Shown: positions 1 through 14,226 of the stretch, one piece after another | Layout: the number at the start of each line of letters is the position of its first letter | Numbering within the stretch: the stretch's first letter is position 1 | Source: a virus | Direction: 5' to 3' (one strand) | UHGV virus genome: UHGV-0207341 | Length of the DNA: 14,226 nucleotides | The notes under the pieces: model-generated | Databases searched by the model: none | Told to the model about the DNA's origin: nothing | What the model saw: the letters and a program-made list of their open reading frames with translations, nothing else | Position numbers and translations under genes: made by a program

Positions 1-1706
1 TTCAGGGATACCGCGTAGCCCGCATTGCTGAAATGCTGGGCGAGAAAGTTGCAACCGTTCACAGCTGGAAAAAACGCGACAAGTGGGGTGACTATGGGCC
101 GCTGGATCAGATGCAGCTCACCACCGCCGCACGCTATTGCCAGCTCATTATGAAGGAGCACAAAGAAGGGAAAGATTTCAAAGAAATTGACCTGCTGGCG
201 CGCCAGTCGGAGCGCCACGCGCGGATCGGCAAGTTTAACAATGGCGGCAACGAAGCCGACTTAAACCCTAACGTCGCCAACCGCAACAAGGGCCCGCGCC
301 GTCAGCCGGAAAAGAATGTTTTCACCGATGAACAGATTGAGAAGCTGGAAGAAATCTTCCATTCCTCCATGTTCAACTACCAGCGCCACTGGTGGGAAGC
401 CGGAAAAACCAACCGCATCCGCAACCTGCTGAAGTCACGCCAGATCGGCGCGACCTTTTACTTTGCCCGTGAAGCCCTGATTGACGCCCTGCTTACCGGA
501 CGTAACCAGATTTTCCTTTCCGCCAGTAAGGCACAGGCTCACGTCTTTAAGCAGTACATCATCGACTTCGCCAAAGAAGTGGAGGTGGAGCTGAAAGGCG
601 ATCCGATGGTGCTTCCTAACGGGGCCACGCTTTACTTCCTCGGCACCAATGCCCGCACGGCCCAGAGTTATCACGGCAACCTGTATCTGGATGAATATTT
701 CTGGATACCGAAATTTCAGGAGCTGCGCAAAGTGGCTTCCGGTATGGCTATTCACAAGAAATGGCGGCAGACCTATTTTTCCACACCATCCAGTCTGACC
801 CACAGTGCTTATCCGTTCTGGTCCGGTGCGCTGTTCAACCGTGGGCGCAACAAAGCTGACAAGGTGGACATCGACCTGTCCCACAGCAATCTGGCCCCCG
901 GCCTTCTGTGCGCCGACGGGCAATACCGCCAGATAGTCACCGTGGAAGATGCGGTGCGCGGCGGCTGTAACCTGTTCGACCTCGACCAGTTGCGCATGGA
1001 GTACAGCCCGGACGAATACCAGAACCTGCTGATGTGTGAGTTCGTGGACGATCTCGCGTCCGTGTTCCCGTTCAGCGAGCTGCAGGCGTGCATGGTAGAC
1101 AGCTGGGAAGTCTGGACCGACTTTCATGCACTGGCCCTTCGCCCGTTTGGCTGGCGCGAAGTGTGGATCGGTTATGACCCGGCAAAAGGTACGCAGAACG
1201 GCGACAGTGCCGGATGCGTGGTGGTGGCACCGCCAGCCGTGTCGGGTGGTAAGTTTCGCATTCTTGAGCGTCACCAGTGGCGCGGGATGGACTTCCGCGC
1301 CCAGGCTGACGCCATCAAAAAACTGACCGAACAGTACAACGTGACCTACATCGGCATCGACTCGACCGGCGTCGGCCACGGGGTTTACGAGAACGTGAAA
1401 GCGTTTTTTCCAGCCGTCCGGGAGTTTGTCTACAACCCCAACGTTAAAAACGCCCTGGTACTCAAAGCCTACGACATTATCAGTCACCGCCGTCTGGAGT
1501 TTGACGCCGGGCATACCGACATTGCGCAGTCCTTTATGGCAATCCGTCGTGCCACCACCGCCAGTGGCAACCGCCCGACCTATGAAGCCAGCCGCAGCGA
1601 AGAAGCCAGCCACGCCGATCTGGCGTGGGCAACGATGCACGCACTGTTTAACGAACCGCTGCAGGGCGAATCCGCCAATACCAGCAATATTGTGGAGATT
1701 TTTTGA
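1..1706 (+). CDS. P: Terminase ATPase (large) subunit, P2 gpP family; 5' end lies upstream of the window
   Basis: Frame is open from the window edge (no stop before the in-frame ATG at 33) to TGA at 1704-1706. Size and character of the 557+ aa translation fit P2-family terminase ATPase subunits (recognition by eye). Stop overlaps the portal start (TGATG), matching the P-then-Q late operon order. Confidence 0.85.
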   Translation, partial: QGYRVARIAEMLGEKVATVHSWKKRDKWGDYGPLDQMQLTTAARYCQLIMKEHKEGKDFKEIDLLARQSERHARIGKFNNGGNEADLNPNVANRNKGPRRQPEKNVFTDEQIEKLEEIFHSSMFNYQRHWWEAGKTNRIRNLLKSRQIGATFYFAREALIDALLTGRNQIFLSASKAQAHVFKQYIIDFAKEVEVELKGDPMVLPNGATLYFLGTNARTAQSYHGNLYLDEYFWIPKFQELRKVASGMAIHKKWRQTYFSTPSSLTHSAYPFWSGALFNRGRNKADKVDIDLSHSNLAPGLLCADGQYRQIVTVEDAVRGGCNLFDLDQLRMEYSPDEYQNLLMCEFVDDLASVFPFSELQACMVDSWEVWTDFHALALRPFGWREVWIGYDPAKGTQNGDSAGCVVVAPPAVSGGKFRILERHQWRGMDFRAQADAIKKLTEQYNVTYIGIDSTGVGHGVYENVKAFFPAVREFVYNPNVKNALVLKAYDIISHRRLEFDAGHTDIAQSFMAIRRATTASGNRPTYEASRSEEASHADLAWATMHALFNEPLQGESANTSNIVEIF

Positions 1707-2734
1707 TGGGAAAGAGTAAAAAGAACCGCGCTGCGTCGACGAACCAGATCCAGCATAAAAGCCAGACTTCAGCCGAAGCATTCAGCTTTGGTGATCCCAT
1801 TCCTGTACTGGACCGCCGCGAACTGCTGGACTATGTGGAATGCGTACAGACGGATCGCTGGTATGAGCCACCCGTAAGTTTTGACGGACTGGCGCGCACC
1901 TTCCGCGCTGCCGTGCATCACAGTTCCCCGATTGCAGTAAAGTGCAACATTCTGACCAGTACCTATATCCCTCATCCGCTGCTCAGCCAACAGGCTTTTT
2001 CGCGTTTTGTGCAGGACTATCTGGTATTTGGTAACGCCTACCTGGAGAAACGCACGAACCGATTCGGTGAAGTTATCGCCCTTGAGCCTGCGCTGGCAAA
2101 ATACACCCGACGTGGGTTAGACCTGGATACCTACTGGTTTGTGCAATACGGCATGACTACGCAGCCGTATCAGTTCACGAAAGGCAGCATTTTTCATCTG
2201 ATGGAACCGGACATCAACCAGGAGATCTACGGCCTGCCCGGTTATCTTTCTGCCATTCCGTCAGCCCTGCTCAACGAGTCCGCCACGCTGTTCCGCCGTA
2301 AGTATTACATCAACGGCAGCCATGCAGGCTTCATCATGTACATGACCGATGCCGCGCAGAATCAGGAGGATGTGAACAACCTCCGCAACGCGATGAAAAG
2401 TGCCAAAGGTCCTGGTAACTTCCGTAACCTGTTTATGTACTCGCCTAACGGTAAAAAAGACGGGCTTCAGATTATCCCGTTGTCAGAAGTCGCGGCGAAG
2501 GATGAATTTCTTAACATCAAGAACGTGAGTCGGGATGACATGATGGCAGCGCATCGTGTGCCGCCACAAATGATGGGGATTATGCCGAATAATGTTGGGG
2601 GGTTTGGGGATGTGGAGAAGGCTAGTAAAGTATTTGTTCGTAATGAGTTATTACCGTTGCAAAAAAGATTACAGGAAATAAACATATGGCTAGATGAGGA
2701 AATAGTAACATTCGATAGTTATCAGCTTACTTGA
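1706..2734 (+). CDS. Q: Portal (capsid vertex) protein, P2 gpQ family
   Basis: 342-aa ORF starting at ATG 1706 (the track's 1703 start is a TTG one codon upstream), with GGAG about 6 nt upstream. Size and position immediately downstream of the terminase gene fit P2 gpQ. Followed by a strong hairpin terminator. Confidence 0.85.
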   Translation: MGKSKKNRAASTNQIQHKSQTSAEAFSFGDPIPVLDRRELLDYVECVQTDRWYEPPVSFDGLARTFRAAVHHSSPIAVKCNILTSTYIPHPLLSQQAFSRFVQDYLVFGNAYLEKRTNRFGEVIALEPALAKYTRRGLDLDTYWFVQYGMTTQPYQFTKGSIFHLMEPDINQEIYGLPGYLSAIPSALLNESATLFRRKYYINGSHAGFIMYMTDAAQNQEDVNNLRNAMKSAKGPGNFRNLFMYSPNGKKDGLQIIPLSEVAAKDEFLNIKNVSRDDMMAAHRVPPQMMGIMPNNVGGFGDVEKASKVFVRNELLPLQKRLQEINIWLDEEIVTFDSYQLT

Positions 2735-2740
2735 AAAAAC

Positions 2741-2761
2741 GGAGTCAGATATTCTGACTCC
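2741..2761. terminator. Bidirectional rho-independent terminator shared by convergent genes
   Basis: Perfect inverted repeat GGAGTCAGA / TCTGACTCC (2741-2749 and 2753-2761) around a 3-nt loop. A T-run follows on the + strand (TTATTT) and on the - strand (read as GTTTTTTCAA). It lies 6 nt after the Q stop and 5 nt after the stop of the minus-strand TIR-like gene. Confidence 0.7.
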
Positions 2762-2766
2762 TTATT

Positions 2767-3369
2767 TCAACCAAGAATGGACTTCAATGACAAATTGAGC
2801 TTATCAATTAATTTTTCATCCTCATAGTTTACAGACTTGATGTTTTTGAGCATCGCAGGCAATTCAGCATCACCAATTATCACAGGAATTATAGGAACAT
2901 AGTTTTCATCTTTTACCGTAGCTTTACGGAGAAAGCCCTCTACCTCTTTTCTTATATATGACTCCATATCTTCATTAGACAGAAGCAATATAGCCGCAGC
3001 GCTATTGTCTATAGCCTGATTAATTTGCTTTTCAATAATCTGCCCGGGCAATATGTTATTTTCATCAAACCATACATCAAAACCTAACTCATTAAGCTTA
3101 CAAGTTATTTGACGGGCCTTATCTTTTTCTTGTACGGGATACATTAGAAATATTTGCTTTCCTTTTTTAACGGCCTTTAGTCTTCTTTCCCTTAATTTCA
3201 TTAACACAATCAAACTCAGGCCAGAATAGGCAAAAGATAAGCCAATCACGGAGATGATAATCTCATCATTAACTCCTTGAAATAAATATGGGAGCCGTGG
3301 AATAAGAGCCATAAGAAACCCAACAACAGCCAATGCAATTGAAATAATATAAAGAGTATTTTTTTTCAT
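2767..3369 (-). CDS. Membrane-anchored TIR-like domain protein (2 predicted N-terminal TM helices plus C-terminal TIR-like domain)
   Basis: 200-aa ORF. Two hydrophobic segments at about residues 6-24 and 37-57, then a basic linker. Residues about 72-200 show the TIR pattern by eye: IFLMY strand, helix, DVWFDENNILPGQII, EKQINQAIDNSAAAILLLS, SYIRKEVEGF helix, VPIIPVII strand. ATG at 3367-3369 directly abuts the TAA of the upstream gene (TAAATG). Gene looks strongly AT-rich versus neighbouring phage core genes. Confidence 0.75.
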   Translation of the reverse strand: MKKNTLYIISIALAVVGFLMALIPRLPYLFQGVNDEIIISVIGLSFAYSGLSLIVLMKLRERRLKAVKKGKQIFLMYPVQEKDKARQITCKLNELGFDVWFDENNILPGQIIEKQINQAIDNSAAAILLLSNEDMESYIRKEVEGFLRKATVKDENYVPIIPVIIGDAELPAMLKNIKSVNYEDEKLIDKLNLSLKSILG

Positions 3370-3786
3370 TTACACACCCTTAATCCACAAAACAAAGGAA
3401 GCAAAAAATAATATGCCGACTAAATTACACCCAATACATAAAACCCAAATTTGACCTTTTGGATTTCCTGTTCGCCCTTCCCAATCTTGATGAAAAGACA
3501 TGATCCCCAGTAATACAAAAAGAGAGAAGGCAAGAAAGCTAGTAGTTCCAATGTACTGATTAACCACTTGGTTAACCGTGGTTACTGTTTGAACAGTTTT
3601 AGTCAAATCATATAAATTCAACAATGATGCACCAATTGTTGATAATATCAACTCATTCCCAAAGTAAAAATCACTCTTTTGCCAACCAGAGGATCTGGCA
3701 AGTTTTTTTACAAAAGCCCCACATAGAATCATCAACAATGGAAAAATTAAAGCAACAACGTATTTATTACCAATGACATCAATCAT
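3370..3786 (-). CDS. Small polytopic inner-membrane protein (about 4 predicted TM helices), unknown function; first gene of the TIR operon
   Basis: 138-aa ORF with ATG at 3784-3786 and AAGGAA about 9 nt upstream. Hydrophobic segments at about residues 10-26, 45-60, 82-98 and 112-135. Stop is immediately followed by the ATG of the TIR-like gene. AT-rich. Confidence 0.7.
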   Translation of the reverse strand: MIDVIGNKYVVALIFPLLMILCGAFVKKLARSSGWQKSDFYFGNELILSTIGASLLNLYDLTKTVQTVTTVNQVVNQYIGTTSFLAFSLFVLLGIMSFHQDWEGRTGNPKGQIWVLCIGCNLVGILFFASFVLWIKGV

Positions 3787-3976
3787 TAATCATCATTCCT
3801 TCAATAAATCGCATCACGCCTTTTTGTTTTTAGCTTCATCCACAACCAGTCACCATCGACATCAATATATCACATACTAAATATATAATAATTTTATCGA
3901 ACTATACAAAGCAACCAAGAGTAAAAATAACATACTCTGCCTTACATTCGAAAGGACATTATTATCCCAACGCGCG

Positions 3977-3995
3977 CTCGTATCCCCGCCACGCC
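3977..3995. other. Candidate cos (cohesive end) site of the P2/186 type
   Basis: The minus strand reads GGCGTGGCGGGGATACGAG. The first 13 nt match my recollection of the conserved GGCG(A/T)GGCGGGGA start of the 19-nt cohesive ends of P2 and 186. It is a GC-rich island in an AT-rich intergenic region, with an inverted repeat TCATGCA-GT-TGCATGA (4018-4033) alongside. Exact ends not verifiable from sequence alone. Confidence 0.35.
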
Positions 3996-4040
3996 TGCCC
4001 GCTTTATGTAGTGGTTTTCATGCAGTTGCATGATCTACGC

Positions 4041-4064
4041 AAAAGCCCGCCAGTTCTGGCGGGC
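4041..4064 (-). terminator. Rho-independent terminator of the 71-aa/280-aa operon
   Basis: GC-rich hairpin GCCCGCCAG-(tt)-CTGGCGGGC at 4045-4064, followed on the minus strand by TTTT (plus-strand AAAA 4041-4044). Lies 49 nt downstream of the stop of the 280-aa gene. Confidence 0.7.
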
Positions 4065-4112
4065 CTCAGCAAAAATGATCCTCAAACGATCATGCGATCT
4101 CATGCAGCATAG

Positions 4113-4955
4113 TCATGCACGATCATTTGACTCAGCATCTGCTGCACGCTTGCTGCGCGAAGATGCACTTTTACTACCAATCTTTCGACAGTTCTTTCTA
4201 TCCCTGGCTTCATTTTCTTTAAATTTGTTATATGTCTCAGTATCAAAAAACGAAATTGTTTCAACCTCATCTTTTGGTATGAGCACACGGAAATCTTCGA
4301 TATTAAGCCGAGACATTCCACTTATCACACCACTATCAAGATAATGTTGGTGATAGTTAGTCGTGATACTAATCGTTAGATCATCTTTATCCCGATATCC
4401 GCTTAACATCGGGAGAAGTTCAAGGTGCTCTGAAAGCCCGTTTTCTAACGCCGGACAAGTAACAAGGCCAACATAGATTTTGCGAGACGACAGAGTTGCT
4501 ATGATCGGAAACTGTCTTGCGGACGCTTCCATAAGTAATGATTCGAAAGCGTTATTACCCACAGCTTTAGCTAAGGCATCCCAGCGACGATCTCCACGTG
4601 ATGTGCGTAACTTATTTCCAAAACCTGAAATCGCAGCGAGGACAATTGAAATCATAACCCATGCTATCTGTTTGATTTCATTTATTCTTTGAAGTTTGTC
4701 TTTCGATGAAGACAACATGCCATTAAAACTGTCAGGTGTTAGATTCAAGGCATTAGCCAGCCAACGAAACCCTCCGCTGACGTTCAAAATAAAGGTGAAA
4801 AAACCGCCAAGGAGAAAAAAAACGATACCCCAGGCAGCCACAAAAAAATAAGCGTCCCAGCCGTTGGAACGCTTATATCGGTATCTTGTTGAAAGTGATA
4901 GGTTTACATAAATAAAACCACTAACCAAAATCACTGCTAAAAGTAATGTTGCCAT
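4113..4955 (-). CDS. Membrane protein of unknown function (3 predicted N-terminal TM helices plus about 170-aa C-terminal soluble domain with a basic tail)
   Basis: 280-aa ORF with ATG at 4953-4955, overlapping the stop of the upstream 71-aa ORF (TAATG). Hydrophobic segments at about residues 3-17, 36-57 and 97-113. Family not recognised. Followed by its own terminator. Confidence 0.7.
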   Translation of the reverse strand: MATLLLAVILVSGFIYVNLSLSTRYRYKRSNGWDAYFFVAAWGIVFFLLGGFFTFILNVSGGFRWLANALNLTPDSFNGMLSSSKDKLQRINEIKQIAWVMISIVLAAISGFGNKLRTSRGDRRWDALAKAVGNNAFESLLMEASARQFPIIATLSSRKIYVGLVTCPALENGLSEHLELLPMLSGYRDKDDLTISITTNYHQHYLDSGVISGMSRLNIEDFRVLIPKDEVETISFFDTETYNKFKENEARDRKNCRKIGSKSASSRSKRAADAESNDRA

Positions 4956-5170
4956 TATCTGGTTCTATTAGTTTTCTCTTTTACAGTGCTCGTTTTGATG
5001 CCTTCAAGCTTATCCATCTGTGCCTTGATGGCATCCATTGCTCTTTTGTTAGACAAGTCTACGGACACAAAACCATCTTTACTAAGATTGAGTTTGTCCT
5101 GGTTCTCTTTAAGAACCCTTGCCAGACGTTCAACTGGGTTACCCAGGCTAAATGCGGCGATGCTTGACAT
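4955..5170 (-). CDS. Small hypothetical protein (71 aa), first gene of a two-gene operon with the 280-aa membrane protein
   Basis: ATG at 5168-5170 with GGGGGAG about 5 nt upstream. Stop overlaps the next ATG by one base. Hydrophilic, no recognisable domain by eye. Confidence 0.6.
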   Translation of the reverse strand: MSSIAAFSLGNPVERLARVLKENQDKLNLSKDGFVSVDLSNKRAMDAIKAQMDKLEGIKTSTVKEKTNRTR

Positions 5171-5440
5171 AACTCCCCCTTTTCACATGGCGCGGAAGTC
5201 TACACTCCGACGCCTACAACCTCAACAGATTATCTTTAAAATTTAGACAACAATATCATCTGTTGATTTCGTTACTTAAACTTAAGTTCAATGCGCTCGA
5301 TCATGCAAGCGGTTTCTTAAGAACTGTTAATTTCCTGGCATATATAGTGGTTAAGGTAACAAATTGACACTAACGCCTCGCATAGCTCGTTGTTCAACCT
5401 TGCTGACGCCAGAAGCAAGTTCAGACGCCAGCAACGTTTC

Positions 5441-5674
5441 TTAATGCAGCCAGCTGTCGTCTTCCCACACCTTCTGCATAATTTTCATCACTTGTTTTCT
5501 TTCTTCGTCCTGTTGCAGTCCGGTCAGTTCCACACCGTTAGAGCTACCTTTGCGGATACGAATTACCGTTTTGGGATACAGGGGGCGCAGATTGCGGTAA
5601 AGCTCGGATTCAAGGGCGTCCAGTGTAGACTGGCTAATCTTCTGCTCTTTATCGATCATTATTTCAATGCGCAT
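5441..5674 (-). CDS. DinI-family protein (resembles the C-terminal DinI-like half of phage 186 Tum antirepressor)
   Basis: Taking the internal ATG at 5672-5674 (GAGGTG 5 nt upstream), the 77-aa product begins MRIEIMIDKEQ and ends WEDDSWLH. This parallels E. coli DinI (MRIEVTIAK ... ETWESADDWFV) by eye. The longer track ORF (start 5746) overlaps the upstream gene and is unlikely. Confidence 0.75.
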   Translation of the reverse strand: MRIEIMIDKEQKISQSTLDALESELYRNLRPLYPKTVIRIRKGSSNGVELTGLQQDEERKQVMKIMQKVWEDDSWLH

Positions 5675-5684
5675 AAAAGTCACC

Positions 5685-5873
5685 TCAGCTGATGACATCC
5701 ATTGAGCGGTTGTATTCGTGGGTTCTGATTTTTGCCATGAGTTCATCAGTCAATTCAGAAACCCACTGCAGAGCCAGCCCCTTCTCTTCATCACTACACT
5801 CACTAGCCGCTACAAGCTTAAGAAAAAAATCAATGCGCTGGAGCTTCAAAGACTCCAAAAAATAGTCCTGCAT
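5685..5873 (-). CDS. Small hypothetical protein (62 aa) immediately upstream of the DinI-like gene; possible N-terminal part of a Tum-like antirepressor
   Basis: ATG at 5871-5873 preceded by AGGAGG about 4 nt upstream. Its TGA stop sits inside the ribosome-binding site of the DinI-like gene. Lies directly downstream of a LexA box. Confidence 0.6.
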   Translation of the reverse strand: MQDYFLESLKLQRIDFFLKLVAASECSDEEKGLALQWVSELTDELMAKIRTHEYNRSMDVIS

Positions 5874-5916
5874 CTTTCCTCCTATAACACCACAAGCAAT
5901 GCTGTATGCATAACCA

Positions 5917-5932
5917 CTGTTTATATTTACAG
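5917..5932 (-). promoter_or_regulatory. LexA (SOS) box overlapping the -10 of a minus-strand promoter upstream of the Tum/DinI-like operon
   Basis: aCTGT-TTATATTT-ACAGta fits the CTGT-N8-ACAG LexA consensus. On the minus strand a -35-like TTTACA (plus 5952-5957) precedes -10 candidates TATACT or TACTGT that overlap the box. Located about 40 nt upstream of the 62-aa ORF start. Confidence 0.6.
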
Positions 5933-6027
5933 TATATAATAATCTTACTGATGTAAAACGTTTTTTTTACGTTCATCAGCCTGATATGCCTGGTATTATT
6001 AAGAGCACGAATTGTTAATCCGCGTAA

Positions 6028-8442
6028 TTAATACAGGTTCCGCCACTTATCATCTTCCTGCAAACGCTGGTTCCGATAGAAGATACGCAGGCCTGCTCCT
6101 GACGGAATGCTGCCGCCGCGAAGGAGTAAATCGACCTCTTTCTCGCTGCCATCAAATCCTCTGGACTTCAGTTCATAGACGAGCTGCTGTCGTTGATGGT
6201 CTGTAATTCGCTGTTTGTAGTCTTTACGCCGTTTCGGTTTCACCAGGCGTAACCTTGCTGCCAGTTCCCGGCGCTCTTTTTTGCTCATACTGTGCAGGTA
6301 ATCGTGCAACTCCTTGTCATCCATACGGGTGATATCCGTTCTGGTATCTCCATCAGCTGATTTGTCTTTCCCTTGTTGGTACAAATTTTCAGCAAGGGGA
6401 CAGTTATTGCCACGAGTCCAAGGGGCGCAAGCGCCCTGGTCGGCTACCGCCTCCTGAACGTCAACGGCCTTACGAACCATTTTCCACTTCACTGCATGAG
6501 TGCAGATCTTGCCCTCTGCAATGGGTGACCAGATGCCATAAATACGAATGCCGTGATCGCCATAGGCGGTCGGCTCTTCGTTGATTTCATAAGCGGTTCT
6601 GATAAGGTGATATTTACGGGGAACCAGTACGCCGCCCTGCTTCATGATGTAGGTGGCAAAACAACCAGCATCAGCAGCAGCCAGGATGGCATCAAGGCGC
6701 GGGTCATCCAGTATCGGCGCACCTGCTTTTTTGTCACCCTGTTGCCTTGCCGCCTGACCAGCCAGCAAGCGAAGTTCACGGTAAGCCTGACGTCCCGGAA
6801 TACCAAAGAAGCGGAACTGCTGAACACGATGCAGAGACGCCCAGGCATTAACGTATTCGGCGTTATCACGCAGGGATTTACCCGTTTCCTTGCTGATCTC
6901 GCCAGCCAGACCACGCCCGTCAATGTTCTTACTGATGTATTTCGCGATGTAGCTTGTCGGTGTTCCTTTGCGCGGGTTAATCAGCTCAGACTTAAAGCGT
7001 GGCCCCGTGTTGTTGCCCAGCTCCTCGCGGTCTACACGGATGGCAAACTTACGCAGTAATGCAGTGATGGCGCGGCGGTCTTTTTTACGCATGAAGCACA
7101 TGAGATGCCAGTGCACAGTACCGTCATGGTGCGGCTCAGCCACCCGCACGCCATACCAGCGCAACCCGGTTTTGTGCATTGCCTTACGAAATGCAGCAAA
7201 CATGCCGACCATATAATCGCTGCTTTGTCTTACCGTCGCATTTGTCCAGGTCGGGTTGGGTCTGCCGTTGTTGAGCGTGGAATGGAAACGTGACGGACAG
7301 GTGATAGTGTAGAAAACGGCGCAGTCACCGCGCATTTCCGCGATAAGCTCCAGACCTTTAACACAGGCCATCATCTCATTGCGGCGATGCGCAGGGTTGC
7401 TGCTGCTGGCGTTTACCACATCCTCCATGTCCAGCGTGTCGCCGTCTTCGTTCACCAGTTCATGAGAACGGAAAAACTCCAGCGACTTACGGCGCAGCTC
7501 ACGTTTATGCATCACGGCTTCATAGCTGACATAGGGAGATGCTTTTTTGCTGACCAGGCAGACAGCACGCAACTGCTCTTCCCGCCATTCGCAACGCATC
7601 TTCCATAATTTCCGATACCACCAGTCGGCGCACAACATACGCGCCAGCGAACCCGGAATGAGTTCATAGGGCACGGGTTTACGGCGGTTTCTTTTCCGAC
7701 GGAGTAGCTCAAACGCAGGTGGGATGACATCCAGACGCAGGGTTTCCGCCGCCACCTTTTCCCATGTCTTGCGGATTTCTTCTGGCTTAACGTCATCGGT
7801 GGCATACAAATCGCCACAAGCTGCATCAAGGCACATGCTCATATGCGCAGCTACCAGGGTGGACAGGCGTTTCACCTGATCCTGACTCATTTCAGGCAGG
7901 ATCAGCAGGCCCTCCAGCCCTTGATGGCTTGCCATAAAACGGAAAGAAGCAGACAGCTGACTGTCACGTACACAATCCAGTCGCTCCAGACATGGCTTAA
8001 TCGTCTCACGCAAATAGCGGGAATAAGCCTTTGGCCTGCCCAGGCTGCTGAAGTATTCGATACGTTGCATCAGCGGCTTGCTAATATGGGTGGGCTGGGC
8101 GCTGACGTCCGCCAGAATGACCATGTCCGGGTTAAAACGCTGCTGTTCATGCGCTAGCTTTGCCCGGCTAATGAGCTTATCCTGCTCCATTTCGCGCTGG
8201 ACAGGATCACGAGATTCATTAAAGAAATAACGCTCCCAGACCTGCTCACTCAGTGCATCGCGGCGCAGCTGTTCCTGCTCATTATCGGCAGCGTACAGAG
8301 TGATCAGGTTTAAAAGTGCAGACTCCGGAGCAACTTCCGCCGGGTCCAGATAAGGGTTAATGGCCTTTTTCGGGCCGTTCCATGAAAATGCTGCAGCGGC
8401 CTCGTTAAAGCCGCTAGAGTTGCTCATATCGTCATGACTCAT
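6028..8442 (-). CDS. A: Replication initiation protein (rolling-circle initiator endonuclease), P2 gpA family
   Basis: 804-aa ORF, the largest in the early operon. Size, position downstream of small early genes and general character fit P2/186 A protein (recognition by eye; catalytic motifs not verified). Start ATG at 8440-8442 overlaps the Dam stop (ATGA); a second in-frame ATG five codons downstream is an alternative start. Confidence 0.8.
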
Positions 8443-9296
8443 ACACGCACCTCGTACACAGCAGAACTATCCACGCCACACGAAGGATCAAATCCCACCC
8501 AGCAGCGCGCCCCGGAAACAGCAATGATTTCTGTTGCAGATTTACTCTCGCCAGCCGACACGCCGATGCTGCGTTTTGCCTTGATGTAGTGGTGAGTGAA
8601 ATTTCGATACAGCGAACGGATCAGGGATGTGTCACTGTTAGAAACAATGACTGGATGACCTTCTGATGATCGATATTCAAGAACAGATGCCAGGTGATAC
8701 TGGTCATCTTCAGTGAAGCCGTCAGTGTGATAGCCGGAAAACGTACCGTCATAAGGCGGATCGCAATACACCACATCCCCCACCTGCAGCATCGCCAGCG
8801 TTTCATCAAAGCTGGCGCAGATAAACGTTGCTCGCTGGGCTTTCTCTGCAAATGCGCGAATTTCTTTTTCAGGGAAATACGGATTTTTATAATTACCGTA
8901 TGGAATGTTGAAATGCCCGCTCTTGTTATAACGACATAACCCACGGTAACCATGACGATTGAGATACAGGAAATATACCGCTTTCATGAAATCAGTAATT
9001 TCAGTGGAGTAATTAAACTCCTGCCTTATGTTGTAATAAGCCACCTCCCTGTTTGCTTCCTCAAATAAAGCTCTGGCACGAGATATAAACGCCTCGCAAT
9101 CAGCAGCAACCTTTTTATAGAGGTTGATTAAATCAGGATTAATATCCGCAACAAGATAGCTGGGGTAATCCGTCTCCATCATCACAGCACAGGAACCCGC
9201 GAAAGGTTCAACCAGTCGCGGGCCAGCAGGAAGATGTTTTTTCAGTTCGGACATAATGGCAGTTTTATTACCCGCCCATTTCAGGATGGTGCTCAT
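8439..9296 (-). CDS. dam: DNA adenine methyltransferase (Dam-like, N6-adenine)
   Basis: 285 aa from ATG at 9294-9296. Translation contains [33 protein letters not shown] and DPPY, paralleling E. coli Dam almost motif-for-motif by eye. Start overlaps the upstream stop (ATGA) and stop overlaps the A start. Confidence 0.85.
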
Positions 9297-9595
9297 ACAG
9301 CACCTCCTGCAATAACATATCCTAAAGCTTCTAATGGGGTTAATGGGCGAATTGATAGCATCACCCATTGTTCTGAAACTGCCATGACGTCATTAACCGG
9401 AAGCACATGAGAGATAACAGCGGCCCATTCCCTACCCGTAAATACGCCATGCTTCCATTCGCAAAGAGAAAGAACATCACCAACTTTATAGCCACGATCG
9501 TCTTTACGAAGTTCAGCCGTCTTTTGACCTGCAACCACAGCGTTGAAATACTTAGGTGCAATTTTTAATTGATGGATACGCACTGCCCTTGTCAT
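9293..9595 (-). CDS. DUF3850/ASCH-like (PUA-fold) small protein
   Basis: 100 aa from ATG at 9593-9595. The N-terminal pattern [35 protein letters not shown] is typical of DUF3850 proteins, which often accompany phage methyltransferases (recognition by eye). Start overlaps the upstream stop (ATGA). Confidence 0.6.
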
Positions 9596-9819
9596 ACAGC
9601 ACCTCCGTTGTAATGTTTGCCTTTCAGCTCTGCGATTTCCTGGCAGGTAATGCAAAGCTGCACTCCCGGAATGGCGCGGCGTCGTGCTGGCGGAATTGGC
9701 GCTTCACACTCAATGCAAAGCACACGAGACACGCTCGGTGTTTTGGCACGGGCAGCACGAATATGGCGCTGGCGTTCTTCTTCAACGCGCTGCTGTACGA
9801 GATCCATTGCATCAGCCAT
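9592..9819 (-). CDS. TraR/DksA-family C4 zinc-finger protein
   Basis: 75-aa ORF with CIECEAPIP ... CITCQ (two CxxC pairs) near the C-terminus. ATG at 9817-9819 overlaps the upstream stop (TAATG). Confidence 0.65.
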
Positions 9820-10052
9820 TAGTGGATCTCCTGCGCTTCGTTCTGGATTGCTTCAGCAGTTACACGCAGCAGTTCTGCCGCTTCGACGTGGTTTAGCTGG
9901 CTGGATGTGATATGACACGCCAGGCTATCAAGGCGAGCTGCCATTGCTTCAGCCCTTGCCCGGCGTTCTTCCAGACGAGCCTCTGTCAGTAAAATATTAA
10001 GCCCTGCGTCGTCCGGTCCGGTTTTAGTCGTGAGGGTTTCAATATTACGCAT
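9819..10052 (-). CDS. Small hypothetical early protein (77 aa)
   Basis: ATG at 10050-10052 preceded by AGGAGA about 5 nt upstream (the track's 10058 start is a TTG). Helical, acidic. Stop overlaps the next gene start. Confidence 0.55.
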   Translation of the reverse strand: MRNIETLTTKTGPDDAGLNILLTEARLEERRARAEAMAARLDSLACHITSSQLNHVEAAELLRVTAEAIQNEAQEIH

Positions 10053-10119
10053 AATCAATTCTCCTGAATTTAGATAAAGGGATGCCCGGCGGGTTTACGC
10101 CATGATTTTCATTAATTGG

Positions 10120-10461
10120 TTAATTCGGCATGGTTAGCCGTCTGGGAAATAAGCTCACCACTGCACGAAAATGATTCATTGCTTTAATCAGCTCCCGCTT
10201 TTCGTCAGTGGTCAGCTCATTAATGCTGATGCTATGACGTTCAGCTGGAATTTTTGCCATAAAGAATATGGCAGCCAGTGCTCGTTTATTTTGTTCGTTA
10301 TTGATATCCCGTGGATCACGCATATCTTTAATAAACCGCTCAAGCTCTGACTCAATATTCAGGCCAAAAACTTTCGCCCTTAATTCCGCTATGTGATTAA
10401 GTCCATTCAGGCGTTCACCGGGACTTAATGGAACAGTCGCCGCAGCGCCTTCAATAGCCAT
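10120..10461 (-). CDS. Hypothetical early-operon protein (113 aa)
   Basis: ORF with ATG at 10459-10461, in the same orientation as the early operon. No recognisable domain by eye. Confidence 0.5.
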   Translation of the reverse strand: MAIEGAAATVPLSPGERLNGLNHIAELRAKVFGLNIESELERFIKDMRDPRDINNEQNKRALAAIFFMAKIPAERHSISINELTTDEKRELIKAMNHFRAVVSLFPRRLTMPN

Positions 10462-10687
10462 TTATGCATCCCACAACACATCTACTAAAAAATTTTTGAT
10501 ATGATCCATTACCAACATATTGATAGCTAGAAGGAATCATCAATGTTGAACCCGGTTGAAAGAGAGCGTTTAGAGCAACTTGAAAACGAGATCTCCAGTC
10601 TTCGCGATGAGGTTGCTGTTCAACGAATTCTTGTTTCAGGTCTGATCCACTCCTTATTTCGAACTGACTCAGCAAATCAATCTGCAT
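10451..10687 (-). CDS. Alternative hypothetical early protein (78 aa) in operon orientation; mutually exclusive with the plus-strand ORF 10543-10791
   Basis: ATG at 10685-10687 with GGAGGAG about 8 nt upstream. Operon-consistent orientation, overlapping the next gene start by 11 nt. Its C-terminal third runs through an AT-rich promoter-like stretch, which argues against it. Confidence 0.3.
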   Translation of the reverse strand: MQIDLLSQFEIRSGSDLKQEFVEQQPHREDWRSRFQVALNALFQPGSTLMIPSSYQYVGNGSYQKFFSRCVVGCINGY

Positions 10688-10791
10688 TTTTTGAGCTCCT
10701 CCGCGAAGAATTAAACAAACTTCCTTTAGGTTCGGTTAAACAACAAGAATTCACTCATCTGATACAGACACTGATAGATCGTTACCGATAA
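10543..10791 (+). CDS. Hypothetical helical protein (82 aa) antisense to the early operon; mutually exclusive with the minus-strand ORF 10451-10687
   Basis: ATG at 10543 with GAAGGA 7 nt upstream. Translation reads as a plausible amphipathic helical protein. Orientation opposes the surrounding operon and its 3' end overlaps the convergent 79-aa ORF by 10 nt, so the call is uncertain. Confidence 0.35.
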   Translation: MLNPVERERLEQLENEISSLRDEVAVQRILVSGLIHSLFRTDSANQSAFFELLREELNKLPLGSVKQQEFTHLIQTLIDRYR

Positions 10792-11021
10792 ATACTTCGC
10801 CGATAACGTTCAAGAGGTGATGTCTTTATACGCATCACTTCTTGTACTTTTTCACCACGTATAAAGGTTCCATCCTTTAGCGTGAAAAAGTAGCTACCAT
10901 CGCCCGACAACGACGGATAGCAACAGAGCAAATCATCTTCAGGTACTGAATAACTCTCCCCTCTGTAACGAAACTGATAAACCACTTCACTTTCTGCCGC
11001 ATACATTTGGACTTTCTCCAT
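10782..11021 (-). CDS. Hypothetical early protein (79 aa)
   Basis: ATG at 11019-11021 with only a weak ribosome-binding site. Protein-like translation. An overlapping ORF in another frame starts right after cII (see findings). Confidence 0.45.
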   Translation of the reverse strand: MEKVQMYAAESEVVYQFRYRGESYSVPEDDLLCCYPSLSGDGSYFFTLKDGTFIRGEKVQEVMRIKTSPLERYRRSIYR

Positions 11022-11180
11022 TTTCTCGTGGTCAATTCAGACAGCAATTCATCTTGTGAATGACATGGATGCCAGCGTTTACCATCCTCACCCATGATCC
11101 AGCCGTGACCGTAGTGCATTGCCGGGCTTTGCTTTACCAGCAGCGATGCAAATGATGGTTCTTTCGTAAGCATAAGCACC

Positions 11181-11690
11181 TCACAGCAAACCGAATGAAG
11201 CACCGAGGCCAGTCACGGTATCAACTGCGCTCGCCATCGCAGGATTAGCCTGTAAACGGGCCTGCAATGAAACAGCAGCCAGCGCCATCAGTCGTGTTAC
11301 AGAGTTAATGCTGCTGATAGCATCACGACGACCTGCACTGGTTTTTACATCGCCAGATACCGCACCTGCAGCAACACGCCCGATCTCTGCGGTTGCACTC
11401 ATGACGTAATGTGGCAGTTTCTCTTTTGCCACCTCATTAATTGGTACACATGGCAGACAATGAATCTGTGCCAGAAAACCATCTACCAGCGTTGAATCCT
11501 CAGTCAGATCGGTAAGCAGCCAGATGTCTGGTGCGGTTAATAAATGAGGTTGAGCTGGGTTCAGCTTGTTCCGCAGAATCTGCACATTCATGCCTGCACG
11601 TTCTGCCAGTTGCACCAGGTTGTGGCGCAACGCGAATGCACGACAGGCTTCATCAAAATGTGGATGTTTGGAAACTTGGTAATCAAACAT
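11181..11690 (-). CDS. cII: CII-like transcriptional activator (phage 186 CII family)
   Basis: 169 aa from ATG at 11688-11690 (GGGGTG 6 nt upstream; the track's 11744 start is a TTG overlapping apl). The N-terminus [10 protein letters not shown]... and the 169-aa length match my recollection of 186 CII. Position immediately downstream of apl fits. Confidence 0.7.
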
Positions 11691-11722
11691 AGTCGACACC
11701 CCTGATATATCCCAAAATGGAA

Positions 11723-11944
11723 CTAGTTGAATACAACATTGCAATCAGTAAGTGCATCAACGGTAAGAGCAGCAAGGTTGATCATTACCTTTTCTCTTTT
11801 TTTGTCCTTCCGGAGACGATGCCGAGGGATGCGGCCATCAGCCAGCATATCGTTGATTGTGTCGATAGAAAGACCAGTAAGTTCGCTATAACGCTCAATT
11901 GTGACGTGTGGTGTGTTCAGAGTGATTGAAATGTTTGGGTTCAT
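11723..11944 (-). CDS. apl: Apl/Cox-like excisionase and switch repressor (small HTH protein)
   Basis: 73 aa from ATG at 11942-11944 with AAGGAA about 9 nt upstream. Contains an HTH-like segment ([17 protein letters not shown]). First gene of the leftward operon, divergent from cI. Confidence 0.65.
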
Positions 11945-12090
11945 GGTGCAACATTCCTTCTTTAATTCGGCTTGTGGCGAGCCGTTGTTTATCGTGATTA
12001 GTTGTGAAGGCTCCAAAAGAAGACTTCGAGGTCAACTTTAAGATCGCTTTTGGAATCTGTCAATGCAATTTAGATTGTTTTGGAGGACTC
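11945..12090. promoter_or_regulatory. Lysis-lysogeny switch region between divergent apl and cI (candidate face-to-face lytic and lysogenic promoters)
   Basis: 146-bp intergenic region. On the minus strand, TTGACA (plus 12058-12063), a 17-nt spacer and TAAAGT (plus 12035-12040) form a good lytic-promoter candidate firing toward apl. Its position between apl and the cI start matches the face-to-face arrangement described for 186. No convincing plus-strand lysogenic promoter found by eye. Confidence 0.4.
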
Positions 12091-12654
12091 TTGAATTTCA
12101 ATAGCGGCGGAAAGAAAGTGATTGAACGTTTGGTTGAGGCGTATGGTTTCACCACTCGTCAGGCCCTTTGCGACCACTTAGGGGTTTCAAAGAGCACAAT
12201 GGCAACCCGCTACATGCGTGACATTTTTCCAGCAGATTGGGTACTTCAATGCGTTGTAGAAACTGGTACTTCAATTGATTGGCTGGTATCAGGGAAAGGT
12301 GAGTTAAAAACCACAGCAGTCAACTCTTTGGTAGACGTTGAAACTCGCGAACTAAAAAATGGAGAGGCTATTGCACTTGGAACGCACAAGATTGATCCAG
12401 TCTTTCTTCTCAATGAAATAAAATCTGCATTAGCGATAAAAATTAACCAACATGTTTACATTTGTGACCGAGAAGACACTACCATTTCTGATGGTCAATG
12501 GTTGGTGGATATAGAAGGAAAACTGAGTATTAAAAAAATCAATTTGATACCAGTCAAAAGAGCAATGGTATCTGGGGATGGTTTTTCATTTGAATGTGAT
12601 ATTAGTGATATAAAACCTATAGCTAAGGTTCATACCGTAATCAGTGAGGCTTAA
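12091..12654 (+). CDS. cI: CI-type immunity repressor (phage 186 CI family)
   Basis: Translation has an N-terminal HTH (EAYGFTTRQALCDHLGVSKSTMATRY ... ETGTSIDWLVSGKG) and a C-terminal domain of 186-CI character. There is no in-frame ATG before the HTH. A TTG at 12091 with GGAGG 4 nt upstream gives 187 aa and leaves the lytic-promoter candidate upstream; the track start (GTG at 12004) would bury that promoter in coding sequence. Confidence 0.65.
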   Translation: MNFNSGGKKVIERLVEAYGFTTRQALCDHLGVSKSTMATRYMRDIFPADWVLQCVVETGTSIDWLVSGKGELKTTAVNSLVDVETRELKNGEAIALGTHKIDPVFLLNEIKSALAIKINQHVYICDREDTTISDGQWLVDIEGKLSIKKINLIPVKRAMVSGDGFSFECDISDIKPIAKVHTVISEA

Positions 12655-14106
12655 ATGGATATTGAGTGGAATTGGGATCAAGATGACGAATTTCTTGGTG
12701 AAAAATTACCTGCTGATACATTGGACAGAAAAAAGTACGCAAAATATCTTTATGAAATCTGTGCTGCACGCGGTGCTAAATCCAATCTCGTAGTTAACAT
12801 TAATGCGGAATGGGGGGCTGGAAAAACATATTTTACTAAACGCCTAGCCAAGACAATTTCCCACTACCATCCCACAATATACATTGATGCTTGGAAAGAA
12901 GATTTTACTGAAGACCCATTGCTCACAGTATTTAGTGGAATTAAAGATCAATTATCTGGTCAATCTGATAGCTTTACTGCTTTAATCAATTCAACAATTG
13001 AGAATGTCGGTCCTTTGCTAAAAACAGCGGCACCAGTTATTATTGATGGATTAATACAAAAGTTCACAGGGGTTGACTCCTTTTCTAACCTAACTAAAGA
13101 CTTATCATCTAAGCTAATAGAAATACACGCAGAAAAATCAACGAGAATAGAGACAGTAAGAAAAGGAATTAGTCGTTGGGTTGAATTCATTGGGCGAAAA
13201 GATGGAATAGATAAAGAGCTTCCATTATTTATAATAATTGATGAACTTGATAGATGTAGGCCCGATTTTTCCATTAGTCTTTTAGAAATCTCCAAGCATA
13301 TTTTTAACATCCCTGGCGTAGTATTTATTATTGCCACTGACACCCAACAATTACAGCATTCAATAAAAGTTATATATGGCACTAATTTTTCAGCAAGTCA
13401 TTATCTAAGCAGGTTTTTTGACCGTCGATTCCTTCTCCCAACGCCAGAATACAAAGACTTACTATTAACAAAAACAGGTGAAAACATAATTTCGGAATTT
13501 AATTCTTTACGTAAAAAATTAATTCCATGCCCACAAGACATCACATCATTTGTTAAAAATTGTTCATCCATATTATTATCCATAAAAATAAACATCAGAG
13601 ACGCTGTAAAAATATACGAGAGGCTAATAGACATACTTATCACGTCAAATAAAACATTTGACCCCAATCTAATGTTGATATTATCTGCATTTAATTTCAA
13701 AGATCATGATGTATATGCAAAAATAAAATCAAAAGAAAAGCTAATTCCTAGTCCTCTCAACACAGAGATAGATTTATCATTTGATTTATCTTATGAAACT
13801 ACACAAGTCAAGTACTTCCAAGCTAATGGTGGTGTTTATAGTAATACGTATAAACAAAAAGAAATTTCAACAAATGTTCTATTTTACATAGAGACTGCTT
13901 GGAACACCTTAACGATAGCAAGAACCGCACCTGTTGGCACGCGACCTTACAATACTCCAGAACTTTGGATGGAAGGAGAGTTGTCTCAGGAGGAATCATT
14001 AGCGAACTTTCTCAAAATGGGATACGCCAAAAGCCGGTACAATGAAAGTGAACTAAAAATTCATCAATATTTCGATTTAATTGAACTGAGCACAACATTT
14101 GATTGA
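12655..14106 (+). CDS. KAP-family P-loop NTPase (soluble variant), accessory gene in the repressor operon
   Basis: 483-aa ORF. Walker A in NINAEWGAGKTYF, the KAP-typical IDAWKEDF motif, and Walker B in FIIIDELDRCRP (the DELDRC signature). ATG at 12655 follows the cI TAA with zero spacer, with GAGG 5 nt upstream. Looks strongly AT-rich. No obvious TM insert between Walker A and B. Confidence 0.8.
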   Translation: MDIEWNWDQDDEFLGEKLPADTLDRKKYAKYLYEICAARGAKSNLVVNINAEWGAGKTYFTKRLAKTISHYHPTIYIDAWKEDFTEDPLLTVFSGIKDQLSGQSDSFTALINSTIENVGPLLKTAAPVIIDGLIQKFTGVDSFSNLTKDLSSKLIEIHAEKSTRIETVRKGISRWVEFIGRKDGIDKELPLFIIIDELDRCRPDFSISLLEISKHIFNIPGVVFIIATDTQQLQHSIKVIYGTNFSASHYLSRFFDRRFLLPTPEYKDLLLTKTGENIISEFNSLRKKLIPCPQDITSFVKNCSSILLSIKINIRDAVKIYERLIDILITSNKTFDPNLMLILSAFNFKDHDVYAKIKSKEKLIPSPLNTEIDLSFDLSYETTQVKYFQANGGVYSNTYKQKEISTNVLFYIETAWNTLTIARTAPVGTRPYNTPELWMEGELSQEESLANFLKMGYAKSRYNESELKIHQYFDLIELSTTFD

Positions 14107-14226
14107 TGTATGAGTTCACCTAAACATACATTGACCACTGTTTAAATATGGGTCTTCCCCGATCATGGTGGGAAGACTCAGTACGCCATATTCAGTTTCC
14201 CATAGTGGAACATAACTCCCAGTTTA

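What the first reader, a model, noticed from the sequence alone, without database searches (positions are those of the whole stretch)
2767..3960. Two-gene membrane/TIR-like operon inserted between the cos-like site and the portal gene
Seen in sequence: a 138-aa polytopic membrane protein and a 200-aa protein (two TM helices plus a TIR-like domain) form a coupled operon (TAAATG junction). It has its own AT-rich upstream region (candidate extended -10 TGaTATATT on the minus strand around 3860-3872) and ends at a bidirectional terminator shared with Q. The genes look much more AT-rich than the flanking structural genes, suggesting horizontal acquisition. Established knowledge: TIR domains in bacteria are NAD-cleaving or signal-generating immune effectors, and P2-like phages carry variable anti-phage cargo near cos; in P2 itself Q lies close to cos, so about 1.2 kb of extra DNA here is an insertion. 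Inference: a compact membrane-associated TIR defense or superinfection-exclusion module, with the small membrane protein as sensor, pore or anchor. I do not recognise this pairing as a described system.
Basis: partly seen in the sequence, partly recalled or inferred. Interest (0 to 1): 0.85.

Follow-up and report, generated by a model that had tools for sequence, protein, structure and literature searches.

The report
Membrane-anchored TIR gene pair, prophage cargo
A P2/186-like prophage carries, between its DNA-packaging site and its portal gene, a foreign two-gene cassette that encodes a small four-helix membrane protein and a membrane-anchored TIR (NAD-cleaving type) protein; the same pair occurs across many bacterial phyla, has never been characterised, and is most likely a compact anti-phage suicide or exclusion module.

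Summary
Two abutting minus-strand genes lie between cos (3977-3995) and the portal gene Q: a 138-aa protein (3370-3786) and a 200-aa protein (2767-3369). The interval has 34.5% GC against 54% for P and Q, and it ends at a strong hairpin (2741-2761). The 200-aa protein has an N-in 2TM hairpin and a cytoplasmic TIR_2 domain. Its Glu142 is invariant and aligns with the catalytic Glu of PdTIR and AbTIR. The 138-aa protein belongs to an unannotated family of about 208 clusters with a confident four-helix model. In 33 of 47 distinct relatives with enough downstream sequence, including Cyanobium, Nitrosomonas and Smithella, its gene is followed directly by a homologous 2TM-TIR gene. More divergent relatives carry a small 2TM protein without TIR. 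The slot is variable: empty in P2 and 186, a PIN-domain gene in sister prophages, and this cassette in 3 of 5426 E. coli genomes. It lies inside the published gpA-gpQ defence hotspot. The pair is not the validated AC1 "2TM+1TM+TIR" system and matches no PADLOC, Pfam or NCBIfam system model. Best reading: an autonomous membrane-complexed TIR abortive-infection module, a new variant of a known kind. Defence activity and the promoter are untested.

The parts
2741..2761 (.). Hairpin terminator between the convergent TIR gene and portal gene Q (GGAGTCAGATATTCTGACTCC). It is followed by a U-run on the cassette transcript.
   Evidence: Terminator scan. RNA folding gives -18.8 and -17.8 kcal/mol, z -5.7, with 0 of 200 shuffles as stable.
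2767..3369 (-). 200-aa 2TM-TIR protein. TM helices are at about residues 5-23 and 37-55 (N-in, C-in). A basic juxtamembrane stretch KLRERRLKAVKKGK follows. The TIR_2 domain covers residues 72-185 (window 3156-2815).
   Evidence: ORF list. Pfam TIR_2 3.6e-17, 63.4 bits. Hydropathy and charge distribution. Family alignment A6. PDB profile hits PdTIR 3h16 3e-12 and AbTIR. dN/dS 0.18.
2944..2946 (-). Codon GAG for Glu142, the predicted catalytic glutamate of the TIR domain.
   Evidence: Invariant in 28 family members. Aligned with the Glu of the 'KEL/YEL' motif of PdTIR, AbTIR-like 7uxr and Cat1 and with the Glu of the AC1 TIR. Codon read.
3370..3786 (-). 138-aa four-helix inner-membrane protein, the partner of the TIR protein. 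Conserved motifs: P16, K27-K28-L-x-R31, W35, D39-F, G43-x-E45, H99-Q-D-W-E103, N121, G124, K136-G137.
   Evidence: ORF. No Pfam, PADLOC or NCBIfam hit. phrog_25392, unknown function. 208 representative relatives. Alignments A1/A3/A5. AF2 pLDDT 89.2 with four helices 8-31, 43-64, 71-102, 109-136. dN/dS 0.05-0.18.
3787..3976 (-). AT-rich leader between cos and the first gene. It holds the SD GAAGGAA (3802-3796) and unverified promoter candidates: TTGGTT (3918-3913) - 16 nt - TAAAAT (3896-3891), and extended -10 TGATATATT (3872-3864).
   Evidence: Sequence. No site passed the sigma-70 scan on this strand. Poorly conserved among orthologous cassettes, apart from a TATGAT-like element about 40-45 nt downstream of cos.
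3977..3995 (-). cos cohesive-end sequence (GGCGTGGCGGGGATACGAG), the boundary of the cargo slot.
   Evidence: Match to the first 12 nt of the 186 and P2 cosL (12 of 12 for 186, 11 of 12 for P2). Invariant in 7 cassette-bearing loci. The flank 3962-4112 is shared with 1274 E. coli genomes.

Best explanation
This is an autonomous two-gene accessory (moron) cassette carried in the variable cos-Q slot of a 186/P2-like prophage. Most likely it acts as an abortive-infection or superinfection-exclusion system built around a membrane-tethered TIR NADase.

Shown:
- The TIR protein is anchored by an N-in/C-in 2TM hairpin, so its catalytic domain (Glu142) faces the cytoplasm.
- The upstream gene encodes a conserved four-helix membrane protein.
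- The two genes abut (stop TAA followed directly by ATG).
- The two genes stay abutted or nearly so (-8 to +5 nt) from enterobacterial prophages to cyanobacteria and deltaproteobacteria.

Inferred:
- The 4TM protein and the 2TM hairpin form a hetero-oligomeric inner-membrane complex. The acidic, conserved cytoplasmic face of the 4TM protein (D39, E45, HQDWE) docks the basic juxtamembrane tail of the TIR protein and keeps the TIR domains apart.
- An infection-linked membrane event (genome injection, holin or other phage membrane protein, loss of membrane potential) or a phage protein rearranges the complex.
- The TIR domains then self-associate, the composite active site forms, and NAD+ is cleaved.
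- The infected cell arrests or dies before the competing phage completes its cycle, which protects the lysogen population and the resident prophage.
For: TIR identity and an intact catalytic Glu.

Cytoplasmic orientation follows from charge distribution: MKK at the N-terminus, RERRLKAVKKGK after TM2.

Tight operon and purifying selection.

Synteny: in 33 of 47 distinct 4TM variants with at least 300 nt downstream, a homologous gene of about 200 aa encoding 2TM-TIR follows at -8 to +5 nt. Taxa include Cyanobium, Competibacteraceae, Nitrosomonas, Smithella and Magnetomoraceae.

No third gene is shared.

More divergent 4TM homologues are followed by a 70-120 aa protein with a 2TM hairpin and basic tail but no TIR. 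This suggests that the TM-TM partnership is the core and TIR is the output. Homology of these small proteins to the TIR N-terminus is only borderline, E about 1e-3.

Conserved residues of the 4TM protein cluster on the two short cytoplasmic loops.

Defence context:
- The cassette lies inside the gpA-gpQ hotspot, where old/tin and the AC1 TIR system were validated (PMC9122126).
- The slot is empty in P2 and 186 and holds a PIN-domain gene in sister prophages.
- The cassette is present in 3 of 5426 E. coli genomes.
- Its GC content is foreign to the prophage.
- Elsewhere it sits next to a bSEFIR gene, an Mrr-type REase, a GHKL ATPase, integrases and transposases.
Against: There are no experimental data for this family.

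The complex between the two proteins is inferred. No multimer prediction was possible, and the TIR AF2 model was poor.

Many neighbours in environmental loci are housekeeping genes, so there is no strong defence-island signal.

TIR domains can also make signalling molecules rather than deplete NAD+.

The homology of the TIR-less 2TM proteins to the TIR N-terminus is weak and compositionally biased.

The trigger is entirely speculative.
Confidence: 0.5

Rival explanations
1. Thoeris-like signalling pair. The TIR protein senses infection and converts NAD+ into an ADPR-derived second messenger. The messenger gates the 4TM protein, which oligomerises into a pore and depolarises the cell.
For: Rousset et al. 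proposed this logic for the AC1 TIR plus TM proteins. It has been shown for small membrane effectors in type II, V, VII and X Thoeris (10.64898/2025.12.03.692087). The 4TM protein has conserved basic residues (K27, K28, R31, R105) on its cytoplasmic loops that could form inter-protomer ligand pockets, as modelled for ThsF.
Against: The 4TM protein has no SLOG, Macro, SLATT or DUF2270 domain, and only about 11- and 6-14-residue cytoplasmic loops. Unlike the Thoeris TIR proteins I know of (from memory; not checked here), this TIR protein is itself membrane-anchored. TIR-less 4TM+2TM pairs exist that could not depend on a TIR-made signal. Hits to ThsB models are weak and far below curated cut-offs. 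No sequence of this family was found in the stored part of the Thoeris catalogue.
Confidence: 0.25
2. A membrane module that serves the prophage itself rather than immunity: a toxin-antitoxin-like addiction or stabilisation pair, or a modulator of lysis or injection. In this reading the 4TM protein neutralises a toxic membrane-bound TIR.
For: The order (small protein first, enzyme second) and the abutting reading frames resemble toxin-antitoxin operons. The cassette rides on mobile elements, next to integrases and transposases. Neighbouring 186 orf97 and other hotspot genes affect phage infection in cis.
Against: The cassette is not in the lysis cluster. It is absent from more than 99% of related prophages, so it is dispensable for the phage cycle. 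Many copies lie in non-mobile chromosomal contexts. Toxin-antitoxin behaviour and abortive-infection defence are not mutually exclusive.
Confidence: 0.12
3. A Tcp-type virulence factor: a bacterial TIR protein that interferes with host Toll-like-receptor signalling, carried as a lysogenic-conversion gene.
For: The best solved relatives include PdTIR and Brucella TcpB. The window and its close matches come from E. coli, including an O157:H16 strain.
Against: The same pair occurs in free-living Cyanobium, Nitrosomonas, Smithella, Competibacteraceae and soil or freshwater metagenomes. The predicted orientation puts the TIR domain in the bacterial cytoplasm, with no secretion signal. The catalytic Glu is strictly conserved.
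Confidence: 0.04

Closest known systems
Rst_2TM_1TM_TIR ('2TM + 1TM + TIR') of P2-like phage AC1 (Rousset et al. 2022, PMC9122126)
   Same: Both lie in the same gpA-gpQ, cos-proximal hotspot of a P2-like phage. Both combine a TIR protein with small membrane proteins. AC1's system is validated against lambda, LF82_P8 and P2, so the concept has a direct precedent.
   Different: AC1 has three genes; this cassette has two. The AC1 TIR protein is 315 aa, soluble, with an N-terminal TIR and a C-terminal helical region. Here the protein is 200 aa with an N-terminal 2TM anchor. Similarity is at the TIR-domain level only (BLASTP none; hhalign 92%, 20% identity). The membrane partners are unrelated.
Thoeris systems with membrane effectors (type II ThsB + TM-Macro; types V ThsF/DUF2270, VII ThsH/SLATT, X ion channel; Yirmiya et al. 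2025 preprint)
   Same: Both are two-gene operons of a TIR protein plus a small multi-pass membrane protein. The likely outcome in both is membrane failure or growth arrest on infection.
   Different: No known effector domain is present in the 4TM partner. Here the TIR protein itself is membrane-anchored. ThsB model hits are only E about 1e-4, and NCBIfam Thoeris models score far below their cut-offs. This configuration is not among the tested or listed configurations that could be read.
TIR NADase effectors of CBASS, Pycsar, SPARTA and type III CRISPR (Cat1), and AbTIR/PdTIR
   Same: These are the closest TIR sequences with solved structures, and they share the catalytic Glu motif. Activation by oligomerisation is the general rule for them (established knowledge).
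   Different: Those TIRs are fused to, or partnered with, SAVED, cyclase, pAgo or CARF sensors. None of these is present in or next to this cassette.
Lambda RexAB and RexAB-like P4 hotspot systems
   Same: Both are prophage-encoded exclusion systems in which a four-TM protein of about 140-150 aa acts at the membrane together with a partner.
   Different: There is no sequence or profile similarity between the 4TM family and a RexB-like 4TM protein (hhalign probability 0.3%). The partner here is a TIR enzyme, not RexA.

Membership tests
TIR domain superfamily (Pfam TIR_2, PF13676) | Profile match above the curated gathering score. | tested here: met
   63.4 bits against a cut-off of 28, residues 73-185. 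PDB profile search gives 40 TIR chains at E <= 1e-3.
TIR domain superfamily (catalytically active NADase/cyclase subset) | Conserved catalytic glutamate in the alpha-C region. | tested here: met
   E142 is invariant in 28 family members and aligns with the Glu of PdTIR, 7uxr and Cat1. Enzymatic activity itself is not testable here.
TIR domain superfamily | Flavodoxin-like TIR fold confirmed by 3D model. | tested here: inconclusive
   The AF2 model from a 5-sequence alignment has pLDDT 53.9, too poor for fold search. The secondary-structure order (strand-helix repeats from residue 72) is compatible with the fold.
Rst_2TM_1TM_TIR (AC1 system) | Three genes: a 2TM protein, a 1TM protein and a soluble TIR protein. 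| tested here: not met
   There are only two genes between cos and Q, and the TIR protein carries its own 2TM anchor.
Rst_2TM_1TM_TIR (AC1 system) | Homology of the components to the AC1 proteins. | tested here: not met
   BLASTP finds no significant alignment for any pair. hhalign finds only the generic TIR domain (92%) and nothing for the membrane proteins. No PADLOC hit for the 4TM protein even at E <= 10.
Cargo of the P2-like gpA-gpQ defence hotspot (Rousset et al. 2022) | Located between replication gene A and portal gene Q, next to cos, and variable among related prophages. | tested here: met
   gpA is at 6028-8442, Q at 1703-2734 and cos at 3977-3995. The slot is empty in P2 and 186 and holds a PIN-domain gene in GF130 and LR-25. 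The cassette is in 3 of 5426 genomes.
Thoeris (any described type) | A ThsB-type TIR plus an effector with a recognised signal-binding or effector domain (SLOG, Macro, SLATT, DUF2270, DUF6650, caspase and others). | tested here: not met
   The 4TM partner has no Pfam, PADLOC or NCBIfam domain. ThsB hits are at E 1e-4 to 7e-3 only, and the NCBIfam Thoeris ThcB4 model scores 25 bits against a cut-off of 220.
Thoeris (functional definition) | Infection-dependent production of an ADPR-derived signal that activates the partner. | not testable with these tools
   This needs LC-MS of infected-cell lysates and effector activation assays.
CBASS / Pycsar TIR effectors | An adjacent CD-NTase or pyrimidine cyclase gene and a SAVED or cNMP-binding sensor fused to TIR. 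| tested here: not met
   No such gene lies in the cos-Q slot or among the neighbours. The SAVED_TIR and CAP12 hits cover only the TIR part.
RexB-like 4TM exclusion proteins | Sequence or profile homology to RexB. | tested here: not met
   No Pfam RexB hit. hhalign against a RexB-like P4-hotspot protein gives probability 0.3%.

The most novel reading that the evidence does not exclude
The conserved unit is an ancient 4TM + 2TM inner-membrane sensor complex onto which a TIR domain has been grafted. On this reading the pair is a bacterial membrane-resident TIR receptor. It reads a membrane event (phage genome entry, holin insertion or loss of proton-motive force) directly and converts it into NAD+ cleavage. 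That would be a sensing principle distinct from the cytoplasmic protein- or nucleic-acid-sensing TIR systems described so far, and architecturally reminiscent of membrane-anchored TIR receptors of eukaryotes. The TIR-less 4TM+2TM pairs would then be the same sensor with a different, perhaps purely membrane-disrupting, output.
Probability: 0.2. Interest if true: 0.75.

Novelty: new variant of a known kind. Interest (0 to 1): 0.5.

Why it matters
TIR domains are the shared currency of innate immunity in animals, plants and bacteria. How bacterial TIRs sense infection is still known for only a few systems. This cassette is very compact, about 1 kb with two small proteins. It is carried by a temperate phage at a validated defence hotspot and is conserved across at least six phyla. 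It is absent from the defence-system model libraries searched here (PADLOC v2, Pfam, NCBIfam 2026).

If it protects, three things follow:
- It would add a new TIR configuration in which the enzyme itself is membrane-tethered and partnered with a novel four-helix protein.
- It would offer a tractable model for membrane-level infection sensing.
- It would improve annotation of about 200 sequence clusters that are now labelled 'hypothetical'.

It also shows that the short cos-Q interval, not only the A-cos side, is a cargo slot in 186-like prophages.

Tried and rejected
- **TIR structure prediction.** The model was unusable, so no fold search was run on it.
- **The search for related loci with broad alignments.** It worked only with the tighter alignment A3, so the sample of loci is biased towards HQDWE/KKLVRG-type members.
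- **Rousset et al. supplementary tables.** I searched for the RefSeq accessions WP_000742490 and WP_000567607 and found nothing, but the relevant file is truncated.
- **Thoeris catalogue supplements.** I searched for peptide strings of this TIR family and found none, but the file is truncated.
- **Literature searches.** Searches for '2TM-1TM-TIR' and 'TM-TIR' gave nothing relevant.
- **tblastn of the TIR protein against 50,697 phage records.** No match. The cassette is so far seen only in prophages and viral contigs (L008, L009).
- **Sigma-70 scan of the leader.** No site on the cassette strand upstream of the first gene.
- **LexA-box search.** The only perfect box (5917-5932) belongs to the upstream tum/DinI operon, not the cassette.
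- **Third component.** I considered a MotA/OmpA (Zorya-like) partner because of the Magnetomoraceae locus. I rejected it because no other locus shares those neighbours.
- **Homology of the TIR-less small 2TM proteins to the TIR N-terminus.** Only borderline, E about 1e-3 with compositional bias, so it is kept as a suggestion and not a result.
Full report
**Setting.** The window is a segment of a 186/P2-like prophage, read in the orientation P→Q. The genes, in order:
- terminase P at 33-1706 (+) and portal Q at 1703-2734 (+);
- the two genes of the finding on the minus strand;
- a 280-aa protein (4113-4955) and a 71-aa protein (4955-5170);
- a DinI/Tum-like gene (5441-5746) and a 62-aa ORF (5685-5873);
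- replication gene A (6028-8442), a Dam methylase, and the cII/apl/cI switch;
- a KAP NTPase (12655-14106).

These assignments rest. The cohesive-end sequence GGCGTGGCGGGGATACGAG lies at 3977-3995 on the minus strand. Its A-side flank aligns with the right end of phage 186, and 1274 of 5426 complete E. coli genomes share that flank.

**Check of the observation.**
- Two minus-strand ORFs of 138 aa (3786-3370) and 200 aa (3369-2767) abut as TAA-ATG. Each start has a Shine-Dalgarno-like sequence.
- The cassette has 34.7% GC, against 54.1% for P+Q.
- A 9-bp GC-rich hairpin at 2741-2761 sits between the convergent TIR gene and Q. It folds far better than shuffled sequence on both strands.
- The distance from cos to the portal stop is 167 nt in P2 and 176 nt in 186, but 1242 nt here. 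About 1.07 kb is therefore extra.
- Both genes are under purifying selection. dN/dS is 0.05-0.18 against orthologues from Enterobacter, Klebsiella and a metagenome.

The one weak element is the promoter. TGATATATT exists at 3872-3864, and a TTGGTT-16-TAAAAT pair lies at 3918-3891. No site passes the scan on that strand, and neither motif is conserved in orthologous leaders.

**The TIR protein.** Pfam TIR_2 matches residues 73-185 at 63.4 bits against a cut-off of 28. PADLOC and NCBIfam give only generic TIR-domain hits, all far below family level: SAVED-TIR, PDC-S66, TIR-pAgo, ThsB, retron-TIR and Thoeris ThcB4.

I aligned 28 family members collected from the loci. Seven positions are invariant: F74, L92, W100, G109, E142, P162 and P171. 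A profile of this alignment finds 40 solved TIR chains. The best are PdTIR (3h16, 3e-12), an AbTIR-like protein (7uxr), Cat1, the SPARTA TIR-APAZ proteins and AbTIR. E142 falls on the glutamate of their KEL/YEL motif.

Hydropathy gives two TM helices, at residues 5-23 and 37-55. MKK precedes them and RERRLKAVKKGK follows them, so the N- and C-termini and the TIR domain face the cytoplasm.

**The 138-aa protein.** It has no hit in Pfam, PADLOC (even at E <= 10) or NCBIfam. PHROGs holds it and the TIR protein as unknown-function families phrog_25392 and phrog_24215.

An exhaustive HMMER scan of 1.84 billion representatives finds 208 relatives at E <= 1e-3 and 90 at E <= 1e-10. Nearly all are 130-150 aa. 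The family has a sharp signature: P16, KKLxRG, W35, DF, GxE45L, HQDWE (99-103), N121, G124 and a C-terminal KG.

AF2 with 32 sequences gives a confident four-helix model, with pLDDT 89 and pTM 0.79. Strict hydropathy finds only three TM segments in the window protein. Helix 2 is clearly hydrophobic in the family consensus. With four TM helices and the positive-inside rule, both conserved loops (KKLxRSSGWxxSD and HQDWEGRxxN) face the cytoplasm.

**The pairing is conserved far beyond phages.** The closest relatives lie next to the portal gene of P2-like prophages or viral contigs. They come from E. coli, Enterobacter, two Klebsiella lineages, an IMG/VR contig and short metagenome contigs. All show the 138-aa gene immediately before the TIR gene.

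I then fetched 56 more loci with a family alignment and analysed all 73 loci with a script. There are 52 distinct 4TM variants, and 47 of them have at least 300 nt downstream. In 33 of these, a homologous 2TM-TIR gene of about 200 aa starts 8 nt before to 5 nt after the 4TM stop. L036 is a 34th case that the ORF caller hid. The hosts include Cyanobium, another cyanobacterium, Competibacteraceae, Nitrosomonas, Smithella, deltaproteobacterial MAGs and Candidatus Magnetomoraceae.

Flanking genes differ in every locus. They range from housekeeping genes (argG, glgC, ABC-F, SBP) to integrases, an IS91 transposase, an Mrr-type REase, a GHKL ATPase and a bSEFIR gene. The two genes are therefore a self-sufficient mobile unit with no third partner.

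**A second configuration.** Thirteen more divergent 4TM variants lack a TIR gene downstream. About eight of them (for example from Blastocatellia, Burkholderia and soil metagenomes) are followed instead by a 70-120 aa protein. That protein consists of an Ala/Gly-rich 2TM hairpin and a basic tail (K-L-x-x-S-K/R...), the same layout as the N-terminus of the TIR protein.

An HMM of the TIR proteins' N-terminal 68 residues detects two of these small proteins at E about 1e-3. The others score only at E 0.3-1.3 with strong compositional bias. Homology is therefore suggested but not shown. If it is real, the core of the system is a 4TM-2TM membrane partnership and the TIR domain is an exchangeable output.

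**Genomic slot.** Rousset et al. (PMC9122126) showed that the cos-proximal interval between gpA and gpQ of P2-like phages is a hotspot of anti-phage systems. Three observations place this cassette there as variable cargo:
- P2 and 186 have nothing between cos and the portal gene.
- Two sister prophages share the same cos flank, and one even has the same 280-aa and 71-aa genes. Both carry a PIN-domain gene in this slot.
- Only 3 of 5426 complete E. coli genomes carry the TIR cassette, at 99.3% identity. None of 50,697 phage records carries it.

The genes are not conserved morphogenetic or lysis genes.

**Comparison with what is known.** The nearest described system is the '2TM + 1TM + TIR' locus of P2-like phage AC1 (DefenseFinder Rst_2TM_1TM_TIR). 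It was validated against lambda, LF82_P8 and P2. Its protein sequences are in Table S2A. BLASTP finds no similarity for any pair. Profile comparison finds only the generic TIR domain, at 92% probability and 20% identity. It finds nothing for the membrane proteins or for a RexB-like 4TM protein. AC1 has three genes and a soluble 315-aa TIR protein. Here there are two genes and an anchored 200-aa TIR protein. Membership is therefore rejected and the analogy is kept.

A December 2025 preprint (10.64898/2025.12.03.692087) describes Thoeris types V-XI and 29 putative types. Several have small membrane effectors: DUF2270, SLATT, an ion channel, and SLOG plus 4TM. The partner here has none of those domains. 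This configuration is not among the 30 tested operons. Peptide strings of this TIR family are absent from the stored, truncated part of the catalogue.

**Mechanism.** I favour a direct membrane complex, with confidence about 0.5 for the combined claim of defence function and this mode.
1. The 4TM protein binds the 2TM hairpin.
2. Its acidic cytoplasmic face docks the basic juxtamembrane tail and keeps the TIR domains monomeric.
3. An infection-linked membrane perturbation or a phage protein releases or clusters the TIR domains.
4. The TIR domains then assemble their composite active site around Glu142 and cleave NAD+.
5. The infection aborts.

The parts shown here are the catalytic residue, the orientation, the operon coupling and the cross-phylum synteny. 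The interaction, the trigger and the outcome are inferred.

The main rival (0.25) is Thoeris-like signalling with the 4TM protein as a ligand-gated pore. In its favour are the precedents. Against it are the minimal loops, the anchoring of the TIR protein and the TIR-less pairs. An addiction or phage-physiology role (0.12) and a Tcp-type virulence role (0.04) are less likely. The reasons are the rarity of the cassette among related prophages and its presence in free-living bacteria.

**Verdict.** This is an uncharacterised, phylogenetically broad two-gene family that belongs to a known kind: TIR plus membrane proteins as phage-borne defence cargo. I rate it a new variant of a known kind, with interest 0.5. 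It is not surprising in concept, but it is compact, testable, and absent from every family and defence-model library searched here.

Noticed in passing
window 12655-14106 (+): A 483-aa KAP-family P-loop NTPase starts immediately after the cI repressor stop (12654). It has 34% GC. It matches PADLOC candidate system PDC-S20 (4e-82), and PifA/QatA more weakly. It sits where the integrase follows cI in the related prophage L001. The same cI+KAP pair occurs in an Enterobacter prophage remnant (L002). It is probably a second defence cargo co-transcribed with the repressor.
   Followed up: partly
window 4113-5170 (-): A 280-aa membrane protein and an overlapping 71-aa protein (phrog_3630 and phrog_9843, unknown function, 41% GC) lie between the DinI/Tum gene and cos. 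This is the position of 186 orf97, which blocks 186 infection when expressed from a plasmid according to the GenBank note. The same pair is in the E. coli GF130 prophage. It is a further candidate exclusion module in the same hotspot.
   Followed up: partly
window 5917-5932 and 4042-4067: A perfect LexA box (CTGTTTATATTTACAG) lies upstream of the 62-aa ORF and the DinI/Tum-like gene, equivalent to the SOS-controlled p95 operon of phage 186. A strong hairpin (-24 kcal/mol) ends that operon just before cos, so the TIR cassette is probably insulated from SOS read-through.
   Followed up: partly
L077 2292-3395 and L078 2330-3391 (E. coli GF130 and LR-25 prophages): Sister prophages carry a 353-367 aa PIN-domain gene in the cos-Q slot in place of the TIR cassette. 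It has no PADLOC hit. The short cos-Q interval is thus itself a polymorphic cargo site.
   Followed up: partly
L015/L016 5001-6790 (Candidatus Magnetomoraceae MAGs): The 4TM+TIR pair sits between motA and an extra OmpA/MotB-like gene, inside a flagellar operon (motA - 4TM - TIR - ompA-like - motB - fliL - fliM - fliN - fliO - fliP). No other locus shows this context, so it is probably an incidental insertion, but it is odd.
   Followed up: partly
L013/L023, L017, L050, L054, L055, L060, L061, L071 (downstream of the 4TM gene): Divergent members of the 4TM family are followed by a 70-120 aa Ala/Gly-rich 2TM protein with a basic tail and no TIR domain. This may be a TIR-less version of the same membrane pair. 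Homology to the TIR protein's N-terminus is only borderline.
   Followed up: partly
L046 1916-2821; L043 1928-2863; L048 5133-7145: In some metagenomic loci the cassette is followed directly by defence-type genes. These are a bSEFIR protein (PADLOC 3e-69, 5 nt downstream), an Mrr-like restriction endonuclease (PDC-S02 / type IV REase) and a GHKL-ATPase REase-like protein.
   Followed up: no
L005 7776-8378 (Klebsiella quasipneumoniae): The public annotation calls this TIR gene as a 125-aa protein (P0005). The locus in fact contains a full 200-aa ORF that abuts the 4TM gene, so the deposited start is probably mis-called.
   Followed up: no

Follow-up and report, generated by a model that had tools for sequence, protein, structure and literature searches.

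Accessory genes around cos in P2-like phages

The surroundings of the packaging site are known to accommodate accessory genes in P2-like phages. Published work identifies the slot from cos to the portal gene as a hotspot of insertion (PMC5694545; PMC9122126), and this slot and the interval between gpA and gpQ have both been described as hotspots before (Dodd & Egan 1996; Rousset et al. 2022). Rousset et al. 2022 defined a defence hotspot in the gpA-gpQ interval close to cos, where 1,650 gene arrangements occur across E. coli, validated at this location an anti-phage system of the P2-like AC1 which combines a TIR protein with a transmembrane protein, and speculated that exchange is driven by the cohesive ends (PMC9122126); a 2026 survey reports the gpA-gpQ hotspot again (PMC13586616). 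Accessory or defence genes also adjoin cos at the P2 old/tin genes, the retrons Ec67 and Ec86, and the left-end genes of phiRSY1 and phiCTX. In Fels-2, SEN8 and Cartapus there are genes between cos and portal, and in P2, 186 and PSP3 this interval measures only ~170-180 bp and contains a terminator. As for the site itself, passages in two later papers credit the 55-bp cos core of P2 and P4 to Ziermann & Calendar 1990 (PMC5694545; PMC9594776), and the cos sequence of phage SEN8 was given as ggcgtggcggggatacgag in its genome announcement (PMC5427200).

Gene context of the site

We sought to compare with these systems a GC island in the window, i.e. the whole 14,226-nt stretch of virus genome UHGV-0207341 that was analysed. 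A preliminary description had proposed that the island is a cos-like site placed between accessory operons instead of next to the portal gene. The gene context that it had given was correct according to open reading frames (ORFs) and domain searches, the genes being arranged as follows:

33-1706, plus strand: terminase large subunit gpP, at least 557 aa, both domains present
1703-2734, plus strand: portal protein (gpQ homologue), 343 aa, Pfam Phage_portal
2767-3369, minus strand: TIR protein, 200 aa, Pfam TIR_2 (3.6e-17), PADLOC TIR-type matches
3370-3786, minus strand: ORF for a 138-aa membrane protein with hydrophobic segments
4113-4955, minus strand: 280-aa ORF, no family match
4955-5170, minus strand: 71-aa ORF, no family match
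5441-5746, minus strand: DinI/Tum-like protein, 41% identity to 186 Tum
6028-8442, minus strand: gpA replication protein
8439-9368, minus strand: Dam-type methylase

The portal stop codon is separated from the predicted cohesive end by 1242 bp. Accessory genes do occur on both sides of the site, as had been suggested, with the TIR operon on the portal side and the 71/280-aa and Tum-like genes on the replication side. The portal-side cargo (2767-3786, minus strand) is a two-gene operon transcribed from cos toward the portal gene: its 200-aa product has two N-terminal hydrophobic helices followed by the TIR domain (TM-TIR), its 138-aa product has several hydrophobic segments, and the general layout of the pair is similar to that of the AC1 system, a TIR protein with a transmembrane protein. 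When the flanking cargo was searched with Pfam and PADLOC, the TIR domain alone was recognised, the PADLOC matches being generic, and domain searches returned no family match for the 138-, 280- and 71-aa proteins. With these genes the two known cos-flanking cargo slots are both filled and, because they occupy such slots, the TIR and 71/280-aa operons are reasonable candidates for phage-defence or lysogenic-conversion genes. The possibility that the 280-aa protein corresponds to 186 Orf97 or Fels-2 STM2726, which reside in the same slot, was rejected, since BLASTP yielded no match, the DinI/Tum gene being the only one shared. Between the convergent portal and TIR genes, at 2741-2761, there is a perfect hairpin with a 9-bp stem and T-runs on both strands, which has the appearance of a terminator acting in both directions and would correspond to tQ/tW of P2 and 186.

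The GC island compared with known cos sites

The plus strand at 3977-3995 was checked directly and reads CTCGTATCCCCGCCACGCC, so that the minus strand from 3995 to 3977 is GGCGTGGCGGGGATACGAG, exactly as first read. The inverted repeat TCATGCA-GT-TGCATGA, seen as TCATGCAGTTGCATGA, is also present at 4018-4033 (arms of 7 nt separated by 2 nt), and the description of a GC island in AT-rich DNA holds as well: G+C content is 0.55 across 3961-4035 versus 0.31 in the left spacer (3787-3970). It is 0.60 across 3971-4068, and 0.35 in the TIR operon. The exact 13-mer GGCGWGGCGGGGA has a single copy in the window (3983-3995, minus strand), while only ~4e-4 copies are expected from base composition. The motif TCATGCR is found five times inside 102 bp (4018-4119), starting at 4018, 4027 (inverted), 4090, 4100 and 4113, and five more times in the remaining 14 kb (Poisson P ~1e-9). 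Both the 13-mer and the TCATGCR clustering are beyond chance.

The circular cos junctions of P2, P4, 186, PSP3 and SEN8 were rebuilt from both ends of their linear records and aligned with Fels-2 and the minus strand of the window, yielding seven sequences in all. The cohesive ends of P2, P4, 186 and PSP3, which served for the core comparison, are annotated in their records. The 55-bp core at 3970-4024 aligns without gaps to these four phages, and the stretch which is continuously common to P2 and P4 in the junction alignment measures 55 bp, in agreement with the published “55-bp core”. Identities to the window were as follows, with the 55-bp core given first and the 19-mer second:

P2: 41/55; 14/19
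P4: 42/55; 14/19
186: 43/55; 15/19
PSP3: 44/55; 15/19
SEN8: 53/55; 19/19
Fels-2: 54/55; 19/19

Alignment to published cos sequences had been proposed as the check on the initial reading, and it gave 41-44 identities out of 55 over 3970-4024 for P2, P4, 186 and PSP3. It had also been remarked that only the first 13 nt fit the known motif. Those 13 nt do match 186 and PSP3, and the rest indeed differs from that motif, but the six 3′ bases concerned (in ATACGAG, versus AAAGCAT) are what the Fels-2/SEN8 lineage normally has. The entire 19-mer, GGCGTGGCGGGGATACGAG, is the same as in Fels-2 and as in the published cos of SEN8, and the isolated phage Cartapus is 100% identical across 3971-4023, within a feature annotated as a putative cos site. 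The P2-family hallmark, a G-rich 19-nt cohesive-end sequence starting with GGCG(A/T)GGCGGGGA, is present. The site lies between portal gene Q and replication gene A, as in the P2/186 layout, and its G-rich (minus) strand reads toward the portal gene, the same as in the P2 and 186 records.

All 74 close relatives have the 19-mer unchanged and, together with the same flanks, it was found in more than 40 species-representative genomes from many genera of Enterobacterales; Chitinimonas has the exact 19-mer too, as does Pasteurella testudinis, there with flanks that diverge more. Homologous base for base to the cos sites of P2, P4, 186 and PSP3, and correct in both place and orientation, the GC island is very probably a cos site, as the preliminary description had supposed, namely that of an E. 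coli prophage of the P2/186/Fels-2 type (Peduoviridae, Fels-2/SEN8-type). For annotation purposes, this fixes the packaging site of the prophage together with the predicted virion ends.

SEN8 and Fels-2 (Felsduovirus) and Cartapus (Elveevirus), which have the identical 19-mer and share the repeats and the hairpin, carry cargo both between cos and portal and between cos and gpA, as is the case here, and differ from the window solely in cargo genes and in single bases, with CGCGCGT here versus CGCGCGC. 186 and PSP3 (Eganvirus) have a cohesive end that begins with the same 13 nt as that of the window, and they also have TCATGCAACTGCAT, the AAAGYGGGCA flank, a GCCAGAGCTGGCG hairpin and a distal group of three TGCAT repeats, with cos oriented in the same way relative to the portal gene. 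Their cohesive end, however, finishes with AAGCAT and not with TACGAG, their cos is ~175 bp from the portal stop with the terminator alone in between, and ~60 bp to the left of cos are conserved between the two of them; neither of the latter features applies to the window. P2 and P4 differ from the window at 5/19 bases of the cohesive end, and P2 is devoid of the inverted TCATGCA half-site and of the spacer hairpin, both of which are present here. The P2 terminase also packages P4, in which the leftward homology ends after (C/T)GCGCGC, as it does here; beyond CGCGCGC on that side, P4 and P2 have nothing in common, which agrees with the sharp left boundary seen in the window.

Predicted cleavage positions and virion ends

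In minus-strand BLAST comparisons, the linear records of 186, PSP3, SEN1, SEN8 and EtG all end opposite window position 3996. Because these five records terminate at the same point, the nicks are predicted at 3996/3995 on the minus strand and at 3976/3977 on the plus strand, and the positions of cleavage deduced from this comparison would leave a 19-nt cohesive end. A full-text literature search for experimental end-mapping of the ATACGAG variant returned homology-based annotations only: the cos sites of SEN8 and Cartapus are themselves annotated by homology, and therefore we found no direct end-mapping for this variant. Contig termini were tried as a substitute for physical ends and discarded, since more than 120 IMG/VR contigs and 54 genome contigs are mostly prophage-derived and have the 19-mer in an internal position, which makes their termini uninformative with regard to virion ends. 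One viral contig, IMGVR_UViG_3300011853_000021, contains two 19-mers in opposite orientation, at 3447-3465 (minus) and 6704-6722 (plus), 3.2 kb apart, which may reflect either two neighbouring elements or an error of assembly.

Limits and anatomy of the cos module

Conservation extends well beyond the 55-bp core. Matches to Fels-2, RE2010, SopEPhi and P2-like phages of Klebsiella and E. coli start at 3971 and stop near 4120 in BLAST comparisons. Profiles built from 189 unique sequences having the 19-mer in cos context show strong conservation throughout 3971-4120 and a collapse within ~2 nt on either side. On the portal side, CGCGCG (3971-3976) retains 1.8-2.0 bits, the next two bases 1.1 and 0.6, and positions beyond them ~0.1-0.3 bits, with 144 different 12-mers past this point. 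The module is composed of the following features:

3971-4120, minus strand: conserved cos module, 150 bp, delimited by BLAST match ends and conservation profiles
3970-4024, minus strand: counterpart of the 55-bp core, TGCATGAAAACC...AAAGCGGGCA, then the 19-mer, then CGCGCGT
3977-3995, minus strand: predicted 19-nt 5′ cohesive end (cosN) GGCGTGGCGGGGATACGAG, from record ends, SEN8 identity and invariance in relatives (74/74)
3971-3976, no strand assigned: CGCGCG flank of the left nick, the sole conserved portal-side sequence
4018-4033, no strand assigned: palindrome made of the cos-proximal repeat (4018-4024, minus) and its inverted copy (4027-4033)
4041-4068, minus strand: G+C-rich hairpin GGCCCGCCAG-AA-CTGGCGGGC followed by TTTT, predicted RNA fold -23.9 kcal/mol
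4090-4096, 4100-4106 and 4113-4119, minus strand: distal direct repeats (C/T)GCATGA, spaced by 10 and 13 bp

The order of elements is shared by all seven aligned phage sequences: three distal TGCAT repeats, a spacer, the proximal TGCAT(G/T)AAAACC, AAAGCGGGC(A/G), the 19-mer, and (C/T)GCGCGC, with the spacer bearing a G+C-rich hairpin in each of them except P2. GCGGGCA and CGCGCG, each lying 5′ of one of the predicted nicks, are pseudo-symmetric to one another. In the window, TGCATGA is present in the module as four direct repeats and one inverted copy, together with the terminator-like hairpin, and the triplet of TGCAT repeats has its equivalent in P2, P4, 186, PSP3, SEN8 and Fels-2. The arms of the palindrome are conserved among relatives, the 2-4-nt centre being variable; its proximal half is kept in P2, P4, 186 and PSP3, and its inverted half is lineage-specific. 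We considered the palindrome as a stand-alone operator and dropped this idea, as one half of it belongs to the cos core, being the proximal TGCAT repeat that is universally conserved.

By their arrangement, the TGCATGA repeats are candidate binding sites for the small terminase subunit (gpM). Four of them in direct and one in inverted orientation are grouped within 102 bp on the gpA side, and may together serve as a gpM docking region of the lambda kind, by analogy only. In lambda cos (cosN plus the cosB R-sites), the nicking site has several short direct repeats on one side, with an intervening spacer that is bendable or structured, and it is this one-sided arrangement of repeats and spacer that positions the small terminase; there is no sequence homology to the window, and the lambda overhang is 12 nt as opposed to 19 nt here.

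The hairpin at 4041-4068 is conserved at 80-99% in relatives and has counterparts in 186, PSP3 and P4. It sits 45 nt downstream of the 280-aa ORF, within the cos module, and is likely to act as the intrinsic terminator of the 71/280-aa operon, as predicted by its fold. On the phage strand, its centre (4052-4057) is GAAC in the window as in SEN8, and GTTC in Fels-2 and many relatives, so that the loop is inverted and the stem is kept. The TGA stop codon of the 280-aa ORF is supplied by the outermost TGCATGA repeat (4113-4119), and the ORF therefore extends 8 nt into the conserved block.

Four GATC sites are located within the cos module, and a fifth one at 4121 (4032-4124), versus 0.55 expected (P ~0.002). 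Those at 4077 and 4088 are conserved in ~88% of the 189 unique relatives, and the cos regions of P2, 186 and P4 have no GATC sites. The phage encodes a Dam-type methylase (8439-9368, minus strand) alongside this GATC-bearing module. In the pac site of phage P1, cutting is controlled by methylation, and the combination found here is reminiscent of such control.

Alternative explanations

The cos sequence might be a relic in a defective prophage that no longer packages its DNA, with nothing left to cut the site. Among complete E. coli genomes, the best match over the full length (99.2%, NZ_CP051001) lies in a degraded prophage that has a truncated portal gene and is devoid of capsid and terminase genes, so that cos copies can persist in dead prophages, and the window covers only part of the prophage. 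Nevertheless, the ORFs for the terminase large subunit (at least 557 aa), portal protein (343 aa), gpA, CII and CI are intact in the window, and its cos module carries no lesion in comparison with the 189 relatives. We consider the relic state to be unlikely, and it would bear on the activity of the site, not on its identity as cos. The matching copy, in E. coli O157:H16 98-3133 (NZ_CP051001, 4446430-4470000), has the TIR cargo, cos and the 280/71 cargo next to ssrA, and no other kind of complete E. coli genome has the full TIR-cos-280/71 arrangement.

The island could also be viewed as a mere terminator or regulatory spacer between two accessory operons, convergent or divergent, its likeness to cos being coincidental. 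Such elements do occur here, namely the strong hairpin with a T-run at 4041-4068 and a weak terminator-like match at 3999-4014, but the hairpin and the 19-mer are separate elements at least 46 nt apart, the latter matches, with its flanks, the cos sites of seven phages column by column, the chance expectation for the 13-mer alone is ~4e-4 per window, and no Rfam family or tRNA was found at the site, all of which makes coincidence very improbable. A structured RNA or tRNA at the site was likewise discarded, as Rfam (E<=1) gave only a sub-threshold miRNA match and ARAGORN gave nothing.

Finally, although P4-type satellites have the same cos family beside a cargo hotspot (PMC9122126), it is hardly conceivable that the site belongs to a neighbouring P4-like satellite or a second tandem element, since it lies between gpQ and gpA of one collinear P2-type genome, as in Fels-2 and SEN8, and ORF and domain searches found none of the P4 core genes psu, sid, delta and alpha between 2734 and 6028. 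Homologues of these four genes were detected in 0/79 IMG/VR loci, and a P4-type integrase near the 19-mer was found among the genome loci only in Chitinimonas L256.

The betaproteobacterial genomes of Chitinimonas sp. BJB300 (loci L212, L213, L217, L218 and L242) and C. taiwanensis (L221, L245 and L256) contain the exact 19-mer with cos-like flanks on three to five contigs each. Some of these contigs have it near divergent gpA or gpQ homologues and others have neither; in C. taiwanensis L256, the P4-type integrase (51% identity) is ~4 kb from the 19-mer. These contigs may be satellites using the same cos.

Cargo variability among relatives

To see how the arrangement around this P2-family cos site varies, we fetched 80 IMG/VR loci in which the portal protein is 93-96% identical to that of the window, 74 of which had enough downstream DNA. 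Between the portal stop and cos there are 160 to 3498 bp in these 74 loci (median ~1750), and in 73/74 relatives more than 500 bp of cargo separate portal and cos, so that separation of cos from the portal gene, which the preliminary description had implied to be odd, is not unusual at all. Portal-side inserts fall into 46 types in 75 loci and replication-side inserts into 22 types in 68 loci; as the 68 loci give 61 distinct two-sided combinations, the two slots assort almost independently. The boundaries of the cargo coincide with the edges of the cos module. In 1280 of 5426 complete E. coli genomes there is a match to part of 2700-5800, but only 3 have the whole arrangement; in most of the top-ranked E. 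coli matches, the cos module and replication-side cargo are ~99% identical starting from 3963-3971, and the portal-side cargo is a different one.

A cos site with accessory genes on both sides is the normal, documented layout of this lineage and is already known; since cos-adjacent cargo hotspots are in the literature, our finding amounts to a correct re-discovery, and leaves the current understanding unchanged. The published text treats the gpA-gpQ hotspot as one, whereas two slots can be distinguished here, with no essential difference otherwise. In the text of the hotspot papers we did not find two independently assorting slots split by a 150-bp module spelled out, and the only, small, addition made here is that the hotspot consists of two such slots around a sharply bounded 150-bp module. 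The module boundaries also lend small support to the turnover of cargo in P2-like phages being centred on cos. In practical terms, their sharpness defines 3971-4120 as a minimal cos cassette for cosmid or transduction work of the Fels-2/SEN8 type.

A possible mechanism

The observed homology, position, orientation, module boundaries and cargo variability suggest the following course of events. During lytic growth, terminase (large subunit gpP, encoded at 33-1706, and small subunit gpM, encoded outside the window) would recognise the 3971-4120 region, most likely by docking on the TGCATGA repeats, all of which are on the replication-gene side. The two strands would then be nicked 19 bp apart, at 3996/3995 (minus) and 3976/3977 (plus), and the packaged DNA would bear 5′ single-stranded ends GGCGTGGCGGGGATACGAG. 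The required cis-acting sequence apparently lies almost entirely on one side of the cut, with CGCGCG alone on the portal side, and the DNA adjoining cos would thus be free to vary, by which means both flanks may have become slots for accessory or defence genes. In virion DNA, the TIR operon would form the extreme left end and the 71/280-aa operon the extreme right end.

A more speculative extension, which we regard as rather doubtful, is that the 150-bp cos module acts as a recombination pivot between the two cargo slots. It fits the nearly independent assortment of the slots and boundaries that are sharp to ~2 nt. If it were true, cargo exchange would start at the cohesive ends, via end-mediated recombination between co-resident P2-like genomes, and the 3′ third of the overhang (TACGAG versus AAGCAT or AAGCAC) would set end-compatibility groups, which would limit the range of phages and satellites able to swap cargo or be co-packaged.

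Away from cos, a gene for a 483-aa KAP-family P-loop NTPase (12004-14106, plus strand) is located directly after the CI repressor gene on the same strand, and a related E. coli prophage has an integrase at the matching position. This position looks like another cargo slot, the contents of which would be expressed in the lysogen.

Follow-up and report, generated by a model that had tools for sequence, protein, structure and literature searches.

A mobile accessory gene pair beside cos in a 186-like prophage encodes a small soluble protein and an inner-membrane protein with a predicted Sm/Hfq-like domain

HK97 gp15, P22 SieA and T4 Imm are inner-membrane superinfection-exclusion proteins and belong to the class of prophage morons. 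MscS, a membrane protein of another kind, has three transmembrane (TM) helices, an N-out/C-in arrangement and, on the cytoplasmic side, a beta domain that belongs to the Sm-like folds. The systems described in the P2 hotspot are old/tin, DUF4238, 3HP, DprA+PRTase and 2TM+1TM+TIR (Rousset et al., 2022; PMC9122126). The two genes analysed here appear as an exact pair in the same survey of the P2 defence hotspot, where they are given as 'hypothetical + hypothetical' (Rousset et al., 2022; PMC9122126 Table S5A). We found no paper on the family when searching the literature by accession, PHROG id, DUF6338 and keywords, and neither protein has a meaningful match among Pfam, NCBIfam or PADLOC models.

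The window analysed is a stretch of 14,226 nucleotides from the virus genome UHGV-0207341, a 186/P2-like prophage of E. coli, and all coordinates below refer to it. The pair is made up of the following features:

4955-5170, minus strand: gene 1, encoding a 71-aa soluble protein, the small partner (ORF reading)
4113-4955, minus strand: gene 2, encoding a 280-aa inner-membrane protein (ORF reading)
4953-4957, minus strand: TAATG stop/start overlap of genes 1 and 2 (direct sequence reading)
5173-5179, minus strand: Shine-Dalgarno GGGGGAG of gene 1 (sequence)

Two translationally coupled genes of 71 and 280 aa, joined by TAATG, had been proposed in an earlier sequence-only reading of this DNA, and both ORFs and the overlap can indeed be read in the sequence; the TAA of gene 1 and the ATG of gene 2 have one base in common (...agaTAATGgca). 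Gene 1 has a strong Shine-Dalgarno and, by eye, no comparable one precedes the start of gene 2, a combination consistent with translational coupling. Both are real genes, with homologues at 25-90% identity in Gamma- and Betaproteobacteria and in Acidobacteria. The family comprises 2,887 clusters at 50% identity. A small ORF lies upstream of the large gene in 74 of 80 loci, and the two genes overlap or are separated by a gap of at most 62 nt in 74/80; 49 of the small upstream ORFs were matched by the small-family HMM, and the remainder have the same core pattern by eye. The gene 1 product is a small soluble partner, coupled to gene 2 and kept across the family.

This order of a small and then a large gene, with an overlap, is typical of antitoxin-toxin operons. 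The pair could thus be an SOS-induced growth-arrest or addiction module, with a membrane toxin (TisB-, Hok- or holin-like) that depolarises or permeabilises, a coupled small protein that restrains it, and a benefit in the form of element stability or damage-induced dormancy. The 71-aa protein lacks a TM segment, is predicted to form a helix, a beta-hairpin and a helix, and has no match in PADLOC-DB v2.0.0. No antitoxin or DNA-binding fold was recognised in it, which argues against such a module, and the pair does not show the combination of an RHH, HTH or AbrB antitoxin with a toxin of a known family that marks type II toxin-antitoxin systems. No obvious orphan small genes were seen, which also counts against an addiction role. 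As a separate observation, the 71-aa protein carries a propagated misannotation, being labelled 'multidrug ABC transporter ATPase'.

The product of gene 2 is an inner-membrane protein that has three TM helices. The sequence-only reading had placed all three at the N-terminus, and this is borne out by three hydrophobic segments (residues 1-23, 34-63 and 94-112) that coincide with three long helices in the AlphaFold model. The same reading had left the soluble C-terminal domain unassigned; structure prediction now gives it the fold of an Sm/Hfq-like beta-barrel (about residues 136-236), followed by a basic tail. The predicted barrel consists of an alpha helix and a strongly bent five-stranded beta sheet, as expected of an Sm fold, in an AF2 monomer model of medium confidence (pLDDT 76.5, pTM 0.55). 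From the positive-inside rule, we infer that the N-terminus is periplasmic and the Sm-like domain cytoplasmic. The invariant polar and aromatic residues of the family cluster in this barrel (K159, Y161, G163, S185, G186, R188 and Y201), and the domain has two conserved motifs, KxYxG and SGYRDKD. Its length of 280 aa, the conservation of a folded domain in the cytoplasm and the invariant polar residues make the protein look more like a regulated sensor or effector than a simple membrane toxin.

A Foldseek search of the viral structures in BFVD returned only weak matches to Sm-like domains, none at E <= 0.001, and the family profile found nothing at E <= 10 among PDB sequences. Aligned with hhalign to E. 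coli Hfq, the family gave a probability of 0.1%, with neither Sm1/Sm2 motifs nor profile similarity, and the alignment to an MscK-like channel showed no relationship; the Pfam MS_channel domain (pore-lining TM3 and beta domain) was not detected in the 280-aa protein either. The domain has no Pfam WYL match and no conserved WYL motif, and the best match of the 280-aa protein in PADLOC-DB v2.0.0 was to an unrelated transporter model (E = 0.14). The protein in the window does not match Pfam DUF6338 even at E <= 10. Among 43 distant relatives, two match this family at E <= 0.01; the one looked at closely, P0193, reaches 25.1 bits where the cut-off is 26.5, in the TM region only. These matches suggest a possible remote link between the 280-aa family and DUF6338.

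Comparison with a phage that lacks the pair, vB_EcoM-813R9, shows it to be part of an insertion:

4121-5369, no strand assigned: inserted cassette, 1,249 bp (comparison with vB_EcoM-813R9 by blastn)

This phage is collinear with 3971-4120 and 5370-5999 of the window and has 7 bp between these blocks. The GC content of the cassette is 40.7%, vs 45.9% for the window. The pair is a non-essential extra unit of the A-to-cos interval, missing from P2, 186 and most P2-like relatives. No homology to a P2 or 186 gene with a known non-defensive role, which would have refuted the earlier reading, was seen, and the conserved genes of this interval (old, tin, orf91; 186 tum operon) include no homologue. 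In a phage collection searched with tblastn, the 280-aa protein occurs in only 6 distinct phages, neither P2 nor 186 among them, and the pair is confined to temperate phages. Of 5,426 complete E. coli genomes, 52 carry it, and in 50 of them it is kept at about 99% identity, which also counts against an addiction module.

The positions of the pair vary widely. One copy separates K from I/J in a lambda-like tail cluster, and another stands between tail genes and the gene for the tape measure. Further copies are found in the nin region of a lambdoid prophage, on the margin of a Shewanella prophage, within a second P2-like A-cos interval (30% identity) and beside a relaxase, on a mobilisable, non-phage element, and many family members adjoin ordinary chromosomal genes. 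Carriage by so many kinds of mobile element would suit a toxin that stabilises them, as would the nin-region copy, which lies directly beside hok. The Pfam families that turn up most often in 150 flanking ORFs are phage integrase, portal, GPA and terminase; known defence genes gave few matches, a modest signal. Because the same pair occupies unrelated cargo sites in prophages and on a mobilisable element, it behaves as a moron or a defence-type cassette would, and we conclude that it is a mobile accessory cassette and not a core phage function.

Other cargo lies on the far side of cos:

3978-3996, minus strand: cos cohesive end GGCGTGGCGGGGATACGAG (ends of linear phage records)

The linear records of phages SEN8 and EtG end where window position 3996 aligns, and that of Midge stops no more than about 10 nt away. 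This cohesive end resembles the cos sequence of 186, P2 and P4, for P4 also by comparison with the sequence given in PMC9122126. Across cos, the window carries genes for a TM protein and a TM-TIR protein (2767-3786; TIR 200 aa), strain GF130 a gene for a PIN protein, and Klebsiella phage ST15-OXA48phi14.1 one for a 477-aa TIR protein.

TIR genes thus adjoin the pair both in the window and in the Klebsiella phage. For the same hotspot, a system made of a TIR protein and a TM protein has been validated (Rousset et al., PMC9122126). By analogy with the AC1 system '2TM+1TM+TIR', all four genes might form one system in which the TIR enzyme signals to the Sm-domain effector. We consider this very improbable. 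The cos site stands between the pair and the 138-aa/TIR genes, which places them at opposite ends of the packaged genome. The TM and TM-TIR neighbours are present in only 3 of the 52 pair-bearing E. coli genomes (one other that was examined has the PIN protein), and the TIR proteins of the window and the Klebsiella phage are two different ones. Most family members have no TIR neighbour, and TIR does not figure in the 25 Pfam families that are most frequent in the neighbours. Membership of the pair in a TIR system is therefore largely refuted by its distribution. Identity with AC1 Rst_2TM_1TM_TIR was likewise rejected, since the AC1 protein sequences (PMC9122126 Table S2A) are unrelated by eye, in addition to the intervening cos and the rare co-occurrence.

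The following features bear on whether the cassette is transcribed on its own:

5171-5369, minus strand: leader owned by the cassette, 199 bp (insertion boundary by blastn against vB_EcoM-813R9)
5303-5308 and 5279-5284, minus strand: candidate weak sigma-70 promoter, -35 TTGCAT and -10 TAAGTT (by eye)
4041-4064, minus strand: GC-rich hairpin followed by UUUUG (fold; not called by the terminator scan)
about 5396-5438, minus strand: hairpin directly past the DinI stop codon, without a U-tract (fold)
5441-5674, minus strand: DinI-like gene, 77-aa form (Pfam DinI, 5.9e-23; annotation of the equivalent gene in a RefSeq relative); its longest ORF spans 5441-5746
5917-5932, no strand assigned: perfect LexA box CTGTTTATATTTACAG, ahead of the 62aa-DinI operon and perhaps also of the pair (pattern search)

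The sequence-only reading had described an insulated, self-contained transcription unit with a promoter-like leader of 270 bp and a strong rho-independent terminator, and much of this needs revision. Only 199 bp of the leader is cassette, the rest (5370-5440) being DinI flank. A sigma-70 consensus scan of its minus strand found no site; the weak candidate seen by eye (TTGCAT-N18-TAAGTT, 5308-5279) recurs at the same position in the leaders of the Klebsiella phage, Pectobacterium and the E. coli lambdoid copies. The downstream hairpin is strong, as claimed (its region folds at -34.7 kcal/mol, z = -4.1), and probably ends rightward transcription. It has only four U, fails the terminator scan and lies about 45 nt from the end of cos. 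Because many cassette-free P2-like phages conserve the block around it (3971-4120), it is a common right-end or cos-flank element and not the cassette's own terminator. It is also visible in an unrelated locus cloned as pFR109 (PMC9122126 Table S2A).

On the upstream side, the 5396-5438 hairpin falls in a block (5370-5440) common to phages without the cassette, and no canonical intrinsic terminator was found between DinI and the pair. Since this hairpin lacks a U-tract, read-through from the LexA-boxed promoter into the pair may occur, and the unit cannot be called insulated from the SOS operon.

The link to SOS extends to related loci. A pattern search found no LexA box in the cassette's own leader in the window. 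The window's layout of a LexA box upstream of 62aa-DinI, then the pair, is repeated in loci L003-5 and L023-27, while in L012/13, L032, L051 and L058/63/66/69 the leader of the pair itself contains a perfect LexA box. Related loci totalling 991 kb hold 32 perfect LexA boxes, of which at least 16 precede the pair by no more than 800 nt. These 16 or more boxes belong to about five separate lineages, in four of which they are directly in the leader. The recurrence of leader boxes in several lineages suggests SOS-linked expression rather than insulation.

tisB, dinQ and hokE are LexA-controlled membrane toxins, and LexA boxes that recur upstream of the pair would fit the growth-arrest or addiction module considered above. 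Weighed against the features of both proteins and the conservation of the pair, this explanation seems unlikely to us. It does not exclude defence, as many Abi systems are formally toxin-antitoxin pairs.

The same boxes could also mean that the pair helps the prophage's own induction or lytic cycle, being co-expressed under SOS with DinI/Tum-like genes and acting through RNA or DNA tethering by an Sm-like ring, lysis timing or protection of the induced cell. Sm/Hfq folds usually bind RNA, which agrees with such tethering. The LexA-boxed 62aa-DinI operon immediately precedes the pair on the same strand, with no canonical terminator between them. In L032, a LexA box and the pair lie directly downstream of gene A with no DinI called between, so that the pair takes the place of the window's 62aa-DinI operon, and the LexA box, DinI and the pair stay together in Pectobacterium. 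A search of this Pectobacterium island for remains of gene A or cos at the DNA level, which would mark it as a P2 relic, turned up none. However, P2, 186 and most P2-like phages do without the pair, many copies have no LexA box, and the pair occurs at unrelated positions in structurally unrelated phages, even inside late tail operons. Its presence on a non-phage element as well is hard to square with a dedicated lytic role, and we judge this explanation, too, to be unlikely.

As a function, an Abi or Sie pair, or a toxin with a small regulator, is plausible, much as first proposed. Our main reading, to which we assign a probability of roughly 0.4, is that the pair serves exclusion or abortive infection through an oligomeric ring at the membrane and is tied to SOS in some lineages. 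Extrapolating from the monomer model, the cytoplasmic Sm-like domains would assemble into a ring, as in other Sm-fold proteins, and so gather about 15-21 TM helices into something like a pore or a platform in the inner membrane, with an MscS-like layout. The ring and its small partner might sense infection or DNA damage by a cue in the cytoplasm, for which a nucleic acid or nucleotide is the most plausible candidate; the invariant residues lie in the barrel. The output would be either a block to genome entry by incoming phages (superinfection exclusion) or permeabilisation of the membrane (abortive infection). Expression would come from the weak promoter of the cassette and, in the prophage of the window, perhaps also from read-through of the 62aa-DinI operon. 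The module would be boosted during SOS, when neighbouring lysogens also release temperate phages. SOS control is equally compatible with a toxin or a lytic-cycle role.

A more specific version, which we put forward as speculative and doubtful, is that the pair represents a new and widespread class of two-component membrane machines. In these, an Sm-like ring held by three TM helices in each subunit would sense nucleic acid or nucleotide on the inner side of the membrane and gate a pore or block genome entry, the small partner would act as lid or trigger, and several lineages would have wired the machine directly to LexA.

If the pair acts in exclusion or abortive infection, an unannotated and very widespread family of about 2,900 clusters at 50% identity would join the defence repertoire, one that spans Proteobacteria and Acidobacteria and has been missed by PADLOC, Pfam and NCBIfam. 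A membrane-anchored Sm/Hfq-like domain would enter that repertoire as sensor or effector, and the pair would exemplify a defence or exclusion system coupled to SOS. Should the ring also sense nucleic acid, it would be a new effector or sensor architecture in phage-phage conflict and the first membrane-anchored Sm-fold immune protein. Whatever the role, two PHROG families of unknown function gain a predicted fold and a defined partner, the misannotation of the 71-aa protein is corrected, and the cargo on either side of cos is mapped precisely in a 186-like prophage.

Among known systems, those of the P2 hotspot share the location of the pair (A-cos-Q), but the pair is outside the set cloned and tested there, with no sequence match in Tables S2A/S2B, and has no PADLOC model (Rousset et al., 2022; PMC9122126). 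Like HK97 gp15, P22 SieA and T4 Imm, it is a small, dispensable accessory unit of temperate phages that has a regulatory leader of its own, codes for a protein of the inner membrane and occupies cargo positions that include tail-gene clusters. It has no sequence relationship to these proteins and no functional Pfam, PHROG or PADLOC match, and differs from them in its obligatory small soluble partner and conserved cytoplasmic Sm-like domain. That domain has no sequence-level similarity to Hfq, Sm/LSm or WYL domains; it is membrane-anchored, has an insertion of about 20 residues, and its KxYxG and SGYRDKD are not Sm1/Sm2 or WYL motifs. The likeness to MscS is one of architecture only: the 280-aa protein is of similar size, with three TM helices, a probable N-out/C-in topology and a predicted Sm-like beta domain, but without detectable homology. 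Lambda RexAB, finally, is also a prophage pair of a soluble and a polytopic membrane protein with a proposed action on membrane integrity. The two pairs are not homologous; in the present one, the soluble protein has a mere 71 aa, and it is the membrane protein that carries the folded domain in the cytoplasm.

The 71-aa gene and the 280-aa membrane-protein gene form a mobile two-gene accessory cassette, in which a protein with three transmembrane (TM) segments is almost always accompanied by a small soluble partner. By gene content, the prophage in the window is a 186/P2-like prophage of E. coli, and the chromosome of E. coli GF130, which carries a related prophage, is 100% identical to 4000-5440. 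Along the minus strand, the order is gene A, a 62-aa ORF, DinI, the 71-aa/280-aa pair, a hairpin, cos, the 138-aa and 200-aa genes and portal Q. Further genes encode a TraR/DksA-type zinc-finger protein, DUF2732 and DUF5347 proteins, Fil, CII/CP76, a 186-type CI repressor and a KAP NTPase.

Features of the window
33-1706, plus strand, terminase gene P
1703-2734, plus strand, portal gene Q
2767-3786, minus strand, two-gene unit that separates cos from the portal gene (a 138-aa multi-TM protein, directly abutted by a 200-aa TM-TIR protein)
3978-3996, minus strand, cos cohesive end GGCGTGGCGGGGATACGAG, from the ends of linear phage records
4041-4064, hairpin, right-end element
4113-4955, minus strand, gene 2, 280-aa ORF
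4955-5170, minus strand, gene 1, 71-aa ORF
4121-5369, inserted cassette, by comparison with vB_EcoM-813R9
5173-5179, minus strand, strong Shine-Dalgarno sequence GGGGGAG of the 71-aa gene
5441-5674, minus strand, DinI-like gene (the 77-aa form is the RefSeq annotation; the longest ORF, 101 aa, overlaps the 62-aa ORF)
5685-5873, 62-aa ORF
5917-5932, perfect LexA box CTGTTTATATTTACAG, upstream of the 62-aa ORF and the DinI-like gene
6028-8442, minus strand, replication gene A
8439-9368, minus strand, Dam methylase gene
12655-14106, plus strand, KAP-family P-loop NTPase (483 aa), directly downstream of the CI repressor gene

The KAP NTPase locus is likely a further accessory or defence locus of the prophage; its equivalent in the GF130 prophage sits between cI and the integrase gene.

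The block at 3971-4120 is kept in about 100 P2-like phage records, the majority without the two genes. Salmonella phage SEN8 and Erwinia phage EtG have linear records that terminate at the position aligning to 3996, and the record of Escherichia phage Midge stops at most about 10 nt from it, identifying 3978-3996 as the cohesive end, which is close to the 186 cos sequence. Cos and its conserved flank sit in the middle of the cargo region, so variable cargo lies on both sides: towards A this is the pair, and towards Q it is PIN, TIR or other genes. In vB_EcoM-813R9, a P2-like phage without the cassette, DinI directly adjoins the cos flank, and 7 bp occupy the place of the 1,249 bp inserted here. 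By these limits, 199 bp of the 270-bp leader described in the sequence-only reading belong to the cassette, while the remainder lies outside the insertion. The hairpin, previously taken as the operon's own terminator, is instead a generic right-end element, common to phages without the cassette. It folds well and may terminate transcription, although a terminator scan rejects it for having four U only. The unrelated 'hp+hp+hp' locus that Rousset et al. cloned (PMC9122126) shows it too.

Across cos, the unit at 2767-3786 looks like a candidate TIR-based defence system, distinct from the '2TM+1TM+TIR' system AC1. In its 200-aa protein, two TM helices at the N-terminus accompany a TIR domain (Pfam TIR_2, 3.6e-17), with weak matches to ThsB and SAVED-TIR models. 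Being neighbours, the pair and the TIR genes might act as a joint system, but this is very improbable: cos separates them, and only 3 of the 52 pair-carrying genomes have this cargo across cos. The 52 genomes (pair at ~99% identity) come from 5,426 complete E. coli genomes, of which only 3 carry the TM/TM-TIR unit and about ten more a diverged copy of the pair. Cargo across cos varies by host: GF130 has a PIN protein there, and Klebsiella phage ST15-OXA48phi14.1 a 69-aa gene with a TIR protein of 477 aa. In the P2 hotspot, Rousset et al. (2022; PMC9122126) list the pair (WP_000094764 and WP_000212611) next to PIN_12, DUF262/DUF1524 or SieB genes, but did not clone it.

As the sequence-only reading had it, the two ORFs overlap as TAATG on the minus strand. 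By eye, no ribosome-binding site comparable to that of the 71-aa gene is seen upstream of the 280-aa gene, which fits translational coupling. The 71-aa protein is soluble (phrog_9843); its model, of low confidence (pLDDT 67.5), is a helix, beta-hairpin and helix, with no structural match found. Public records name its family (P0059-P0083) 'multidrug ABC transporter ATPase', which cannot be right for a protein of only 71 aa without a Pfam or NCBIfam match, and is apparently an annotation error passed on between records.

With HMMER, a complete search of 1.84 billion cluster representatives (E <= 1e-3) returned 2,887 clusters of the 280-aa family, mostly full-length matches of 240-300 aa. We surveyed partners at 80 loci on one-genome-per-species contigs from Gamma- and Betaproteobacteria and Acidobacteria. 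At 74 of these, a same-strand small ORF (41-112 aa) precedes the membrane gene, the two overlapping by up to 13 nt or lying up to 62 nt apart. The small-family HMM recognises 49 of the 74; the others, mainly from Pseudomonas, show by eye the same core, 'G-x-h-x-h-D/N' followed by a helix. This shared core and recurrence indicate that the two genes are an evolutionarily stable unit.

In Enterobacter the pair lies between the lambda-like tail genes K and I/J; in E. coli a copy adjoins hok within a lambdoid nin region; in Shewanella it sits at the edge of a prophage; in Methylovorus an integrase is nearby; and Salmonella diarizonae has it, at 30% identity, in a further A-cos interval of P2-like type. 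In an Aeromonas veronii prophage (locus L011, 5785-6765) it lies between tail genes and the tape-measure gene, the usual place of the tail-assembly chaperone genes (G/GT); no chaperone ORF is called there. In Pantoea ananatis (L019) it stands beside a relaxase and a giant helicase, a neighbourhood resembling a defence island; downstream of the pair in this relaxase-bearing element (5845-10795) are a DUF6650 protein and a ~1,837-aa protein (DUF4011, AAA_11/AAA_12 helicase, MTES_1575, DUF3320). In Pectobacterium (L003-L005, 5319-6819), the pair shares a small island with a LexA box and DinI, amid ordinary chromosomal genes (mechanosensitive channel, MFS transporter and NRPS genes). No further phage gene lies within 6 kb, and blastn detected no trace of a P2-like gene A or cos. 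The arrangement may be ancestral, or else a prophage end that has decayed completely. Among 150 flanking ORFs, phage integrase, portal, GPA and terminase are commonest, and a few match known defence genes (type I REase, SspD, HEC-05 and PDC candidates). No more than six distinct phages of the phage collection, every one of them temperate, have the 280-aa protein, and it is absent from P2 and 186.

A consensus scan of the leader's minus strand gave no sigma-70-like site. Alignment and eye suggest a weak putative cassette promoter, TTGCAT-N18-TAAGTT (5308-5279), at the same position in the Klebsiella phage, Pectobacterium and E. coli lambdoid copies; most related leaders have TTGnnn-N16-18-TAnnnT 50-150 nt upstream of the small gene. 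The LexA box, 62-aa ORF and DinI resemble the SOS-controlled tum operon of phage 186. DinI and the pair are separated by one structure only, a hairpin lacking a U-tract, so read-through from this operon into the pair is possible. The related loci compared (991 kb) contain 32 perfect CTGT-N8-ACAG sites, at least 16 of them within 800 nt upstream of the pair. Some lie upstream of an intervening DinI gene (the window, L023-27 and Pectobacterium L003-5), while in four separate contexts the box is directly in the pair's leader:

L012/13, 150 nt upstream
L051, Proteus, within a tail-gene cluster, 183 nt upstream
L058/63/66/69, Photorhabdus, 238 nt upstream
L032, P2-like phage, 280 nt upstream, with box and pair directly after gene A and no DinI gene between

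As these loci are not independent samples, we count about five lineages, across which the recurrence of LexA boxes upstream of the pair is clear. Together with possible read-through, this leaves the claim of an insulated unit unsupported and makes SOS-linked expression a reasonable hypothesis. The same boxes bear on two further readings: an SOS-induced toxin or addiction module, which we consider unlikely, and a helper for the prophage's own induction, which we likewise doubt.

The three TM segments proposed earlier are borne out by hydrophobic stretches at residues 1-23, 34-63 and 94-112. Loops after TM1 and TM3 are rich in positive charge, so the positive-inside rule predicts an N-out/C-in topology with a cytoplasmic C-terminal domain. 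The AlphaFold2 model (32-sequence alignment, mean pLDDT 76.5) shows this domain as an Sm-like fold; at the sequence level there is no link to Hfq, an MscK-like channel or any PDB chain. Across 43 diverse relatives, G13, Y36 and G43 are invariant in the TM region, and K159, Y161, G163, P182, S185, G186, R188 and Y201 in the barrel. The protein is phrog_3630 (function unknown in PHROGs), without a match in Pfam, NCBIfam or PADLOC; two of the 43 distant members have a weak match to DUF6338 (Pfam) in the TM region. By tblastn, the temperate phages phiES15 of Cronobacter (218-610) and vB_Pae_U5/U6 of Pseudomonas match residues ~124-260 only and not the TM region (phrog_23864), which suggests stand-alone copies of the Sm-like domain.

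Our preferred, tentative reading (probability about 0.4) is phage exclusion or abortive infection; beyond the alternatives discussed, the rest of the probability falls to functions we have not thought of. The Sm-like domains would assemble as a ring, bundling the TM helices into a pore or platform, a layout resembling, but not homologous to, that of MscS. The assembly would respond to a cytoplasmic cue by blocking phage genome entry or permeabilising the membrane. PADLOC, Pfam, NCBIfam, PDB and the searchable literature hold no description of the 280-aa/71-aa family. Not surprising in itself, the pair is well worth experimental study: prophage morons that encode a membrane protein are familiar, whereas a membrane-anchored Sm-like domain with a mini-partner and recurrent LexA wiring is not.

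Follow-up and report, generated by a model that had tools for sequence, protein, structure and literature searches.

Phage 186 carries an SOS operon, p95-tum, in which the annotated promoter p95 has the −35 hexamer TTCACA, an 18-nt spacer and the −10 hexamer TACTGT, the latter lying within the LexA site, and in which tum is followed by orf97. According to the biochemical work of Shearwin et al. (1998), as cited, the Tum protein binds the CI repressor and prevents operator binding, and its expression induces the prophage. The 186 record also includes internal starts leading to DinI-like truncated Tum products that "modulate SOS induction". An organization with two genes in place of one has been described for phages PSP3 and Fels-2. 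The GenBank record of PSP3 shows a 60-amino acid tumA, annotated as "similar to 5' end 186 tum; UV induction of prophage" and located behind a LexA box, and tumB, annotated as "similar to dinI and 3' end of 186 tum". The relevant passage of Lemire et al. (2011, PMC3121763) assigns the antirepressor activity of PSP3 to the upstream gene, tumA, on the basis of a personal communication. In Fels-2, a prophage of Salmonella Typhimurium LT2, the corresponding genes are STM2728 and STM2726.1, the latter annotated as "DinI family protein, similar to TumB of PsP3", and the lethality of lexA-null mutations in Salmonella has been linked to this prophage (Bunny, Liu and Roth 2002, as cited in PMC3121763).

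[quoted passage not shown] They differ in that dinI comes first in the gene order and in the type of repressor that GfoA and GftA target. Gifsy induction was not significantly affected when the dinI homologs were removed by non-polar deletion (Lemire et al. 2011, PMC3121763). E. coli DinI itself, as cited in the same article, binds and modulates RecA filaments.

The locus described here is part of a 14,226-nucleotide stretch of DNA, referred to as the window. A preliminary description had read it as a LexA-controlled Tum/DinI-like module in two cistrons, and all the features it listed were found in place. On sequence grounds the region very probably serves the SOS induction of a 186/Fels-2-like P2-family prophage and represents the common bicistronic form of such modules, i.e., a LexA-controlled tumA antirepressor gene followed by a tumB gene coding for a DinI homolog. 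This two-gene form has already been described for Fels-2 and PSP3; it is ordinary, not new.

Genetic organization of the window

The window belongs to a 186/Fels-2-like prophage of the P2 family that encodes a CI repressor of the 186 type. Its main landmarks and the two genes of the module are as follows.

33-2734, plus strand: large terminase and portal genes.
5441..5674, minus strand: ORF2, tumB-like DinI-family protein, 77 amino acids, ATG at 5674, stop at 5441.
5686..5683, minus strand: ORF2 Shine-Dalgarno sequence GAGG, overlapping the ORF1 TGA.
5685..5873, minus strand: ORF1, tumA-like predicted antirepressor, 62 amino acids, ATG at 5873, stop TGA at 5687..5685.
5883..5878, minus strand: ORF1 Shine-Dalgarno sequence AGGAGG, 4 nt before the ATG.
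8442..6028, minus strand: replication gene A (gpA replicase), which belongs to a minus-strand early operon with an Apl/Cox-like gene, cII, fil, DUF5347, DUF2732, a DksA-like zinc finger and a Dam methylase.
10877-12654: switch genes for CI, an Apl-like protein, CII and Fil.
12004..12654, plus strand: 186-type CI immunity repressor, the presumed antirepressor target (Pfam Phage_CI_repr 8e-30, Phage_CI_C 7e-24), whose true start codon is uncertain.

The module lies just downstream of gene A, the place occupied in 186 by the p95-tum operon, and a 186-type CI/Apl/CII switch is present in the same phage. The correspondence with Fels-2 is almost complete: ORF1 and ORF2 are 98.4% (tblastn) and 98.7% identical to STM2728 and STM2726.1, respectively, and in both phages the module follows gpA, has the LexA box CTGTAAATATAAACAG at −59 and leaves 10 nt between two cistrons that stand in the same frame relation. 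The two differ only in the cargo found downstream, which is a 243-amino acid hypothetical protein in Fels-2 and proteins of 71, 280 and 138 amino acids plus a TIR protein in the window. PSP3 shares the succession, after gpA, of a LexA box, a gene of about 60 codons and a 77-amino acid DinI gene, as well as the stem-loop and box element found 3' of the module. However, its TumA belongs to another sequence family, its tumA and tumB are in the same frame and separated by TAG plus one codon, its LexA box is at −38 instead of −59, and its CI is of a different type. The likeness to 186 includes the layout of promoter and LexA operator, the genomic position, and the 186-type CI, CII, Apl and Fil switch; the N-terminal half of Tum resembles ORF1 at the profile level and the C-terminal half is related to ORF2. 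In 186, however, both halves are found in one 146-amino acid polypeptide, its CI is only 33% identical to that of the window, and orf97 is located downstream of tum. The 280-amino acid protein of the window was compared with Orf97 as a possible homolog and the two were unrelated.

Among the complete E. coli genomes, 1125 of 5426 (21%) carry the module, and tblastn with ORF1 returned matches in 66 phage records from Klebsiella, Escherichia, Salmonella, Yersinia and Cronobacter. Related loci were compiled in two censuses. The first comprised 33 genome loci plus Fels-2, ESSI-2 and ev015, and covered Escherichia, Citrobacter, Enterobacter, Klebsiella, Serratia, Pantoea, Tatumella, Erwinia and others. 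The DinI gene was intact in 18 of its loci, disrupted in 4 and absent in 15, and homologs of ORF1 standing without a partner occur in ESSI-2-like phages and Salmonella prophages. The second comprised 62 further non-identical loci and included three TumA families.

The LexA box and the promoter

The preliminary description had noted a near-consensus LexA box over the −10 of a minus-strand promoter. A perfect CTGT-N8-ACAG core was indeed found at this location, together with the following elements.

5915..5934, minus strand: LexA operator TACTGTAAATATAAACAGTG, with the core CTGTAAATATAAACAG at 5917-5932.
5902..5917, minus strand: degenerate second LexA-like box GTGGTTATGCATACAG, with 2 core mismatches, binding doubtful.
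5929..5934, minus strand: −10 hexamer TACTGT, inside the LexA box, 17-nt spacer from the −35.
5952..5957, minus strand: −35 hexamer TTTACA, putative equivalent of that of p95, judging from the layout.

Of the 20 positions of TACTGTAAATATAAACAGTG (5934..5915), 17 agree with the E. coli consensus TACTGTATATATATACAGTA, and the core of this 20-mer is the sole CTGT-N8-ACAG in the 14.2-kb window, for which the chance expectation is 0.13. The promoter has the same layout as 186 p95, including an identical −10 hexamer within the LexA site, with a spacer of 17 nt where p95 has 18 nt. A generic promoter scanner called no promoter because the −10 TACTGT fits TATAAT at only 3 of 6 positions, and the promoter assignment therefore rests on the analogy with p95.

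These last observations could be taken to mean that the LexA-like box arose by chance or has decayed and that the operon is outside SOS control, being transcribed constitutively or by read-through from the early operon. The weak −10 and the blank promoter scan are compatible with such a situation, as are the 24 of 200 shuffled windows that had at least one CTGT-N8-ACAG and the one-mismatch box (CTGT...CCAG) present in place of a perfect one in some relatives, namely the E. coli loci L048-L050. Against this, the position of the box relative to the −35, the −10 and the start codon is that of the annotated p95/LexA site of 186, and the box is kept while the spacer sequence varies across dozens of genera. 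In the first census a CTGT-N8-ACAG with no more than one mismatch was located 37-95 nt upstream of the ORF1 homolog in 35 of 37 loci, the two exceptions being a contig end and a pseudogene. In the second, a perfect box was present in 52 of 62 loci, and 3 of the 10 loci lacking it had too little upstream sequence to judge. Furthermore, a DinI-family gene is a classic SOS gene, and an unregulated antirepressor would be incompatible with stable lysogeny, in line with the lexA-null lethality that the source cited above links to Fels-2. The box is thus more than chance as judged from the sequence comparisons, and a location of the module outside SOS control is very unlikely. Considering the sequence and the work on 186, PSP3 and Fels-2, LexA would be expected to bind this site and transcription of the module would be damage-inducible.

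The degenerate second box GTGGTTATGCATACAG coincides with a position at which some relatives have a second box with one core mismatch. Three loci (L007, L021 and L023) have two LexA boxes 15 nt apart, and the LexA boxes of 186 and PSP3 align to the second-box position, 5902..5917.

ORF2 is a DinI-family gene

The 77-amino acid ORF2 had been described as a DinI-family protein whose ribosome-binding site overlaps the stop codon of the 62-amino acid ORF. Both parts of this description agree with the Pfam DinI (PF06183) match, which has 82.3 bits against a cut-off of 24.2 and an E value of 3e-23 and spans profile positions 1-63 of 63, and with the GAGG found over the TGA. The alignments to Tum and DinI that the preliminary description had called for point the same way: ORF2 is 41% identical to residues 71-145 of 186 Tum, and it aligns with E. 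coli DinI (PDB 1GHH) over its full length (residues 1-75 versus 1-77, E 1.6e-6). The start codon of ORF2 is located 10 nt after the ORF1 stop. Its product is most likely a modulator of RecA filaments and of the SOS response.

The frame of ORF2 is open upstream to an ATG at 5746, which confirms that it overlaps ORF1 around 5685-5746 as had been pointed out previously, and initiation at this ATG would produce a 101-amino acid protein. Among the 18 intact homologs the 101-amino acid extension is present only in the window, Fels-2 and the locus L006, with a shorter version of 92 amino acids in L026. As far as the homologous sequences indicate, the upstream extension is not a conserved coding feature.

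ORF1 is a remote homolog of the N-terminal half of Tum

The 62-amino acid ORF had been reported to have a strong ribosome-binding site, and the AGGAGG located 4 nt upstream of its ATG agrees with this. Neither Pfam nor PADLOC gave a match for ORF1, which falls in PHROG 698 (phrog_698, "unknown function"). Pairwise BLASTP aligned ORF1 with neither 186 Tum nor PSP3 TumA, and it did not align PSP3 TumA with 186 Tum either. Homologs of ORF1, PSP3 TumA and 186 Tum were then gathered and the profiles derived from trimmed alignments were compared using hhalign. The ORF1 family matched the N-domain family of 186 Tum with a probability of 95.6%, an E value of 1.1e-8 and a score of 42.1 (residues 2-44 versus 2-44), and the PSP3 TumA family matched the same N-domain family with a probability of 87% and an E value of 3.9e-6. 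The control consisting of 100 column shuffles of the target profile scored 9.5 ± 2.5 with a maximum of 20.4, and reversed profiles scored 6-7. Since the scores exceed the shuffle control, both relationships are considered real. The direct comparison of the ORF1 and PSP3 TumA families was marginal (probability 3%, E 0.014) and within the shuffle range.

Over about 45 residues the three TumA families can be aligned with no internal gap, and Cys26 and Ala34 are invariant. An AlphaFold2 model of ORF1 is a confident helical hairpin (pLDDT 89, helices 2-23 and 28-61) in which the invariant Cys is predicted to sit in the turn. A search for solved structures of ORF1 found none, and the only PDB structures that Foldseek retrieved with the model were generic helical hairpins, none of them at E ≤ 0.001. 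These comparisons indicate that ORF1 is a profile-level homolog of the N-terminal half of 186 Tum, and it is termed remote because the pairwise BLASTP was negative. The preliminary description had proposed this alignment as a check and had named two separate genes in related prophages, combined with a lack of similarity of ORF1 to the Tum N-terminus, as an outcome that would speak against a Tum-like module. The related prophages do keep two separate genes, but the similarity to Tum exists at the profile level.

The ORF1 frame is under strong purifying selection. Diversity at codon positions 1, 2 and 3 was 0.085, 0.026 and 0.329 over codons 1-48, and 0.24, 0.20 and 0.44 in the tail, where most of the variation is likewise at position 3. 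This pattern indicates that translation of ORF1 keeps to its own frame up to its own stop codon. The length of 62 codons is kept in 31 loci of the first census.

ORF2 is the only one of the two proteins with a recognizable Pfam domain, and one could propose that it is the DinI-like protein that acts as the induction effector, ORF1 being an unrelated small ORF or a leader peptide with no role in antirepression. The listing of phrog_698 as a family of unknown function and the negative BLASTP comparison with Tum would fit such a proposal. It conflicts, however, with the profile homology and the purifying selection just described and with the finding that ORF1 is the conserved LexA-linked part of the module, being intact at the 4 loci where ORF2 has decayed and at the 15 where it is absent. 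It also conflicts with the assignment of PSP3 antirepressor activity to the upstream gene, for which the published passage gives a personal communication, and with the behavior of the Gifsy dinI deletions. We regard an effector role for ORF2 with no antirepressor contribution of ORF1 as highly improbable. The ORF1 product is the one that most likely binds the 186-type CI of the prophage, relieving the lytic promoter.

Two genes and not a frameshifted tum

The preliminary description had left open whether the locus was genuinely bicistronic or a frameshifted tum. The bicistronic option was borne out by the comparison with relatives and the frameshift option was not. A single interrupted gene could have originated by a sequencing error or as a pseudogene, or the two frames could be joined by a programmed +1 slip at GCAAAAATC, connecting residues 1-48 of ORF1 to the extension of the ORF2 frame in a product of about 143 amino acids. 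The ORF2 frame open to 5746 would permit this in the window, and a +1 slip on the A5 run would lead to a product colinear with the 146-amino acid Tum of 186. Nevertheless, the same DNA is present at 95% identity or more in about 1000 of the complete E. coli genomes mentioned above, where it is annotated as two genes, and sequencing error is thereby excluded. The A5 run is not conserved, GCGAAAATC, GCGAAGATT and similar sequences being found instead, and in most relatives the +1 frame contains stop codons. In the 18 relatives in which both genes are intact the DinI start is located 9-12 nt after the ORF1 stop, with the DinI gene in frame 0 in 5, in +1 in 6 and in +2 in 7. The frame spread is the same in 33 further ORF1-type loci, none of them fused, and over both censuses the DinI start is 9-13 nt after the ORF1 stop. 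In addition, the variation in the ORF1 tail is still mostly at codon position 3 of its own frame. A phmmer search with ORF1 against 1.8 billion representatives identified 66 clusters at E ≤ 0.001, nearly all of them short and none with a DinI domain fused after the ORF1-like part.

The distribution of split and fused forms in the second census was as follows.

ORF1 type: 33 split with an adjacent DinI gene, 4 without an adjacent DinI gene, 0 fused.
PSP3 TumA type: 9 split with an adjacent DinI gene, 6 without, 0 fused.
186 type: 2 split with an adjacent DinI gene, 4 without, 4 fused.

The fused form was thus found exclusively in the 186-type family (4 of 10 loci versus 0 of 52 in the other two families), and in about 100 related loci examined the small gene was never fused in the ORF1 family. 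Programmed frameshifting was discarded for lack of a conserved slippery site and of a conserved frame relation. Since the ORF1-type gene is never fused and the DinI gene may be found in any frame, decayed or absent, the frameshift alternative is rejected; a frameshifted tum of any kind is scarcely conceivable. The arrangement of two separate genes, tumA-like and tumB-like, is the one considered in what follows.

TumA families and CI repressors

Co-variation between TumA type and CI type was inspected in 19 loci, a comparison that is confounded by linkage. The CI repressors do cluster with the TumA family: those of the PSP3 type are 74-100% identical to each other and those of the 186 type 63-100%. 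In ORF1-type loci the CI N-terminal domains show a moderate identity of 51-73% and the C-terminal domains one of 27-53%. In three E. coli prophages whose TumA proteins are identical, the C-terminal domains of CI share only 32-37% identity, and in prophages with near-identical ORF1 proteins the values are only 31-37%. Moreover, at one locus (L053) a 186-type Tum is paired with a divergent CI. Due to these divergent C-terminal domains and the pairing at L053, the clustering does not demonstrate a cognate TumA-CI specificity; it could reflect linkage within phage lineages. The higher conservation of the N-terminal domain at most hints that the antirepressor may recognize this domain or a conserved surface. 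A lesser possibility is that one nearly invariant antirepressor acts on many divergent CI proteins through their more conserved N-terminal domain.

A conserved element 3' of the module

Just 3' of tumA/tumB there is a covarying stem-loop accompanied by an invariant GGTTGAACAACGAG box.

5370..5438, minus strand: 3' element, consisting of a 17-bp interrupted stem-loop (5396-5438), the box GGTTGAACAACGAG (5399..5386) and then GCGAGGCGTTAG.

The stem-loop begins with AAC-G, followed by a 9-bp stem, one unpaired base, a 5-bp stem and a 5-nt loop, and continues as the mirror image ending in G-GTT. RNAalifold analysis of 17 distinct copies predicted 17 pairs, of which 8 show compensatory double changes. 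In these copies 93.4% of the cells were paired, compared with 33-48% in slid controls, and the covariation score was 0.47 versus 0.08-0.18 in the controls, a value reached by 0 of 500 shuffles. The 19 G·U cells in the stem favor the sense strand. No match was found in Rfam, either at the gathering threshold or at E ≤ 1.

The element is also present in 186, where it lies between orf97 and t95b, a terminator with an annotation of its own, and twice in PSP3, where the copies flank gp37, as well as in Fels-2-like phages and many prophages; it is absent from the P2 right end. The exact 14-mer was found in 80 viral contigs, about 58 of which contain this hairpin, its stem sequences being very diverse. 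In most of these approximately 58 contigs the box is located 43-56 nt after the last gene of the SOS module, be it tumA alone, tumB or orf97. This placement holds for all three TumA families, and the portal gene is found 0.45-4.8 kb further on. The P2-family defense hotspot lies between gpA and the portal gene (Rousset et al. 2022), and the element marks its gpA-proximal edge; two papers on the P2 defense hotspot make no mention of it.

Two functional assignments were considered and discarded. As an intrinsic terminator the stem-loop lacks a U-run, the sequence after the stem being GGUUGAACAACGAG. The second was an integron attC-like site. In attC sites a 7-bp R''/R' pairing (RYYYAAC/GTTRRRY) closes an imperfect hairpin. 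In the element GTTGAAC fits GTTRRRY, yet only AAC and GTT (3 bp) pair, and the likeness is treated as coincidental. Tentatively, and with more doubt than confidence, the element may be viewed as a third, undescribed conserved part of the SOS module, either a sense-strand RNA element or a recombination boundary for the exchange of hotspot cargo. If it were an RNA element, it would process, stabilize or gate the read-through of the SOS transcript into the variable defense cargo; if it were a recombination boundary, it would be the site at which this cargo is exchanged.

Proposed mechanism and implications

The best-supported reading of the module is the 186 paradigm spread over two proteins. In the undamaged lysogen the host LexA, bound to the operator over the −10, would keep the operon off. 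DNA damage would lead to RecA-stimulated self-cleavage of LexA and de-repression of the promoter, and a single transcript would then direct the synthesis of two small proteins, the 62-amino acid hairpin protein and the 77-amino acid DinI homolog. The TumA-like hairpin protein would bind the 186-type CI (12004-12654) and take it off the lytic promoter, resulting in induction without repressor cleavage, while the DinI-like protein, whose start lies so close to the tumA stop, would modulate RecA filaments and the SOS response and be dispensable for antirepression. Both CI binding and RecA binding are attributed to these proteins by extension of the work on 186, PSP3 and Fels-2.

The LexA-linked small gene appears as the constant core of the module and the DinI gene as a dispensable part, and ORF2 is most likely not required for antirepression. 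This view fits the assignment of PSP3 antirepressor activity to the upstream gene, the annotation of the truncated Tum products of 186 as modulators, and the Gifsy dinI deletions.

The value of this result is practical and concerns annotation. The "hypothetical protein" adjoining a "DinI-like family protein" in approximately one fifth of the complete E. coli genomes can be predicted from its sequence to be a tumA-type antirepressor, and the same gain in annotation would apply to many prophages of Klebsiella, Salmonella, Citrobacter, Enterobacter and Pantoea. Annotation pipelines and PHROGs, through the phrog_698 entry, have not yet been updated with the tumA assignment. Since they would encode a tumA-type antirepressor, such prophages should be SOS-inducible without repressor cleavage. 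The census also indicates that the textbook fused Tum of 186 is a minority form and that its DinI half is an optional accessory.

LexA-type boxes and the architecture of the Tum genes

The tum module of the window carries a perfect LexA-type box at -59, and a second position (5902-5917, minus strand) holds only the degenerate sequence GTGGTTATGCATACAG. Three of the homologous loci compared (L007, L021 and L023) have a pair of LexA-type boxes at a spacing of 15 nt, of which the second has a mismatch at one core position. 186 and PSP3 have a single box in the promoter-distal position, about -37 relative to the start codon. Within the 186 Tum family itself (N-domain loci L045-L047, L051-L053, L064 and L130), stand-alone genes coding for the N-domain are common and encode proteins of 63-78 amino acids; some of them carry the NCBI name "Tum protein". 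The fused architecture was found in only 4 of the 10 loci of this family in our census, and therefore the textbook 146-amino acid Tum is a minority architecture.

A conserved stem-loop 3' of the tum module

A stem-loop, with the invariant box GGTTGAACAACGAG and then GCGAGGCGTTAG after it, is found at the following locations:

Window 5370-5438, minus strand: stem-loop with covariation, and invariant box
L001 (phage 186) 4340-4415: the 186 copy
L005 (PSP3) 4550-4614 and 4955-5019: the two PSP3 copies

Covariation is strong, with compensatory changes in 8 of the 17 pairs, and 93% of cells are paired as compared to 33-48% in slid controls. In most phages examined, representing all three TumA families, the box lies 43-56 nt beyond the 3' end of the last gene of the SOS module. 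The element includes no U-run, matches no Rfam family and is absent from the right end of P2.

Cargo and accessory genes

The region between the portal gene and the tum module, which lies in the known defence hotspot of the P2 family, is occupied in the window by cargo at 2767-5170 (minus strand). This cargo and two further genes are listed below.

Cargo, minus strand: 71-amino acid protein, phrog_9843
Cargo, minus strand: 280-amino acid protein, phrog_3630
Cargo, minus strand: 138-amino acid protein, phrog_25392
Cargo, minus strand: 200-amino acid TIR-domain protein (Pfam TIR_2, 3.6e-17)
8439-9368, minus strand: Dam-type N6-adenine methyltransferase gene (Pfam MethyltransfD12, 1e-76)
12655-14106, plus strand: KAP-family P-loop NTPase gene (Pfam 9e-36)

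The 280-amino acid protein is not a homologue of Orf97. PADLOC matched the TIR protein to ThsB and SAVED-TIR, both weakly. The stretch from position 5200 to the 3' element showed no terminator-like site, so the cargo and the SOS operon might share a transcript.

The methyltransferase gene overlaps the start of the replication gene A by 4 nt, as it does in Fels-2, whereas 186 has the PAPS-reductase-like orf84 in its place. The KAP NTPase gene, matched by PADLOC to the candidate system PDC-S20 (4e-82), directly follows cI on its downstream side; in 186 and Fels-2 the gene next to cI is int. Different insertions occupy this site in related prophages, among them WYL, SNIPE/T5orf172 and YebY genes.

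CI repressors paired with identical antirepressors

Prophages with identical antirepressor proteins (L048-L050; L051-L053) have strongly differing CI repressors; the cI genes lie upstream of tumA at a distance of about 5-6 kb. Among prophages encoding the antirepressor P0018, identity between the CI C-terminal domains is 32-37%, and among those encoding P0246 the CI C-terminal domain of one locus is only 29-36% identical to those of the other two. Either the antirepressor recognises a surface common to these repressors or their N-terminal domain, which is better conserved, or there are mismatched pairs among these combinations.

What the first reader, a model, noticed from the sequence alone, without database searches (positions are those of the whole stretch)
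12655..14106. KAP-family NTPase translationally fused onto the 3' end of the cI repressor gene
Seen in sequence: the KAP NTPase ATG directly follows the cI stop (GCTTAAATG), so it should be co-expressed with the repressor in lysogens. The gene looks strongly AT-rich relative to phage core genes. In 186-type phages as I recall them, cI is followed by int, so this gene appears to be extra cargo between repressor and integrase. Walker A/B and DELDRC motifs are intact, suggesting an active NTPase; unlike many KAP proteins there is no obvious TM insertion. Inference: a lysogen-expressed accessory function, most plausibly anti-phage defense or exclusion. The window ends 120 nt after it, so partner genes cannot be excluded.
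Basis: partly seen in the sequence, partly recalled or inferred. Interest (0 to 1): 0.75.

Follow-up and report, generated by a model that had tools for sequence, protein, structure and literature searches.

The report
Prophage defence-candidate NTPase behind the repressor
A 186-type prophage carries an extra ATPase-like gene wedged between its repressor and integrase genes; it sits in a slot where related prophages keep anti-phage genes, so it is very probably an untested anti-phage defence gene of a candidate family that is already catalogued.

Summary
ORF 12655-14106 (483 aa) starts on the base after the cI stop (TAAATG), is AT-rich (34% GC vs ~50-53% for phage core genes) and is a KAP-family P-loop NTPase (PF07693, E=9e-36). 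Walker A and Walker B/DELDRC are intact and there is no transmembrane insertion. It is coupled to cI, not fused.

Phage 186 has cI and int overlapping by 1 nt, so the gene is extra cargo. In E. coli W (99.8% identical) the order is cI-KAP-int-attR-rcdA. In the window an ISEc53-like IS has inserted 43 nt after the KAP stop.

Best reading: a lysogen-expressed, single-gene anti-phage NTPase with a variable sensor end. The function is untested. cI-int and int-primase hotspots in P2-like phages and KAP defence proteins are already published. Verdict: new member of a known kind, moderate-to-low interest.

The parts
12655..14106 (+). KAP-family P-loop NTPase gene (483 aa), PADLOC candidate family PDC-S20
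   Evidence: ORF. PF07693 E=9e-36. PDLC04959 PDC-S20 E=4e-82 over residues 20-411. 100% identical protein P0001, named 'NTPase KAP [Escherichia coli]'. AF2 model pLDDT 82.
12805..12828 (+). Walker A / P-loop (AEWGAGKT, residues 51-58)
   Evidence: Sequence. W53, G54, G56 and K57 are invariant in 107 homologs.
13018..13095 (+). Low-confidence helical hairpin (residues 122-147) at the position where classical KAP proteins carry TM helices; here it is soluble
   Evidence: AF2 pLDDT below 50 only for residues 122-147. Maximum KD hydropathy is 1.53 and lies elsewhere.
13228..13257 (+). Walker B and KAP signature (FIIIDELDRC, residues 192-201)
   Evidence: Sequence. D196, E197, L198, D199, R200 and C201 are invariant in 107 homologs.
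13450..14103 (+). Fast-evolving C-terminal region (residues 266-483): an AAA+ lid-like helical bundle plus an alpha/beta subdomain with no known fold match; conserved tail YFDLIELSTTF
12091..12654 (+). cI repressor gene (187 aa from TTG 12091; the mechanical ORF starts at GTG 12004)
   Evidence: PF07022 E=8e-30 and PF16452 E=7e-24. Annotated as 187 aa in relatives. SD GGAGG at 12082-12086.
12310..14125 (+). Variable module inside a conserved backbone: CI linker and C-terminal domain plus the cargo gene
   Evidence: blastn of the E. coli W locus against prophages with other cargo: homology stops at L001 9401-9411 (window ~12300-12310) and resumes at L001 11226 (window 14125). GC is 0.33-0.36 throughout.
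12646..12657 (+). Coupling junction: SD GAGG, 5 nt, stop TAA abutting ATG
   Evidence: Sequence. The same layout occurs in the E. coli JNE151685, Citrobacter, Kosakonia and Leclercia alleles, with TAA or TGA stops.
11741..11944 (-). apl/cox-like excisionase-repressor gene (67 aa), first gene of the divergent lytic operon
   Evidence: Annotated as a 204-nt CDS at the equivalent position in E. coli W. Position is as for apl in 186. No Pfam hit.
12035..12063 (-). pR-like sigma-70 promoter match (TTGACA-17-TAAAGT) facing apl; consensus match only
   Evidence: Scan of E. coli W at L001 9164-9136, which equals window 12063-12035. The number of promoter-like hits in the region is not above the shuffled expectation.
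14150..14226 (.). Terminal ~77 nt of an ISL3-family (ISEc53-like) insertion sequence, inserted 43 nt after the KAP stop, between KAP and int
   Evidence: The match to E. coli W ends at 14149 and the rest matches ISEc53 ends. Same insertion point as in E. coli CE10, where the 8-bp duplication TTATACAT is visible.

Best explanation
The gene is accessory cargo of a 186-type temperate phage. It sits in a variable slot of the lysogenic (pL) operon between cI and int, and most likely acts as a single-gene anti-phage defence protein expressed in lysogens.

Shown:
- It is a soluble KAP-family P-loop NTPase with an intact active site.
- It lies inside the prophage.
- The slot holds different, often defence-type, genes in sibling prophages.
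- The NTPase core is under purifying selection, while the C-terminal region is the fastest-evolving part of the locus.

Inferred for expression: it is transcribed with cI from pL (and from pE during establishment). It is translated by termination-reinitiation at UAAAUG with help from a GAGG Shine-Dalgarno, so its level follows that of CI. In intact relatives a hairpin plus T-run directly before the int ATG probably ends most maintenance transcripts after the KAP gene.

Inferred for mechanism, by analogy with RdrA, STAND and other KAP defence proteins:
1. The variable C-terminal alpha/beta domain recognises a component of an infecting phage.
2. This licenses NTP-dependent oligomerisation (ring formation) of the NTPase domain.
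3. The assembled, NTP-hydrolysing complex arrests infection.

Because no effector domain is recognisable, the arrest would come either from the NTPase activity or assembly itself, or from a host or phage factor it engages. That last step is the weakest.
For: Identity and active site: PF07693; motifs invariant in 107 homologs.

Defence candidate: PADLOC PDC-S20, E=4e-82. The second KAP type in the same slot matches PDC-S20 sub-model PDLC04956 end to end, E=3e-173.

Cargo status: 186 has cI and int overlapping. E. coli W has cI-KAP-int-rcdA.

Hotspot: SNIPE-associated protein, GmrSD+HEPN, AAA ATPase, KAP2 or a 63-aa ORF sit at the same place.

Single gene: there is no conserved partner among 55 upstream and 33 downstream neighbours of distant relatives, and those neighbours are often R-M, GmrSD, AbiC, Fic or Phd genes.

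Evolution: in the non-Yersinia relatives, Apl is 94-99%, Int 89-98% and CI N-terminal domain 81-94% identical, while KAP C-terminal region is 17-78%. dN/dS is below 0.35, so the gene is functional.

Coupling: the junction is conserved.

Terminator-like hairpin before int: (z=-3.5).

Literature: KAP-domain proteins protect against phage and need Walker B and the C-terminal region (PMC13552941). A single-gene KAP system, 'Reve', from P4 hotspots has been validated (PMC13586616). cI-int hotspots are reported in K139-like phages (PMC9122126).
Against: - There is no experimental evidence for PDC-S20 or this protein; a full-text search for 'PDC-S20' found nothing.
- RdrA, the closest fold, needs its partner RdrB (PMC9994260, listed); none is present here.
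- Some relatives have an extra upstream gene: GIY-YIG in Enterobacter and a 327-aa protein in Yersinia. The protein might therefore need a partner.
- Transcription from pL and translational coupling are inferred from layout, and pL itself was not located by the consensus scan.
- A prophage-borne defence must spare its own phage after induction, and no self-immunity element was identified.
Confidence: 0.65

Rival explanations
1. It is the sensor/switch subunit of a multi-component system. On its own it does nothing and needs an effector encoded elsewhere: a nuclease such as the GIY-YIG protein seen upstream in Enterobacter, the 327-aa protein seen in Yersinia, or a host factor.
For: No effector fold in the protein. 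The closest fold, RdrA, works with RdrB. GIY_YIG_2 lies directly upstream in Enterobacter islets at the same att site. A 307-338-aa gene lies between cI and KAP in Yersinia and in about 8 viral contigs.
Against: In the window's clade (Escherichia, Citrobacter, Kosakonia, Leclercia) the only neighbours are cI and int, with a zero gap. There is no conserved neighbour across the wider family. PADLOC classes the family as single-gene, and the GIY-YIG and 327-aa proteins have no PADLOC hits.
Confidence: 0.15
2. It is a lysogeny-control accessory. The NTPase acts on CI or Int, for example by assembling or remodelling the CI oligomer or modulating integration and excision, rather than on foreign phages.
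For: Translational coupling to cI, which is typical of subunits that act together. Across the first ten prophages compared, the CI C-terminal domain type tracks the cargo type. The gene lies in the lysogenic operon next to int.
Against: 186 and many siblings manage without it. The same CI allele (CTD 96% identical) occurs with and without a KAP gene. Unrelated defence genes occupy the same place. Family members occur outside prophages next to R-M and Abi genes.
Confidence: 0.08
3. It is a non-defence moron or an addiction-type module that benefits the prophage or host in another way, such as stabilising the prophage or a stress or fitness function.
For: AT-rich, horizontally acquired cargo expressed in lysogens fits morons in general. 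The gene is retained in degraded prophage remnants: Leclercia L099 and Enterobacter islets.
Against: The family is a PADLOC defence candidate. Its slot-mates are defence genes. A conserved NTPase with a hypervariable C-terminus is typical of immune sensors. No toxin or antitoxin-like partner is present.
Confidence: 0.08
4. It is a decaying or neutral passenger with no current function.
For: In the window the IS insertion next to it suggests a prophage that may be degrading.
Against: The ORF is intact and 99.8% identical in 11 E. coli genomes. dN/dS is 0.05-0.31. Catalytic motifs are invariant over 107 homologs down to 32% identity.
Confidence: 0.03

Closest known systems
PADLOC phage-defence candidate PDC-S20 (single-gene KAP NTPases; sub-models PDLC04956-04959)
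   Same: Direct HMM match: E=4e-82 to PDLC04959 over residues 20-411, and weaker matches to the other three sub-models. Same size class, soluble, single gene. The other KAP in the same prophage slot matches PDLC04956 at full length.
   Different: The last ~70 residues are not covered by the model. The family is only a candidate; I found no published test.
RdrA, the ATPase of the RADAR defence system
   Different: RdrA is ~790-850 aa against 483 aa here, with 11-16% identity and TM-score ~0.4. No RdrB deaminase gene is nearby.
Validated KAP or KAP-like single-protein defences: EF_KAP and relatives (PMC13552941), Reve (PMC13586616), Tmn (PMC13001434), PifA of F
   Same: P-loop NTPase domain of KAP type fused to an uncharacterised C-terminal region. 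For EF_KAP, Walker B and the C-terminal region are both required. Reve is a single gene from a P4 hotspot. The PifA HMM matches the NTPase part, E=4e-12.
   Different: EF_KAP and Tmn are membrane proteins with TM helices; this protein has none. Reve is stated to be undetected by PADLOC, unlike this protein. PifA is ~720 aa and matches only over residues 26-269.
Defence hotspots of P2-like phages: GpA-GpQ (tin/old), Z/fun, the 'integrase-primase' interval, and the cI-int hotspot of Vibrio K139-like phages
   Same: A variable, co-oriented cargo slot flanked by conserved phage genes and filled with defence genes. Rousset 2022 describes a cI-int hotspot in K139-like phages. [quoted passage not shown]
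   Different: Here the slot is resolved for enterobacterial 186-type prophages. It begins inside cI (after the HTH domain), ends ~60 nt before int, and belongs to the lysogenic operon. In this clade the cargo is translationally coupled to cI.
QatA of the QatABCD system
   Same: KAP-type NTPase. Weak HMM matches around Walker B (PADLOC E=3e-8; NCBIfam 36 bits).
   Different: NCBIfam score is 36 against a cut-off of 600. No QatB, QatC or QatD genes nearby. Not a member.

Membership tests
KAP family P-loop NTPase (PF07693) | Profile match above Pfam's gathering score | tested here: met
   124.1 bits against a cut-off of 20, E=9e-36, residues 25-267.
KAP family P-loop NTPase (PF07693) | Walker A GxxxxGK[ST]-type loop and Walker B hhhhDE(L)DRC | tested here: met
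   AEWGAGKT (51-58) and FIIIDELDRC (192-201); invariant in 107 homologs.
KAP family P-loop NTPase (PF07693) | Transmembrane helices inserted in the NTPase domain (frequent in the family as originally described; from my own knowledge of Aravind et al. 2004, and as stated for Tmn; not obligatory) | tested here: not met
   Maximum 19-residue hydropathy is 1.53, on a core strand. The AF2 model shows a soluble helical hairpin at residues 105-180.
PADLOC PDC-S20 (candidate single-gene defence) | Match to a PDC-S20 HMM | tested here: met
   PDLC04959 E=4.3e-82, 275 bits, residues 20-411 of 483 against profile positions 18-413 of 464.
PADLOC PDC-S20 (candidate single-gene defence) | Stands alone (no obligatory partner gene) | tested here: met
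   Flanked only by cI and int in five lineages. No conserved neighbour in the wider family. Optional extra genes occur in Yersinia and Enterobacter.
PADLOC PDC-S20 (candidate single-gene defence) | Protects against phage | not testable with these tools
   Needs plaque assays. No publication found.
RADAR (RdrA/RdrB) | RdrA-like ATPase fold | tested here: inconclusive
RADAR (RdrA/RdrB) | Adjacent RdrB adenosine deaminase gene | tested here: not met
   The neighbours are cI and int or an IS.
QatABCD | QatA equivalog score and QatB/C/D neighbours | tested here: not met
   36 bits against a cut-off of 600. No such neighbours.
Tmn / EF_KAP-type membrane NTPases | TM helices anchoring the NTPase | tested here: not met
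   No TM segment.
Prophage defence hotspot (P2/186-type) | Same flanking core genes with different cargo in related elements | tested here: met
   Flanks are 81-99% identical at protein level (non-Yersinia relatives), while the cargo differs: two KAP types, SNIPE-associated protein, GmrSD+HEPN, AAA ATPase, 63-aa ORF.
Prophage defence hotspot (P2/186-type) | Cargo enriched in known defence genes | tested here: met
   GmrSD, HEPN and SNIPE-associated annotations appear in the slot. This is a sample of rows, not a full census.

The most novel reading that the evidence does not exclude
The KAP NTPase and the CI repressor form a functional pair: a 'guarded repressor'. From my own memory (not tested here), 186 CI assembles through its C-terminal domain into a wheel of seven dimers. 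RdrA, the closest fold to this protein, forms heptameric and tetradecameric rings. The two genes are translationally coupled with a conserved zero-nucleotide junction. In this clade the CI C-terminal domain and the KAP gene diverge together as one low-GC module. The NTPase might dock on the CI wheel and fire when an incoming phage's anti-repressor or an induction signal disturbs CI. Alternatively, CI might keep it silent so that the prophage's own lytic growth is spared.
Probability: 0.05. Interest if true: 0.8.

Novelty: new member of a known kind. Interest (0 to 1): 0.35.

Why it matters
If the gene protects lysogens, it would give experimental standing to PADLOC candidate family PDC-S20. 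That family is large: about 1,300 representatives of 50%-identity clusters at E<=1e-30. It would also provide a compact, soluble KAP NTPase with no effector domain, which raises a real mechanistic question about how such a protein stops a phage. It also defines, for enterobacterial 186-type prophages, a cargo slot inside the lysogenic operon whose contents are expressed together with the repressor. That slot is a convenient place to look for further defence genes. The gene is present in E. coli W, a standard laboratory and industrial strain, so the tests are easy. None of this overturns current views, because prophage hotspots and KAP-type defences are already established.

Tried and rejected
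1. Isolated phage genomes: no close homolog, only 28-33% identical KAP genes in unrelated phages. The gene is known only from prophages and viral contigs.
2. Sequence search of the PDB with a 107-sequence profile: no hit at E<=1.
4. Membership of QatA, PifA, Tmn or RADAR was considered and rejected.
5. An obligatory CI-CTD/KAP pairing looked attractive, because each cargo type had its own CTD type. It was weakened by strain Ec15103, where a CI 96% identical in the CTD to that of a KAP-less prophage precedes a 60-aa ORF plus a KAP gene. The low GC of the CI-CTD is also general to this prophage lineage, whatever the cargo.
6. 'Cassette swapping' as the sole cause of divergence was rejected for the window's clade. 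Synonymous divergence of int is as saturated as that of the KAP gene, so the Escherichia/Citrobacter/Kosakonia/Leclercia alleles look like co-linear descendants with faster protein evolution in the KAP C-terminus.
7. A separate promoter for the KAP gene: promoter-like hits are not above the shuffled expectation, and none lies between cI and the KAP start.
8. Rfam: no RNA family in the window.
9. Literature: no hit for 'PDC-S20'. Vassallo 2022 does not mention KAP or P-loop proteins. The sequence of 'Reve' was not retrievable because no supplements are held, so its relation to this protein is untested.
Full report
**Observation.** The window carries the immunity and early region of a 186-type temperate phage. 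On the minus strand lie an apl-like gene, cII (PF06892), fil (PF10893), DUF5347, a Dam methylase and replication gene A (PF05840). On the plus strand lies cI (PF07022 + PF16452). The ORF 12655-14106 (483 aa) begins on the base after the cI stop (GCT TAA ATG). It has 34% GC (GC3 27%), against 49-53% for cII, A and the portal gene. It matches PF07693 KAP_NTPase (E=9e-36). It has Walker A AEWGAGKT (51-58) and Walker B FIIIDELDRC (192-201). It has no TM-grade hydrophobic segment: the maximum 19-residue hydropathy is 1.53, on a core strand. Two points need adjusting. The genes are separated by a stop codon, so they are coupled and not fused. cI most likely starts at TTG 12091 (187 aa, SD GGAGG 4 nt upstream), as annotated in relatives, because a pR-like promoter match lies within the longer mechanical ORF.

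**What follows the gene.** The same DNA (99.8% identity) is in E. coli W and ten other complete E. coli genomes. There the order is apl-like, cI, KAP, int, then the host gene rcdA, so the gene lies inside the prophage. The match to those genomes stops at window 14149. The remaining 77 nt are the end of an ISL3-family element (ISEc53-like). It is inserted at the same TTAWAYAT site as in E. coli CE10, where the 8-bp target duplication is visible. In the window's genome the IS therefore separates the KAP gene from int.

**Cargo and hotspot.** In phage 186 itself, cI and int overlap by one nucleotide with nothing between them. The homology between E. coli W and sibling prophages with other cargo breaks inside cI at window ~12310 (CI residue ~73, the end of the HTH domain). 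It resumes at window 14125, 19 nt after the KAP stop. Between these points, prophages with the same backbone carry one of the following:
- a 69%-identical KAP allele (JNE151685);
- a different 443-aa KAP (33% identity, NTPase domain only; LD91-1, E2348/69);
- a YdcA-like 60-aa ORF plus a KAP of that second type (Ec15103);
- a SNIPE-associated protein (ST12468);
- GmrSD + HEPN (TW11681);
- a 662-aa AAA ATPase (strain 3502);
- only a 63-aa secreted-looking ORF (214-4, NCTC9113, CX12).

All are co-oriented with cI and int. The slot is therefore a variable cargo site of the lysogenic operon, populated largely by defence-type genes.

**The family.** The protein matches PADLOC's candidate single-gene family PDC-S20 (PDLC04959, E=4e-82). 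Matches to PifA (4e-12) and QatA (3e-8) are weak and limited to the NTPase domain. NCBIfam gives only 36 bits for QatA against a cut-off of 600. Full-length homologs grade from 100% to ~33% identity across Escherichia, Citrobacter, Enterobacter, Leclercia, Kosakonia, Ewingella, Rahnella, Hafnia, Serratia, Yersinia, Klebsiella, Pectobacterium and Aeromonas. In a library of one representative per 50%-identity cluster there are 1,314 relatives at E<=1e-30 and 7,255 at E<=1e-10. Most are 450-560 aa and align over residues ~1-360 only.

Contexts by lineage:
- Citrobacter (85%), Leclercia (64%) and Kosakonia (56%): cI-KAP-int with zero gap.
- Klebsiella (36%): cI-KAP-int with a 25-nt gap.
- Yersinia (35%): cI, a 327-aa gene, KAP, int.
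- Enterobacter (58-64%): GIY-YIG, KAP, with or without int, in a remnant at the same att site.
- Ewingella (47%): a small HTH gene followed by KAP in a chromosomal islet.

Among the 80 best viral-contig relatives, 24 of 66 upstream neighbours are CI and 31 of 74 downstream neighbours are P2-type integrases. The junction is 0 nt or a 4-nt overlap in 12 of 13 loci of 43% identity or more. Among distant chromosomal relatives no neighbour is conserved. Neighbours include type I R-M S subunits, GmrSD, ResIII/EcoEI, AbiC-like, Fic and Phd genes.

**Evolution.** Relative to the E. coli W prophage, and setting aside the distant Yersinia prophage (45-75% in these proteins), Apl (94-99%), the CI N-terminal domain (81-94%), CII (81-92%) and Int (89-98%) stay conserved. 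The CI C-terminal domain (29-72%), the KAP NTPase part (36-91%) and above all the KAP C-terminal part (17-78%) diverge. Nei-Gojobori estimates give dN/dS of 0.05-0.09 for the NTPase part and 0.11-0.31 for the C-terminal part. Synonymous sites are near saturation, so the values are rough. The gene is therefore functional, with a fast-evolving C-terminus, which is the pattern expected of an immune sensor. In the first comparison each cargo type had its own CI-CTD type. However, the same CI allele (CTD 96% identical) is found with and without a KAP gene, so this linkage is best explained by adjacency.

**Expression (inferred).** By the layout of 186, where pL transcribes cI and then int, the gene is part of the lysogenic transcript. 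No promoter-like site lies between cI and the KAP start, and promoter-like hits in the region are not above expectation. The last cI codons (…AGT GAG GCT TAA) supply a GAGG 5 nt before the ATG. The stop abuts the start in five lineages even though the stop codon varies. This is a classic termination-reinitiation arrangement. In intact relatives an 8-bp GC-rich hairpin followed by T6 directly abuts the int ATG and buries a GAGGG (z=-3.5). Maintenance transcripts may therefore largely end after the KAP gene.

**Mechanism.** I commit to a lysogen-expressed, single-gene anti-phage NTPase. Its variable C-terminal domain senses a phage component, and its KAP domain then oligomerises and hydrolyses NTP to arrest infection. 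The defence assignment rests on three things: family membership in a candidate set, slot-mates, and evolutionary pattern. It also rests on published tests of other KAP-domain proteins: EF_KAP and three metagenomic KAP proteins need Walker B and the C-terminal region (PMC13552941), and the single-gene KAP system Reve from P4 hotspots is validated (PMC13586616). The effector step is unknown. Tmn acts by ATP turnover and Mg2+ export but is a membrane protein (PMC13001434), and RdrA needs RdrB. Rivals are a sensor that needs a separate effector (0.15), a lysogeny-control accessory (0.08), a non-defence moron (0.08) and a neutral passenger (0.03).

**Novelty.** The gene is annotated in RefSeq as a KAP family P-loop NTPase and is already captured by PADLOC as a candidate. 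A cI-int hotspot was described for Vibrio K139-like P2-related phages (PMC9122126). The 2026 survey of P2-like prophages assigns 8% of their defence systems to the integrase-primase interval (PMC13586616). What is added here:
- the exact anatomy of the slot in enterobacterial 186-type prophages;
- the conserved coupling to cI;
- the soluble, effector-less architecture;
- the RdrA-like fold.

This is a new member of a known kind. It is worth a simple experiment in E. coli W but would not surprise a specialist. Interest 0.35.

Noticed in passing
window 14150-14226; L098 (E. coli CE10) 6119-8040: An ISL3-family (ISEc53-like) element is inserted ~37 nt upstream of the int start, at the same TTAWAYAT site in the window and in CE10. 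In CE10 it carries a ClbS/DfsB-like passenger gene. A third prophage has ISKox3 in the interval (H97). The insertion cuts int, and the terminator-like hairpin before it, off from the lysogenic operon and may lock the prophage in place.
   Followed up: partly
window 2767-3786 (minus strand): A low-GC (34-36%) two-gene block sits between the portal gene and the DinI/replication region, which is the classical P2 tin/old (GpA-GpQ) hotspot. It consists of a 200-aa TIR-domain protein (PF13676 E=3.5e-17; PADLOC SAVED_TIR, PDC-S66 and ThsB-like hits) preceded by a 138-aa protein with no hits (phrog_25392). E. coli W carries GmrSD at this position, and JNE151685 carries a TIGR02391 protein.
   Followed up: partly
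window 4113-4955 (minus strand) and 5441-5746 (minus strand): A 280-aa protein of unknown function (phrog_3630) and a DinI-like protein (phrog_189), the latter at the position of 186 tum. Neither has a PADLOC hit.
   Followed up: no
window 12310-12654; L001, L002, L083, L096, L097, L106, L107: The CI C-terminal (oligomerisation) domain is itself hypervariable (29-72% identity where the HTH domain is 81-94%). It is low in GC (0.32-0.39) in all prophages of this lineage, whatever the cargo. In TW11681 the annotated cI is 316 aa long and abuts GmrSD.
   Followed up: partly
L001 11263-11290 (E. coli W); equivalent in L097 and L098: A GC-rich hairpin plus T6 directly abuts the int ATG and sequesters a GAGGG. 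It is kept with compensatory changes in prophages with different cargo. It may act as a terminator or translational attenuator of int in lysogens. It is absent from 186, where cI and int overlap.
   Followed up: partly
L097 5776-5967; L113 3081-3263; L114 1994-2185: The smallest occupant of the cI-int slot is a 60-63-aa Cys-rich ORF with a signal-peptide-like N-terminus, annotated as YdcA family in one genome. It is present in many E. coli 186-like prophages. Its function is unknown.
   Followed up: no
L087, L102-L105 (Enterobacter); L099 (Leclercia): Degraded prophage remnants at the same att site keep the KAP gene. In Enterobacter the order is GIY_YIG_2, KAP, then (in the E. kobei loci L102-L105 only) a truncated int, and in one case (L087) an ars operon follows instead of int. 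In Leclercia only apl-like, cI, KAP and int remain. This suggests the gene is retained by the host after the phage decays.
   Followed up: partly
window 10543-10791 (plus strand) and 10877-11203 (minus strand): An 82-aa ORF on the opposite strand is inserted between DUF5347 and fil. fil is annotated as a partial pseudogene in E. coli W.
   Followed up: no
L107 6802-8024; L115 3809-5037: A Panacea (SocA) domain gene plus a ~250-aa partner lie between int and the attachment site in Klebsiella and E. coli prophages. This is a second small cargo slot, consistent with the 'integrase-att' hotspot mentioned in PMC13586616.
   Followed up: no
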